From assembly GCA_963727775.1 (NCBI GenBank), contig CAVSHB010000004.1, forward strand, positions 32,001-96,000: 64,000 nucleotides of DNA, given 5' to 3'. Numbering within the stretch: position 1 is the first letter of the stretch; each line of letters starts with the position of its first letter. Of the stretch, positions 1 through 64,000 are shown piece after piece. Made by a program: the position numbers and the translations under genes. Under the pieces are notes generated by a model. That model had not been told where the DNA came from. It ran no database searches and saw only the letters and a list, made by a program, of their open reading frames with translations. The DNA comes from an uncultured Nitrospiraceae bacterium (GTDB lineage Bacteria > Nitrospirota > Thermodesulfovibrionia > Thermodesulfovibrionales > SM23-35).

Positions 1-362
1 CGAATATACTCAATCTCACGGTCCAGCCGGACGAGCAGATATCAGTGCGTTTTGGAGTAAAGTACCCATATTCCCAGAATCAGCTTTACTCTGTGAATAT
101 GGTATTCAACTATCGGGAAACCTTCCGGATGAAACCTCATTTCCCTTATGAACGGCTCTTAATCGACTGTATGAAAGGAGATCTTACACTATTTGTCAGA
201 CAGGACGCTGTTGAGGCCATGTGGGAAGTTGTTGATCCGATTATAGCCCGATGGGAAAGCACCGCTCCTTCCGGTTTCCCTAATTACGCGGCAGGCACAT
301 GGGGCCCGAAAGATTCCTTTACCTTGCTTGATCAAGACAGACGCCGCTGGATAACAAGTTGA
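1..362 (+). CDS. zwf: Glucose-6-phosphate 1-dehydrogenase, C-terminal part (runs off window start)
   Basis: Frame open from window start (NILNLTVQPDE...); PYERLLIDCMKGDLTLFVRQDAVEAMW and NYAAGTWGP are G6PD C-terminal motifs; next gene is pgl. Confidence 0.93.
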   Translation, partial: NILNLTVQPDEQISVRFGVKYPYSQNQLYSVNMVFNYRETFRMKPHFPYERLLIDCMKGDLTLFVRQDAVEAMWEVVDPIIARWESTAPSGFPNYAAGTWGPKDSFTLLDQDRRRWITS

Positions 363-1102
363 GGGCAATGGAAGATCGCCGCAAAATCCTTGTATTCGAT
401 AATGCGGGTGAAATGACGGATTTTATGGCGGAACAGTGGACAAAGCTCTCTATGCAAGCCGTTCGTGAGAAAGGTTCCTTTGTCGTCGCCCTTTCAGGAG
501 GGGATACGCCGAGAGACTTTTATCGAAAGCTTTCCGGCATTACTGAACAATCGCTATGGGACAGGATACATGTTTTTCTTGCGGACGAACGTTTTGTGCC
601 CTTTGCCGATCCTGACAGTAACTACGGAATGCTGACCGGTCTCCTTCTGGATAAGGTGAATATGCCGCTGGAAAACCGTCATCCCGTGCCTGTGGATGCA
701 TTGTCGCCGGATATCTCCGCAAACAAATACGAAAAGGACATGATCATGTTTTTCGGCCTGCGGAATTCCCTTCTGCCTGTATTTGACCTTATCGTGCTCG
801 GGATAGGGGAAGACGGCCATACAGCCTCGCTTTTCCCGGGTACCGACGTATTAAAAGAAAGGAGACATCTTGCATGCGCCGTATATATGGACTCAATACA
901 ACATAACAGGATAACTCTTACACTGCCTGTGATTAATAACGCAAAAAATATCATCTTTCTTGCATCCGGCAGAAAAAAAGCGGATGTGATAAGAAAAGTC
1001 CTAAAGGAAAAGCTTGTCTCACTGCCGGCTTCGATGGTTATGCCTGTGCAGGGAAACGTCTTATTTGTACTGGACAATGAGGCAGGTTCATTAAATGTAT
1101 AA
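359..1102 (+). CDS. pgl: 6-phosphogluconolactonase
   Basis: ALSGGDTP, FLADERFVP, DSNY, LGIGEDGHTASLFP and RITLT motifs; overlaps zwf stop. Confidence 0.95.
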   Translation: MRAMEDRRKILVFDNAGEMTDFMAEQWTKLSMQAVREKGSFVVALSGGDTPRDFYRKLSGITEQSLWDRIHVFLADERFVPFADPDSNYGMLTGLLLDKVNMPLENRHPVPVDALSPDISANKYEKDMIMFFGLRNSLLPVFDLIVLGIGEDGHTASLFPGTDVLKERRHLACAVYMDSIQHNRITLTLPVINNAKNIIFLASGRKKADVIRKVLKEKLVSLPASMVMPVQGNVLFVLDNEAGSLNV

Positions 1103-1490
1103 CGTTACTCTGTGGCCCGCAGTTGTTTATTTCCTTGCCGTTATTCTCATTGTGGCCGGAATAATGGTCCTATCCTATGTCCTCGGACAGCGACATAAAG
1201 ACAGGGCCACCGGCGAGCCATATGAATCGGGGATTGTTTCAACGGGGTCCGCGCAGGTCCGTTTCGATGTCAGGTTCTATATGGTGGCGATGTTTTTTGT
1301 TATCTTCGATCTCGAATCGGTATTTGTCTATGCATGGGCGGTCTCGGTCCGCGAGCTCGGCTGGCCCGGTTATTATGCTATCCTCATTTTTATCGGTATA
1401 CTTATCATGACTCTGTTTTACTTACTGAGGATCGGCGCGCTGGACTGGGGCCCGTCGAGAATAAAACCTCAAACGACAAAACGGGAGTAA
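1095..1490 (+). CDS. nuoA: NADH-quinone oxidoreductase subunit A
   Basis: PYESG and [14 protein letters not shown] motifs; 3 TM segments. Confidence 0.96.
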
Positions 1491-1501
1491 CACTTTTAAT
1501 T

Positions 1502-2140
1502 ATGAAACCGGACGAGGAAAAAACATCAAACACAGTGCTGGCTGATCATGCCTACGGATCCGTTGAAAACGCCGTCGGCAGGTCCCTGATTTTCGCGCGT
1601 CTTCAAGAGCTTCTTGCCTGGGGCAGGAAAAATTCGCTCTGGCCGTTCAACTTCGGCCTTTCATGCTGTTTTGTCGAGATGGCAACCAGCATAACCAGCA
1701 GATATGACATCGCGCGTTTCGGCTCTGAAGTAATTAGGGGCACACCCCGTGAGGCTGATGTAATGGTAATTGCAGGAACTGTTTTCATAAAGATGGCCCC
1801 TGTTATAGAGCGCCTTTATCAACAGATGATGCTTCCACGGTGGGTAATCTCGATGGGTTCGTGCGCAAATTCGGGAGGGATGTACGACATTTACAGCGTA
1901 GTTCAGGGTGTAGACAAGTTTCTCCCTGTTGATGTCTATATTCCCGGGTGTCCTCCCAGACCCGAAGCATTTATGGAGGGGCTGCTGCTGCTCAGTCAAT
2001 CCGTCGGCAAAGAAAGAAGGCCTTTGAGCTGGGTCATGGGTCCGCAAGGTATTGAGACGCCTCGCAGACCATCGATGCGGGACATGAAAAGTGCGGAGAG
2101 AATAAAGGCCACAGAACTCCGTTCACCTGATGAGGTTTAA
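1502..2140 (+). CDS. nuoB: NADH-quinone oxidoreductase subunit B
   Basis: [30 protein letters not shown] 1502 preferred over the ORF-track start at 1334. Confidence 0.96.
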
Positions 2141-2159
2141 ATGAATACAAGGAAATGTA

Positions 2160-3920
2160 ATGTCATTTATGCTTAATACCGACCCGAACATATCGGAAGA
2201 ATTGCAGCACAAATTTGCCGGACATATCCTTTCAGAACAGGAAACGCGCGATAACATTCTTACTCTGTGGGTAAAAGAAGAAGGCATACGCGACATTTTG
2301 AGGTATCTTAAAAATGAGGCGACAAAACCTTATCGAATGCTCTACGATATCACGGCGATTGATGAGCGTGTCCGTTCAAACAGGCAGAACCAGCCTGAGA
2401 GCGATTTCACGCTTATCTATCAACTCTTATCTTATGACCGGAATGAATACATCCGCCTTAAAGCTCCCCTCAAAGGCGATTCCCCGTCCTTATCAACGAT
2501 TACAGATATTTGGCCTTCAGCCAACTGGTACGAGAGAGAGGTATGGGACATGTTCGGGATCACTTTTGAAGGACACCCTCATCTCACAAGAATTCTTCTG
2601 CCCCCGACGTGGCAAGGACATCCTCTAAGGAAAGAGCACCCTGCGCGCGCCACTGACATGGGGCCTTTTACCCTTCCTGAAAAAAAAGAGGAAGAAGAGC
2701 AGGAAGCTCTCAGGTTCCGTCCTGAAGACTGGGGAATGCGTTCCGGCGACGAAGACACAGACTTTCTCTTCCTTAATCTCGGGCCGCAGCATCCCGGTAC
2801 ACACGGACTCCTGCGCGTAATTCTCGAATTAGACGGCGAGGAAATAAAGGGCGCTGTACTTGATATAGGGTTCCATCACAGGGGAGCGGAAAAGATGGGG
2901 GAGCGGCAGTCCTGGCATACGTACATCCCTTATACTGACCGGGTTGATTATCTCGGCGGCGTAATGAATAACCTCGCGTATGTGCTCGCTGTTGAACAGC
3001 TCGCCGGGATAGAGGTGCCTGAAAAAGCAAAGGTCATTCGTGTCATGCTCTGCGAACTCTTTCGCATTGCGAGCCATTTGGTCTGGTATGGCACGTTCGC
3101 TCAGGACCTAGGCGCGTTATCGCCTGTGTTCTATATGTTCAGCGACAGAGAACGCATTTTCGATATTATCGAGGCCATATGTGGTGGCCGAATGCACCCG
3201 AGTTGGTTCCGTATCGGCGGGGTAGCGCAAGACCTGCCTAAAGGCTGGGACGGGCCTATCCGAAATTTTCTCGCGTATCTCCCCGGACGGCTTGCAGAGT
3301 ATGACAAGATGGTCATGCAGAACAGCATCTTTAAGGCGCGTACCCGGGGCATAGGCAGTTATACGCTGGATGAAGCCATAGAGTGGAGTATTACCGGACC
3401 GGGTCTGCGCGCGTGCGGCTTTGATTGGGATTTCCGAAAAAGAATGCCTTACTCGGGATATGATCAGTTTGAGTTTGATATTCCGACTGCCGTACACGGC
3501 GATTGTTACGATAGGGCCATTGTCCGCGTGGAAGAGATGCGCCAAAGCCTGCGGATCATTGAACAGTGCCTGAAAAACATGCCCGCTGGGCCGTACAAGG
3601 CAGTGCATCCGTCGGCAACACCTCCTCTTAAAGAACGGACCATGTATGACATCGAGACTTTGATCACGCATTTTCTCAACGTGAGCTGGGGACCCGTCAT
3701 TCCTTCAGGGGAGGCATTTTTCAACATTGAGGCCACGAAAGGCGGCAATGGTTATTACCTGATCAGCGACGGCGGCACAACGTCTTACAGGACACGCATT
3801 CGCACACCTTCCTTTCCTCATCTTCAGATGGTACCTATGGTATGCTGTAGCCGGACTGTAGCTGATTTATTGGCCATCCTGGGGAGCGTGGACTATGTGC
3901 TTGCCGATGTAGACAGATGA
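2160..3920 (+). CDS. nuoCD: NADH-quinone oxidoreductase fused subunit C/D
   Basis: [11 protein letters not shown] and GHPLRK (C); [22 protein letters not shown] and terminal DVDR (D). Confidence 0.96.
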
Positions 3921-3963
3921 CTGAACACAACCCCTATATTTTTTTGATTAAAGGAGAGCATTA

Positions 3964-4428
3964 ATGCTGTCTGAAGCAGAGAGACGGGAAATTGATTCTG
4001 TCCGCAAAGGATACAAGTATAAACAGGCCGCATGTGTCGAGGCATTGAAAATTATACAACGCAGCCGTGGCTGGATATCAGATGAGGACATAAAAGATAT
4101 TTCAGAATTATTGGACATGACCTCTGCAGAACTCGATAGTGTTTCAACGTTTTACAGCCTTATCTTCAGAAGACCTGTCGGCAGGCATATCATCCTGATC
4201 TGCGACAGCGTAAGCTGCTGGATTACCGGATATGAAAGGATTATTGAGCATATTAAAACCAGACTGGGAATCGAGCTTGGTGGAACAACCTCGGACGGCA
4301 GGTTTACTTTGTTGCCCGTCGCATGCATCGGCGCATGCGAACAGGCCCCTGCAATGATTATCGATAACATTGTTTATGGAGATCTCGACGAGGACAAAAT
4401 CTATGAGATCCTTTCGAGATATGAATAA
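3964..4428 (+). CDS. nuoE: NADH-quinone oxidoreductase subunit E
   Basis: CDSVSC...CIGAC 2Fe-2S ligands. Confidence 0.95.
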   Translation: MLSEAERREIDSVRKGYKYKQAACVEALKIIQRSRGWISDEDIKDISELLDMTSAELDSVSTFYSLIFRRPVGRHIILICDSVSCWITGYERIIEHIKTRLGIELGGTTSDGRFTLLPVACIGACEQAPAMIIDNIVYGDLDEDKIYEILSRYE

Positions 4429-4440
4429 GGGATATCTTTA

Positions 4441-5718
4441 ATGGAACGGCCTTTGACTAAGAATATAAGACCGGGCGAAGGGCCTTTTGATCTCCGGGAA
4501 TATGAGAAAGCAGGCGGCTATCAGGCTGCCCGTAAGGCACTCCTGAATATGACGCCGGAGGAAATAATTTCCGCAGTTAAGGATTCCAATCTGCGGGGCC
4601 GGGGCGGAGCAGGTTTTCCCACGGGATTAAAATGGAGTCTCATGCCGTCTTCAGATAAAGATATGCGCCTTCCAAGGTATCTTATTGCCAATACCGATGA
4701 GATGGAGCCGGGGACATTTAAAGACCGTCTGCTCCTTGAGGGTGATCCGCATCAACTGATCGAGGGCATGATCATCAGTTCTTATGCGCTGCAGGTCGAT
4801 GTTGCTTATATTTTTATTCGTCTCGCTTATATTCTTGCTGCCGAGAGGCTGAAGAAGGCGATTGCCGAGGCTTACACGGGTAATTATCTCGGTCAAAATA
4901 TCTTCGGATCGGGATATAATCTGGAATTGCATCTCCATATGAGCGCAGGCCGTTATATTTGCGGTGAGGAGACCGCATTATTAAATGCCCTCGAAGGAAA
5001 ACGCGCGGTACCGCGCGCAAAGCCACCTTATGCGACTACCTCCGGTTTATGGGGGAAGCCCACGGTCATTGACAATACAGAGACCCTGTGCAACGTACCT
5101 CACATTGTAAATAACGGCGCCGCGTGGTTCAGAAGTCTCAGCCGCTCTCAAGACAGCGGGACCAAGATCTTCGGAGTGAGCGGCAGAGTAAATAAACCGG
5201 GGCTCTGGGAACTGCCAATGGGGACTACAATAAGAGAGCTCATTGAAGAGCATGCGGGCGGGATGAAGGTCGGCCTAAAATTCAAAGGCGTTATCCCCGG
5301 CGGCGCTTCGACCGACTTTCTTATTGAAGAACATCTCGATGTTAAGATGGATTTTGATTCGTTACATAAGGCGGGCAGCCGTCTGGGTACCGGGACCATG
5401 ATTATTCTCGACGATAAGATATGCCCTGTCGGCATGGTACTGAACCTCGAACGTTTTTTCGCCCGTGAGTCCTGCGGATGGTGCACGCCCTGCCGCGAGG
5501 GTCTGCCGTGGATAGAAAAAATACTGAAGGACATGGAGGCCGGCAGGGGACGGCCTGAAGACATCGAGATATTGCATGAGCAGGTTCGGTTCATGGGACC
5601 CGGCCATACATTCTGCGCCCTTGCGCCGGGAGCAATGGAGCCTTTGGAGAGCGCGTTGAAATATTTCAGAGAAGATTTCGAACGGCATATTAAAGAGAAA
5701 CGCTGCCCGTGGAGATAA
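4441..5718 (+). CDS. nuoF: NADH-quinone oxidoreductase subunit F
   Basis: GRGGAGFPTG, DEMEPGTFKD, YICGEETAL, ESCGWCTPCREG. Confidence 0.97.
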   Translation: MERPLTKNIRPGEGPFDLREYEKAGGYQAARKALLNMTPEEIISAVKDSNLRGRGGAGFPTGLKWSLMPSSDKDMRLPRYLIANTDEMEPGTFKDRLLLEGDPHQLIEGMIISSYALQVDVAYIFIRLAYILAAERLKKAIAEAYTGNYLGQNIFGSGYNLELHLHMSAGRYICGEETALLNALEGKRAVPRAKPPYATTSGLWGKPTVIDNTETLCNVPHIVNNGAAWFRSLSRSQDSGTKIFGVSGRVNKPGLWELPMGTTIRELIEEHAGGMKVGLKFKGVIPGGASTDFLIEEHLDVKMDFDSLHKAGSRLGTGTMIILDDKICPVGMVLNLERFFARESCGWCTPCREGLPWIEKILKDMEAGRGRPEDIEILHEQVRFMGPGHTFCALAPGAMEPLESALKYFREDFERHIKEKRCPWR

Positions 5719-5722
5719 ACTT

Positions 5723-8476
5723 ATGGCAACGATTTATATAGACAACAAACCCTACGAAGTCAAAGACGGGCAGAACCTCCTTCAGGCGTGCCTTTCACTC
5801 GGCTTCAACCTGCCTTATTTTTGCTGGCATCCGGCCATGCATTCCGTGGGCGCCTGCAGGCAATGTGCAGTCAAGCAGTTCAAAGATGAAAAAGATACTC
5901 ATGGCCGAATTGTCATGTCGTGCATGACACCGGCTGCAGACGGCACAAGGATATCGATAGACGATCCTGACGCGTTGAAATTCCGCAGGAGCGTCATCGA
6001 ATGGCTGATGCTTAACCATCCGCACGACTGTCCCGTCTGCGATGAAGGAGGGGAGTGCCACCTCCAGGACATGACAGTCATGACCGGGCATGTTTACCGC
6101 AGGTCCCGGTTTAAAAAACGCACTTATAGCAACCAATATCTCGGTCCTTTTATCAACCATGAGATGAACCGCTGCATTCAGTGCTACCGTTGTGTCAGGT
6201 TCTATCGTGATTATGCCGGCGGACGCGACTTGAATGTATTCGGCGCCCACCATCATGTTTATTTCGGACGGCATGAGGAAGGCGTTTTTGAGAGTGAGTT
6301 CAGCGGTAACCTTGTTGAGGTCTGTCCTACAGGGGTATTCACCGACAAGACATTGAAGAAGCATTACACCAGGAAATGGGACCTGCAAACAGCGCCGTCC
6401 GTCTGTGTCCATTGCGGTTTGGGATGCAACACTATACCCGGAGAACGTTATGGAAAACTAAGGAGAGTACACAACCGTTACAACAGTAAGGTCAACGGTT
6501 ATTTCCTCTGTGACCGCGGCCGTTATGGGTATGAGTTTGTGAACAGCGAGCAGAGAATCCATAAACTTTTATTGGCCCATTTGAAAGAAGATTCCGTTAA
6601 TATGGAACATTCAGCAAATCCTGTCGGCAAAGATATGATACTCAGGCATCTTTCCGATATCCTTTATTTCGGCGCAAAGGTCATAGGAATCGGCTCGCCG
6701 AGGGCTTCAATCGAAGCAAATTTTGCTCTGCGCACATTAGTCGGGCCTGATCATTTCTATGCCGGTATATCCGAAACGGAATACCGCATGGTGGCTCTCA
6801 TTACAGAAATTATGCAGAAAGGTCCTGCGCAGTCTCCGTCATTACATGAGATTGAGATGCATGACGCGGTGCTTGTTCTGGGTGAAGATATTACAAACGT
6901 AGCACCGATGCTGGACCTCGCAATTCGCCAGTCGGTCCGTCAAAAGCCTATGAGACACGCGGACAACCTCGGGATACCCCGCTGGCATGATTACGCAGTG
7001 CGTGATGCAATTCAGGATGATAAAGGTCCTTTGTTCACCGTCACACCGGCGGGCACCAAACTTGACGCCATAGCCACGAAAACATACCACGCGCCGCCTG
7101 ATGACATTGCCCGTCTTGGGTTTGCAGTTGCCCATGAGCTGGATGGCAAAGCCCCGCAGATATCAGACCTTGCGCCGGACATACAGGATATGGCCCGGAC
7201 CATTGCTCATGCATTGAGGGAATCAGAGAGGCCTTTGATTATTTCAGGCGTCAGCTGCAACAGTGAATCCTTAATCCGGTCTGCCGCCAATATAGCATGG
7301 GCTCTCTGCGGCAAAGGCGTCCGGTCCGGACTATCTTTTATTGTTCATGAATGCAACACTACAGGCCTTGGCCTCATGTCTGGAAACAGCCTGAATACGG
7401 CTTTTAAAATAGTGCAGAACGGTGGAGCGGATACAGCCATAATTCTCGAAAACGACCTGTACCGGCGAACAGACAAAAAAACTGCGGATGATTTTTTCAA
7501 GAATTGCAAACACACTATTGCTATAGACAGTATTGAGACACAAACAACTTCAAAGGCGGAGATCGTGTTGCCCGCAAGCGCCTTTGCAGAGACGGACGGC
7601 ACCATTGTAAATAGTGAAGGCCGGGCCCAGCGCTTCATCAAGGTCTTACAACCCCTTGATGACATAGAGGAAAGCTGGAGGTGGGTCCTCGATATGATGA
7701 CTGTCGCCGAGAGGCCGGAAGCATATAAGTGGCGCTTATTCGAAGATATTACATCGGCAATGGCTGAGACTATTCCCGTCTTTAAACCGGCCGCAGCGGG
7801 CGTCCCTCCCGCCGGATTTCGTATAGTTGGGATGAAGATACCGCGCCAGCCTCACAGGTACAGCGGGCGTACCGCAATGCATGCAGATATCAGCGTGCAT
7901 GAATCAAAACCGCCGGAAGACCCGGATTCGCCTCTCTCTTTTTCCATGGAGGGATATGAAGGCGTTCCGCCTTCTTCACTTATTACACGCTTCTGGGCAC
8001 CCGGCTGGAATTCCGTTCAGGCAGTCAATAAATTCCAGAATGAAATCGGAGGCCGCTTACTCGATGGCGACCCCGGCAGGCGATTGATTGAGCCGGAAAC
8101 CGCCAAAGATATTTTATTTTTCAATGAAGTGCCTTCTGCTTTTCATACGCTGCCTGATGAGTACTTAATTGTTCCCCTGTATCACATTTTCGGATCGGAG
8201 GAATTCAGCGCCCTGTCTCCCGGCATAGCTGAACTGGCGCCAAAGCCTTATTTCGGACTTAATCCTGATGATATAAAAAAGTTGAATATAAATGAAGGCG
8301 CAATAATAAGGTGTACCTTAAATGGCGCTGAATTACAGCTCCCTGTTAAATGCATAATAAGTTTATCTCAGGGAACAGCCGGGGTACCGGTTGGTCTCCC
8401 AGGTTTAATCGGTCCCGTTTTACCGGCATCGGTTAAAATTCATATCACAAAACATACGGAGGGCCCAAATGGGTGA
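5723..8476 (+). CDS. nuoG: NADH-quinone oxidoreductase subunit G (long, E. coli-type)
   Basis: FCWHP...[25 protein letters not shown] and CVHCGLGC (N7) motifs; 917 aa. Confidence 0.96.
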
Positions 8477-9425
8477 AACAATTCTTTCACTCATAATTGT
8501 CTTTGGAGTTCTCACCGCAGTCCTATCCGTTGCCGCAGGGCTCATATGGCTGGAACGCAGACTACTCGCAGTCTGGCAGGACAGATACGGTCCGAACCGC
8601 GTCGGTACTTTCGGGTTGCTCCAGGTAGTTACCGACATGATAAAGCTCTTCGCAAAGGAAGACTGGATACCGCCTTTTGCGGACAAGCCCGTCTTTGTCA
8701 TTGCTCCTGCTATCATCATGGTCACTGTTTTGCTTTCCTTTATCATTGTCCCTTTTACGCCATACATAAAAGTGGTAAACCTCAACATCGGCGTGCTTTT
8801 CTTTCTGGCAATGTCGTCCATGGGCGTGTATAGTGTTGCTTTGGCAGGATGGGCCTCGAACAATAAATATTCTTTGATCGGCGGCCTTCGGGCTTCAGCG
8901 CAGATGATCAGCTACGAGATTTTCATGGGACTGTCGCTTATGGGTGTTGTCATACTCGCGGGTTCATTTGATCTGAGTAACATTGTTGAGGCCCAGAAAA
9001 GCTTGTGGTACTGTGTCCCGCAGTTACCCGGTCTTTTGATCTTTTTGATAGCCGGTATTGCCGAAACGCGCAGACTGCCGTTTGACCTGCCCGAAGCTGA
9101 AAGCGAACTGGTGGCCGGGTTTCATTCGGAATATTCAGGCATGAAATTCGGCATGTTTTTTGTAGGAGAGTACATCGGCATTACGCTCGTCTCCGCCATG
9201 ATCGTAACTCTCTTCTTCGGCGGCTGGCTCGGGCCGGTCCTTCCGCCGCTGCTGTGGTTTTGCCTTAAAACACTTTTTTTCATCTGTATGTTCATACTGC
9301 TCAGGGCTTCTCTGCCGAGACCTAGGTTCGACCAGCTCATGTCATACGGATGGAAAATTCTCCTTCCGCTGTCGCTGCTGAACCTTTTAGTAACAGGAGG
9401 GCTTTTACTTGCGACGGGACATTAA
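8469..9425 (+). CDS. nuoH: NADH-quinone oxidoreductase subunit H
   Basis: [30 protein letters not shown]. Confidence 0.96.
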
Positions 9426-9441
9426 AAAGAAAATTAATGAT

Positions 9442-9584
9442 AGGTATAAGGACAGGAAAACCTTTACCAATCGCAATCCGATATTTCGGAGCCAATGCGT
9501 TACAGAGAAAAGCATAAAGCTTTATTTGGAAAGCAATCGTCTTACAAAGGTGGCGATAATAAAGCTTTTCCTGCCCTTATACCT
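9442..9584. repeat. MITE-like 143-bp element with ~25-bp terminal inverted repeats between nuoH and nuoI
   Basis: Left arm aggtataaggacaggaaaaccttta; right arm reverse-complements to aggtataagggcaggaaaagcttta (23/25). Confidence 0.6.
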
Positions 9585-9628
9585 TCTTTATTATAATCAT
9601 AATTACCTCTCGGGGCTAAGGTGATTCA

Positions 9629-10144
9629 ATGCTGAGTTTATTGAGAAGTATCTGGAGGGTGTTCCTGCATATGTTTCGCAAGCGGGAAACCATTCTGTAT
9701 CCCGAGGAAAAGCCTTATATACCGCCGAGATGGAGGGGCCGCATTGTCCTTTCGCGCGATCCCGACGGAGGCGAAAGATGCGTTGCCTGTTACCTGTGCG
9801 CTGTTGCATGTCCGGTGGATTGCATATCTTTGCAGGCGACTGAAGATAAAAGCGGAAGACGCTACCCCGAGTTTTTCCGAATAAACTTTTCGCGCTGTAT
9901 TTTCTGCGGCTTCTGCGAAGAGGCTTGTCCGACTTATGCCATACAGCTTACAACCGATTTTGAGATGAGCGAATACGTCCGGCAGAATCTTGTATATGAA
10001 AAAAAAGACCTCTTAATCAGCGGTACCGGAAAATATCCGGGGTATAATTTTTACAAGGTTGCGGGATTGGCTGTCGCCGGAAAAGGTAAAGGGGAAGCGG
10101 AGAATGAAGAGCCGCCTGTGGACCCAAAAAGCTTAATGCCGTAA
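9629..10144 (+). CDS. nuoI: NADH-quinone oxidoreductase subunit I
   Basis: Two CxxCxxCxxxCP motifs. Confidence 0.96.
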
Positions 10145-10153
10145 AGAGGAATT

Positions 10154-10672
10154 ATGGATGAGGTATTTTTAATTTCCGCCGCAGTGGCGATCATATCGAC
10201 CGTGATGGTCATAACACGGTTGAACGTAGTGCACGCGCTCCTTTATCTCATCGTATCTCTGCTGTCGGTATCATTGGTCTTCTTTACACTCGGGGCCCCA
10301 TTTGCTGCTGCCCTTGAAGTAATCATTTATGCAGGGGCCATTATGGTGCTTTTCGTTTTCGTAATCATGATGCTTAATCTCGGTCCTCAGGCCATTCAGC
10401 AAGAACGACAATGGCTCAATCTGAAAATGTGGACCGGTCCGGCTGTCCTTACATTGATTCTCTTTACCGAGCTGATTTATATGCTCTCACGTCATGCCGA
10501 TCATCCGGCTTTTACAAATATCATCAGTCCGAAACAGTTAGGCGTCGCCCTTTTCGGTCCTTATATACTGGGAGTTGAGATGGCCTCGATGCTCTTGTTG
10601 GCCGGACTTACAGGCGCCTATCACCTTGGCCGGCGTGATGATTCAGCGAAAACGGGTGGGACAATATCATGA
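10154..10672 (+). CDS. nuoJ: NADH-quinone oxidoreductase subunit J
   Basis: EVIIYAGAIMVLFVFVIMML; operon position. Confidence 0.95.
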   Translation: MDEVFLISAAVAIISTVMVITRLNVVHALLYLIVSLLSVSLVFFTLGAPFAAALEVIIYAGAIMVLFVFVIMMLNLGPQAIQQERQWLNLKMWTGPAVLTLILFTELIYMLSRHADHPAFTNIISPKQLGVALFGPYILGVEMASMLLLAGLTGAYHLGRRDDSAKTGGTIS

Positions 10673-10977
10673 TGTCGATTCCTGAACACTATGGTATCAT
10701 CCTGTCCGGAATCCTTTTTGTGCTCGGGTTGACCGGTGTTCTCGTGCGCAGAAATATCATATTTATCCTGCTTTCCGTCGAGATCATGCTGAACGCCTCG
10801 GGGCTCGCGTTTATCGTTGCGGGGGCGCGATGGGGAGATGCGGACGGACAGATCATGTTCATCTTTATCCTGGCTACAGCGGCAGCTGAAGTGTCTGTGG
10901 GTCTGGCGCTCGTTCTTCAGATCTATCATCAAATCAAGACGCTCGATGCGGATTCCGCAAATAAAATGAGGGGATAA
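10669..10977 (+). CDS. nuoK: NADH-quinone oxidoreductase subunit K
   Basis: RRNIIFILLSVEIMLN, AAAEVSVGLAL. Confidence 0.95.
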   Translation: MMSIPEHYGIILSGILFVLGLTGVLVRRNIIFILLSVEIMLNASGLAFIVAGARWGDADGQIMFIFILATAAAEVSVGLALVLQIYHQIKTLDADSANKMRG

Positions 10978-12848
10978 TGCTTCAACTATTATGGCTGATA
11001 CCTGCCCTGCCTTTTGCCGCTTTCCTTATGCTGGCGCTGTCCGGACGCAGGTTTTCTGAAAAAGTTGCGGCGTTCATCGGGGTAATCTTCGTGGGTATTT
11101 CCGCGATATTGGCGCTCCTGGCAGGAGCAAGTTTCATTTTTGCTACCCCGCCGGGCAATGCATATACACAGACTCTCTGGAACTGGGTACAAGTCGATGG
11201 GTTTGCCCCCATGGTATCACTGCGTCTTGATGCGCTGTCACTGGTAATGATTGTAGTAGTAACATTTGTCGGTTTTCTTATCCATCTTTATTCGATCGAA
11301 TTTATGAAGGGCGATGAAGGGTATAGCCGTTTCTTTGCTTATATGAATCTGTTCGTCGGCTCCATGCTCACACTGGTCTTGGCCGATGACCTGCTTCTTC
11401 TTTACCTCGGATGGGAAGGGGTGGGACTATGCAGCTATCTCCTCATTGGCTTTTGGTATCGTGACCCGGCAAACGGCCGCGCAGCCCTTAAAGCGTTCAT
11501 TGTTACCCGAATTGGTGACGCTTCACTGGCCATAGGTCTGTTCCTGCTTTTTACTAACCTCGGAACATTGCAGATACAGCAGCTGATGCACATCGCCCCA
11601 CAGAAATTGCCTGTCGGATCAGGGCTTGCCGTGGCGTCTGCCGCACTGCTGCTCGGAGGGGCCGTAGGCAAATCCGCGCAGCTCCCTCTCCAGACATGGC
11701 TTCCGGATGCAATGGCAGGCCCTACTCCCGTGAGCGCCCTTATCCATGCCGCAACAATGGTGACCGCCGGTGTTTACCTTCTTGCCCGCACGCACGTGCT
11801 TTTTGCGCTTGCGCCTGTTGTCCAGACTGCAACGGCCATAATCGGAGCGGCGACCTTGCTCCTTGCAGGCTTCAGCGCCCTCACACAGCGCGACATCAAG
11901 CGCGCCCTCGCCTATTCGACTATGAGCCAGATTGGATACATGTTCCTTGCACTCGGTGTCGGAGCATGGTCTGCAGCTATTTTCCATTTCGTGACCCACG
12001 CTTTTTTTAAGGCCCTCCTTTTCCTCGGCGCAGGTGTTGTTATCCTTGCGTTGGACCAGGAACATGATATGCTGAAGATGGGAGGACTCAGAAAACAGTT
12101 GCCTGTCACGTTCTGGACCTTTCTTATCGGTTCGGCATCTTTGTCGGCGTTGCCTATAATTACAGCCGGATTTTACAGCAAGGACCTGATCCTTTGGAAT
12201 GTCTGGGCTTCAAGTTCAGGGAATGTCTGGTTTTATATAGCAGGATTGTCAGGCGCATTCATTACTTCGATTTACACCTTCCGCATGCTGTTTTTGACCT
12301 TCTCCGGAGACGCTGCGACCCAGGTGAGTCGTAAACCCGGTGTATTAATGACCCTGCCCTTAATTATTCTGGCTGCGCTATCGTTGACAGCAGGTTTTAT
12401 TGACCTACCCGGATTCCTTCACACTGTTCTGCCTCCAGTGACCATAGCCACAAAGGACTTGAGCGCCGAAGGAAATTTGCGGTTCGTTGCCTCTCTGATT
12501 GTTCTCATAGGAATTATATTTGCGTACAGATATTTTCTCCATAGCCCCCAACACACGGGCCGCAGAGAGAAGATTATCCGTAATCCGATCGTCTATGCTA
12601 TACACTGCTTCTTATTTCAGGGCTGGAACTTTGATCTGATGTATGACAAAGTGTTTGTGCAGCCTTTTTTATGGACTGCGCGTATCAACAGAAATGATTT
12701 CATAGATGGCATATCACTCGGGATAGCGCTGCTTTGCCGTGCAGGTAATCGCGCCCTCAGTTTCACTCAGTCCGGGAAAATTCGGTGGTACGCAATGGGT
12801 ATCGCTGTCGGCGCAGTCATTATCATAGGTATCGTGGAGATTTTATGA
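10977..12848 (+). CDS. nuoL: NADH-quinone oxidoreductase subunit L
   Basis: GWEGVGLCSYLLIGFW, KSAQLPLQTWLPDAMAGPTPVSALIHAATMV, HAFFKA. Confidence 0.96.
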   Translation: MLQLLWLIPALPFAAFLMLALSGRRFSEKVAAFIGVIFVGISAILALLAGASFIFATPPGNAYTQTLWNWVQVDGFAPMVSLRLDALSLVMIVVVTFVGFLIHLYSIEFMKGDEGYSRFFAYMNLFVGSMLTLVLADDLLLLYLGWEGVGLCSYLLIGFWYRDPANGRAALKAFIVTRIGDASLAIGLFLLFTNLGTLQIQQLMHIAPQKLPVGSGLAVASAALLLGGAVGKSAQLPLQTWLPDAMAGPTPVSALIHAATMVTAGVYLLARTHVLFALAPVVQTATAIIGAATLLLAGFSALTQRDIKRALAYSTMSQIGYMFLALGVGAWSAAIFHFVTHAFFKALLFLGAGVVILALDQEHDMLKMGGLRKQLPVTFWTFLIGSASLSALPIITAGFYSKDLILWNVWASSSGNVWFYIAGLSGAFITSIYTFRMLFLTFSGDAATQVSRKPGVLMTLPLIILAALSLTAGFIDLPGFLHTVLPPVTIATKDLSAEGNLRFVASLIVLIGIIFAYRYFLHSPQHTGRREKIIRNPIVYAIHCFLFQGWNFDLMYDKVFVQPFLWTARINRNDFIDGISLGIALLCRAGNRALSFTQSGKIRWYAMGIAVGAVIIIGIVEIL

Positions 12849-14428
12849 TATTACTATATCTTATTCTTATCCCTCTGACAGGTGGCCTGTTGTCGTGGGT
12901 CCTTGGCCGCCGAAATCCCAGGCTACCATTCCGGATTTCATTGATCGCCATGACGTCGGACCTTTTCATCACACTTTTTTTGTGGTTTGCATATTATCAA
13001 AACATAGCTCTTGAAAGTCGCGGGAGATGGCTGATCGAATTGAACTGTAAATGGATTCCCCAATTGGGAATCGGTTTTCACCTGGCCATGGACAGCCTCA
13101 GTCTTGTCCTTGTCACGCTCACGGCTTTCCTCGGCATTATGGCCGTTGCGTCTTCACCGACAGAGATAAAAGAAAAGATCGGGTTCTTTCATTTCAACCT
13201 GATGTTCGTGTTAGCAGGAATTATCGGGGTTTTCCTTGCTATGGATCTGTTCCTCTTCTATTTTTTCTGGGAACTCATGCTGGTGCCTATGTATTTCCTC
13301 ATTGCTGCTTGGGGCCATGAAAACCGAATTTATGCGTCCATCAAGTTTTTCCTCTTTACACAGCTCAGCGGACTGCTTATGTTTGCTGCTATTCTCGGAC
13401 TATATTTTGTCCACGGAAACAATACCGGCATATATACATTCGATTATATGCAGTTGCTCGGGACGTCCATGCCTGCATCCACGGCGATGTGGCTTATGCT
13501 CGGTTTCTTCATTGCCTTTGCAGTTAAACTTCCCGTTGTTCCTGTGCATAACTGGCTGCCTGATGCCCATACAGAAGCGCCGACTGCCGGGAGTGTGATC
13601 CTCGCCGGGCTTTTGCTTAAAACCGGGGCTTACGGATTACTCCGCTTTGTAATCCCGTTGTTCCCCGAAGCAGCAGCTGCTTTCAGTCCTGTAGCCATGA
13701 CGCTTGCCGTCATCGGGATCCTTTACGGCGCCTTTATGGCTTTTGCGCAGACAGACCTCAAGCGTCTTATCGCATATACAAGCGTAAGCCACATGGGGTT
13801 TGTGCTCCTCGGAATATTTGCATGGAACATGCTTTCATTGCAGGGCGCGGTCCTGCAGATGGTATGTCACGGCATAAGCACCGGAGCGCTTTTTATTATC
13901 GCAGGAGCTTTGCAGGAGAGAATACATACCAGGGATATAAACCGCATGGGCGGACTCTGGTCAACCGCGCCGCGCATGGGCGCGACCGGACTTTGCCTTG
14001 CACTTGCATCTTTAGGGCTGCCCGGAATGGGCAATTTCATTGCCGAGTTTCTCGTGCTTTTAGGGTCCTATAGGATAAATATCGCTCTGACAGTATTTGC
14101 AACGACCGGACTTGTTATCGCAACAATATATGCATTGTGGATGATACAGGCGACCTTCTTCGGAGTAAATAAGGAAGGATGGAAGGTCCCTGATTTCTCA
14201 GTACGGGAAACGGCTGTTATGTTTGTAATGATTATGACCCTGCTCTGGCTCGGCATTTATCCGCAACCTTTATTAAACACAACAGGACAATCCCTTGGCG
14301 TCATGCAAAAAACCGTCGAAGAAATGCGCTCTGAAAAATCACCCGCTCAAGCCGGACAATCCTTGAAGGGAGACATTAATAATAACGTTGCCGCTTTTTT
14401 GTCAAAGGTGACCGATGACAATAAATGA
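12845..14428 (+). CDS. nuoM: NADH-quinone oxidoreductase subunit M
   Basis: FFWELMLVPM, HNWLPDAHTEAPT, YTSVSHMG; ATG 12845 overlaps nuoL stop. Confidence 0.95.
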   Translation: MILLYLILIPLTGGLLSWVLGRRNPRLPFRISLIAMTSDLFITLFLWFAYYQNIALESRGRWLIELNCKWIPQLGIGFHLAMDSLSLVLVTLTAFLGIMAVASSPTEIKEKIGFFHFNLMFVLAGIIGVFLAMDLFLFYFFWELMLVPMYFLIAAWGHENRIYASIKFFLFTQLSGLLMFAAILGLYFVHGNNTGIYTFDYMQLLGTSMPASTAMWLMLGFFIAFAVKLPVVPVHNWLPDAHTEAPTAGSVILAGLLLKTGAYGLLRFVIPLFPEAAAAFSPVAMTLAVIGILYGAFMAFAQTDLKRLIAYTSVSHMGFVLLGIFAWNMLSLQGAVLQMVCHGISTGALFIIAGALQERIHTRDINRMGGLWSTAPRMGATGLCLALASLGLPGMGNFIAEFLVLLGSYRINIALTVFATTGLVIATIYALWMIQATFFGVNKEGWKVPDFSVRETAVMFVMIMTLLWLGIYPQPLLNTTGQSLGVMQKTVEEMRSEKSPAQAGQSLKGDINNNVAAFLSKVTDDNK

Positions 14429-15851
14429 TATATTTGTTCTGTTGCCTTTAATTGTGATAGCCGCAACCGCATTGGTCGTCATGCTTGCAATCGCTTTCCA
14501 CCGCAGTCATATACTCAGCGCCATACTGACATCCACCGGAATTGCAGGATCTTTAGCATCACTCGCAAAGTCCTCCACATTATTGCCGCGCCGGGTAACT
14601 TTGCTTTTTGTCTTTGACCATTATGCAATCTTCTTCTCAGGGCTGATACTCATCGCAAGTTTATTTGTAACTGTTTTGTCATATGCTTATCTTAAAATGC
14701 AAGAGAGAAACCGTGAGGAATTCTACATCCTCCTTCTCCTGTCAATACTTGGCGCGATGGTCCTTATTTCCGGCAGCCACTTCGCTTCCTTCTTCCTGGG
14801 GATTGAAACCCTGAGCGTAAGCCTCTATGCCCTTATTGCCTATCTTTGCGCCTGCGAACGCAGCATAGAGGCCGGGATTAAATATCTCATCCTCGCTTCA
14901 GTTTCTGCGGCATTCCTGCTATTCGGCATGGCTCTCATTTATGCGGAATTGGGGACAATGGATTTCGCCCGGATTGCGGCTGGAATTTCCCTTGCGGGAG
15001 TTCATAATATATTTTTTCTCACGGGTACCGCAATGATAATCACAGGAGTGGGATTTAAACTGGCACTGGCGCCTTTTCATATGTGGACCCCTGATGTATA
15101 TGAAGGCGCTCCCGCGCCTGTCACCGCTTTTATAGCGACAGTATCAAAGGGTGCCGTGTTTGCCCTTTTGCTGAGATATTTTACCCTGATGGATATCCAC
15201 CTCTATGATTCGTTGTTCCTGATATTCGCGCTCATGGCGGCTGCTTCAATGTTCATAGGAAACCTGCTCGCTCTGACGCAGAACAATGTCAAGCGTATCC
15301 TTGCTTATTCGTCGATCTCGCATATGGGCTACTTGCTTGTGGCTTTCCTTGCGGTCAAAACATATGCTGTGACAGCCGTGGCCTTCTACCTTACCGCCTA
15401 TTTTATAACTACCCTGGGGGCTTTCGGCGTCGTCTCCGTATTATACGAGGGACACAGGGAAGCGGATGATATCGATGATTATATCGGTATGGCATGGAGA
15501 AGGCCGTTATTGGGCGGCGTTTTTACCTTAATGCTGCTCTCGCTGGCAGGCATTCCACTGACTGCGGGTTTCATGGGGAAATTTTATATTATGGCAGCGG
15601 GGGTCGGCTCGTCTCTATGGCTGCTCGTGATAACCCTCGTGATAAACAGCGCCATCGGACTATTCTATTACCTGAGGATTATTGTTGCCTTATACAAAAG
15701 GAGTGACGAGAAAGATGCTGCTGTTTCAGGTATTTCCTGGTCAAGCGGTATTGCGCTCGCGGCACTTTCGATATTACTTATATGGCTGGGCGTATATCCG
15801 GCCTTTTTTATTGATATGATCCGCATAATTATCAGCGGCAATATTACATAG
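14415..15851 (+). CDS. nuoN: NADH-quinone oxidoreductase subunit N
   Basis: [45 protein letters not shown]. Confidence 0.96.
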
Positions 15852-15873
15852 GGGAATAACGGAGGAATATATT

Positions 15874-16410
15874 ATGGAAGGAAATATCCAAGCCGGCATG
15901 TCTGATAAGCCCGGCGCTACACGTCGCGCTTTTCTCAAGATGCTTATCATGGTGATAACTTTTTTTACCTCACTGATATTGGGAATACCTTTCGTTAGGT
16001 CCCTTATTGTATCAAAGTCCAGCGAAGCCAAACAGGTTTGGCACAGGGTGGCTGAAATTAATTCACTGCCTGAAGGCCGGCCGATAAAGTTGAACTTTTT
16101 TGCTCGCGTCGAAGACGCCTACAGGCATGAAGCCGCGATGCATTCAGTCTGGGCTGTAAAACACTCAGAGTCGGATATAACGGTATACTCTCCGATATGC
16201 ACACATCTCGGCTGTTATTACAAATGGAATGCCGGGACCGGACACTTCGAATGTCCATGCCATGGAAGTATATTTTCAGTAGATGGGAAAGTACTTGGCG
16301 GCCCTGCGCCGCGTCCCCTTGATACACTGCTTTCAAGAATAGATAATGGGGCTTTGTTCGTTGCATGGGAGCAGTTCAAGGTCGGAATACCTGAAAAGGT
16401 GCGGGTATAG
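15874..16410 (+). CDS. Rieske 2Fe-2S subunit of a Rieske/cytochrome b complex
   Basis: Tat motif TRRAFLK plus TM helix; CTHLGC...CPCHGS; GPAPRPL. Confidence 0.93.
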
Positions 16411-16418
16411 GGGGTCTT

Positions 16419-18359
16419 ATGCTTACACGAATCCGGATTTGGTTGAATGAAAGATGGCCGTTCTCTGAACTCGTCCATCTCGCGCTCGACGAAGAGATCC
16501 CAGGCGGCAGCCGCCTCACATATACCCTTGGCAGCGCCCTTATCACTGTTTTCCTGCTTCAGGCAATAACAGGGATTCTTCAGCTTTTCTATTACGTTCC
16601 CGCTGTAGACCATGCCTATGACAGTATCAGTTTTTTGAGGACCCAAATCCCTTTTGGCTGGATGATCAACGGTCTGCATTATTGGGGGGCCAATGCCATG
16701 ATCATTATAATAGCGCTCCATATCTCGCGCGTCTTTGTATGGGGCGCATACCAAAGGCCACGTGAGCTGACATGGCTGTTCGGCGTAAGCCTTTTGCTTA
16801 TCGTTATGGCCTTAAGCTTCACAGGAGGGCCTCTGTCCTGGGACCAAAGAGCCTATTGGGAAGCAGAGGTCGGTACAAGTATTCCAGGTTCTATTCCCGT
16901 TGTGGGCGACGCTATCAAACGAATAATGCGCGGTGGGGACGAGATGGGCCAGTTGACCCTATCGCGCCTTTTTATCGTCCACACAGCGGTTCTGCCTGCG
17001 ACCCTGGTTGCATTAATCGCAGCCCATCTCATTGCCTTGCGCCGTTTCGGCAATGTCGGACCATGGGACGAGACCCAAAGGAAATTTAACGGACCGTTCT
17101 GGCCTGATCAGGTCTTCAAAGATGCGCTCATTTCAGCGCTCATAATTCTTTCACTCATCACATTGGTTGTATTCGCTCCGAAACCCTTTAACGGCGCAGC
17201 AGATCCTTTGGATTCCTTATTCATTCCAAAGCCCGAATGGAACTTCCTCTTCCTTTATGAGGCACTCAAATTCTTTCCGGGAAAGCTCGAACCTTTAGGC
17301 GCGGTGGTCTTCCCCCAGGCGCTGGTTTTTTTATTGATACTGCTCCCTTTTCTTGACCGAGGGCCTGAACGCAACCCTCTGAAGCGTCCCTTGATTTTGG
17401 CGTGCGGAATAATATTCTGGTTAATTATAGTGTCGTTGACCATTGCCGGTTATTACAGTAAACCGGCAATGGGAGAAGCCCCTGCGCCTCCTTCACTGGT
17501 GCCCCGGACAATCGCTTCTTCAGCGGCATCTCAGAGCGGAGCTCAGTTGTTTCAATTGCAGGGCTGCGTTGCATGCCATCGTGTAAATAACGCTGGCGGA
17601 ACAGTCGGCCCCGAGTTGTCAGGAGAAGGGCTCAAGGGCAGGACAAAAGAGTGGCTCATCACTCAAATCAGAAATCCAAAGGAACATAATCCTAATACCA
17701 TCATGCCGTTCTTTGCCGCTCTGAGCAATAAGGATGTAGATACTCTTGTTGCTTATCTGCTCGGCCTTAAAGGCGCGCCGGGCAAGCCTTCGCCTCAAAC
17801 GCCGGATATTACCGGCAAGCCGTCGACTTCCGAACAATCATCGTCGCAACCTGCTACGGATGTCTTTCCTCAAACGAACCCGACTGCATCGCCCTCTCAG
17901 GGACAACCGGGGCCTGCAGCCGACATTATCGGCAGCGCTGAAAGGGGGGCCATGCTATTTGGGATGGAGTGTGCGGCATGTCATGGTCCTGCCGGAACGG
18001 ATAAAGTTCCCAATCCTGGCTCGGCTGAGGCATACGTTCCTGCGCTCAATCCGATTGATAAGGAATTATTCAGCAAAGACCCTAAGGAATTCGCGGGAAA
18101 TATCGACAAGTTTATTCAGCACGGCTCGATACCGGAAGGGACCGGACCGCAGCGCCGGATGCCGGCATTCGGAGACACCAATTCTCTCACCCAGCAGCAG
18201 ATATCAAACGTCGAGGCCTATATCCTGGCTTTAAACAATATTGATCGCGCAGAGATAGTTAATCCCGGAATGCCGCCGAAACGGTTTTTCTTTATAGTAG
18301 TGCCGGCAATTATTTTAATTTTATTTATCCTGGGCGGCATATATAAATGCCTTCCATAA
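16419..18359 (+). CDS. Cytochrome b(6) + subunit IV + two cytochrome c domains fusion
   Basis: Four heme-b His (LHYWG..LHIS; VHTA..AHLI), PEWN Qo motif, CVACH and CAACH, Pro/Ser linker, C-terminal TM anchor. Confidence 0.9.
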   Translation: MLTRIRIWLNERWPFSELVHLALDEEIPGGSRLTYTLGSALITVFLLQAITGILQLFYYVPAVDHAYDSISFLRTQIPFGWMINGLHYWGANAMIIIIALHISRVFVWGAYQRPRELTWLFGVSLLLIVMALSFTGGPLSWDQRAYWEAEVGTSIPGSIPVVGDAIKRIMRGGDEMGQLTLSRLFIVHTAVLPATLVALIAAHLIALRRFGNVGPWDETQRKFNGPFWPDQVFKDALISALIILSLITLVVFAPKPFNGAADPLDSLFIPKPEWNFLFLYEALKFFPGKLEPLGAVVFPQALVFLLILLPFLDRGPERNPLKRPLILACGIIFWLIIVSLTIAGYYSKPAMGEAPAPPSLVPRTIASSAASQSGAQLFQLQGCVACHRVNNAGGTVGPELSGEGLKGRTKEWLITQIRNPKEHNPNTIMPFFAALSNKDVDTLVAYLLGLKGAPGKPSPQTPDITGKPSTSEQSSSQPATDVFPQTNPTASPSQGQPGPAADIIGSAERGAMLFGMECAACHGPAGTDKVPNPGSAEAYVPALNPIDKELFSKDPKEFAGNIDKFIQHGSIPEGTGPQRRMPAFGDTNSLTQQQISNVEAYILALNNIDRAEIVNPGMPPKRFFFIVVPAIILILFILGGIYKCLP

Positions 18360-18379
18360 TCCTAAAACAAATAAAATAG

Positions 18380-18515
18380 TGCAGATGTTGTGAAAAAATT
18401 ATTTTTCGATACCTTAGTGTACCTTAAGAAATTATTTGAGGATTATTTTATGAATGCCGCGATAAAGATATTTTAAATATATTCATCGAGATATAATTTT
18501 TGAACAATGTCTGCA
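18380..18515. repeat. MITE-like element family A, copy 1 (136 bp)
   Basis: Imperfect TIRs tgcagatgttgtgaaaaaattat / ataatttttgaacaatgtctgca; diverged inverted copy at 47261-47402. Confidence 0.75.
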
Positions 18516-18544
18516 TTATTTGTGCTGATTGATAAGGAGGTCTT

Positions 18545-19906
18545 ATGAAAGATTATGATGTCATAGTAATCGGGGCCGGTGTGGGGATGATCGTTGTATT
18601 TAAGGCATTATCAGGCGGGAAAAAGGTCGCGCTGATCGATAAGGGAAATCCAGGCGGCACATGCCTTAATGTAGGATGCGTCCCTTCCAAGATGCTTATA
18701 TATCCTGCCGATAGAATAGCCGAGATAAAGGAATCCGGGAAGCTCGGGATACACGCGAAGATAACCGGCATCGATTTCAGTTCCATTATGGGGCGAATGA
18801 GAAAGACCGTCCGGCTTGGCCGGAAATATCTGACAAAAGCGATAAGAGAGACGGCAAATCTTGATTTTTATAACAAGGAATTTCATTTTGTCGATGGGCA
18901 TACATTGAAGACAAAGAACGAAACCATCAGGGGAAAGCAAATTTTCATCGCGTCAGGTTCCCGTCCCTTAATCCCTCCAATTAAAGGGCTGGACACTATT
19001 GACTATTTAACTAATGAGAGTGTTCTGGAGCTTAAAAAGAAACCGGACAGCATCATCGTTATAGGCGGAGGGTATATAGCGGTTGAATATGCCCATTTCT
19101 TCGCGGCTATTGGGACCAGGGTAACAATACTGGAGATCGGAGAGAGATTACTGTCAGCTGAAGAACCGGAAATATCGGACCTCTTAAAAAAAGAACTGTC
19201 GAAGCGCATGGATATCCGTACCCGCACTGCGGCAGTGGAAGTCAGGAAAAACAGATATGGATGCAGTGTTCTTGCAGTGGACATATCCACCAAAAAAGAA
19301 ACGGTGATAAGTGCTGAAAGAATAATGGTTGCAACAGGAAGAAAGTCCAATGCCGATTCATTAAAGGCTGAAAAAGCAGGCATCGAAACGAACCATTTTC
19401 ATTACATAAAAGTAAACGACCGGCTCGAAACAAACAAAAAACATATTTGGGCCTTCGGCGATGCCGTCGGGAAACAGATGTTCACTCACGCCGGCGACAA
19501 AGAAGCCGAGATCGCGTGGCATAACGCTACTCATAATAAAAAAATAAAAATGGATTTTTCTGCTGTTCCGTACGCGGTTTTCACACATCCCCAGATTGCA
19601 GCAGTCGGTTTGACGGAAGCAGAGGCAAGAATAAATCATGATATTTTAGTGGGGAAAGCAAAGTACTCGGACATTGTGGCCGGTGATACAATGGCCGAAA
19701 CAGACGGGTTTGCAAAAGCGATTGTCGAAAAAAAGACTGATAAAGTCCTCGGGTTCCACATTATAGGACCATATGCCACACATATCATTCAGGAAATCGC
19801 CAATGCCGTTGCAATCGGGAACACGGCCCGGCAGATCACAAACAGCATGCACGTTTTTCCCTCGCTGTCGGAGCTTATAACAGAAGCCCTGAATAACCTC
19901 GGATAG
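18545..19906 (+). CDS. Dihydrolipoamide dehydrogenase-like pyridine nucleotide-disulfide oxidoreductase
   Basis: GAGVG FAD motif, GGTCLNVGCVPSK redox disulfide, GGGYIAVE; C-terminal HVFPSLSE lacks the canonical HPxxxE His. Confidence 0.88.
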   Translation: MKDYDVIVIGAGVGMIVVFKALSGGKKVALIDKGNPGGTCLNVGCVPSKMLIYPADRIAEIKESGKLGIHAKITGIDFSSIMGRMRKTVRLGRKYLTKAIRETANLDFYNKEFHFVDGHTLKTKNETIRGKQIFIASGSRPLIPPIKGLDTIDYLTNESVLELKKKPDSIIVIGGGYIAVEYAHFFAAIGTRVTILEIGERLLSAEEPEISDLLKKELSKRMDIRTRTAAVEVRKNRYGCSVLAVDISTKKETVISAERIMVATGRKSNADSLKAEKAGIETNHFHYIKVNDRLETNKKHIWAFGDAVGKQMFTHAGDKEAEIAWHNATHNKKIKMDFSAVPYAVFTHPQIAAVGLTEAEARINHDILVGKAKYSDIVAGDTMAETDGFAKAIVEKKTDKVLGFHIIGPYATHIIQEIANAVAIGNTARQITNSMHVFPSLSELITEALNNLG

Positions 19907-19987
19907 CAAAAGCTCACCAATGCTGCAGTGCAGAATTTGTCTGCTGCCTAACGCGTCTCAACTGGTCCGTCACGCGAAGTACAGCCA

Positions 19988-20073
19988 TTATGTGGAGTTC
20001 CCCGTTATGTGAAGTAAACCTTGCAAGTATATGAATCACAATAATTATCGCTCAATCTACTTCACATAACGGG
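19988..20073 (-). repeat. Probable terminal recombinase-binding array of a RIT-like element
   Basis: Perfect 16-bp IR cccgttatgtgaagta (20001-20016) / tacttcacataacggg (20058-20073) plus a third ttatgtggagt copy (19988), just past the recombinase stop. Confidence 0.65.
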
Positions 20074-20078
20074 TAGGC

Positions 20079-20380
20079 TTACAGTGATTCAAGCCAGCCT
20101 ATGATATCATTGTTGTGTTTGATAAGATGCTGCAGGTTCTCGACCTTGCATGCTGGCGCACAAGTCGAAAGGGCCTTACGTTTCATCTCAAGATCGATTT
20201 CCACATATGCATGGGTAGTATCGAGATTGACATGGCCGAGCCAGTTTTTGATTACAGTGAGATCAACCCCCGACTGGAGCAAATGCATAGCCGTTGTGTG
20301 GCGGAACGTATGGGGGCCAACTTTCTTTTTAGCGAGACTGGGACATTGCTCTGTGGCGGCAGAAATTCGCGCCCGGATTA
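20079..20380 (-). pseudogene. C-terminal fragment of a tyrosine recombinase (RitC-like), truncated by the adjacent element
   Basis: Frame reads ...CPSLAKKKVGPHTFRHTTAMHLLQSGVDLTVIKNWLGHVNLDTTHAY (HxxR, LGH, Y); cut at 20381. Confidence 0.88.
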
Positions 20381-20465
20381 TGTGCTAACGACCAGATAAT
20401 GATACCAAAGATTTGAGGAAATAGGGTGACACTCCAAGTTTAGGTTAACGAAAGGAGTGTCATAG

Positions 20466-22028
20466 ATGGAACCAGCAGAGGGTGTACAAAAGAGCAGTAC
20501 AAAGAGGAAGTTTCCGAAGCGAAGCAATCGTTACGGGCCCGATTTCAAGCTTCAAATAGTCAAGAAGTACGTTGAGGAGAGCGTTCCCGTTCCGGTGATC
20601 CGGCAGGAATGCGGAGTGAGCAGTAATTCGGTAAGACGCTGGGTACGTGCCTATCGTCGTGAGGGCGAAGCCGGACTATCGATGAGGTACACCGGTAAGG
20701 GACGCAGCCTTCCCACTCCAGTGAAAGAGAAGATCGTCGAAATCAAAGAAGGCAACCCGCTTTTCGGTATCAAGCGCATTTCGCAACTATTAAAGAGAGT
20801 GTTTTTCCTTTCCGCCAGCCCTGAGACGGTCCGTAAGACACTGCATGAATCATCCCTCATGACGGCCCCACCCAAGAAGCGGCAGCGTAATATTACCCGT
20901 CCCCGGTTTTTCGAGCGATCAACACCGAACCAGCTTTGGCAGACGGATATCTTTACGTTTCGACTTGGGGGCCGCTATGCGTTTCTGATCGGCTATATAG
21001 ACGATTATTCCCGCTACATAACGGGGCTTGAGCTTTTCCGCAGCCAAACGGCGCAGAATGTTATAGAGGTATACCGTCGGGCGGCCTCCGAGTACAACCC
21101 GCCCAAAGAGATGCTTACGGATAATGGGCGGCAGTATACGAGCTGGCGCGGCAACAGCCGCTTCGAACTGGAGTTAAAGAAAGACAAAATCCACCACATC
21201 AAATCGCAGCCTCACCACCCGATGACATTAGGGAAGATAGAGCGATTCTGGAAGACGATTTTTCTGGAGTTCCTAAGCCGAGCCCAGTTCGGTAGCTTTG
21301 AAGATGCGGTTGAGCGGATACGTCAGTGGGTGAAGTATTACAACCATAAAAGGCCGCATCAGGGTATCGGCGGCTTGTGTCCCGCAGACCGGTATTTTGA
21401 GATCCAGAGCGAGCTTAGAAAGACCATCGAGCAGGGCATCCAGGACAACCTCCTTGAGATGGCGCTAAGGGGCAAGCCGCGCCTGCCGTTTTACATGGTG
21501 GGCCGGATGGAGGGGCAGTCGGTGGTGCTGCGTGCGGAAAAGGGCAGGCTGAGGTTGTCGGTTGACGCCGAAAACGACGACATTACGCAGGAAGTAGTTT
21601 ACAATCTAAATGAGAAAGGACATGACAATGGAGAAGACGGAGAAGATAAAGAGCGAGAAGAAGCGGCAGCCGATGAACTACGGGGCAATGGAAAAGTGCA
21701 AGGCGGTACTGTCTGTATGGACGGAGAGGCGCAGACCGGCGGAGATATGCCGGGAGCTGTCGATCCCCTGGATGGCGCTTGCGCACTGGCAGAGGCGGGC
21801 AATGGAGGGGATGCTCCAGGCGCTGGAGCCGAGGGTGAGCCTGGACAGGGGGCCAGCGCTTTCTCCCCGCTTGCAGGCGTTGCTGGAGAAGAAGCGTCTG
21901 ACGCTCTTGACGAGCACAGTGCAGGGCAGACTGGAAAGGACGCTATCAAAGGCACAGGAAGCAAGGAAAGCGGAGACGCCTCAGTCGAAGGAGATAAAAC
22001 CCTCCGGCGAAGCCTTGCGGAAAACTGA
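20466..22028 (+). CDS. IS481-like DDE transposase (HTH-HTH-rve) with acidic low-complexity tail
   Basis: PNQLWQTD, IDDYSR, TDNGRQY, GKIERF, YNHKRPHQG. Confidence 0.88.
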   Translation: MEPAEGVQKSSTKRKFPKRSNRYGPDFKLQIVKKYVEESVPVPVIRQECGVSSNSVRRWVRAYRREGEAGLSMRYTGKGRSLPTPVKEKIVEIKEGNPLFGIKRISQLLKRVFFLSASPETVRKTLHESSLMTAPPKKRQRNITRPRFFERSTPNQLWQTDIFTFRLGGRYAFLIGYIDDYSRYITGLELFRSQTAQNVIEVYRRAASEYNPPKEMLTDNGRQYTSWRGNSRFELELKKDKIHHIKSQPHHPMTLGKIERFWKTIFLEFLSRAQFGSFEDAVERIRQWVKYYNHKRPHQGIGGLCPADRYFEIQSELRKTIEQGIQDNLLEMALRGKPRLPFYMVGRMEGQSVVLRAEKGRLRLSVDAENDDITQEVVYNLNEKGHDNGEDGEDKEREEAAADELRGNGKVQGGTVCMDGEAQTGGDMPGAVDPLDGACALAEAGNGGDAPGAGAEGEPGQGASAFSPLAGVAGEEASDALDEHSAGQTGKDAIKGTGSKESGDASVEGDKTLRRSLAEN

Positions 22029-22038
22029 GAAACCGTAG
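21628..22038 (+). CDS. Small HTH protein overprinted (+1 frame) on the transposase 3' end
   Basis: AAGGA RBS before ATG 21628; KAVLSVW...AEICRELSI...HWQRRAMEGM aligns by eye with the next HTH ORF. Confidence 0.7.
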   Translation: MEKTEKIKSEKKRQPMNYGAMEKCKAVLSVWTERRRPAEICRELSIPWMALAHWQRRAMEGMLQALEPRVSLDRGPALSPRLQALLEKKRLTLLTSTVQGRLERTLSKAQEARKAETPQSKEIKPSGEALRKTEKP

Positions 22039-22182
22039 CGTAGAGACATCCTAATAATGGGGCAAGGCAGAAAACGGGTGATGGTTAAATATGGACCGAG
22101 TTGAGAAAATCGATTGTAGGGCTTCTGAGGAAGGCGATTTTCTCTCAATCCGAAGATTTTTAGTTGTTAAAGGGAGTGTGCT

Positions 22183-22569
22183 ATGAGCGACTCAAAGGAT
22201 AAGGAGCGTGCCCGCCAAAGAGCAGCGGTGGTGTTTGCCGTGCGCAGCGGCCAGATAACAGCCGAGGAGGGTGCGCGCCGACTGGGCGTGTCCCGCAAGA
22301 CCTACTACGAATGGGAAAGCCGGGCATTACAGGCGATGACAGAAGCCATGGAAAACAAATCTGCCGGCAGACCGAACATGCCGCAGGACGAGGAGAAGCA
22401 GCGTTTACAGGAGGAGGTTACCGAACTCCGGAAGAAGTTGTTTGTCGCTGAAAAGACGGTAGAAGTGCGGGATATGTTGCATGCGTATGAGTTGCAGAAT
22501 GCCGGTGATAAGAAAAGCGTCCCGACAAATCGGGAGGAAAAAAAACGAAAGCAAAGGAAGAAACGATAA
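22183..22569 (+). CDS. HTH + coiled-coil protein (IS3 OrfA-like)
   Basis: AEEGARRLGVSRKTYYEW HTH; LQEEVTELRKKL zipper; GGGAG RBS; A8 run near the 3' end. Confidence 0.85.
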   Translation: MSDSKDKERARQRAAVVFAVRSGQITAEEGARRLGVSRKTYYEWESRALQAMTEAMENKSAGRPNMPQDEEKQRLQEEVTELRKKLFVAEKTVEVRDMLHAYELQNAGDKKSVPTNREEKKRKQRKKR

Positions 22570-22574
22570 CTCGT

Positions 22575-23618
22575 ATGCTTGCCATGATTGACCAGATCAG
22601 GGAGAGGACCGGGATGCCCTACAGAGCGATCTGCTATGCCGTAAGACTGCCCTACCCGAGTTTTATGCGGTGGCGCATACGGCGCAAAAAAGATACGCCC
22701 TTGGTGCGGCAACCTGGTCCTCCCAAGGTCAAGCCACCGGATTTTGGCAAGATTGAGCAGGATATAGCACAGTTATCTCACGGGCACAATCGCACGCAGG
22801 GAACCGGGGCGTTATATGTTCGCTACGGATCCACCGTATCAAGGCGGAAGCTGCATACAATGGTAGCAATGGCGCGGCACGATCTCAATACCTACCATCG
22901 TCAGAATCTGCGGCGCATCCGCTGGAACGTGCCGAACGTCGCCTGGTCCATGGACCCCTGCGAATACGAACAGCGTGACGCAACTGGTGCAAAGGTATAC
23001 CTGAACCAGATGCAAGATCTCGCGTCACGCTATAAGTTTAATCCCATGACGGGAGAAGTTCCCTGCGGCGAAGAGATATCCGGCTATCTTGCGGCAACCT
23101 TCAATCGGTTTGGAGCACCCCTGTTCCTAAAACGGGACAATGGAGGTAACCTCAATCATGCAGCTGTCAATGACGTGCTTGCCGATTATTTTGTCCTACC
23201 GGTGAATAGCCCGGTCCATTATCCGCCTTATAACGGTGCGATCGAAGAGGCGCAAACCGAGCTGAAAAATGGGCTTGCCGCTAAGCTCTCGTACAGGCCC
23301 TTTTGCCCACGAGAACACATAGAGGCATACGCCTCGACGGTTGAGCATGATCTTAATCACCAACCTCGTCCGTGCTTGAACGGTAACAACGCCTGCAGGG
23401 TGTACTTCATCGGAAAAAGAGCTTTTTCCAAATGGGAAAGGAGGGATGCCTATGTTTGGATAACGACCTTGCAGAGTGATATACTTTGCAGTGAAGGGGT
23501 TCAGCCCCAGGCGGCTTGGCGCATCGCCGTGGAGGCATGGCTGAACATGAAAGGCTTTATTACGATTACGATTAATGGAAAAGTGTTACCCAATTTTTTC
23601 TCATTTCGGTATCATTAA
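22575..23618 (+). CDS. Second DDE integrase-core transposase (OrfB-like)
   Basis: WSMD...QDLASRY...RDNGG-x-YNGAIE with D(35)E spacing; stop lies inside the right TIR. Confidence 0.82.
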   Translation: MLAMIDQIRERTGMPYRAICYAVRLPYPSFMRWRIRRKKDTPLVRQPGPPKVKPPDFGKIEQDIAQLSHGHNRTQGTGALYVRYGSTVSRRKLHTMVAMARHDLNTYHRQNLRRIRWNVPNVAWSMDPCEYEQRDATGAKVYLNQMQDLASRYKFNPMTGEVPCGEEISGYLAATFNRFGAPLFLKRDNGGNLNHAAVNDVLADYFVLPVNSPVHYPPYNGAIEEAQTELKNGLAAKLSYRPFCPREHIEAYASTVEHDLNHQPRPCLNGNNACRVYFIGKRAFSKWERRDAYVWITTLQSDILCSEGVQPQAAWRIAVEAWLNMKGFITITINGKVLPNFFSFRYH

Positions 23619-23633
23619 CTCTTGGCGTGCACA

Positions 23634-25019
23634 GGACACATGAAGAAAACTATTCCCTCACTCGGGATTGTCCTTGACTGCTGTACAAAACCTTCCCATG
23701 ACCTGGGGAGAGAAGATTACTTTGACGCAATGTTCAATGAGATGAAAGACTACCTTGTTAAGAATGGTGTACGGAAGGTTATTGTTGCCTGTCCTAGTTG
23801 TCATAAAATCTTCAGGAAATATGGGGGAGAACTCTCTGTCAGCACCGTGTATGAGTATTTGTCGCAATATGGTATCCCTGATACTGGGAGCATCGCAGGA
23901 ACTATTACTGTACATGACCCCTGTGCACTCAGATTTGAAGAATCTGTCCATTCCGCCGTAAGAGATTTGGCCATAAAGAAAGGATTATCGATTGAAGAAA
24001 TGCCCCATAGCGGGGTTAAGGCACTATGCTGTGGCGAAGGAGGTTCTGTCGGCTGTTTATCACCTGATCTGGCAAAAAACTGGGGTATTCTCAGAAAGGG
24101 GGATACAAACGGAGACAGGATTATTACCTACTGTGCCGGCTGCGCAAACTTTTTAAGTTCATTAGTCCCTATCAGCCACATCCTCGATATCATGTTTGAA
24201 CCACAGGCAACCATGAACGGAAATGTTAAAGTTTCCAAAGCCCCTAAGACATACCTCAACCGCTTGAAACTGAAAAAACAGATGAAGCATATGGTAAATA
24301 ATGGTATAACCCGTGAGAGAACATTTACCTTCGATGAAGAGAACAAAAAAGGCAATATGCTGAAACGTATCCTGTTCCTGTCAGTTATCATTGCTGTTAT
24401 CCTCGCCATACGTCTTACCGGCGCTTCACGTTATATAGAACAGAATGCCCTCAAGGGGTTAATCCAGGGGTACGGAACATTGGCGCCATTGATTTATATG
24501 CTGGCGTATGCGGTAGCTCCTGTACTCCTTCTGCCCGGACTCCCCTTAACCATTGCAGGGGGAATTCTTTTTGGCCCTTTCTGGGGTGTTGTCTATACCA
24601 TAACGAGTGCAACCATAGGGGCCTGTGTAGCATTTCTTATATCACGCTATATTACCAGAGATTTTATAGAAGGAAAATTGAAAAGTCCCAGATGGCGCAA
24701 ACTCGACCAGGGAGTTGAACGGCATGGATGGAAGATTGTTGCTTTTACCCGATTAGTACCGCTGTTCCCTTTCAATCTCCTGAATTACGCCTTTGGTCTT
24801 ACAAAGATTAATTTCCTTCACTATGCGATAACAACCTTCATCTGCATGCTTCCCGCATGTATCGCATTTATCGTCTTTTCAAGTAGTCTTCTCGATGTGA
24901 TCAAAGGGGAAATATCACCGGCATTTTTGGTAGGGTTGGGTCTCATTGTTGCTGTATCATTGATACCCCTATTTTACAACCGCTATAAATTGAAAAATGG
25001 ATTAAACGATCCTTTATAA
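23634..25019 (+). pseudogene. 5'-truncated CCG-domain (Fe-S) protein fused to a TVP38/VTT (DedA-like) membrane domain
   Basis: DCC, VACPSC, HDPC, CCGEGG and YCAGC CCG-type motifs; LPGLPLTIAGG...RLVPLFPFNLLNYAFGLT; frame begins at the element end. Confidence 0.75.
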
Positions 25020-25037
25020 CAAAAACACGGAGGAAAT

Positions 25038-25796
25038 ATGAACAAGGAAGGTATGAGCAGAAACAGTTTTCTTAAGACAGTATTTGTTGGTTCCTGTAGT
25101 TTAGGTCTTCTATCTGTAAACGGATTAAGACTATTCGCCGATGCAGCAGAAAAAGGTGCTCCTAAAACAGCAGCAAAATCCGGATCAGGTGATTCACTGG
25201 TTTTCCCTACAAAAGGAAACCCGATCCTCATTGATGAAAAAGGCAAAAGGGTGCTCATTTACACGGAAGTGCATGAGATGAATGTCCATCAGTCGAATGT
25301 CCACTGGGGAGTTGTGTTTAAAGACGGCAAATTTCAGGACAGAGGAATCTTAAGGGCGTATGCAAACCAGTTGGATTTCCATGATGCCCTGGTGAAAATA
25401 GGTGCAAAACCCGGGAATACTCTGTCAAAAGATACCGTCGGTCAATTTGTTCAGGGAGATACTCTGGATGTAAAAGCAACATGGCCGGGTCTTGGAAAAG
25501 AACTTTCCCTCAACGATATCTTTGTTGATGAAAAAGGTAAGCCTTTTACCATTAAATTCGGCGGAAACAGAAAGGCCTCGGAAGAACAGAAGACAGGATG
25601 CATCACCTGCCTTGAAAGCTGCTGGATATCCATTTCAAGCAATGCAAATTATCCGCAGACGGGACCGATAAAGAGATTCTTGAATCCCAATTCACACTTT
25701 AAGGGAAATGCAAATATTCTTCCCGGAGATGGGAAACCTGTCGTTCTCATATACAAAGTGGCAAGTACGAGCAACAGTAGGATAAAGAGTTCTTAA
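25038..25796 (+). CDS. YdjY-like exported protein
   Basis: Tat-like SRNSFLK leader; GAKPGN, FGGN and GCITCLESC motifs; next to a VTT gene as in ydjXYZ. Confidence 0.6.
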   Translation: MNKEGMSRNSFLKTVFVGSCSLGLLSVNGLRLFADAAEKGAPKTAAKSGSGDSLVFPTKGNPILIDEKGKRVLIYTEVHEMNVHQSNVHWGVVFKDGKFQDRGILRAYANQLDFHDALVKIGAKPGNTLSKDTVGQFVQGDTLDVKATWPGLGKELSLNDIFVDEKGKPFTIKFGGNRKASEEQKTGCITCLESCWISISSNANYPQTGPIKRFLNPNSHFKGNANILPGDGKPVVLIYKVASTSNSRIKSS

Positions 25797-26004
25797 TATC
25801 GAACTTTCGGATGACGTAGTCTCGAATGCGCAGTATAGGGACTAATGAACAACGTTGCAACTTCTCGAACATGGTCATTTAGAGGTGAATCTAAAAGCTG
25901 AAGACGTGTCACTTTGGGGTACGCACTAACCGGATGTCAGATACGATTCAGCTTCTATGACTATGGACTATCCTTAACAGGCGGCAGGGAGTCACCGCAT
26001 AAAT

Positions 26005-27411
26005 TTACGCGCTCACTTCTACCCGGTTCCTGCCTTTTCTCTTGGCATCATACATCGCGTCATCCGCCCTTTTGATAAGGGCATCCTCCGTATCGTCCGG
26101 TTTATACTCGGCTATGCCGAAGCTTACAGTGACCGGGCCGGCATGGTTAAATTTATAGCTCTCAATTTCTTTTCGAATCCTCTCTACCAACACTATGGCT
26201 TTTTCCAAATCCGTATCAGGTGCGATCAGGATAAACTCCTCTCCGCCCCATCTCACAAGATAATCGGTCTCCCTGAGATTCTTCCTGACAATTTTGGTTA
26301 GAGTCCGGAGCACGGAATCGCCGACAGCGTGACCGAAGGTGTCATTTATCTTTTTAAAGTGGTCTATATCAAACATAACAATGGACAGGGGATGAAAGTA
26401 CCTTTTCGCTCTCTCCATCTCCTTTTTGATTACCTCATAAAATTTCGTCCTGTTAAACGCCTGTGTCAATTTGTCCGTTGTAGCAAGTCTTTCAAGTTCT
26501 TTCTCCAATTGTTTTCGTCTTGTGATATTACGCACAATGCCGGAATAGAAGGTCTCTCCTTTGACGTTCCACATGGAAACGGCAAGTTCTATAGGGAAAT
26601 TATGCCCGTCCTTTCTCAGTCCCTGCATTTCATTTACCCTGCCGATATATTTTGATTTACTTGTCGCTTTTAGACGTTCTATCCCCTGTTGATGAGCCTC
26701 TCTGTACTGCTCAGGCATCAAAACCGTTAAAGGCTTTCCCAATATTTCATCTTCCGCATATCCGAATATGTTTTGAGAACTTTCGTTCCAGAAGACAATC
26801 TTTCCGTTGCTGTCGGCCAAAATAATTGCATCTACCGCCGTTTGTGCTATAGTACGGAATCTTTCTTCACTTTCCATATATATGGATTGTGACTTCTCAA
26901 GTTCCATTTTTGCATTGCGTAACGACTCGGTCTCCCGGAGCAGTTCCTCTGCATGCTTGCGGCCTGTGAGGTCTTCACATGCCGTCACAATGCCGACAGG
27001 CGCCCCTTTTGCATTTTTAACTGCAATAGATGTCAAATGCACGGGAAACAGTTCACCGTTTTTACGAATGTTTATGCTGTCCCTGTTCCGAACCCCCATT
27101 TCAAATAACTCCTCAAATGTCAGAGGCTTCCATAATTCAGAAGGAGCAAATATTCTTGCTTCCTTTCCGACCAGCTCTTCAACTGTATAACCGTGGGTTA
27201 CCGCTTCGGCCGGATTTGTATATATAATTTTTCCTTCTGTATCACTGATGGTAATACCGATAGGCAGTGTCTCAATGGCCTCTTTCAACAACCTTAGTAT
27301 ATCCAGCGCTCCCCTGTACCCACTCTGAGATTCCTCAGCTTCGGCAGTACGTCTACTCAGTTCTGCTAATTCAGTCCAGATTTGTTTTCCTGTAATACCT
27401 TTATCTTTCAT
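26005..27411 (-). CDS. PAS-PAS-GGDEF diguanylate cyclase
   Basis: Two PAS domains, TDKLT...NR, DIDHFKKINDTFGH, RETD I-site, GGEEF. Confidence 0.93.
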   Translation of the reverse strand: MKDKGITGKQIWTELAELSRRTAEAEESQSGYRGALDILRLLKEAIETLPIGITISDTEGKIIYTNPAEAVTHGYTVEELVGKEARIFAPSELWKPLTFEELFEMGVRNRDSINIRKNGELFPVHLTSIAVKNAKGAPVGIVTACEDLTGRKHAEELLRETESLRNAKMELEKSQSIYMESEERFRTIAQTAVDAIILADSNGKIVFWNESSQNIFGYAEDEILGKPLTVLMPEQYREAHQQGIERLKATSKSKYIGRVNEMQGLRKDGHNFPIELAVSMWNVKGETFYSGIVRNITRRKQLEKELERLATTDKLTQAFNRTKFYEVIKKEMERAKRYFHPLSIVMFDIDHFKKINDTFGHAVGDSVLRTLTKIVRKNLRETDYLVRWGGEEFILIAPDTDLEKAIVLVERIRKEIESYKFNHAGPVTVSFGIAEYKPDDTEDALIKRADDAMYDAKRKGRNRVEVSA

Positions 27412-28193
27412 TTTTTATCATTACTCTTTAACGTATTTATTAAATAACCTTTTACGTCTTTTCTCGGCTGGCCATCGGCACATAACAGTTTATTGAATGA
27501 GTCAATAATCGTATTAGGAGAAATCTGTGACCATTCTATATAATCGTCATATGAATTCACCTTTGAGAGGGACCCATCAGGCTTATATTTAATACGGTAT
27601 CTGAGCGAAAAATTTCCGTTATTGCATTTTATGGTAAATTTATCTCTTTCCGACTCTTTTTTTGTATTTTTATTTACGGCCTTCATCCAGAAAGTTACGT
27701 TCAAATTGTTTACGGCCATTCCTCCGGTATTTAAAAAATAGTCATCGTCCTTTGTAGAAACAATATATTCCCATTCAACGGAACAGTATAGTTCATGCAA
27801 TATGTTCACTGCCGATTCTTGTGGTATGAAAAGCCACTCCGGATCTCTCCTGTTCAGACTGTCAATGGCTTTTCCGGCTGAGTCATAATAAGTGATAGAC
27901 CGGATTCTTGATCGTTTACCCGGACAGTCTATTTCAATAAGGTTCACAATGTCCGTCAAATCCGCGTATTTTTCTCCAAGCCTATCTTTTAGCCTTGTAA
28001 AGATCTGCTCACTGTAAACTTCCTTCTGTTTAACTTTCAGGGTACCCTCGGACTTTATAATATTTTCATTATCGAAATAGAAAATAATGTCATTCTTGCC
28101 TGGACCCAAATATTGCCAATTCGCAGCATTTACTAAAGCCGCTACAAAAATTAAGGGTAAGGCAAGAAATATTATTAATGCGCTTTTTCTCAT
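27408..28193 (-). CDS. Exported protein with two repeated surface-adhesin-E-like domains
   Basis: Signal peptide; repeated W-x-Y...IDC/IKC...W-x-x-I-P...LYC/LLC pattern. Confidence 0.55.
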   Translation of the reverse strand: MRKSALIIFLALPLIFVAALVNAANWQYLGPGKNDIIFYFDNENIIKSEGTLKVKQKEVYSEQIFTRLKDRLGEKYADLTDIVNLIEIDCPGKRSRIRSITYYDSAGKAIDSLNRRDPEWLFIPQESAVNILHELYCSVEWEYIVSTKDDDYFLNTGGMAVNNLNVTFWMKAVNKNTKKESERDKFTIKCNNGNFSLRYRIKYKPDGSLSKVNSYDDYIEWSQISPNTIIDSFNKLLCADGQPRKDVKGYLINTLKSNDKK

Positions 28194-28283
28194 CTTTTTA
28201 AGTTCTTTCTATTAGGTATTGTTTATCTTATAATCCTTATCCCGCATAATTCAATATACAAGAAAATTTCGTATAATCCGGAG

Positions 28284-29240
28284 CTATCTTGTCAAGGCAT
28301 TTGATGTCTGTTCTACCTGCTTCCACGTTTTATCAGGGTCATACTTTTTCATTGCCTTCGCAATCTCTTCCGTCTTCAGCCCGAGATTCTTTTCATACAC
28401 AATGCCCTCCTGGTTCACAATAAATGTCATGATCCCGGACACCCCGTATTGCGCAGGGTATGCCACTAATCCAAATCCGGCTGTCATTTTGCCGTTGGTC
28501 ACGTATTCCTGTTTACCCCCGGGGGCATTACTGCCCCGGCTTTTCAGGATCTTGAAATAATACCCGTAATATGGCTTATGCTTTTCGCCTTTTTTACCGA
28601 CAGTGTATCCTTCTTCCGTAGCACGGGCAACCAGGGGACCGAGGGGACTCCTGTCCTCTCCCGGTCCGACCTCCCAGTACAGACCATCCTTCTTGCCCTT
28701 GTTACTCACAAAATGTCGAGCGTATTGGAGCACTCCATCACCATTACGGTCCTTCCGGGCATATTCGCGTTGCGCATCTACATAAGCCAGAGCAACCTGA
28801 ATGGTATTTAATTCGTTTCTGCCTATCCTACGGTTTAAGATCTCCTGCTTTCCCTCTTCAGTGGAGAAGATCCATCCCTGCTCCGATTTCACAATGGGGA
28901 TAGGGAAAGGGCACTCGTCTTTTCCAATGACAGGCAGCATTGTCTTGTCGTCCAACTTCGAAAACTTGACCGCGTCCCCTGCTGTCTTGACAAAGCGCTC
29001 ACGGGCGCGCCTATCGGCAACCGCATCCCCTGAGGATACTATGTCTTTGCCTTCGGGTCCGAAGATAGCCGATAATTCTTCAACGTCATTGTTCTTGGTC
29101 GCCTCCACAAGCGCTTTAAATGCGTCTTCCGGGGACTTGAACCTTTTCTGCTTCGTATCTTGAGCATAGGTGAGAAAACTGATAAATGTTATTACAATCA
29201 TAGTCACAATGAAAACAGCTTTTGTTTTATATCTAAGCAT
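28284..29240 (-). CDS. DUF2950 family exported protein
   Basis: FKSPEDA, RRIGRNEL, YVDAQREYA, KDGLYW, PYYGYYFKIL, YGVSGIMTFIVN; GGAGG RBS before ATG 29240. Confidence 0.85.
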   Translation of the reverse strand: MLRYKTKAVFIVTMIVITFISFLTYAQDTKQKRFKSPEDAFKALVEATKNNDVEELSAIFGPEGKDIVSSGDAVADRRARERFVKTAGDAVKFSKLDDKTMLPVIGKDECPFPIPIVKSEQGWIFSTEEGKQEILNRRIGRNELNTIQVALAYVDAQREYARKDRNGDGVLQYARHFVSNKGKKDGLYWEVGPGEDRSPLGPLVARATEEGYTVGKKGEKHKPYYGYYFKILKSRGSNAPGGKQEYVTNGKMTAGFGLVAYPAQYGVSGIMTFIVNQEGIVYEKNLGLKTEEIAKAMKKYDPDKTWKQVEQTSNALTR

Positions 29241-29332
29241 CGGCTTTGTCCTCCATATCAGTAATCTGATTGGTCCCTTGTTTGATTTCTGACCTAACAT
29301 AGTTGGTCTCCGTTGAAGCACAACACATTCTC

Positions 29333-30433
29333 TTAGTGTCTTGTTACTCCACCTCCACCACCGCCGCCACCATGGAATCCTGCGCCTCCACCGCCACCGC
29401 CATGAGAACCTCCTGCGCTGCCACGTCCTGCACCGGGCGTCATACCGGCTTTGGAGCGGCTCTGGAACCCACGGTCGCTCGAATTCCTTTCAAACTGGCT
29501 GTTAGGGGAGCGATCAAAAGCACTTGAGCGCGTCTCAGTCGGAGGTCCTGACGCACCATAGCCTCGATATTCTCTGTATGCTCCTGTAGCGGCACGTCCC
29601 TGGCTCTTATTGAGGATTGCTCGTGCCCCGTTTTTCGCGGAGGGTCCGGCCCCTACTGCGCCTGCCCTATCAGGAAACGTTCCGCCATGAAATCTGTTCG
29701 CCGGGTCGATACGAGATACCCTTCCTGTCTTGGGATCAGCGAAGTGATTGCTGACGCGTTTCCCATGGTCACGATGATGACCATGTCTATGCCTGTCTAC
29801 ATCAACATCAAAATCTACCAGGACAAAGAAACCGGGAAACCATACATCCCACCCCCAAAACGGATAAGGTACCCAGCTATACAAGTATGCATAATCAGGA
29901 GGCGGGGTATAGTAGGTGACCACAGGAGGTCCCTCCTCGTAATAATAATTATTTTCAACCGTAGAGTCAGGATAATCCGGGCCGGCCGCCTCGCCGTCTC
30001 CTCTGCCTGAACTATCCGCTTTCACAGACAGATTATACTCATTCATTGCACCCTGAAATATTTTCAGGGCCGCTTCTTTGTTCACTGCTATCTTGCCTGC
30101 CTCTGCCGCATCACTAATAGCACTCTGCAATTCTTCAGCAATGTCCGGCGTGACCGGGTAATCGGCAATCCAGCCGTTGCCGGGTGTGATATCGACAGCG
30201 GCCAATGCACTCTCCGCCTCGGTTTCGCTCTCCGCTGTCCCAAGCTTAAGCGCTTCAGCCAGTTTTAAAGCCAGGTCGCCTTCACGAATAAGCGGCTGTT
30301 CCAAAGGAGGGTTCCCGGCTGTTGTCTGCTCCGACTGTGCCATTGCAAGACCTGCCATCAGAAACAGACTGCCTGCAATGACAAAAAATGCTCTAATCAA
30401 TTTTATTTTCATAACAATTTTGTCCTCCTTCAC
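29333..30433 (-). CDS. Hypothetical exported protein with Pro/Tyr-rich core and His- and Gly-rich tail
   Basis: Signal peptide; long ORF upstream of and co-oriented with DUF2950; RBS before GTG. Confidence 0.7.
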   Translation of the reverse strand: MKEDKIVMKIKLIRAFFVIAGSLFLMAGLAMAQSEQTTAGNPPLEQPLIREGDLALKLAEALKLGTAESETEAESALAAVDITPGNGWIADYPVTPDIAEELQSAISDAAEAGKIAVNKEAALKIFQGAMNEYNLSVKADSSGRGDGEAAGPDYPDSTVENNYYYEEGPPVVTYYTPPPDYAYLYSWVPYPFWGWDVWFPGFFVLVDFDVDVDRHRHGHHRDHGKRVSNHFADPKTGRVSRIDPANRFHGGTFPDRAGAVGAGPSAKNGARAILNKSQGRAATGAYREYRGYGASGPPTETRSSAFDRSPNSQFERNSSDRGFQSRSKAGMTPGAGRGSAGGSHGGGGGGAGFHGGGGGGGGVTRH

Positions 30434-31597
30434 ATCGGTACTTAATATAGATTATATCACTATATTGTTAAGGAACAAGTGGCGGGAATGTATTAAGAAT
30501 GGAACGGCTTAACAATTCAAACTTTCTTCATCAAATAAGCACACCGGCTATTATTCACTGAGCGCTGATTAGACCTAAAAATCCGCACTCTCATCATTTG
30601 GCGCATGCAAAGCCACACCGTAAACCTTTATTCATCAAGGCTTAGCTTCTCACGAAAAAAATCAACCTGGATCGCCATGCGGGCTTCCGTTTCGGTCTCA
30701 ATCCTTTATTCATCAAGGCTTAGGTTCTCACATAGATAAGATCACAGACTACCTGGTCTTTATTTAAGTCTCAATCCTTTATTCATCAAGGCTTAGGTTC
30801 TCACTTATCCCGATCGCGCTCAAGGGAGTTGCATATCGGGGTCTCAATCCTTTATTCATCAAGGCTTAGGTTCTCACTTGAACGGAACTCCTTTTGATTT
30901 CAGTATATTCAGTCTCAATCCTTTATTCATCAAGGCTTAGGTTCTCACCCCAAAGCAGGTGATTTCATAATCGTAACTTATTGATTTAGCGTCTCAATCC
31001 TTTATTCATCAAGGCTTAGGTTCTCACGAAGCGAGCATTTCCAGATGTACCCCGGTGGATATACGTCTCAATCCTTTATTCATCAAGGCTTAGGTTCTCA
31101 CCATCAAAGGCGGGGATTGCCGATGCGGATTTTTACAGGTCTCAATCCTTTATTCATCAAGGCTTAGGTTCTCACCTAAAGGATTACATGGCTCGCCATG
31201 GCTTATTGTGTTCAAATCAATGTCTCAATCCTTTATTCATCAAGGCTTAGGTTCTCACGACAAGGAAGCTAGGAGTCTGTCGGACTTTCAACATTTCTGA
31301 AAAGTTTACTTCTTGAAGGACACGGCAGTCTCTTAAGAACCTTTATTGCAAACTGGGCAGCAGAAATCTTTTCGGCCTGTAATTATCTAAGTCCGACAGA
31401 CCTGCATGGGCGTTCCTTATGGCATAATAGACAAGCGGCATAAGAATGAACAACAGGAGATCAGCATAATGTTCAAACAATGTGACAGAGAGACGATATA
31501 TTTATTTCCGCCGTCGGTGCAGGAATGGTTGCCCGAGGGTCACTTGGCGAGATTTGTCGTAGAGATAGTGGATCAGCTTAATCTTGACCGGTTGAAA

Positions 31598-33443
31598 CGT
31601 ATTTTCTTTTTAAAAACTACGAGGAACTCCATATGCTGCAATGATTTGAAGGCGATTTCTAATTTCAAGAAAATGGCTACAATTTTACCTTGAGCAGATC
31701 AAGAATCTTTTGCTGACTGTTATCCGGGGTGCAAACAATTCGGCACGAAGAGCCCTGCACTTGAAGTCTCTGCCTTCTCAGGCTCTTTAATCTCTCAATC
31801 ACATACTCAAATGTCCATCTGCGGTGTTTATTTTTTCCGTCAGACTGAAACAGAGGCTTTAGTCTCTGATTCATATGCCACTGCAAGTAGTAGGCAAGCA
31901 TGCAAAGAAACACATGACAGCGGATTCGGTCGTCGGTCTTGTGATAAACGGGCCGCACCTCAAGCTGTACGCTCTTTAAGTTCCGAAACGCCTGTTCTAC
32001 AAGAGCAAGCTTTTTATATGATGCCACTATTGCCTGCTTTGCCATCAGCCCGGCAGGAACATCGGAGGCAATGATGTAACAGCCGTCAATCAATTCCTCA
32101 GTCTCGATCTTCTCTGTTTTTAATTTCCATGTGAGACGTCCATCCTGTACTGACCACTCTACAAATTTACCTGTCTTCCACTTTCCCAGAACCTTCCCCA
32201 CCCTTGCCGCTATCTTCTCGTTTGACGACTTCCGTTTTGATTGGGCTATGCTATCCAATGCCTTTCTGGTGACCTCAATCAAGCCTTTGCGTGTCACAGC
32301 TTCCCTTGTAGCGGTCTTTGGATTGCGGCATAAGCAGTATCGCCGTCCTATCGCCTCAGGATCCACTACTTCAATAATCTCCTTTTCATCAAACATATCG
32401 ATCTGAATCACCTTGCGTTCCAGTAGCTCTTTTATCTGGTGGTGTGTTAATGCCGATATTATATTGAGCCCTTTTACATCCTTAACCTTTTCGTAATTGG
32501 CATGAGTAACCATTCCACGATCACCTACAAAGATTATCTCCTGGATCCCATATTTTTTCTGCACCTCAGCTATTTTATCGGGTACCGTTTGAGCATCCTG
32601 AGTATTCCCAGGGAAAACTTCCACACCCACAGGGCACCCCTCGGGACTGCAAAGCAGCCCTATCACCATCTGTTCATGCCCCCGCTTGCCGTCCCGGTTA
32701 TATCCGAATTTAACGATCTCACTGTCTTCATACTCGCCCTCAAAATAACTGCTGGTTATATCGTAAAGCACAAGCGCGCCGTTTCGGAGATGCTTTTTCG
32801 CCAATGTACTTTGGATGGCATCCTGCCTCTGTAAAAGACGATCCATAGGCTCATAACAATGCTTATCTACGTCAACCGGCCCTTCTATCCCGCAGAGTTC
32901 CCATAATGCCGTGTCCTCCCATCTGTGCGATAAAGCCAGCTTGCTGCCGCTATATACTAAACGGCCGATTATCATGGCAAGACAGTCTTTAACCCACTGC
33001 TCGGAATATCTCGAATAAATCATCTTGTCCAACTCTAATTCCTTCGCCAACTGCAATACCGCATAGGAAGCGCCGTACTCTTTCGATTCCGCGATTTTGT
33101 GAGCGTCGGCTGAACCCTTTACCAGCACATCGCCCCTGAAGGCGGCCTGTATGAGCTTTAGTTGTTCAAGACTCATATCCTTAATGGTCCCATGTGTCGT
33201 GTGCCTGATTTCGCCCTTCTCACGGAAGGTAGTGCGAATAACGCCGTAGTGCTTATTGCCGGAAGTCTGTATTTCGAGATGGGGGCGTGGCTTCTTTTTA
33301 AATGGCATGGCTACTATTATAGGATATGATTACCACTATGTCAACTATAAAATGCTATATTATATGGCTACATTTGAAAGCCAAATACACGGTAATCTAT
33401 TGTAATATAAGCATTTATGGGTGTTTTCATAAAAGAAAATACG
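31598..33443 (-). mobile_element. IS1634-family element (1846 bp)
   Basis: TIR cgtattttctttt/aaaagaaaatacg; 6-bp TSD TTGAAA at 31592-97 and 33444-49. Confidence 0.92.
31677..33308 (-). CDS. IS1634-family transposase, intact
   Basis: LYDITSSYFEG, FGYNRDGK, VFPGNTQD, VGDRGM, VEQAFRNLK, RPVYH...RIRCHVFLCMLAY. Confidence 0.93.
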   Translation of the reverse strand: MPFKKKPRPHLEIQTSGNKHYGVIRTTFREKGEIRHTTHGTIKDMSLEQLKLIQAAFRGDVLVKGSADAHKIAESKEYGASYAVLQLAKELELDKMIYSRYSEQWVKDCLAMIIGRLVYSGSKLALSHRWEDTALWELCGIEGPVDVDKHCYEPMDRLLQRQDAIQSTLAKKHLRNGALVLYDITSSYFEGEYEDSEIVKFGYNRDGKRGHEQMVIGLLCSPEGCPVGVEVFPGNTQDAQTVPDKIAEVQKKYGIQEIIFVGDRGMVTHANYEKVKDVKGLNIISALTHHQIKELLERKVIQIDMFDEKEIIEVVDPEAIGRRYCLCRNPKTATREAVTRKGLIEVTRKALDSIAQSKRKSSNEKIAARVGKVLGKWKTGKFVEWSVQDGRLTWKLKTEKIETEELIDGCYIIASDVPAGLMAKQAIVASYKKLALVEQAFRNLKSVQLEVRPVYHKTDDRIRCHVFLCMLAYYLQWHMNQRLKPLFQSDGKNKHRRWTFEYVIERLKSLRRQRLQVQGSSCRIVCTPDNSQQKILDLLKVKL

Positions 33444-34968
33444 TTGAAAAATGATTATGCAGGACGAGGCAGTGAGGCATACAGCCCTGAGATGCTGGTG
33501 GCATTATTATTTTACGGATATGCGACGGGAGTCTTTTCGAGCAGGCAATTAGAGCGTAGCACGTACGACTCTGTAGCATTCCGGTATGTGGCAGCCAACA
33601 GTCACCCTGACCATGACACAATAGCAACCTTTCGACGTCGGTTTTTGCCTAAGCTGAAAGAACTGTTTGTGCAGATACTAATGATAGCAGCAGAAACCGG
33701 GGTATTGAAGTTAGGCACGGTCAGCTTGGATGGGACCAAAATGAAAGCCAATGCCTCAAAGCACAAGGCGTTGAGCTACGGGCATGCATGCAAAATAGAG
33801 AATAAGTTGAAAGTGGAAGTGGCGGAACTGATGAAGAAAGCTGAGGCTGCTGACAAAGCTGACATTCCTGACGGCATGAACATCCCGGAAGAGCTGGAGC
33901 GGCGAGAGAAGCGGCTGAAAATGATAGCTGAAGCAAAAGCTGAGATAGAGCGCCGTGCGGCAGAGCGGCATGCAATGGAACAAGCCGACAGTGAAAAGAA
34001 ACAGGCAGAGCGTGTAGCCAAACAAAAGCAGAGCGGCAAGAAACCCCGAGGCAAAGGACCCAAGCCGCCTGCAGCCGGGCCAACTGACAAAGATCAGGTC
34101 AATCTGACCGATGAAGAATCTCGCATAATGCCGGCATCGGGTGGAGGATTCAAGCAGGCTTATAATGCTCAAGCAGCCGTGGATACAGAAACAATGCTTA
34201 TTGTCGCAACGCATGTAACACAACAATCCAATGACAAACAGCAGATGAAACCAGCGCTTGAAGCGCTTACATATCTGCCCGAACAACTTGGCAAAGTAAA
34301 AACTATAATAGCCGACAGCGGGTATTACAGCGAAGCAAATGTGCAAGAATGTGAGAGCAAAGGAATAGAGCCATATATAGCAGTAGATCGGCAGAGTCAT
34401 AATCAGCCTTTATGGGAGCGATTCGTCGAACCGCCTCCATTGCCGGTTGATGCTGATGCAGTGACAAGAATGAAACATCGGTTGAAGACAGTTGCCGGTA
34501 AGGCAATTTATGCGATACGCAAGAGTACTGTGGAGCCGGCGTTTGGGGTAATCAAGGCAGCTATGGGATTTGACCGATTCCTGTTGCGTGGTTTTACTGC
34601 AGTCAATGGCGAGTGGGATATGATCTGCATTGCATGGAACATCAAAAGGCTGCATGCATTGAGGAACAGCCAGGTAGGCGCCTGAAAATGGCGATGGCAT
34701 AATGTATCCAACAAAACACCGGCAGGAAAGAACCGATGACAGACGATCAAATCATGAAAAATAACTACAATCGACTCTCTCGGATTCCAACCGCTGTCAA
34801 AAACAGCAATTCAAGTCCGACAGACTCCTAGAGAATGGAGAGCACAAATAACTTATAGGTCTCAATCCTTTATTCATCAAGGCTTAGGTTCTCACGTTGT
34901 GTGTTGCAATGCGCCTGGCAAGCTTCCATACGTCTCAATCCTTTATTCATCAAGGCTTAGGTTCTCAC

Positions 34969-35167
34969 AGCATACTGTTTTTCAACAATGGAATCAATAG
35001 GTTATTAGCAGTTTTTGGGTAACCGCGACTTACTAACATTCTTCTTCTCTCAGAAGATGTCATTTTGATGTTGTCAAAGATCAAAAATACTCGACTATCC
35101 AAGGGGTTATCTCAGTTCCGATAACCTACCTCTATTTGTAGAGTTCTCAAAAAGTTTGTGCAACCCC
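34969..35167 (-). promoter_or_regulatory. CRISPR leader
   Basis: AT-rich non-coding segment between the cas2 stop and the first perfect repeat, opposite the degenerate repeat. Confidence 0.75.
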
Positions 35168-35440
35168 TTATAAAATAAAGACATTCTCGTCTTTTGTGAC
35201 CTCTCCCTTGCCGAGCACGCTTACTACCCCTTGACACTTGGCGCAAAGAGAGTAAATTCTGATACTGTCCTGGTCCGACACCATCTTCTGGAGTTTAGAC
35301 CTCATCTTTTCGAGCTGCTTTTCATCAAGTATACATTCAAAAACACTATATTGGACCCTGGAACCGAAATTAAGGAGCGTCTTCGCTACCTTATTCCGCT
35401 TCCGGTCGTCCGGAATGTCGTAAGAGACAATATAGAACAA
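35168..35440 (-). CDS. cas2: CRISPR-associated endonuclease Cas2
   Basis: YIVSYDIPDDRKRNKVAK, RVQYSVFEC, DSIRIYSLC. Confidence 0.96.
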   Translation of the reverse strand: MFYIVSYDIPDDRKRNKVAKTLLNFGSRVQYSVFECILDEKQLEKMRSKLQKMVSDQDSIRIYSLCAKCQGVVSVLGKGEVTKDENVFIL

Positions 35441-35454
35441 CCTAACCTCACTCT

Positions 35455-35532
35455 GCCACAGAGATCACAGAGGGCTCAGAGAAAGAACGTCTTTGAAACA
35501 AAAAACTCTGTGTTCTCTGTGAACTCTGTGGC
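35455..35532. repeat. Palindromic unit of 9-nt-period CACAGAGnn repeats; related arms at 35923, 35962 and 36688
   Basis: gccacagagatcacagagggctcagag ... ctctgtgttctctgtgaactctgtggc. Confidence 0.8.
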
Positions 35533-35545
35533 TGAGCTTACTTAT

Positions 35546-35911
35546 TTATAAAGAAAATCTCCTTACCCCGTCAACAAGTCGTCTCTCACCAAAATTGATG
35601 AGCAGTCCACGCTTCAGCCCCGTGCTCTTCAGATATGACAGCACTTGAGCAGTGAAAACATCTTCTATTTTTCGTACCGACTTTACTTCAACAACGACTT
35701 CATCGTTCACAATCAAATCGAGCCGTTGTCCTTTGATAGCTTTATCCTTATAAAACACATCCATCTCTTTTTGCCGTTGATATTCAATGCTGCGTAACGA
35801 AAACTCATGGCAAAGCGCTTCTTCATAAATGGATTCGAGCAACCCCGGCCCGAGAAGCCGATGCACCTCTATTGCCGCTGCTATAATCTGTTCAGTCAAT
35901 TTGTCAGACAT
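35546..35911 (-). CDS. GxxExxY protein (PD-(D/E)XK-like)
   Basis: AIEVHRLLGPGLLESIYEEAL, RLDLIV, VVEVKSV, AQVLSYLK, GLLINFG. Confidence 0.93.
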   Translation of the reverse strand: MSDKLTEQIIAAAIEVHRLLGPGLLESIYEEALCHEFSLRSIEYQRQKEMDVFYKDKAIKGQRLDLIVNDEVVVEVKSVRKIEDVFTAQVLSYLKSTGLKRGLLINFGERRLVDGVRRFSL

Positions 35912-36080
35912 TCACATATGCTGCCACAGAGTTCACAGCTTTTCAAAAAGAAGTCCTTTTAGCCACAGAGCACACAGAGTTCACAGGGTTACTAATAGGT
36001 TCATCAGTAAGCAATCAAGTGCTCATAACTCCCCCCTCGCCCCCTCTTACCTTAAGAGGGGGTTGGGGGGCGTTACCTAA

Positions 36081-36655
36081 GTGAAGAACCCTGCGGCAGA
36101 GACCGCAGGGCGTCAGAAGTCAAACAACCTCAACTGCCCAACATCCTTCTCTCTGCCTTGGTTCTTTATGTATTTCTCAATCACTCCTTTATTCCCTTTA
36201 CCGCTGATCGTTGCTATGTAGTACCCATCTGTCCAGAACTCACCACCCCAAAGTTCTTTTTTTACCTCGGGGGCCTCTTCATATACTCTTTTCCCACTTA
36301 TACTCTTTATTATCTTGATCACCTCCCCCCCAGAATACTTCGATAAATATCGACACAGAATATGCACATGGTTTCGATCAAATCCAACTGTATTGATCTC
36401 TATCGCATACCTTTCTTTCAATCCTTTCAGCGCTCCAACTATAGCCCCTTCTACTTCTTTACTCAAAAGTGACTTGCGGTATTTCACCGTTATTTGAATG
36501 TGATAGTAACACTCCGATATATTGTGATACCATCGCCATATATCGTCGTCAAGAGTTACCATCGTCTCTTTATTCTATCAGTCTACAGGTCTTTCCCTCC
36601 ATTTACTCTACATACATCGGATCCTGCGGCAGAGACCGCAGGGTGTATCAATTAT
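36081..36655 (-). mobile_element. IS200-like element, copy 1 (left end approximate)
   Basis: Matching hairpins cctgcggcagagaccgcagg at both ends (~36090 and ~36623) around tnpA. Confidence 0.85.
36113..36562 (-). CDS. tnpA: IS200/IS605 Y1 transposase TnpA
   Basis: YHIQITVKYRK, HVH (HUH), IKSIS, FWTDGYY, IEKYIKNQ. Confidence 0.93.
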   Translation of the reverse strand: MVTLDDDIWRWYHNISECYYHIQITVKYRKSLLSKEVEGAIVGALKGLKERYAIEINTVGFDRNHVHILCRYLSKYSGGEVIKIIKSISGKRVYEEAPEVKKELWGGEFWTDGYYIATISGKGNKGVIEKYIKNQGREKDVGQLRLFDF

Positions 36656-36728
36656 CAATGATGAACTCCTTAGAAATTGTCTTTTTTCTCTGGGCCCTCT
36701 GTGTCCTCTGTGGCAATGATTTTTCCTT

Positions 36729-37726
36729 CTATATTTGACTCAAAAATGGCGTATATCCTGCGCCGTCCTTCAGGCACCCCGCCAACTTCTCCGCCTGTAT
36801 CCTGAAACACTTTCTCAGTGTTGTATTCTCCCCGGTATAAGGATGTTTGAATTCGCGGCCCAGATAAGCTTCATATTCCGCAAAATATCTCTTCATCGCC
36901 TCCCTTTTAAGATATACGCTTCCATCCTTCTCATTTCTGTAGAAATCTTCCTGGCTCAGGATCTTATTGTTCATAAGATAGAGGGTAAACCTGTCGACGG
37001 AGGCGCGGAATTCCTCCTGAAGATCTGACGCAAGTGAAGCCCGCCCATAGTCCACCTGATGAAAATATCCCAAATACGGATCGAAGCCCAGGCCGTCGAG
37101 CAGGGATGAGATCTCGTTGAAGATCAAGTATACCCGAAGGAAAGGAGGGCATTCACAGGGTCGGTGGAAGGATGTTTGCGCCTGCCTTCAAAAGTGAAGC
37201 CGCCGAGAATCATCTTCCCGAACCCTTTGAAATAGGTCTGTGCAGCACTTCCTTCAACGCCTCGCAATGAATTCAATGATTCCGTCGTGGCAACATTCTT
37301 CATGGATGTTTCGATGCTCGTTATCTCGACATTAAAATCAATGTTCGGGTGATTGTGAGAGAAATCCTTAAGTAGGGTGAGACAATTGGTTAGCTTGCCG
37401 CTCACTATTCTCTTTGAAAGCTCCAGTTTGAATGCGTCATCGCCGTACTGCTTAAATTGCATCACCCTCAGTTCGATGTTCTTTGTTGCCGGAGAGGTGA
37501 GCTGTCCTATCAGCCTGCCCGTCCGCGTCAGAAGGGCGAGTTCGATCCCGAACTTGAATAGTTCATGCACGGCCTGTGTCGTAATCTGCACGTTCCCAAA
37601 GACCAGAACAGCGTCAATCTTATTGCATTGTATGTCGAGCAACACTTCTTTATCCTTTTGGACGATAAGCCTGTCCCCGGTTTTACATAAGACAGACCCC
37701 TGTTCGGTAAGATATAGATTAGCCAT
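36729..37726 (-). pseudogene. cas1: Cas1 with a 1-bp frameshift near 37125
   Basis: LYLTEQGS, RGVEGSAAQTYF, DPVNALLSFGYT | LIFNEI, DPYLGYFH, SLASDLQEEFR in two overlapping frames. Confidence 0.93.
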
Positions 37727-37730
37727 TTTA

Positions 37731-37797
37731 ATAAGTCATGAGTCCCAAGTAATCAGTCATAAGACAGTCATTCGTCATAAGTCCCGAGTCATAAGTT
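37731..37797. repeat. Degenerate heptamer tandem repeat (consensus ATAAGTC, ~9 units)
   Basis: ataagtc atgagtc ccaagta atcagtc ataagac agtc attcgtc ataagtc ccgagtc ataagtt. Confidence 0.75.
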
Positions 37798-37798
37798 A

Positions 37799-38200
37799 TT
37801 AAACGGTGAATATCTTTAAAGCAACGACTTTTGAGATCCTGTCAAAATCTGAATCGTTATGCAGGAGAAGGAGATTATTCTCCATGGCTGCCTGGGCAAT
37901 AAGACAATCTATAGTGCTGCTGATCGTTATGCCTTTCTTCCTGCATTTAAAATAAATCTTGGCTGCTGAGGCATAAGATTCCCTTTCGTCCTTCAATACA
38001 TAAAATCGCTGGGTATCAAGATACCTTTTTACCCTATCAAATTCTCTTTCAGTCTTTATCCCTTGCAAAACTTCCTGATAAATGAGAGGAGTTATTCCAA
38101 AGGGGATACCGTTATCAAGGGCATACTGAAATCTGAGTACCGCGTCGTTTTCATTCCCCCGCAAATAATCAATCATTACCGATGTATCAACAAGAACCAA
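37799..38200 (-). CDS. vapC: VapC/PIN toxin
   Basis: VLVDTSVMID, QEVLQG, IDCLIA, LLHNDSDF. Confidence 0.93.
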   Translation of the reverse strand: MVLVDTSVMIDYLRGNENDAVLRFQYALDNGIPFGITPLIYQEVLQGIKTEREFDRVKRYLDTQRFYVLKDERESYASAAKIYFKCRKKGITISSTIDCLIAQAAMENNLLLLHNDSDFDRISKVVALKIFTV

Positions 38201-38201
38201 A

Positions 38202-38402
38202 TCAATTGCCCTTTCTCAACTTTTTATAATCATAGCCCGACCGAAACTCTATCTTCCCCCTTAATTCCCTTAAGTCCAGCCTCTGTTTAACATGAATAAA
38301 TTCTTGAAGAGCTTCATGTATCAGTTCTTTTTTTGTTTTTGCCTTTGAATACCGGAAAGCCCTTTCCACTATGTCTTCGTCCAATACTATGTTGGTCCTC
38401 AT
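38202..38402 (-). CDS. vapB: VapB-type (RHH) antitoxin
   Basis: MRTNIVLDE...KTKKELIHEAL; GAGGAGG RBS; directly upstream of the PIN gene. Confidence 0.88.
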   Translation of the reverse strand: MRTNIVLDEDIVERAFRYSKAKTKKELIHEALQEFIHVKQRLDLRELRGKIEFRSGYDYKKLRKGN

Positions 38403-38469
38403 TTTCATACACCTCCTCATACACATACTATAACACATTTAGAAAGCCTCTTTCGATTCGGCAACCAGC

Positions 38470-38858
38470 GAAAAGAAAGTAGAAGGAGCGATAGTAGAAG
38501 CTCTGAAAGGATTAAAAGAGAGGTATGCGATAGAGATCAGTACAATTGGATTTGATCAAAACCATATGCATATACTGTGTCGATATTTACCGAAATATTC
38601 AGGAGGTCAGGTAATCAAGATAATAAAGAGTATAAGCGGGAAGAAAGTATTTGAAGAAAATCCTGAGGTGAAAAAAGATCTATGGGGAGGAGAGTTTTGG
38701 ACAGATAGGTACTATATCGCAACGATCAGCGGCAAAGGGAATAAACAAGTAATTGAGAAATACATAAGAAATCAAGGAAGAGGCAAAGACCTTGAGCAGG
38801 TCAGGCTGTTTGAATTTTGACTTTGACGCCCTGCGGTCTCTGCCGCAGGGTTCTTCAC
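38470..38858 (+). mobile_element. IS200-like element, copy 2, 5'-truncated; right end abuts cas10
   Basis: Diverged paralog of copy 1 from ...VEGAIV onward; same terminal hairpin and gggttcttcac end. Confidence 0.85.
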
Positions 38859-41560
38859 AAACAATTGCCGGAATAAAGTTTTTATCTTTCCCTTCTTCAA
38901 ACTGCTTGTTTTTTTCCAATAATGAGTGAACGAAGCTTCTCGGAAGATTATTATTGATCTCTTTTGCGGAGACAGCTTCATAAAGAGTCTCTCCAAAATC
39001 AAGCAGTCTGTCAAAGCCGCATTCGTTATCATTCCCCGCCCACCGTACCGTATCACCGAAGATAGTTATCCTTTTTCTGCCCCTGTCTTTTGATTTTTCC
39101 AGTTCTTCGCCGGTTGCTTTTGAAAAGATGCTTATGGGAAACTTCGGCTTGCAGAGATAAATGCCCGCAGACAGACTTATATCGTCATTATTGCATGTAT
39201 ATTGCCTGAACTCATCCCTTATAGTTTTTGCCAATTTCGGCATTTCGCTCCAAGGTCCGATAATTAAAAGATCGTCACCACCCGAATAAACGATATAAAA
39301 TATGTTTCCTAATTTTTCTGCCTTATCCTCCCATCCTGCCTTATGGGCATGACACTTCCATTCTTCAAAAACCGACTTGCAAATTTCATTAAGATATCCG
39401 CCAAAAAACCAATCTATTTCTCTGCTCATGGCAGCAATTCGTGAGATTGATTTCTTTGATTTGTCCTGACCTTCGAGCCCGATGGCGAAAATAAGACCAA
39501 GAAAGTCAACGTCCATCTTCAGGACTCCAAGCCTTTTATCTCCTATGCTCGTATCAGCTATTGTTTCAAAGGTTAAAACTCTTCCTTGTTTTGCGATTTT
39601 TCTGGCGTCTTGGTCCTCTTCTTCCGTTTCCTGCTCAAAATCTTCTTTAGCAATAGGCGCCGTATTGCCAATTAATCTAAAAGTCTTATCCATTGAGTTC
39701 ACTTTTTGAATAGTCATCGCTTCCTGCAGTTCGGGCAGCCTTTCATCATATTCGCTTGAAGAAAGGAGATATACAACGCCGCATCCTCCAAATGGTATTT
39801 CAACGCCCTTCATTGACTTGTCTATCTTTGTCCAATAGGCAATATATTCGGTTTTGGGCAGCTTTTCGCCTATCTCTTTATGCTTTTCGCAAAGGTTACA
39901 AATTTCGTCATTAATTCCCTTATTAACAATTGACGTGCCGCATGACTTGCATACCCTTAGTTCTCCCTTTCTTTTTTGTTCTTCAATCCAGAATGATTCC
40001 CACTCAAAAAACTCTTTAAACTTTCTTTTTTTCTCGCTGGATAAAGCATTATCAAGGTCTCTTAATAAGTCAGAATAATTCTTAAGGGCATTTTTATCAG
40101 CCTCGACAGACGCTGTCACAAGTCCTAATTCTCCTTCATATTCTTGCAACAGCCATTTATTTATTTCAGACTGGGCATTTTTTAGCTCGCTTCTGTTAGC
40201 CGCTGTATTAGGCAATAACAGTTCAAACCTGCCACCACCACAGAAAAGCTGATGAGGAATTGACAGTAATAGCCTGTTAAGAAAACGTAAGGCTATCAGT
40301 TCCTGCATCAGCGACAAATAAAACGAGCGCCCCCTTAGTCTTTTTGAAACGCCTTTGACTCCCTGAACATTGGTTATTTTATAGATAAACTTCTGTATTC
40401 CTGATATATCGCCTCCAAAAAGCAAAAATCCTTCATCGTCCTGTTCTCCGCTCTTCTTTTTAGCAAAGAGACATCCAGCTATTGCGGCCGTTGTTTTAAC
40501 GTGGTCAAAAAGCGATATATCTGGTTCACTTTTATAAACTGCGCCTGGCACACACCACGTGTATTTCCATAGAAGATGATAAATGGAATTAACGCAGGAA
40601 GCCAGATTATGAATTTGAAGTCTTGACATCTCGTTTTTGAAGCCATCCCATAGAGTGCTGTACTCATCGGTAAGCATAGTATCCGCTGTAATATTCATAG
40701 GAAATATATCGACTCTGCTGAGTGAAAGCGGTTTGAGGCGATATTGGTAATTTTCTGTAGGGATATGCGCACCAAGAGATACCTTTTGAAATATCGATTG
40801 CAGCCGCTCGTTTGCAGAGTCTCCCGTTTCATAATCCTCAAGAGCAAGCCTGTCCATACCCGCTGAAAGACCGTCTGCAAGAGTTATGTATTCAGCATTT
40901 CCATGATGGTTGTTGATAGCATTTCTAATAATATCTATTTCTTCAGTGGTCAAAAAGCGATATATCTGGTTCACTTTTATAAACTGCGCCTGGCACACAC
41001 CACGTGTATTTCCATAGAAGATGATAAATGGAATTAACGCAGGAAGCCAGATTATGAATTTGAAGTCTTGACATCTCGTTTTTGAAGCCATCCCATAGAG
41101 TGCTGTACTCATCGGTAAGCATAGTATCCGCTGTAATATTCATAGGAAATATATCGACTCTGCTGAGTGAAAGCGGTTTGAGGCGATATTGGTAATTTTC
41201 TGTAGGGATATGCGCACCAAGAGATACCTTTTGAAATATCGATTGCAGCCGCTCGTTTGCAGAGTCTCCCGTTTCATAATCCTCAAGAGCAAGCCTGTCC
41301 ATACCCGCTGAAAGACCGTCTGCAAGAGTTATGTATTCAGCATTTCCATGATGGTTGTTGATAGCATTTCTAATAATATCTATTTCTTCAAAGGAGAGCA
41401 ATTTTGATAATCTCTCAGCGAAGTATTCTTCAAAACATTGATCACCAAGATGCTGATGGTCACCTTTTTCTCTGCATGCCCTCTGATAAAACTTTCCAAT
41501 ATCATGCAACAATGCGGCGAGGATAAATGTCTGGTATGCTCTCTGATCAAAACTATTCAT
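38859..41560 (-). pseudogene. cas10: Cas10/Csm1 (type III-A), disrupted by a 445-bp tandem duplication and a 3' IS200 truncation
   Basis: AALLHDIGKF (HD), DISLFDH, GGDISGIQKFIY, LRGRSF, CKSC/CNLC, KMDVD, YSGGDD. Confidence 0.93.
40501..41390. repeat. Tandem duplication, 2 x 445 bp (40501-40945, 40946-41390)
   Basis: Both copies run gtggtcaaaaagcg...tctatttcttca; identical peptides appear in the ORF track. Confidence 0.95.
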
Positions 41561-41603
41561 GAGATATCCCTCTTTTAGTTATTTGATTCACATTTATAAA
41601 ATA

Positions 41604-41619
41604 GACTATAATTATAGTC
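41604..41619. promoter_or_regulatory. Perfect palindrome GACTATAATTATAGTC, probable antitoxin operator
   Basis: Lies in the divergent gap between cas10 and the phd gene; contains TATAAT on both strands. Confidence 0.6.
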
Positions 41620-41679
41620 AATACAAAAAAGACTAGATTCCGCATCAAGTGCGGAATGACAGAAATACGGAGGATTGCA

Positions 41680-41952
41680 GTGACGAAGACGATTCCGCTT
41701 GCGGAGGCCAAGAAAAGCCTCTCCGCGATCATAAAAGACGTTGACGATAAATATGACCGTTTTACAATAACCAAGAACGGAGTTGAAAAAGCCGTCATCC
41801 TGAGTTCGGATGAATTCGAAGGTCTCCTGGAAACACTCGACATTCTTTCCCACAAGGAAGAGAAAGAGGCCATAGCAAGGGCAAAAGAACAGGTCAGGAA
41901 AGGCAAAACGGTTTCCCTCAAGGATTTTAAGTCACGGCTCAAGCTTAGATGA
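41680..41952 (+). CDS. Phd/YefM antitoxin
   Basis: TIPLAEAKKSLS...TITKNG...AVILSSDEFEGLLETL; GGAGG RBS before GTG 41680. Confidence 0.92.
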   Translation: MTKTIPLAEAKKSLSAIIKDVDDKYDRFTITKNGVEKAVILSSDEFEGLLETLDILSHKEEKEAIARAKEQVRKGKTVSLKDFKSRLKLR

Positions 41953-42209
41953 CCTGCCATATCGAGCTTGCAAAGGAGGCTGAATCCGATCTTGAGTCTC
42001 TCCAGAAATCCGACCGGAAACTCTTCATGAGAATCCTTTCTAAAATCGAATCTCTTTCTGAAAACCCAAGGAGCGGAAAACTACTCGTCGGCAATCATAA
42101 AGGAGAGTTCTCTCTCAGAGTCGGCAACTACAGAATCGTTTATGAGCTTGATGCTGCAAGACATATTGTATTTGTCCTCACCGTGAAACATCGGAAACAC
42201 GTTTATTAA
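41949..42209 (+). CDS. RelE/ParE-family toxin
   Basis: SLSENPRSGKLL, LRVGNYRIVY, VKHRKHVY; ATGA overlap with the antitoxin. Confidence 0.92.
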   Translation: MTCHIELAKEAESDLESLQKSDRKLFMRILSKIESLSENPRSGKLLVGNHKGEFSLRVGNYRIVYELDAARHIVFVLTVKHRKHVY

Positions 42210-42428
42210 ATTGTTACCTCATACTTTCCCAACCCAAACCCCGTCCCCCTCCCGACATGCAAAATCTCACCGGCTTTTATCAAAGGCATAAAGGGGTCCA
42301 TATCCCCTTCAAAGCTTATCTCTACGACAAATCAACCCATTTTGATCCTCGTCTCCTGTCTTCCCGAATACCTTGACCAGTCATACCATCATAAATTGTG
42401 TTCTTTTTTCCTTTACCTCTCCTGTCCT
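42206..42428 (-). pseudogene. Diverged 3' remnant of a second cas6
   Basis: Colinear with 43165-43380; encodes ...WYDWSRYSGRQETRIKMG*FV...GEILHVGRGTGFGLGKYEVTI* with internal stops. Confidence 0.88.
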
Positions 42429-42430
42429 TT

Positions 42431-42450
42431 TATGTACAATAATGTACATA
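42431..42450. promoter_or_regulatory. Palindrome with two TGTACA cores, probable antitoxin operator
   Basis: tatgtacaataatgtacata, ~30 bp upstream of the antitoxin; TGTACA is the core of the E. coli yefM-yoeB operator. Confidence 0.6.
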
Positions 42451-42478
42451 TGATACAACTCCAAGTGAGGTCATTTGA

Positions 42479-42748
42479 ATGAAAAACGTTATTTCCATAA
42501 CCGAAGCCCGGCGACGGCTGCCGGGAATTATCAAATCTCTTAAGAATTCTCCCGACATGGTTTACCGGATAACGGTCCATGATGAAGTCGTTGCAGAGAT
42601 CAGGACTACGCCGAAGATAAAACCGGGGGAGGCGGCTGCGAAGCTTCTCGAAATTAGGAAGAGGTCCGGCGCCGGAAAGAAGAGATATAAGAAGCCGGTA
42701 TCGGAAAACATCAAGGACCATCTTTACGTTGCCGAGGACAACCGTTGA
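42479..42748 (+). CDS. Phd-like antitoxin
   Basis: VISITEARRRLPGII...YRITVHDEVVAEI; overlaps the PIN start. Confidence 0.75.
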   Translation: MKNVISITEARRRLPGIIKSLKNSPDMVYRITVHDEVVAEIRTTPKIKPGEAAAKLLEIRKRSGAGKKRYKKPVSENIKDHLYVAEDNR

Positions 42749-43164
42749 TCCCATCGGGAAGCAAGGTCTTCTGTGACACGTCGTTTTTTTTCGCATCGTT
42801 AGCTCCCGACGACTCCAATTACGACAGGGCCGGTGAAATACTTGAACACTGCAGAGACAATGCTGTCATGCTTTACACCACATGGGACGTTATCAGCGAA
42901 ACTATTACTCTGTTGAGGTACCGCGCAAGCTATCAGCTGGCTGTTCAGTTTCTCGAAAGTATCAAGCCTTCCCTGTTGATTGTGAGTTATGACGCTTCTA
43001 TAAGAAAAGCGGCTGAGGAGATATTCAAGAAACTCTCGAAGGACAAGCGTCTTTCCTTTTGTGACGCCATTTCTTATGTTGTGGTTATTCATATTCTCAA
43101 CGATGTCCCTTGTCTGTCATTCGATAGAGACTTCAAAAGTCTTGGGCTCACGGTCTATCCATAA
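42745..43164 (+). CDS. PIN/VapC toxin
   Basis: VFCDTSFF, VISETITLL, LSFCDAIS, SFDRDF. Confidence 0.9.
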   Translation: MIPSGSKVFCDTSFFFASLAPDDSNYDRAGEILEHCRDNAVMLYTTWDVISETITLLRYRASYQLAVQFLESIKPSLLIVSYDASIRKAAEEIFKKLSKDKRLSFCDAISYVVVIHILNDVPCLSFDRDFKSLGLTVYP

Positions 43165-44167
43165 TAATCTCATACTTTCCTAATCCAAACCCCGTCCCTT
43201 TGCCCACATGCAAAATCTCTCCTGCTATGATCAACGGCATAAAGGGTTCCATATCTCCCTCAAAAGTTATCTCGCCTACAAACCCTCCCATATTGATCCT
43301 CGTCTCCTGTCTGCCTGAATACCTCGACCAGTCATACCACCTTAACTTTTTCTCTTTCACCTTCACTTCTTTAGCCTTTTCGATAAGCCCATTAAAGTCC
43401 CATTCAGATGGGTCGCCGCTGCAGTGGAAATAATAAAGCAGGGACAGTCTTCTCAAAAGGTTTCTAATGAGCATGTGGAACTCAAGGTCGAGGGTGAGGC
43501 TGCCGCTATAGAGAATTCTTGTGGGGGTCAAAAATGAAAGTTGCAAGCTTGGGGACAGTCCCGATTCTACCACCTTACTTCGCTCGGTCGGTAAATCTTG
43601 GGACAGTCCCCCTGAAAATCCCCCCTCTCCTCCCTTTGCCAAAGTGGGGACTCCCACATCTAAAGAGGCAGCTTCAAAGGACTTGAGGGTTTTGCTTGTG
43701 GAATCATAAATCAGTTTTCCATCGCAACTCACGGTGCTTAGCTCGTATTTTGCTTTGCCTTTGCCGAGCCCTGTCTTTCCGAGTTCATCGAAGGTGTAAA
43801 TGAAATATGGGAGGTAGTCTATAGCCCTTCCGATCAGCGTGAGACCGAAATTAATCTCATCCCCTGGCTTGTAGCCTCTCCTCTTTTCGGCGGATGGTTC
43901 GATAATGAAGGGATGCGGGGCCGCTTTGTATTTGCGCATCATTCTGGTATCCGAGGGCGGAGGGGTCTCGAAGACATAAGAATAAATGCATTTCTCTTTC
44001 AGGATACAATCGGGGCAGTCTTTATCTCTGACGGCGCATACGACACGTTTGAAGGCATATCCGAAGCCGCCTCTTAGAGTAGAACCTTTATAGCTGGGAA
44101 GAATAAGGGGTTCTAAGGCGGTGAGTCGAAATTGAAATTGCTTGTATTAAATAGAAGAATCAGCCAA
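43148..44167 (-). pseudogene. cas6: Cas6 (Cys-rich RAMP type) with a premature TAA at codon 7
   Basis: AAGGAG then TTG at 44167 reads MADSSI*YKQFQFRL...YKGSTLRGGFG...CPDC...C; C-terminal GKGTGFGLG loop; stop at 44147-44149. Confidence 0.9.
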
Positions 44168-44450
44168 GCTATCTCCTTAACTTACGGCGTTGTCAGCATC
44201 TTACCACAAAACGTAAATATTGTTGTAACTTTTTCTTGAAAATAAAACCTGTGTGGTGGAAACACTATTCAACATGGGGAACAACTTTTCAAAAATGCGC
44301 AGCACTGCGTGAATTGATGCTCTCTCCTGCCAGCCTGTGGCAGCCTGTAGCCGGGAAATGGAGGCATTGTAAATACCACTTTGTCACTGAAGTATACATA
44401 ATAAATAGTTTTGGATTAACACAATGCTCATATTCTGATAGAATATTTTT

Positions 44451-45212
44451 ATGTCTGTCATCCTTGTTACAAACGACGACGGTGTACATTCGCCTGGCCT
44501 GCTTTCCCTTTATGCTGCTATGCAGGAGCTCGGAGATACATACATAGTTGCGCCTGACAGGGAAAGGAGCGCCGTCGGCCATGCCTTGACGCTTCACAGG
44601 CCCCTTAAGGTTGAAGAGATAAGGAAACATGTATACAGCGTTAACGGCATGCCGACTGACTGCGTGGCCATAGGCGTCAACAAAATCCTTCCTGAAAAAC
44701 CGGCATTTGTCGTCTCGGGAATTAACAAAGGAGCAAACCTCGGAGATGATCTGACCTATTCCGGCACTGTTTCAGCCGCGATGGAAAGCACGATAATAGG
44801 CATTCCGTCCTTTGCCGTGTCTTTGTCTGTTCGAAAGGCGCCTTTTCATTTTGATACCGCGGCAAATATCGCCCTTAAGATCGGGAAATACGTCCTGGAA
44901 AATTCCTTGCCCTATGATACACTTTTAAATGTGAATGTCCCGGATGTGCCGATTCATGATATCAGGGAGATAAAACTGACGAGACAGGGCAAGCGCATTT
45001 ATGACGACTCTATCCAGGAGACTTTTGATCCTAATGGTAAAAAACATTACTGGATCGGAGGCGGAAAACCCTATTGGGAGCGTGGTGAAGACACGGACAT
45101 TCAGGCCGTTGAGGATAACTGCGTTTCCATCACACCCATCCACCTTGACCTCACAAATTATGAAGCTTTGAAATTCTTGAAAGACAGATTGTCCTTTCGT
45201 ATTCAGCGATGA
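44451..45212 (+). CDS. surE: 5'/3'-nucleotidase SurE
   Basis: ILVTNDDG, SGINKGANLG, YSGTV. Confidence 0.96.
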   Translation: MSVILVTNDDGVHSPGLLSLYAAMQELGDTYIVAPDRERSAVGHALTLHRPLKVEEIRKHVYSVNGMPTDCVAIGVNKILPEKPAFVVSGINKGANLGDDLTYSGTVSAAMESTIIGIPSFAVSLSVRKAPFHFDTAANIALKIGKYVLENSLPYDTLLNVNVPDVPIHDIREIKLTRQGKRIYDDSIQETFDPNGKKHYWIGGGKPYWERGEDTDIQAVEDNCVSITPIHLDLTNYEALKFLKDRLSFRIQR

Positions 45213-46591
45213 AACACTATGATGTAATAATAGTCGGAGCAGGCCCGGCCGGCATATTCTCCGCCCTCGAACTGCTCAGGCAGCGGCAGGACGCAAAGGT
45301 CCTTATCATCGAAAAGGGCAGGGACATCCATAAAAGGATATGCCCGATGAAAGTTAAGGAGATATCATGCGCAGCCTGCCCGGAATGCGCGCTCCTCAGC
45401 GGCTGGGGCGGCGCCGGCGCTTTCAGTGACGGCAAACTGAATCTTTCTCCCGAAATCGGCGGCTTTCTCTCGAGATATATCGACATTAATTCCTTGCAAT
45501 CCCTGATAACTTATGTGGATGAAAGCTGGTTAAGTTACGGGGCACCGGAAAGACTTTATGGAGAGAACGAAAAAGAGATGAATGCGATTGCCCGCCTTGC
45601 GTCGGAAAATGACCTTCTCTTTATACCTTCAAGAATAAGGCACATAGGCACCGACAGGTGCGGCATCGTGCTTAACAATATCAGGCAATCACTGAATACA
45701 AAAATTGAAATTATGTTCAACTCGGAGGTTGATAGGGTAATTACGGAAAAAAGAAAGGCTGCAGGCGTCAGGCTAAAGGACGGTACCAGACTCCGTTCCG
45801 ATTTTGTAATACTTGCTCCCGGCCGCGAAGGTTCGAGATGGCTCGATAGAGAAACAAAGCGGCTCCGACTCACGATTCTGAAAAATCCCGTCGATATAGG
45901 GGTAAGGGTCGAAATCCCCGCCTCTGTTCTGGAGCCCATCACAAAAATTACTTATGAACCGAAATTGATTTTCCATTCAAAAAAATTCAACGACAAGGTG
46001 AGGACCTTTTGCGTAAATCCCTATGGAGAAATTGTAAAAGAATACCTGAAGGGTATCTGGACTGTAAACGGTCACAGTTATGCTAACAGTAAAACAGCCA
46101 ATACAAATTTTGCGTTGTTGGTCAGTACATTCTTTACGGAGCCCTTTGATGAGCCTATTCTATACGGGAGTTACATCGCGGGGCTTGCGAACCTGCTCGG
46201 TAAAGGCGTTATCGTGCAGCGTTTGGGAGATCTGCTCAACGGCAGGCGTTCAACTCATGAGAGAATATCCAACGGCGCAATAAGACCGACGTTGAAGGAC
46301 GCAACACCCGGCGATCTGAGTTTTGCTCTGCCGTACCGGCATCTCTCCGATATTATAGAAATGCTTGAGGTAATGGACAAAATTGCCCCCGGTATAAACT
46401 CGGAACACACGCTGCTCTATGGGATTGAAGTGAAGTTTTACTCGATGTTTCCCAGGCTCACGGAATCACTTGAGACAGAGATAAGCGACCTTTTCGCAGT
46501 CGGTGACGGCGCAGGAGTCAGCCGGGGAATTATACAGGCGTCCGTTTCAGGGGTAATAGCCGCAAGGGAGATAGCGCGGAGGCTTTGTTGA
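45209..46591 (+). CDS. NAD(P)/FAD-dependent oxidoreductase
   Basis: GAGPAG, GWGGAGAFSDGKL, DIGVRVE, RTFC, GDGAG. Confidence 0.85.
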   Translation: MKHYDVIIVGAGPAGIFSALELLRQRQDAKVLIIEKGRDIHKRICPMKVKEISCAACPECALLSGWGGAGAFSDGKLNLSPEIGGFLSRYIDINSLQSLITYVDESWLSYGAPERLYGENEKEMNAIARLASENDLLFIPSRIRHIGTDRCGIVLNNIRQSLNTKIEIMFNSEVDRVITEKRKAAGVRLKDGTRLRSDFVILAPGREGSRWLDRETKRLRLTILKNPVDIGVRVEIPASVLEPITKITYEPKLIFHSKKFNDKVRTFCVNPYGEIVKEYLKGIWTVNGHSYANSKTANTNFALLVSTFFTEPFDEPILYGSYIAGLANLLGKGVIVQRLGDLLNGRRSTHERISNGAIRPTLKDATPGDLSFALPYRHLSDIIEMLEVMDKIAPGINSEHTLLYGIEVKFYSMFPRLTESLETEISDLFAVGDGAGVSRGIIQASVSGVIAAREIARRLC

Positions 46592-47238
46592 CCGACTTCA
46601 AAGAATCAAGAGAATTTATGGTAAATACCCAGCTTATTCCGAGAGGTATTAAAGACGAGCGTGTTCTCAGCGCTATGAAAAAAGTCCCGAGGCATTTTTT
46701 TGTCGATGAATCCATGCAATATAAGGCCTATGATGATATGGCCCTTTCCATCGGAGAAGGCCAGACCATTTCACAACCATACATGGTGGCTGTTATGACG
46801 GAGCTCCTTGATCTGAAAGGGAATGAGAAGGTATTGGAAATAGGCACAGGTTCCGGATATCAGGCGTCGATCCTTGCAGAGCTTGCCCGGGAAGTTTTTA
46901 CAGTCGAACGGATTGCAGCGCTTGCGGCCCTTGCAGAAGAAAGATTCAGCTCTCTCGGATACGGCAACATCCGCATTAGAACCGGCGACGGCACTATAGG
47001 ATGGCCTGAAGAAGCTCCGTTTGACAGGATTATTATTACAGCCGGCACTCCGTCAATCCCTGGGCCTTTGGCAGGCCAGTTGTCCGAAGGCGGGATAATA
47101 ATTGCCCCTGTCGGAGACCGCTTCTCGCAGCAACTTATCAAGATCAAAAAATCTGAAGGCAGGCTTCTCGAAGAATATCACACTCCCTGTGTCTTTGTCC
47201 CTTTAATAGGTAAATACGCCTGGGACGTAAAAGATTAA
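46585..47238 (+). CDS. pcm: Protein-L-isoaspartate O-methyltransferase
   Basis: QTISQPYMVA, VLEIGTGSGYQ, APFDRI, FVPLIG. Confidence 0.96.
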   Translation: MLTDFKESREFMVNTQLIPRGIKDERVLSAMKKVPRHFFVDESMQYKAYDDMALSIGEGQTISQPYMVAVMTELLDLKGNEKVLEIGTGSGYQASILAELAREVFTVERIAALAALAEERFSSLGYGNIRIRTGDGTIGWPEEAPFDRIIITAGTPSIPGPLAGQLSEGGIIIAPVGDRFSQQLIKIKKSEGRLLEEYHTPCVFVPLIGKYAWDVKD

Positions 47239-47260
47239 CCCGCATTATTAATCCGAAAAA

Positions 47261-47402
47261 TGCAGCCATTGTTCAAAAAATTATTTAACTCGATGAATTT
47301 ATTAAAAATATCGTTATGTCGGTAATCATAAAAATATTCCTCGGAGCATCAGTTAAAGGTACACTAAGGTATCGAAAAATAATTTATTTCACAACACCTG
47401 CA
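47261..47402. repeat. MITE-like element family A, copy 2 (inverted relative to copy 1)
   Basis: Reverse complement shares aaattatttttcgataccttagtgtacctt and both TIRs with 18380-18515. Confidence 0.75.
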
Positions 47403-47588
47403 TTTTTCTAATTGCAGTTTTGTGGTTAATAAAATCGACAGATATAGTATTTAAGCGGATTTAAATTCTTTCGAAGAAAGAATTTACCTCGGAGGCCCGA
47501 TTTGTACCGGGCCGAGAATGAGCGCAAATACTATATCTGTTGTCACCCGCAAATTTTATGAATTAAGTCGGTTAAGTCACACTGAAGG

Positions 47589-49505
47589 TTATGCACGGAT
47601 CTGCTTTGCAATTTCTCGCATCAACCTCTGCAACCTCGCCCTATCCTCCCCCTTTATTTCTCTGCCTCCGAACCTGTATTCCTCATAAAGACTAATGAAC
47701 TCTGCTGCTTTGTTATTTTTACCGAAACGCATCAGCTCTTTTTTCACTTCTGCGGGCGTGGATGACGGTAATATTTTTGCGCCTTTTTTCTTTATCAAAG
47801 TTCTCAATTTAATATACTGAGCGGATGCAATACCATATCTCCGCGAACTTGTTTTTTTAATAAACAATAAAACCGTCAGAACAACCGTCAGGGCCGCTAT
47901 TCCATAGACAACCGCCGAGGATATCTCAGGCCTGAAGCCCGGCATTTGCGGCAGGCTAAGAGGCCTTGAAAATCCTTTCACAATACTTTTCTGGTCTGCA
48001 GAACTGAACGCCACAACATATCTCGACCACTTCATTTTCAGCATATCTATATAAAGCGCGAAGGTTGACGGCCGCTCAGCCGGAACAGCCGGCGTAGGGT
48101 CAAATATTCTCCAACTGCCGTCAATCACGGCTTCCACCCATGAATGGGCGTTACTCTGTCTCACAATTATATAACCGCCGTATTCGTTCAGCTCACCGCC
48201 GAAGAAACCAGTAACAATCCTTGCCGGTATATTCAAGGTTCTAAGCATCAGGACCATTGCAGTTGCATAATGCTCACAATATCCCTTCCTGGAGTTGAAC
48301 AAAAAATCTTCGACCGGTCCGGTCCCTTCCGGAGGCTTTGAGGTTGAAAGTGAATAGGTATAATTCTTTGTAAGGTATCTTTCTATTTTCAAAGCTTTAT
48401 CCAGGTCTTTATCTTTCCTGCCGACAATTTCGTGTGCAAGTTTCGAGACCCTGTCACTTCCAGCCGGCAGCTGAAGGTAATCAGCGACATTTCCACGAAG
48501 CCGTTCGGGTTCCTGAATGCTGTAAACCATATAATTGAACCTTTTGCCTTTCTTGGCGGGGAGAAACAATGATCCGGCGTAATCCTTAAAAAGCGTCCAG
48601 CCTGCTGCATCTATGGCGGCAATGTCTCTCAGGCCGAAGATTACGTCCGTATCCATCGGCTCAAGAAAAATCTTTTGGACTACCATGCTCTCCTTTTGAA
48701 AAGGCATTATGATAAAACGGTCATCTTTTTTGTAAACTCTTTCTTTTTCGCCAAAGGTGTCCTTCCATGATATGCCGTCGAAATAATTCAATGACATCCC
48801 TCTCCAGTAATAAGGAGGGTCCGATTTTCCTTTTATTTCGATTCTCATGACGACTGTCGGGTCCGTCTTGATATCGCCGAAAGAACCGAAATATACTTTG
48901 TCTGAAAACCCCACTGTCCTGATACTTTTCGTATGGACCTTTCCCCACAACCCTACCGGTATCCTCGGTATCGAGATAAAAAATACGCCGGTAAGCAAAA
49001 GCGCCAGGGAAGATATATAGGCCACGGGTCTCTTCATTCCGGAAATGATTGTTGTCCTTTCCTTTATAAAATGTGCTAATACTATCGCGGCGACAAAGGC
49101 GATAACAAACAGAATGAATATAACTCCAAATACAATGGAGTTTGTGAGCTCGGAGGCGACTATCAACTGAAGCAATGCAACAAAATATACCTGCAGGTGG
49201 TCCCAGGGCTCTTTCAGGTCAAAGCTCTTTATCGCCTGAAAAGCGATAGTAAGATGCGCGACTCCCAGGAAATAGTCATTTGAAATAATTAAGGAATCGA
49301 CAAAGAATACCACAAGGGTCAAAAGCGACAACCCGCCGATGGTCCATTTCGACGCCTGCGGCATGCCTTTCAAAAACCTGTAATATCCGGGGAAAAGCCC
49401 GATGCCGGTCAACGACATCAAATAATTTACTTCACCGGAGATAATGAGGCTCATGCATCCGGTAAAAGACAGGATAAAAGTCAGGGCCTTATATAGTTGA
49501 GGCAT
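47589..49505 (-). CDS. DUF3488/transglutaminase-like membrane protein (TgpA-like)
   Basis: N-terminal TMs; YWRG, GYCEHYATAM, HSWVE, FDPTP. Confidence 0.9.
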   Translation of the reverse strand: MPQLYKALTFILSFTGCMSLIISGEVNYLMSLTGIGLFPGYYRFLKGMPQASKWTIGGLSLLTLVVFFVDSLIISNDYFLGVAHLTIAFQAIKSFDLKEPWDHLQVYFVALLQLIVASELTNSIVFGVIFILFVIAFVAAIVLAHFIKERTTIISGMKRPVAYISSLALLLTGVFFISIPRIPVGLWGKVHTKSIRTVGFSDKVYFGSFGDIKTDPTVVMRIEIKGKSDPPYYWRGMSLNYFDGISWKDTFGEKERVYKKDDRFIIMPFQKESMVVQKIFLEPMDTDVIFGLRDIAAIDAAGWTLFKDYAGSLFLPAKKGKRFNYMVYSIQEPERLRGNVADYLQLPAGSDRVSKLAHEIVGRKDKDLDKALKIERYLTKNYTYSLSTSKPPEGTGPVEDFLFNSRKGYCEHYATAMVLMLRTLNIPARIVTGFFGGELNEYGGYIIVRQSNAHSWVEAVIDGSWRIFDPTPAVPAERPSTFALYIDMLKMKWSRYVVAFSSADQKSIVKGFSRPLSLPQMPGFRPEISSAVVYGIAALTVVLTVLLFIKKTSSRRYGIASAQYIKLRTLIKKKGAKILPSSTPAEVKKELMRFGKNNKAAEFISLYEEYRFGGREIKGEDRARLQRLMREIAKQIRA

Positions 49506-50496
49506 ATATCACCATATCGCTGTCATGAAGAAATCTGCCGAGCGGGGAATCTTCAGCATTGAGTATCAGGACCGTAAGTCCTTCAGTACCGAATTCGGCG
49601 GAGGAAGGGCATTCCCATGAGTCCTCGGACTCTATCACGGCAAGCACGTCGAGTATCTTAAAAAGATGTTCTTCCCCGCTGCCGAAAGGCACCACCTTTT
49701 TACAGGTAAGCAGTCTCACAAAAAATCCCTTTGTCAAAAATTTATCTGCCAAGGAGGCGGCAAATGAAACGGCCTTTTCAAAATATTCGTTATGAGACAT
49801 GAGGTTATCGAGCATTACGGTAAGCTTTCTCGGTTCTTCGGCGGCGGATTCCATTACCATCAACTTTGCCGTTTTTGCGGACGCCTTCCAGTGGATCTTG
49901 CGCCGGTCATCGCCGTATCTGAACTCCCTCATCACGGCCGGTTCATCGCCTTTTATGACATTCTGACGCAATAAGGCAAAAACTTCGTCTGTAAACTCTG
50001 GGACAATTTCATCTATGTTCTTTATCTCGGGATATACAATTACTTTATCGTCAATACTGCATAAGATCTTTTTCGTCAAAAAAATAAACGGGAAACCTGA
50101 TACGATAAAAAAATCGCCGTATCCGTAAACTCCTCTTTTGTTATATAGGACGGCAGCAGTCCTTAATGCATATGATGAACCCGAAATCTCGGGGAAATAC
50201 ACCGCGCCCTTTACCTGGGCCATTGTTACATTTATTGAATAGGAATGCGCTTTCTTCTTGTTGTTCGTCAAAGCTATATCGATATCCGACTGGCTGTTTG
50301 CAAATATGGGCCGGTTTTTAGATACCTTAAGGACCAATCCCCTCATATTGAACTTCAGGACAGCAATCGAAAGCACAAGTATTGAAAGCATCATCGACAA
50401 GATGAGATATATGAGATTATTGCCGGTATTGAATGCTGCGACGGCAATAAGAAATGTAGCGAGGAAGAACCTTTTGCCTTCCCTGCTTGGTTTCAT
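49489..50496 (-). CDS. DUF58 family protein
   Basis: NTGNNLIY, REFRYGDDRRKIHWKASAK; sits between MoxR and the transglutaminase. Confidence 0.88.
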   Translation of the reverse strand: MKPSREGKRFFLATFLIAVAAFNTGNNLIYLILSMMLSILVLSIAVLKFNMRGLVLKVSKNRPIFANSQSDIDIALTNNKKKAHSYSINVTMAQVKGAVYFPEISGSSYALRTAAVLYNKRGVYGYGDFFIVSGFPFIFLTKKILCSIDDKVIVYPEIKNIDEIVPEFTDEVFALLRQNVIKGDEPAVMREFRYGDDRRKIHWKASAKTAKLMVMESAAEEPRKLTVMLDNLMSHNEYFEKAVSFAASLADKFLTKGFFVRLLTCKKVVPFGSGEEHLFKILDVLAVIESEDSWECPSSAEFGTEGLTVLILNAEDSPLGRFLHDSDMVIYASTI

Positions 50497-51416
50497 ACAG
50501 GCACAGGAATTTTTTCGAGGATCTCTCCGATAACTTTTTCAGCGTCTGAAATGTAAGTCCTCGTTTTCAGTATAATCCTGTGGCCGAGGACCAGAGGCGC
50601 AGGTCCCTTTATGTCCTCAGGAACGACATAAGCCCTGCCTTCATAGTATGCGCTTGCTTTAGCGACCTTGAGCAGAAACTGTCCTCCTCTCGGGCTTGCG
50701 CCGAGACGTATTCTTTCGTTCGACCGGGTAGCGGTTATGATGGACAGAAGATAATCGGCCAGGCTGGCGTCAACCTTCACTTTATCAACCTCTTTCTGCA
50801 TCCTGACAATCTCTTCTGCCGAGACAACCGGGGACAGGGACTCAATAGCATCGAAACTTAATTGATCAAGTACAACCTGTTTTTCATAATCGGGAGACGG
50901 ATAACCGAGTTTAATATGCATCATAAACCTGTCGAGCTGGCTCTCGGGCAGGGGAAAAGTGCCGTGATATTCTATCGGGTTCTGCGTCGCTATGACCATA
51001 AACGGTTCAGGCAACGTATACGTTTTTCTCTCAACGGAAACTCTTCTCTCATTCATGGCCTCAAGGAGCGCTGATTGGGTCTTCGGATTTGTCCTGTTTA
51101 TCTCGTCGGCGAGCACGATGTTCGTAAATATCGGGCCTTCCCTGAATTCAAACTCCCGCGTATCGGGGTTATAAATATTTACGCCAATGATGTCCGTCGG
51201 TAAAAGGTCACTCGTGAATTGTATGCGCTGGAATGAACAGCTCGTCGCCTTTGCAATAGTAAACGCAAGCGTTGTCTTTCCTACGCCCGGCACATCTTCG
51301 ATGAGTAGGTGTCCCCTCCCCAGCAAAGCCACAATCGCCATCTTAACAGCGTTACTCTTTCCCCTAACAACAGATTCTATCCTCTGCTGCAGGATATTGA
51401 GATATTCATTCGACAT
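50493..51416 (-). CDS. MoxR-family AAA+ ATPase
   Basis: EDVPGVGKT, RIQFTSDLLP, DEINR, ATQNP, LPESQLDRF. Confidence 0.95.
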   Translation of the reverse strand: MSNEYLNILQQRIESVVRGKSNAVKMAIVALLGRGHLLIEDVPGVGKTTLAFTIAKATSCSFQRIQFTSDLLPTDIIGVNIYNPDTREFEFREGPIFTNIVLADEINRTNPKTQSALLEAMNERRVSVERKTYTLPEPFMVIATQNPIEYHGTFPLPESQLDRFMMHIKLGYPSPDYEKQVVLDQLSFDAIESLSPVVSAEEIVRMQKEVDKVKVDASLADYLLSIITATRSNERIRLGASPRGGQFLLKVAKASAYYEGRAYVVPEDIKGPAPLVLGHRIILKTRTYISDAEKVIGEILEKIPVPV

Positions 51417-51600
51417 ATACTTAATCTATCGCATTTGGACGTTCATCTCAAGTGACGGCAGCCATTTCTCACAAAAACCGGCTCCTGCAGAATTATTATT
51501 TCACACTGAATTATTTTTTCTTGACAAAATATTTTGACTTTTGTTATACATATGTCAAACAAATATATGATATTAATTCACTTGTTATTTATATAAAGAC

Positions 51601-51834
51601 ATGGAAGAGACCAAGAAAAAGTCGAGGAAGAAGAAGGGGGTACGGTATAGTGCATCTTTCACGATGAGGTTTGATTCCTTTACGCTTGAGATGATGGACA
51701 GGATTGCCTATGATGAGGACAAGACACGGCCGGAGCTTATCAGGTCGGCCATAAAGTTTCTTTTTGTAAAGAAATATCAGCTCGCCGAGTTAGAGAAGTT
51801 AAGGAAAAAGCACCGGCAAGATATTCCCGAATAA
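51601..51834 (+). CDS. Small ribbon-helix-helix (CopG-like) protein
   Basis: SFTMRFD...MDRIA...TRPELIRSAI pattern. Confidence 0.6.
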   Translation: MEETKKKSRKKKGVRYSASFTMRFDSFTLEMMDRIAYDEDKTRPELIRSAIKFLFVKKYQLAELEKLRKKHRQDIPE

Positions 51835-51974
51835 AGCGCCAACCAGTCTAAACATGGTCCCGGCCAATCGTACTTTCTCTTGACAGTCTCCTTTTTTGAC
51901 CTTATTATTAGTGTAAATTTATTCACGTTTATTAAACACATCAATAATAAAGAAAATAGTCTAATAAAAAAGTC

Positions 51975-53357
51975 ATGAAAAAACCATGGGCGGGAAGGTT
52001 CAGGGAAAAGACTTCAAAGATCGTGGAATCTTTCACGGAATCCATCTCATTTGACCACCGCCTCTGGAGATACGACATTGAAGGCAGCATCGCGCACGCG
52101 AAGATGCTCGGCAAACAACGCATTATATCAAAAGAAGATTCTGCCGGGATAATCCGGGGGCTTGAAGATATAGCGAAAGAATTGGAGACCGGCAAGTTTG
52201 TCTTCAGGGAGGGGCTTGAGGATATCCATATGAACATTGAGGCCGCCTTAATTAAGAAGATAGGCGATGCAGGCGGAAAGCTCCATACGGCAAGGTCAAG
52301 AAACGACCAGGTTGCGCTTGATCTCAGGTTATATGTCAGAGCTGAGATAACAATGATATTGTCTTTGATCGGGAAATTCCAGAAGGTCCTCCTGAATACC
52401 GCGACAAAGCATTTAAATTCTTTAATGCCCGGATATACACACTTGCAAAGGGCACAACCGGTGCTTTTGTCACACCATCTCATTGCTTATGTCGAGATGT
52501 TGCAGAGAGATGCAGGGAGATTCAGGGATTCGCTGCAAAGAACAAATCTGCTCCCCCTGGGGTCATGCGCCCTTGCAGGCACAACCCTTCCCATTGACAG
52601 GGAATATACCGCAAAACTTCTCGGGTTTGAAGGCGTCATTGGGAACAGTATCGATTCGGTGTCCGACAGGGACTTCGCAATAGAGTTCCTGTCAAATTCC
52701 GCCATACTTATTATGCATCTATCGAGACTGGCCGAGGAGCTTATATTATGGTCCACAGAAGAATTCAAGTTCATCGCATTGCCTGAGGCTTTTACTACAG
52801 GTTCAAGCATTATGCCCCAGAAAAAGAACCCGGACGTTGCCGAACTCACGAGGGGAAAAACAGGAAGGGTTTACGGAAACCTTTTGTCTTTGCTCACAAC
52901 AATGAAAGGTCTGCCCCTGTCCTATAACAGGGACATGCAGGAAGATAAATTGCCCGTATTTGACAGCGCCGATACGATTAAATCCTGCCTTGCCGTAATG
53001 ATCGGGATGTTTCCCGGCATCAGATTTGACACACAAAGATTGCGCGGCACTGCCGGAGACGGATATTCCACTGCAACCGATCTCGCTGAATATCTTGTAA
53101 GAAAAGAGGTCCCTTTCCGAAAGGCGCATGAAATCACTGGAAAGGTGGTCCTATATTGCATCAATAAAAAGAAAAAGCTCGAAGCCCTTACATTGAAAGA
53201 ATTAAACACCTTTTCCGATCGGATCTCCGATGATATCTTTTCTTTTATTAAGGCCGATGCATCTGTCATGAATAAAAAATCCACAGGCGGGACATCTGTT
53301 AATGAGGTCATAAAACAGATAAGCAGACTCAGGAAGACAGTAGATAATAAACAATAG
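51975..53357 (+). CDS. argH: Argininosuccinate lyase
   Basis: WAGRF, HTARSRNDQ, PGYTHLQRAQP, GSSIMPQKKNPD. Confidence 0.97.
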   Translation: MKKPWAGRFREKTSKIVESFTESISFDHRLWRYDIEGSIAHAKMLGKQRIISKEDSAGIIRGLEDIAKELETGKFVFREGLEDIHMNIEAALIKKIGDAGGKLHTARSRNDQVALDLRLYVRAEITMILSLIGKFQKVLLNTATKHLNSLMPGYTHLQRAQPVLLSHHLIAYVEMLQRDAGRFRDSLQRTNLLPLGSCALAGTTLPIDREYTAKLLGFEGVIGNSIDSVSDRDFAIEFLSNSAILIMHLSRLAEELILWSTEEFKFIALPEAFTTGSSIMPQKKNPDVAELTRGKTGRVYGNLLSLLTTMKGLPLSYNRDMQEDKLPVFDSADTIKSCLAVMIGMFPGIRFDTQRLRGTAGDGYSTATDLAEYLVRKEVPFRKAHEITGKVVLYCINKKKKLEALTLKELNTFSDRISDDIFSFIKADASVMNKKSTGGTSVNEVIKQISRLRKTVDNKQ

Positions 53358-53376
53358 ACATGGAAATATAAACGAT

Positions 53377-54378
53377 ATGATTAATAGAAGCAGGAGGGAA
53401 GACAACGGCAGCAAGACAATAAAATCGGAAGTTGCAGCGGGATTTATTATCTTTTGCTGCTTATTGTTTGCTGTCTGCTGTGTCTTTGCTTCCTGCGGCA
53501 AAAAAGGCAGCCCTACCCTGAAATCTTATGAAAAGCCCGTCCAGCCTTCAGGACTTAAGGCCGTCCACAGAGAATCGGAGATTATCTTATTATGGGAATT
53601 TCCTAAAGATAAAGAACCGACAATCAAAGGTTTTCATATTATGAGGTCAGCCGGCGGGGATTTTGAAAAGATCGTTTTCCTCGAAAGCGATCGGCGTAGC
53701 TATTCAGATACAAATTTCAGGCTGGGTATCGAATATAAATATAAAATCATCTCTCAGAGTTTGAAGAACATTTTAAGCAACGATTCGAATATACTCGCTG
53801 TAAAACCGGCGGAACTTCCGGCTCCTCCGGAAAATCTTTCTTTTAAGGTCGAGCATGATTCACTGACGCTGGCATGGAAAAGCGCGGGAGAAGGAACCGT
53901 ATACAATATCTATAGAAGCATTAAAAGCGGCGAATATTCGTTAATGCCTGTTAATAAAGAGCCTGTGAAGGAAACTTTATACAGGGACAGTTTTACTGTC
54001 AATAAACCCGTTTACTATACCGTAAGGAGCCTGAAAGGAAGCGCTATTAGGGATGAAGGCCGTGCATCAGTGGAGATTAAGGTGGACCCTGAAGAATTCA
54101 CTCCGTCCGCTCCAGAGGCGTTGACGTCGGTGGCCACAGAAGATAAGATATATCTCTCCTGGAAAGAACCTCCCGAGACATGGGTAACCGGTTACAGAGT
54201 ATACAGGGAAATGACTAAAGAAGAAGGATATAAATTAATAGGGAAACCCATTACGCCTTTGTTTGTCGATAAAGACAATCCTTTGACACAAAGGAATTAC
54301 AAGGTAACTGCCGTAGGACCTTCCAGAGAGGGACCTCCCGCTGAAATATCAGGAGTAGTGTTTATAAAACCAAGGTAA
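53377..54378 (+). CDS. Lipoprotein with three fibronectin type III-like domains
   Basis: Lipobox FASC-GKKG; repeated P-x-x-L...L-x-W...Y-x-IYR units. Confidence 0.75.
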   Translation: MINRSRREDNGSKTIKSEVAAGFIIFCCLLFAVCCVFASCGKKGSPTLKSYEKPVQPSGLKAVHRESEIILLWEFPKDKEPTIKGFHIMRSAGGDFEKIVFLESDRRSYSDTNFRLGIEYKYKIISQSLKNILSNDSNILAVKPAELPAPPENLSFKVEHDSLTLAWKSAGEGTVYNIYRSIKSGEYSLMPVNKEPVKETLYRDSFTVNKPVYYTVRSLKGSAIRDEGRASVEIKVDPEEFTPSAPEALTSVATEDKIYLSWKEPPETWVTGYRVYREMTKEEGYKLIGKPITPLFVDKDNPLTQRNYKVTAVGPSREGPPAEISGVVFIKPR

Positions 54379-54390
54379 GTCCGGGCTCTG

Positions 54391-54915
54391 TCAAAACAAT
54401 TGTTTCGGTTCCGCGCCGAGACGACCCATATAGTTTGTAAATTCGTGTTCAAAATTGTCACTTAATATCTTTGTACCCATGGCCTTTGTGATCTCATCCA
54501 AACTCCAGAACTTTACCTCATCAATCTCTTCTTTGTTGAAGGATATATCTCCCTCATGCACGCAGAAATAAGTGGCAACAAGTTCTGTCTCGTATGAATT
54601 AGTATGGATATACGAATAAAGATATTCGGGTTCACACACCGAGATGCCGAGTTCTTCATGCATCTCCCTTTTTGAAGATACGGACAGCTCTTCTCCTATC
54701 CCCACATGCCCGCCAACCGATGTGTCCCACCTGCCCGGGGCAACGTCCTTGCTCAGTGACCGCTTCTGCAATAGAAGGTCGCCTTTTTTGTTAAAGACCA
54801 GTATATGCACCACCCTGTGAATTAACGACGGATTGCCGTGGACCTGTGACCTCAGGGCTGAGCCGATTACTTCACCCTTATAATTTACAACATCTAAATG
54901 CTCGTCCGCATCCAT
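54391..54915 (-). CDS. NUDIX hydrolase (Idi-like)
   Basis: HRVVHI, LLLQKRS, GGHV...REMHEELG. Confidence 0.9.
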   Translation of the reverse strand: MDADEHLDVVNYKGEVIGSALRSQVHGNPSLIHRVVHILVFNKKGDLLLQKRSLSKDVAPGRWDTSVGGHVGIGEELSVSSKREMHEELGISVCEPEYLYSYIHTNSYETELVATYFCVHEGDISFNKEEIDEVKFWSLDEITKAMGTKILSDNFEHEFTNYMGRLGAEPKQLF

Positions 54916-55000
54916 GATGTTTTATTTTACAACAAACCGTTGTTTTGATGAATACAGGGATTGAATATTTATAGAGATTTTGAAAGAAAGGTTTTTAGGA

Positions 55001-55029
55001 TGCAGGTCCCGACAAAATCGGGACCTGCA
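55001..55029. terminator. Strong hairpin downstream of csp, probable intrinsic terminator
   Basis: 12-bp perfect stem tgcaggtcccga/tcgggacctgca; the clear T-run is on the + strand side. Confidence 0.6.
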
Positions 55030-55040
55030 ATTTTTTTCAG

Positions 55041-55241
55041 TTAAATTTTCGTTACGTTTTCGGCTTTGGGTCCCTTGGGGCCATCGACAACCTCAAAGCT
55101 TACTGCTTGCCCTTCAGCCAATGTCTTAAATCCGTTGCCCTGAATGGCAGAGTAATGAACAAAGACATCCCCTCCATCTTCTTTGGTAACGAATCCAAAC
55201 CCTTTGGACTCGTTGAACCATTTAACGGTCCCTTTTACCAT
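55041..55241 (-). CDS. Cold-shock protein (CspA family)
   Basis: [23 protein letters not shown]. Confidence 0.97.
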
Positions 55242-55459
55242 ATTGCGACACCTCCTTGATAATTAAAAATCGAAGATTACGGAATAATGGTATAGAAGCT
55301 GCAAAGTCCAAAGTCCTTGAAGCTATATACAACAATACTTCCGAAACTTCGCCGATAGTATTGCACAGCAATCGCGAAAAGGTCAAGATTGCAAATTGTT
55401 GACATAAGACTCGGATTTGTTTACTCTAAACTAAAAATGGAAACAGGTTAATCCGGTCT

Positions 55460-56047
55460 ATGAAAGACAAAATACTTAAAGCCTTTGAAGAGAGTATACG
55501 CGTTAAAGAAAAATTCATTGAAGACAAAAATATCGACAGAATAATCGAGGTTGCAAGGACGATTGCCAATGCCTTCAATGACGGCAAAAAATTGATCCTG
55601 TTCGGAAACGGCGGAAGCTCGACCGATGCATCTCATATAGCAGCGGAATTTATCAATAGGTTTAAAAGGGAGCGTCCGGGCCTTCCTGCCATATCGCTCA
55701 ATTCAGACATGGCAGTCATTACATCCATTGCCAATGATTATGACTTTTCCGAGATATATTCAAAACAACTTAAAGCCATTTCCGAAGAAGGAGATATTGT
55801 CATTGCGATCAGCACAAGCGGAAATTCTCCCAATATCATGAAGGCGATGGATGTGGCTAAAAAGAAGAAGCTGACAACTATCGCTCTGACCGGTCTGAAA
55901 GGAGAGAAGTTCGCCTCCAAAGCCACATATGCTTTCGTAGTTCCTTCCGACAGCACTCCGAGGATTCAGGAAACGCACATAACGCTCGGCCATGTCTTAT
56001 GCCAGATGGTGGAAGAGATACTCTTTGAAGTGCCGAGGAAGAAATAG
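55460..56047 (+). CDS. gmhA: Phosphoheptose isomerase
   Basis: GNGGS, ANDY, STSGNS, RIQETH. Confidence 0.95.
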   Translation: MKDKILKAFEESIRVKEKFIEDKNIDRIIEVARTIANAFNDGKKLILFGNGGSSTDASHIAAEFINRFKRERPGLPAISLNSDMAVITSIANDYDFSEIYSKQLKAISEEGDIVIAISTSGNSPNIMKAMDVAKKKKLTTIALTGLKGEKFASKATYAFVVPSDSTPRIQETHITLGHVLCQMVEEILFEVPRKK

Positions 56048-56065
56048 CTTCAGAACAGCAGGCGT

Positions 56066-56551
56066 ATGATAATACTCGGCATTGATCCCGGCTTAGCAAC
56101 GACCGGCTTCGGCGCAATCCACTGTGACAGGGCTGTGCCGGCCGTTTTGAAATGCGGGTATATTAAAACATCGCCCTCGGAGCATATATCAATCAGACTG
56201 TCCAATATCCATGCGGACTTGAACAGTCTGATCCATTCATTGCACCCTGATTTAATAGCTGTGGAAAACGTCTTTTCATTGGTCAGATATCCGAAAGCCG
56301 GTATATTATTAGGAAGTGTTTTAGGTATTATATACTTGTCCGTTTTTCAAAATAATGTGTCTATGGTCGAGATTACGCCAAAGGAAATAAAGAATTCACT
56401 GTCGGGATTCGGAGGCGCTGATAAATATCAAATGAAGGCTGTCATAAAAGATTTGCTTAAGATCTCCGATATCAAATCTCTGCATGCATCCGATGCTCTG
56501 GCTGTTGCTTTGACCGCATTTTATCGAAAGCTGCCAAAGGGGAACCGGTGA
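56066..56551 (+). CDS. ruvC: Holliday junction resolvase
   Basis: ILGIDPG, AVENVF, DALAVA; precedes ruvAB. Confidence 0.93.
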   Translation: MIILGIDPGLATTGFGAIHCDRAVPAVLKCGYIKTSPSEHISIRLSNIHADLNSLIHSLHPDLIAVENVFSLVRYPKAGILLGSVLGIIYLSVFQNNVSMVEITPKEIKNSLSGFGGADKYQMKAVIKDLLKISDIKSLHASDALAVALTAFYRKLPKGNR

Positions 56552-57168
56552 TATCCTATTTAAAAGGGACGCTGAGAATCAACAGGGCATACGACGACAG
56601 GATAACCTTAATAGTAAACGGGATAGGTTACGATGTATTGATCCCCGCATATTTCATGAACAGGCTTAAAAAAGAAAATGCGGACGGAGATGAACTGGAA
56701 CTGCATGTCTCTTTCAACCAGACTGAGAGGCAGCCGAAACCCGTGCTTGTCGGGTTTCAATCACCCCTGGACAAAGAATTCTTTGAACTTTTCATATCCG
56801 TTGAAGATATCGGTCCTACCGCCGCTATTAGGGCTTTGACAAAACCCGTAAGAGAAATAGCGCGTTCTATCGAAGGGAAAGATACAAAGGCGTTAAAACA
56901 GTTAAAGGGCATCGGCGATAGAAAAGCGGAAAAGATAATCGCCACTCTCAAAGGTAAAACGGCAAAATACGCATTAATGCCTGAAGTGGAAGTGGTGACC
57001 GAACTTGCGGAAGATTTCAGGAAGGAAGTTGAAGAGGTTCTCATAACCCAATTAGGGCATAAGCATTTTGAAGCGCAACAGATGATCGAAGATGCTTTAA
57101 AGAGAGACCCCGGCATCAACTCGTCGGAAGAATTATTTGAAGAGGTATACAGGGGCCAGAAGAAGTGA
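56548..57168 (+). CDS. ruvA: Holliday junction branch migration protein A
   Basis: MISYLKG, VNGIGY, HhH motifs DIGP and [10 protein letters not shown]. Confidence 0.92.
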
Positions 57169-58223
57169 TCCACGAAGAAGCGGAAAATATCCCGGATATC
57201 TTGAAAGAAAGCAGTCCCCTTGATGATGAAAACACCTTTTCACTGCGGCCTGATCGTCTTTCCGAATACATAGGACAGGACAAAATAGTAGAAACGCTGA
57301 AGATCGCCATAGAGGCGGCTTTGCAAAGAAAAGAATCTCTGGACCATATACTCTTCAACGGCCCGCCCGGTCTCGGAAAAACAACATTGGCGCATATCAT
57401 CGCCAATGAGATGGGCACTAAAATTGTTACGTCCTCCGGTCCCGCATTGGAAAAAGGCGGGGATTTGATGGGGATACTGACCCACCTTGAAAAAGGCGAC
57501 ATCCTTTTCATTGATGAAATACACAGGATCCCTAAAATCGTTGAGGAATTCCTTTATCCTGCAATGGAAGATTATGCGGTGGATTTTATATTCGACAAAG
57601 GCGTGCACGCAAGGACCCACCGGTACAGGCTTGAACCATTTACATTAATCGGCGCAACTACCAGGGCGGGACTCCTGTCTTCTCCTTTGAGGGAAAGGTT
57701 CGGTATCACAAGAGACCTGGATTTCTATAATGAAAAGGATCTGGTACTTATCGTAAACCGCTCCGCATCCATACTAGATATACCGATAGAAAAAGACGGG
57801 TCTTATGAAATAGCCCTCAGGGCAAGAGGCACTCCGAGGGTAGCAAACAGGCTATTGAAGCGCGTGCGCGATTATGCGCAAGTCAGGGCCGAGGGGAAAA
57901 TAACTAAAGATGTTGCCATGGAAGCATTGGCACTGGAAGGGATCGATGGGTCCGGCCTTGGAGAAACGGACAGGAAATTATTAAAAACTATTATCTATAA
58001 TTACAAAGGCGGTCCGGTCGGTATTGAAGCTTTGGCCTCAACCCTCCAGCTTGAAACGGACGTCCTGCTGGATGTAGTTGAACCTTATTTATTGAAAATA
58101 GGCTTCATCATAAGAACATCCCACGGAAGAAAGGCCACGGAAAAGGCTTACAGCCATCTAAATATTTCCTTTAAGAAAGAGCTGGGGCTATTCGAAGGGA
58201 ATAAGAGTAAACAGCATTTATAG
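57165..58223 (+). CDS. ruvB: Holliday junction branch migration ATPase
   Basis: LRP...[27 protein letters not shown]. Confidence 0.97.
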
Positions 58224-58275
58224 GCCGCTAACAGACCGTTCATATTAAAGTCCGAAAGTTATATAATTAAACAAG

Positions 58276-58848
58276 ATGAAGCTCTTGATGCATATCTGTT
58301 GCGCGAACTGCTGTTTATATCCATTGCAAAGTCTGTTTTCAAAAGGCATTGAGATAAAAGGGTTTTGGCTCAACCCGAATATCCATCCCTATACCGAATA
58401 TAAATTGCGCCTCGATTCCCTGCAAAAATTGCAGAAAGAATGGGACCTCGATATCGAATATATCGATGGATATGGACTGAAAAAGTTTCTAAGGGCAGTC
58501 GTAAATAATGAAGAAAACAGATGCAGCTTTTGCTATTACATGAGGCTTGAAGAGACGGCAAGGACCGCAAGGGAAATGGGACTCGACGGTTTTACGACCT
58601 CTCTGCTTGTAAGTCCTTACCAGAAATTTGATATGATAGTCGATATCGGCAGGGAAATGGAGCGGAGATATTCCATCCGGTTTTATGGTGAAGATTTCAG
58701 GCCCGGTTGGACAAAGGGCATTGGCTTGTCAAAAGAGCTTGGACTATACAGGCAAAAGTATTGCGGTTGCGTTTATTCGGAGATGGAGCGATACCTTAAG
58801 AGAGCACCAGACCGGAATGAGGATAAGAAAAAAACAAGTTATGACTGA
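58276..58848 (+). CDS. queH: Epoxyqueuosine reductase QueH
   Basis: HICCANC, NPNIHP, RCSFCY, YRQKYCGC. Confidence 0.9.
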   Translation: MKLLMHICCANCCLYPLQSLFSKGIEIKGFWLNPNIHPYTEYKLRLDSLQKLQKEWDLDIEYIDGYGLKKFLRAVVNNEENRCSFCYYMRLEETARTAREMGLDGFTTSLLVSPYQKFDMIVDIGREMERRYSIRFYGEDFRPGWTKGIGLSKELGLYRQKYCGCVYSEMERYLKRAPDRNEDKKKTSYD

Positions 58849-59068
58849 CGGGTTACAATATATGGGTAAATTTCTTATCGCTCTCGGGGTCATTGTAATT
58901 GCAGTCGGAGGGTTACTCCTTTTGTCAGGCAAGGTCCCTTGGCTAGGCAGGCTTCCGGGGGACTTACTTATTCAAAAGAAGAATTTCACTTTTTATTTTC
59001 CATTGGCGACAAGTTTATTGTTGAGCTTGCTGTTGACCTTAATCTTTTGGCTCCTCAGGCATAAATAA
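58841..59068 (+). CDS. DUF2905 small membrane protein
   Basis: LGRLPGD...FYFPLATSLLLS. Confidence 0.85.
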   Translation: MTDGLQYMGKFLIALGVIVIAVGGLLLLSGKVPWLGRLPGDLLIQKKNFTFYFPLATSLLLSLLLTLIFWLLRHK

Positions 59069-59072
59069 AAAC

Positions 59073-60065
59073 ATGAAAAAAATAACCGTATCTTTGTTCA
59101 CGATTATGGCCATCGTTATCATGGCGGCAAACGCCTATTCCAAAGACAGCATTAAGGTGCTCATTCTGAATGATATTTGTTCAAAGGTCCCTGAGAAGAA
59201 CGAAAAAATGGAAAGACTCGGAAGTATGAAGGGAGACCTCCTCCTCATGGGGACGCGGTACACCGGTAATATCGACGTATGGAGAGGCGACAACGGCCTT
59301 TACGTAGTCAATGAATTGCCGTTGGAGGATTATGTCAAAGATGTAGTTGCGGCTGAAGTCGGACAAAGCTGGGACATGGAAGCGCTTAAGGCCCAAGCCG
59401 TCGTATCAAGGACATATGCCGTATACCAAAAAAATTCGGCGAACGGCAATTCAATATATCATATTGCGTCGTCGGTCCTTAACCAGGTATATAAAGGGAA
59501 CAGCGCCGACGCCAGGATAGCATATGCCGTTACGGAAACCAAAGGCGAAATACTCACATACAACGGCGAACCCATAGAGGCCTTTTACCATTCAACCTGC
59601 GGCGGAAAGACCGAAAACCCACAGGATGTCTTCGGAAAAAGTCTGCCTTATCTAAAGTCCGTGGAATCAGACTGTGATCTATCACCTTACCGGACATGGG
59701 ACAGGAAAATACCGCTGACGGAAATTGAAAAGGCATTGCGCCTTACCGGGATTAAAAAAATATCGATTAAATCCTATACTTCAACAGGCAGGGTAAAACA
59801 GCTTGCCGTAACAAGCAGTTCCGGTACGTCGGCGATCAACGCGACCGATTTAAGAAAGACCTTGGGATGGAGCCGCCTGCCGAGCACAAATTTTACTCTG
59901 TCAAATGACGGAGACTCAATCTTATTTGAGGGGAAGGGATACGGCCACGGCGTCGGCCTTTGTCAGTGGAGTGCGCTGAAGATGGCGCGCGACGGGAAAA
60001 CTTACAAAGAAATACTGTCCTTTTTTTATCCGGGAACGATAATACAACTTAATGAAAGTCTCTGA
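59073..60065 (+). CDS. SpoIID/LytB-domain protein
   Basis: NELPLEDYV, EALKAQAVVSRTYA, YHSTCGG, GYGHGVGLCQ. Confidence 0.92.
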   Translation: MKKITVSLFTIMAIVIMAANAYSKDSIKVLILNDICSKVPEKNEKMERLGSMKGDLLLMGTRYTGNIDVWRGDNGLYVVNELPLEDYVKDVVAAEVGQSWDMEALKAQAVVSRTYAVYQKNSANGNSIYHIASSVLNQVYKGNSADARIAYAVTETKGEILTYNGEPIEAFYHSTCGGKTENPQDVFGKSLPYLKSVESDCDLSPYRTWDRKIPLTEIEKALRLTGIKKISIKSYTSTGRVKQLAVTSSSGTSAINATDLRKTLGWSRLPSTNFTLSNDGDSILFEGKGYGHGVGLCQWSALKMARDGKTYKEILSFFYPGTIIQLNESL

Positions 60066-61059
60066 TTTCGATTATTCATTGCCTGAAAACCTGATAGCAA
60101 AAACACCCCTGAAGGAGCGCTCCGTTTCAAGACTGCTCGTGCTTCACAGGGACTGTTTTATAGAACACAAAAGGTTCTCCGACCTGCCTTCATATCTTGA
60201 CAAAGGCGATATTCTCCTAATAAATAACACAAAAGTTTTCCCTGCGAGGCTTACAGGATCGAAAAAAGATGGATCCAGGCTGGAGATCCTTCTTGTAAAA
60301 GAGAGTGCTGACGGAGTTTGGGAAGTTATGACCAAAGGTAATTTTACCGGTACGCTGAAGATCTCTGATGATCTGACGGCAGAGCTTTATAAAGGAACAA
60401 CCGCACGCTTTATATATTCCGGAAACTTTAGGGATATCATCTGGAAGCAGGGGAATATGCCTCTGCCGCCATATATCCGGCGGATGCCTGATGAATCGGA
60501 CAGGGAAAGTTACCAGACGATTTTCGCAAAAAATGAAGGGTCCATAGCCGCCCCTACAGCGGGACTTCACTTTACAGACGCACTCCTTACCCAGATAGCT
60601 TCTAAAGGGATACTGATCAAAGAACTTACCCTTCACGTTGGCATCGGCACATTCAAGCCTATCAGGACAGAAGATATCGAAGAACATTCAATGGACTCCG
60701 AGTATTTTGAGATGGACAAAGACCTCATTTCTGAAATTAAAGATACGAAGGCTTCAGGTAAAAGGGTGGTGTCTGTCGGGACAACCACAACAAGGGCGTT
60801 GGAAGGATATATGAGCGGCAAGTCTTCCATCATATCTGAAAATGTGAGATTAAAAGGCACAACCGATATTTTCATATATCCCGGATATTCCTTTAAGGTC
60901 ATCGATTCGCTCGTAACAAATTTTCACCTTCCCAGGTCAACCCCTTTGATGCTGGCCTCCGCCTTTTGCGGCTGGAAATATCTGGCAAAAGCTTACAAGG
61001 AAGCGATCCATTCCGAGTATAGATTTCTCTCATATGGTGATGCTATGCTTATCTTATGA
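60052..61059 (+). CDS. queA: SAM:tRNA ribosyltransferase-isomerase
   Basis: PLPPYI, AAPTAGLHFT, LHVGIGTF, NFHLPRST, SYGDAM. Confidence 0.97.
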   Translation: MKVSDFDYSLPENLIAKTPLKERSVSRLLVLHRDCFIEHKRFSDLPSYLDKGDILLINNTKVFPARLTGSKKDGSRLEILLVKESADGVWEVMTKGNFTGTLKISDDLTAELYKGTTARFIYSGNFRDIIWKQGNMPLPPYIRRMPDESDRESYQTIFAKNEGSIAAPTAGLHFTDALLTQIASKGILIKELTLHVGIGTFKPIRTEDIEEHSMDSEYFEMDKDLISEIKDTKASGKRVVSVGTTTTRALEGYMSGKSSIISENVRLKGTTDIFIYPGYSFKVIDSLVTNFHLPRSTPLMLASAFCGWKYLAKAYKEAIHSEYRFLSYGDAMLIL

Positions 61060-61733
61060 AACAGACCGATTTAAAGAAAAAATCGTCCGTAATTTTCCTC
61101 GGAAAAGGGATTATTATCCTGTCAATAATCACTATTTCTTCCGTAAGTTTTGTGCTCGGTTTTTTTGTAGGCAAAACGTCCCACCCTTCCGCAGAGAATT
61201 ATATCCCGACCGTTTCTTTACAGGATAGCGCGGTGCAAAAAGAGAAAGCGGCTGAAGTGGCAAAGGCATTGCCCCCCGTCCATACAACAGTTCAGGACCA
61301 GGAGACCAATCAGTTAGTTGCGCCTCAGGATACGAAACAATCCCAGGAAGTACAACGTGCTGAAACAATACAAAACAAAGACCCGCAACAAACCATTCAG
61401 CCTAAGGCAACGGAAAAACCTAAATTAAAGCAGGATGATAAAGAATCCGATGAGAACCTGGAACCCCGGAAAACCTCAAAGACATCGAAGGCAAAAAAAT
61501 ACACGCTCCAGGCAGGCGCCTTTAAAAACGCCTCTGAGGCGAATGCCCTTAAGTCGAAACTCCAAAAAAAAGGGTATAAGATATCCGTGACAACGACAAA
61601 ATCAAAGAACCACGAAAAACTCTATAAAGTGTTGGTCGGCGAATTCAACATCAGGAAAGAAGCTGAATTGCTCGCAGTTAAGATGAAAAAAAGCGAGGGG
61701 CTGCATCCCTTCGTAACCTTGAAAACAAATTAG
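61056..61733 (+). CDS. SPOR-domain membrane-anchored protein
   Basis: TM helix, Gln/Lys-rich linker, YTLQAGAF...YKVLVGEF. Confidence 0.88.
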   Translation: MKQTDLKKKSSVIFLGKGIIILSIITISSVSFVLGFFVGKTSHPSAENYIPTVSLQDSAVQKEKAAEVAKALPPVHTTVQDQETNQLVAPQDTKQSQEVQRAETIQNKDPQQTIQPKATEKPKLKQDDKESDENLEPRKTSKTSKAKKYTLQAGAFKNASEANALKSKLQKKGYKISVTTTKSKNHEKLYKVLVGEFNIRKEAELLAVKMKKSEGLHPFVTLKTN

Positions 61734-61742
61734 AGGGGCTTT

Positions 61743-62711
61743 ACGTTAACATTAGAGATCGAACTCGACAGCGAAAAAGAATCCGGACTTCTATTCGGCA
61801 GGCTTGATAAAAACCTTAAGGTAATCGAGGAGACCCTCGGCGTCATTGCCTCTCAACGCGGTAACAAAATATTTTTACAGGGGGCTGATAAGTCCGTGGA
61901 AAAAGCCGGGAAAATCATCCGGGACATCCGGTCGATAAACTCGGAAGGCTACAATCTCAATCCTGAAGATATCCGTTACGCGCTGAGGTCCGCATTGTCG
62001 GAAGACGGATATACATCAGTCAAGGACCTGTTCCTGAACAATATCCCCGTGTCTTCAAAAAAACGGTTTATCATACCTAAAACAGAGACCCAGAGACAGT
62101 ATATTGAAGCGATAAAAAATTATGACATCGTTATAGGCATCGGACCTGCCGGCACTGGAAAAACATATCTTGCGATGGCGATGGCCATTAATGCGTTTCT
62201 TAAAAAACAGGTAAGCAGGATAGTCCTTGCGAGGCCGGCTGTGGAAGCCGGAGAAAAACTCGGGTTCCTGCCCGGAGATTTATATGAGAAGGTAAATCCT
62301 TACCTCAGACCCTTGTATGACGCATTATTTGATATGATGGAGGCGGAGAAGGCAGGAAAACTGGTGGACAGGGGGATCATCGAGATAGCGCCGTTGGCAT
62401 TTATGAGAGGCCGGACCTTAAACGACTCGTTCATAATCCTCGATGAGGCGCAGAACACTACTTCCGAGCAGATGAAGATGTATCTTACAAGGCTCGGTTT
62501 TAACTCAAAGACGGTCATCACAGGCGATATCACGCAGATAGACCTGCCCCACGGAAAATCATCCGGCCTTATAGAGGCAGAGAAGATACTGAACGGCGTC
62601 GAAGGCATCAAATTCATATATTTTTCCGAGAAGGATGTGGTAAGACATAAGCTCGTCCAGGAAATTGTAAAGGCATACGAACGTTATGAAAAACGGTCAG
62701 CAGAAGACTAA
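61743..62711 (+). CDS. phoH: PhoH-like ATPase (YbeZ); start probably non-canonical
   Basis: GPAGTGKT, RPAVEAGE, RGRT, DEAQN; conserved N-terminal LFGRLDKNLKVIEE lies upstream of the first GTG. Confidence 0.9.
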   Translation, partial: TLTLEIELDSEKESGLLFGRLDKNLKVIEETLGVIASQRGNKIFLQGADKSVEKAGKIIRDIRSINSEGYNLNPEDIRYALRSALSEDGYTSVKDLFLNNIPVSSKKRFIIPKTETQRQYIEAIKNYDIVIGIGPAGTGKTYLAMAMAINAFLKKQVSRIVLARPAVEAGEKLGFLPGDLYEKVNPYLRPLYDALFDMMEAEKAGKLVDRGIIEIAPLAFMRGRTLNDSFIILDEAQNTTSEQMKMYLTRLGFNSKTVITGDITQIDLPHGKSSGLIEAEKILNGVEGIKFIYFSEKDVVRHKLVQEIVKAYERYEKRSAED

Positions 62712-64000
62712 GATACAGAACGTTACGGACCATTTAAGGACCTTTGTGAACGGGCAGGCGCCAAAGACAAACGGCGCGCCCGTTCAATCCGCAGGGCAGA
62801 ATAAATTTCCAAGGTTATATTTCATCATACTGTGCGGGCTTATAGCCTCACTCTCTATACAGAAAACACTCGGCATAGAACAGTTGCTCGGCGGTTTTTT
62901 CATCTCTTGTCTGCTGTTGTTTATTTTCTACAGAGACATCATGAGGTACAAACCTGCCTACATTAAAAAATATAATATGCTCCTCCTTCTCGGCCTGTTG
63001 ATCATCGGGACAATACTTATAGGCAGGCTCTTCGGCTATCTCTTTCAAAACCTTTCAAAAGGACTTGAGTACAAATACCTGGACAGCGCCCTATTCGGCG
63101 TTCCCATACCAGTCGGGGCGATGTTCGTTTCTCTCCTTTTTGATTTTCATACCGCAATAATATTTTCATTCATTGTCAGCCTGCTCACAGGCCTATGGCT
63201 TCATGACGCCTCATATACTATCTACGCATTTGTCGGAAGCATTACGGCGGCCTTCGGCGTTATACGGTGCAAGAAAAGGTCCGCGCTCCTGAAAGGAGGC
63301 GGATACGTTATTGCGGCAAACATTATGACCGTCATAATAATACTCCTTTTTAAGGGCGAGCTTTTCACCGTTAAAGCGCCGCCTTCAATGCTGTTCGCCG
63401 CGCTCGGAGGCATAAGCGTTACCGCTATTGTTTCGATCCTGCTCCCCGTCATCGAGTATCTGTTTAAGGTAACCACCGATATAAGCCTGCTCGAACTTCT
63501 TGATCTCAACCAGCCGATAATGAAAAGCCTCATGATCAGCGCGCCCGGGACATATCATCACAGCGTCATCGTCGGTAATCTGGTGGAATCCGCTGCGGAA
63601 GCGGTCGGCGTAAACCCCTTGCTTGCAAGGGTGAGCGCGTATTACCACGACATAGGCAAAGTAAAGATGCCCGATTATTTTGTGGAGAATCAGAGCGGTT
63701 CGATCAGCAGGCATGAGAAATTGACGCCCCATATGAGCAGTATGATAATCACGAACCACGTTAAGGAAGGAGTCGAACTTGCCAGGCAGCACAAGCTTCC
63801 CGAACCTATCATCGACATAATTGAGCAGCACCACGGCACTATGGTAATCAGCTATTTCTACCAGAAAGCAAAGCAGAAGGGAGATATTGCCCTGCCTACG
63901 GAGGAAGATTACAAATACCACGGCCCGAAACCGCAGACACGCGTTGCCGCATTGGTAATGATGGCCGACGCGGTGGAAGCAGCGTCAAAGGTCCTCACAG
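62686..64000 (+). CDS. 7TM-HD (HDIG) phosphohydrolase, PgpH-like; runs off window end
   Basis: Translated by eye from ATG 62686: TM region, LLELLDLN, APGTYHHS, YYHDIGK, QHHGT, MADAVEAAS. Confidence 0.88.
   Translation, partial: MKNGQQKTKIQNVTDHLRTFVNGQAPKTNGAPVQSAGQNKFPRLYFIILCGLIASLSIQKTLGIEQLLGGFFISCLLLFIFYRDIMRYKPAYIKKYNMLLLLGLLIIGTILIGRLFGYLFQNLSKGLEYKYLDSALFGVPIPVGAMFVSLLFDFHTAIIFSFIVSLLTGLWLHDASYTIYAFVGSITAAFGVIRCKKRSALLKGGGYVIAANIMTVIIILLFKGELFTVKAPPSMLFAALGGISVTAIVSILLPVIEYLFKVTTDISLLELLDLNQPIMKSLMISAPGTYHHSVIVGNLVESAAEAVGVNPLLARVSAYYHDIGKVKMPDYFVENQSGSISRHEKLTPHMSSMIITNHVKEGVELARQHKLPEPIIDIIEQHHGTMVISYFYQKAKQKGDIALPTEEDYKYHGPKPQTRVAALVMMADAVEAASKVLT

Follow-up and report, generated by a model that had tools for sequence, protein, structure and literature searches.

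A transposon with two paralogous DDE transposases and no target site duplications, from an uncultured Nitrospiraceae bacterium

Background

What would a single small transposon do with two different DDE transposases? In DDE transposases and retroviral integrases, a homo-oligomer inserts the two ends of an element together at a single target site, and this is the reason for target site duplications (TSDs). Their formation in DDE transposition is described in passages of PMC10045372 and PMC11406308.

The window is the whole stretch of DNA analysed here, 64,000 nucleotides of contig CAVSHB010000004.1. An earlier note, made from its letters, had proposed that one pair of imperfect terminal inverted repeats of about 50 bp encloses four genes, among them two dissimilar DDE enzymes that divide the labour, either left end versus right end or excision versus integration. 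The analysis below leans, though not decisively, towards the left-versus-right division.

The element and its ends

The features of the locus are listed in Table 1. The source genome carries four copies of the element, each 3253 bp long, and the single difference between them is at window position 21801. All begin with TGTGC and finish with GCACA. The single pair of repeats around four genes is confirmed, with exact bounds: over about 55 bp the two termini match each other imperfectly as inverted repeats, with the common motifs TAATGATACC and GGGTRACAC at a 1-bp offset. The terminal sequences are common to 65 complete elements. The gene order is A (DDE transposase), B (HTH), C (HTH) and D (second DDE transposase). 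Across the family, relatives measure 3.0-3.3 kb, and those keeping both DDE enzymes intact come from several bacterial phyla.

Table 1 Features of the element and its flanks, in window coordinates.
Feature	Position	Strand	Description
Left flank, outside element	19986..20380	.	Initial 395 bp of an RIT-type element (three tyrosine recombinases, full length 3158 bp), broken off at the junction
Whole element	20381..23633	+	3253 bp, TGT...ACA, without target site duplication
Left end	20381..20435	+	Left-specific outer segment TGTGCTAACGACCAG, followed by motifs common to both ends: TAATGA at 20397, GGGTGACAC at 20424
ORF A	20466..22028	+	520 aa, IS481-like DDE transposase; two HTH, rve core, predicted C-terminal beta domain, acidic tail
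A tail	21591..22025	+	aa 376-520, net charge -21; mostly overprinted, -1 frame of B
ORF B	21610..22038	+	142 aa, OrfA-like HTH; probable start ATG 21628 behind AAAGGA
B-C spacer	22039..22182	+	Contains the ribosome site of C; without end motif
ORF C	22183..22569	+	128 aa, OrfA-like HTH, paralog of B; Pfam HTH_28, HTH_Tnp_1
A8 run	22538..22545	+	Open in the C frame and in the D frame; slippage predicted here would give a C-D fusion
ORF D	22575..23618	+	347 aa, second DDE transposase; N-terminal HTH, integrase core, helical C-terminus
Right end	23579..23633	-	Variable outer segment TGTGCACGCCAAGAG, then shared inner motifs
Right flank, outside element	23634..25019	+	3' part of a CCG/VTT-domain gene; 5' part missing

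The inner parts of the two ends are alike, while their outer 15 bp differ. On the left, T6, A7, C12, C13 and A14 are unchanged in all 44 distinct left ends; on the right, positions 6-15 vary (47 distinct right ends). Truncated single ends of the element exist as well. A scan for promoters and terminators gave results at chance level.

The B-C spacer indeed holds no end motif, as the earlier note had it, and within the element in the window there are merely loose matches with two mismatches. Internal end motifs were flagged in 13 of 84 relatives, but 12 of these are the right end itself and the other is a loose match within C. The spacer is long solely in one small subclade, and its predicted hairpin is no more stable than those of shuffled sequences (z 0.62).

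Four genes as one unit

B, C and D accompany A in 64 of 65 judged loci found by starting from A. Starting from D (47 judged loci), at least part of A is present in 46, and B and C in all 47. D is intact in 52 of the 53 A-seeded loci without a contig-end cut, and A is full-length in 39 of the 47 D-seeded ones. The co-occurrence that the earlier note wanted checked thus holds, in the same order and within the same ends. The two situations it had set against its own idea were not encountered: separate A-B and C-D units with their own ends were looked for and not found, and neither transposase is often decayed.

All four frames are intact, and so are both catalytic triads, D161/D219/E259 in A (D-39-E) and D127/D188/E224 in D (D-35-E). 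Both triads are invariant in 70 of 70 elements, with one ambiguous base at D127; over the whole of D, by comparison, no more than 24 positions are invariant and the median identity is 38%. Median dN/dS values (A 0.10, B 0.21, C 0.14, D 0.15) indicate purifying selection on all four genes, and the triads, for which such a check had been suggested, are conserved under it. The trees of A and D agree: when their well-supported splits are compared (24 x 22), 2 conflict, and the patristic r is 0.88.

The two enzymes are only distant relatives (19% identity over 256 columns). A has Pfam matches to rve, HTH_32 and HTH_Tnp_1. It scores 215.6 bits against the IS481 model NF033577, a near miss of the cut-off of 224, and 23 bits against NF033587. 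IstA and TnsB are the structures nearest to its model, with IstA ranked first by Foldseek. The profile matches of D are retroviral integrases, and its structure model (pLDDT 87.7) matches intasomes and IstA, the latter in eighth place. D scores 40.4 bits against NF033577 and 35.7 bits against NF033516 (cut-off 160). It brings a start codon and an N-terminal HTH of its own, and its reading frame runs into the right end.

The element is widespread yet hidden: D has no Pfam match, and its more than 2000 relatives are mostly annotated as hypothetical. No relatives of D were found in viral contigs, phages or plasmids; for A, the best among the plasmid matches listed reaches at most 31% identity. 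A search for a natural A-D fusion, which is a weak test, gave none in 6862 longer candidates.

The HTH proteins B and C are paralogs, as had been claimed (HHalign probability 96%). In all 84 elements compared, B is read in the +1 frame relative to A. Near the end of C, a run of seven to nine A's is present in 70 of 70 elements with both frames open, D being -1 to C in 56 and +1 in 14; control sequence has 14 such runs per 144,318 bases. Slippage at this run could fuse C to D.

Taken together, sequence comparison confirms this interval as one transposon the size of an insertion sequence, apparently autonomous, with two anciently paralogous DDE transposases and two HTH paralogs.

The overprinted acidic tail

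ORF B lies inside the open frame of A. In each of 70 elements the A stop comes no more than 40 nt ahead of the B stop, for which the chance in a single element has a median of 0.0075; the elements are not phylogenetically independent. When the wobble positions of B are redrawn synonymously, the real A tail is more acidic than the redraw in 69 of 69 elements (median z 2.5); four control stretches gave median z values from -0.45 to 0.92. The same test on C is positive in 39 of 42 elements where C lies under the A frame, versus 4 of 28 where it is free of it. By these counts, the tail is kept stop-free and acidic by selection, and the overprinted segment is probably a real part of the protein. 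It makes a clean bacterial case of dual coding, with a built-in control in C under and free of the A frame. Stop-creating T3 under A was also counted, at 0 of 1476, a figure that is partly circular and is given no weight here.

The tail likely binds basic B, C or D, or else mimics DNA, and would in this way tether or damp the complex. The A stop often falls near the start of C or D, though in only 44 of 70 elements, and this would couple their translation.

Target sites

The TSDs that the earlier note expected are absent. At all 54 distinct sites the longest direct match at the junction is 0, 1 or 2 nt, equal to permuted pairs. A single 3-nt match, at L060, occurs in an earlier site list.

Of 48 examined sites, 17 are informative. 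Sequence continues across the element in 0 of 17 and the flanks come from different genes in 17 of 17, as judged by eye from Pfam matches and frame lengths, two of the 17 being without a family match. Three further sites (L024, L039, L121), beyond the 17, have long open frames on both sides. The surviving copies sit in dispensable DNA and are a biased sample, and the flank pairs share ancestry and are not phylogenetically independent.

Blunt (0-bp) insertion is ruled out at every one of the 17 informative sites. Replicative inversion would predict that flanks match in pairs between copies; six genomes with several copies give 80 ordered pairs, of which 1 matches. In this lone 6-nt match (L028/L026) the methylase is not extended in the way seen in its homolog, and a TSD split between copies was rejected on this basis. 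No missing gene halves were seen at another copy of the element.

In the window, the RIT-type element on the left has an intact copy elsewhere in the source genome (G000:C3:341995-345152). On the right, the match of the truncated gene to NF045663 begins at profile position 446 of 759. Its homologs in relatives extend upstream, and the source genome has only a 70% paralog of that part. Flank synteny in other genera is too broken to size deleted segments.

How the element might move

The preferred reading, held with slightly less than even confidence, is that each enzyme handles one end and that the ends are joined to separate target sites. Ends joined at separate, uncoupled sites would yield no target duplication, and the DNA between these sites would be deleted or rearranged. 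From gene position and end conservation, A, encoded beside the conserved left end, would act there. D, encoded into the variable right end, would act at that end, perhaps as a C-D slippage fusion, and B and C may bind the shared inner motifs. A wider proposal, put forward tentatively and open to real doubt, is a new class of transposon in which obligate DDE paralogs each insert one end independently, so that each jump would exchange a piece of host DNA for the element, a replacement rather than an insertion, tuned by the acidic tail overprinted on the HTH genes.

The absence of TSDs does not require two enzymes or uncoupled ends, since IS26, with a single enzyme, likewise lacks abutted TSDs. 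The main rival is replicative deletion in the manner of IS26: a concerted, heteromeric transpososome that needs both enzymes would move the element through Shapiro intermediates, and TSDs would first form and then be separated or erased by frequent intramolecular events, mostly short-range deletions. There is precedent in 70 IS26 copies without abutted TSD, over half with unmatched flanks (from part of PMC4471558). Truncated genes at the junctions are the expected scar and truncated single ends do occur. A resembles IstA and TnsB, which cut 3' only, and the element has no TnsA-like or resolvase gene. Yet under this mechanism every event that raises copy number has to leave either a matched flank pair or an abutted TSD. 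With one pair fewer than copies in each genome, the six genomes and their 22 copies should show about 16 pairs; at most one is seen, and it failed the gene test. An abutted TSD of 3 nt or more is absent at 54 sites. Several deletions per inversion would be required at every copy, though the copies are otherwise nearly identical. The replicative route is rather unlikely. It is improbable too that the labour is divided by step, with a C-D fusion copying the element out as a circle, like IS3 OrfAB, and A (with B) integrating it into DNA breaks or repairing it into them. The layout of C and D, with its conserved A-run, is that of OrfA and OrfB, D has D-35-E spacing, and IS3 elements do use a frameshift fusion (in the available part of PMC5009743). 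TSD-less insertions of IS481 and IS5 at deletion or duplication junctions are also known (PMC11708052, in part). Against this, D, unlike OrfB, has its own HTH and start codon. Integration of a circle by a DDE dimer would moreover be expected to give TSDs. In weak tests, no head-to-tail junction of the ends was found in 64 genomes, in the element loci, or in the contig joints of four sequencing runs.

Far less probable is that the locus is two adjacent or nested insertion sequences, one IS481-like and one IS3-like, or one transposase with a dispensable passenger. Each half does resemble a complete insertion sequence gene set, and A or D is lost at a few loci (L040, L057, L066, L170). However, these are single, broken copies; L040, for example, keeps both ends, B, C and an intact D with most of A deleted, in a genome that has no full A. 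Internal ends are absent, the four genes stay in constant order down to 26-49% minimum identity, the two trees are congruent, both triads are invariant, and in 42 of 70 elements the overprinted A tail extends from B over into C. This reading is already largely refuted.

If the one-enzyme-per-end model is true, this is a so far undescribed kind of transposon, one whose arrival removes or rearranges DNA at the landing site. Genomes would have a new way to lose and rearrange DNA, and the two enzymes would form a natural end-specific pair, useful for studying how end recognition and target capture are coupled, and possibly for directional or replacement integration.

Comparison with known systems

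Literature searches found no description of such a two-DDE element; entries of ISfinder and TnCentral were outside this comparison. The phrase 'two DDE transposases' does occur in two papers, both on unrelated subjects.

IS481 elements have a single transposase ORF. Their terminal inverted repeats read TGT...ACA (a passage of PMC11406308) and their TSDs are 2-15 bp, mostly 6 bp (a passage of PMC10045372). The element shares such ends of about 50 bp, and A has the HTH-HTH-rve layout given for IS481 in that part of PMC10045372. It differs in its second DDE enzyme, two HTH proteins, size of 3.0-3.3 kb and lack of a TSD. A also bears an extra C-terminal domain and the acidic tail, and misses the NF033577 cut-off. 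For the IS1202 group, PMC10045372 in part gives TSDs of 5-6, 15-17 or 24-29 bp; within 60 nt of both ends, at all sites with such flanks, the flanks of the element share just one 8-mer, which lies off the junction.

IS3 has OrfA and OrfB with a programmed frameshift, TG...CA ends and TSDs of 3-5 bp (parts of PMC5009743 and PMC11708052). C and D resemble this pair, with a predicted slippery A-run, D-35-E spacing and TG...CA ends. In contrast, D has its own HTH and start, the phase is +1 rather than -1 in 14 of 70 elements, and the NF033516 cut-off is missed. The element also has an additional full transposase and HTH gene, hence two DDE domains, and no 3-5 bp TSD.

In Tn7, TnsA is an endonuclease of another fold, not a DDE enzyme. 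Tn7-like elements are nonetheless heteromeric, with TnsA and TnsB (in part of PMC11406308), and to the extent covered there they share with the element two catalytic proteins, TGT/ACA ends, unequal ends and a DDE enzyme with a disordered extension at its C-terminus. Here, both enzymes are DDE paralogs, the element is far smaller, and it has no 5-bp TSD. No ORF or family match for an AAA+ ATPase (TnsC or IstB) lies inside the ends, and there is no target selector. The likeness to IS21 is in the Foldseek ranks of IstA; the element differs from IS21 in lacking the IstB ATPase and a TSD and in having two DDE enzymes.

IS26 has one transposase, and many matched 8-bp flank pairs occur between its copies (part of PMC4471558). 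Like it, the element occurs in copies without abutted TSDs beside truncated genes. Unlike IS26 and the IS6 family, it has at most 1 of 80 matched flank pairs, and its A scores a mere 23 bits against NF033587. Judged on its genes, profile scores and lack of TSDs, the element falls outside IS481, IS3, IS21 and Tn7.

The element and its genes

The genome that holds the window (3.43 Mb, 4 contigs) carries four full copies of the two-DDE element and no half copies. A single base distinguishes the copies; it alters the tail of protein A and is silent in B. The locations of the element and of related features are listed in the table.

Locations and sizes of the element, its genes and neighbouring or related features
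Feature	Location	Length	Strand	Remarks
Two-DDE element	window 20381-23633	3253 bp		TGTGC...GCACA ends
ORF A		520 aa	+	
ORF B		142 aa	+	
ORF C		128 aa	+	
ORF D		347 aa	+	
Long B-C spacer	window 22039-22182			
Repeat, probably MITE or REP-like	window 18361-18520	~150 bp		between cytochrome gene and dihydrolipoamide-dehydrogenase-like gene
Second repeat	L082:4444-4600 (G000:C3 about 345440-345600)	~155 bp		
Intact RIT-type element (L082)	G000:C3:341995-345152	3158 bp		three tyrosine-recombinase-like ORFs, 31-35-bp inverted ends
RIT remnant	window 19986-20380			
RIT remnant	G000:C4:175513-177078			
Short RIT version	C2:570937-571319	~380 bp		internally deleted
Short RIT version	C1:20592-20970	~380 bp		internally deleted
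Element derivative	L040:3816-6062	2247 bp		internally deleted
Decayed relic (L191)	G320:C5:333463-333813			
Decayed relic (L192)	G320:C2:188366-188695			

The B-C spacer is long only in a small subclade (also L008, L031, L111, L115, L116 and L143), and has weak look-alikes at other places in the genome. For the repeat to the left of the element, this genome and its relatives contain many 70-87% copies. The second repeat has dozens of 80-92% copies on all four contigs.

Protein A matches Pfam rve plus two HTH domains, and scores 215.6 against the IS481 model, narrowly under the cut-off of 224. Its predicted structure (pLDDT 65) has IstA and TnsB as top matches. D has no Pfam match and weak IS481 and IS3 model scores; a profile built from 55 D proteins matches retroviral integrase cores (best E 4e-10), and the predicted structure of D (pLDDT 87.7) resembles intasomes and IstA. 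One search gave 2068 relatives of D, and a second gave 1167 cluster representatives; the nearest Atlas clusters are without names.

The earlier note had called the two integrase cores dissimilar and the two HTH ORFs paralogous. Both descriptions hold: A and D are 19% identical across 256 columns, and B and C match at a probability of 96%. The A-D alignment includes the N-terminal HTH, which makes D a paralog of A over its full length rather than a bare OrfB. A weak test for a natural A-D fusion turned up none.

Four genes as one unit

A scan of genome contigs seeded with D gave 78 loci, whose record titles name Nitrospirota, Desulfobacterota groups, Elusimicrobia, Verrucomicrobia, Victivallales and Chromatiaceae. 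Of these, 12 had a partial D and 19 insufficient upstream DNA, leaving 47. B and C are present in all 47. Full A with B, C and an intact D is found in 37, and full A with a broken D in 2; elsewhere A is split or frameshifted (4), partial (3) or absent (1). A metagenome scan seeded with A was judged on the best 80 of 486 matches, 15 of which had less than 1 kb downstream. B, C and D follow in 64 of the other 65 (D intact in 52, cut by the contig end in 11, broken in 1), and the remaining locus, L170, is truncated. This bears out the proposed co-occurrence of the four ORFs in order.

Of 84 full loci, 70 were kept after dropping A-core duplicates, L140 (stop in A) and L056 (B duplicated). The triads, thought intact in the window, are conserved throughout: D161/D219/E259 of A and D188/E224 of D are invariant, and D127 of D is present in 69, with one ambiguous base in the last. 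A nevertheless shows a median identity of 63%, and D one of 38%. The suggested dN/dS check gave pairwise medians of 0.10 (A), 0.21 (B), 0.14 (C) and 0.15 (D), over some 235 non-independent pairs. Of 67 splits, 31 occur in both the A tree and the D tree, and well-supported splits conflict in 2 pairs; the correlation between the trees is r 0.88, and D evolves about twice as fast. The four genes form a single unit with two live-looking enzymes.

The derivative L040 retains both ends, B, C and an intact D, has no target site duplication (TSD), and has lost most of A. Full A is absent from its genome. This stands against an obligate A-D pair, as a single copy.

The overprinted tail

B lies in the +1 frame relative to A in 84/84 elements, and A's frame continues through B. 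A is 504-643 aa long throughout, the aberrant L056 excepted. Its stop lies at most 40 nt before B's stop in 70/70 and as far as 401 nt past it; it is close to D's start in 25/70 and to C's start in 19/70. In synonymous redraws the tail frame stays free of stops with a median probability of 0.0075 per element. Net acidity of the tail is 0.098 versus 0.003 in stop-free redraws, and higher in 69/69. C serves as an internal control: acidity exceeds the redraws in 39/42 elements where C lies under A's frame and in 4/28 where it does not. Control stretches of D and the A core gave median z of 0.0, -0.45, 0.27 and 0.92. In the window element the tail has a net charge of -21, against +27 for the A core, +14 for B, +9 for C and +16 for D. 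A's tail is demonstrably under selection.

An A7-9 run with both frames open precedes D in 70/70. Relative to C, D is in the -1 frame in 56 elements and in the +1 frame in 14; such mixed phases would fit transcriptional slippage as well as ribosomal frameshifting.

Ends and target sites

The inner motifs common to both ends are T.ATGA at 17-22 and GGTRACAC at 44-45. Outside these the ends differ: five bases at 6-14 are invariant in the left end (44 distinct ends), while the right end is variable at 6-15 (47 distinct ends). The adjoining base is seldom A (3/54 and 5/54).

TSDs, which the earlier note had expected, were not found. Both ends were available for 65 elements, and 55 of these, with 20 nt of flanking sequence to the left and right, represent 54 distinct sites. 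At 41 of the sites the longest direct flank match is 0 nt, at 11 it is 1 nt and at 2 it is 2 nt; permuted flank pairs give a comparable 38.6, 10.3 and 4.0. A separate site list has one 3-nt match (L060). A search of the flanks for long TSDs found none.

Whether a gene cut on one side resumes on the other was judged by eye at 48 sites (32 + 16) from family hits and frame lengths; L024, L039 and L121 allowed no judgement. At none of the 17 informative sites does a gene continue across the element (window, L079, L081, L004, L010, L027, L028, L029, L032, L062, L064, L122, L133, L140, L141, L145, L163; L122 and L145 without a family hit). In the window, a RIT end lies to the left and the 3' part of a CCG gene to the right, the 5' part being absent from the genome. 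Among 80 ordered flank pairs from six multi-copy genomes, one had 6 nt in common, and it did not restore the gene; no missing gene halves were seen beside other copies. Many of the interrupted neighbours are mobile genes in their own right, probably because loss of such DNA does little harm.

Several further arrangements occur. Both RIT remnants are cut by the left end of a two-DDE element, at RIT positions 395 and 1592 and from opposite sides. In genome G321, three of five copies (L002, L004, L032) adjoin genes for a TniB-like ATPase or an rve integrase that belong to another type of transposon, which may be either target preference or survival bias. L048 and L049 face each other about 3.4 kb apart, right ends inward, flanking another rve-like transposase; this is possibly an inside-out composite. 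The similar relics L191 and L192 join a piece of A to the right end, lack the left end, and lie inside a larger duplicated context.

Possible mechanisms

We tentatively propose, at somewhat short of even odds, that each enzyme serves one end and that the ends are joined to the target uncoupled. This would account for two triads, unequal outer ends, flanks from different genes, and a copy number that rises without TSDs or matched flank pairs. A would act at the left end and D at the right, going by gene position and by the pairing of the conserved left end with the conserved enzyme. Cis preference is documented for IS911 (PMC5009743).

Under the main rival, which we consider rather unlikely, the element moves replicatively in the manner of IS26 and often causes deletions; 70 copies of IS26 likewise lacked abutted TSDs (PMC4471558). 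Less probable again is a division by step between the two enzymes, for which junction searches, weak as tests, found no support. Two independent insertion sequences are close to excluded: the earlier note saw no end motifs in the B-C spacer, and a search of the window element and its relatives found no internal ends either.

Relation to known systems

The element is real, active-looking, widespread and seemingly undescribed; the one-enzyme-per-end mechanism is a proposal. No account of an insertion sequence that encodes two DDE enzymes was found in a full-text collection that covers few subscription journals; a listing in ISfinder or TnCentral is possible. PMC4701971 and 10.1101/2022.06.24.497495 are unrelated to such an element.

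Set against known systems, the element lacks defining features of the IS3 family, the IS1202 group and the IS21 family. Defining features of the IS481 family, where a single ORF is the rule, are lacking too. It also lacks defining features of Tn7-like elements, whose TnsA is an endonuclease of another fold than the DDE enzymes.
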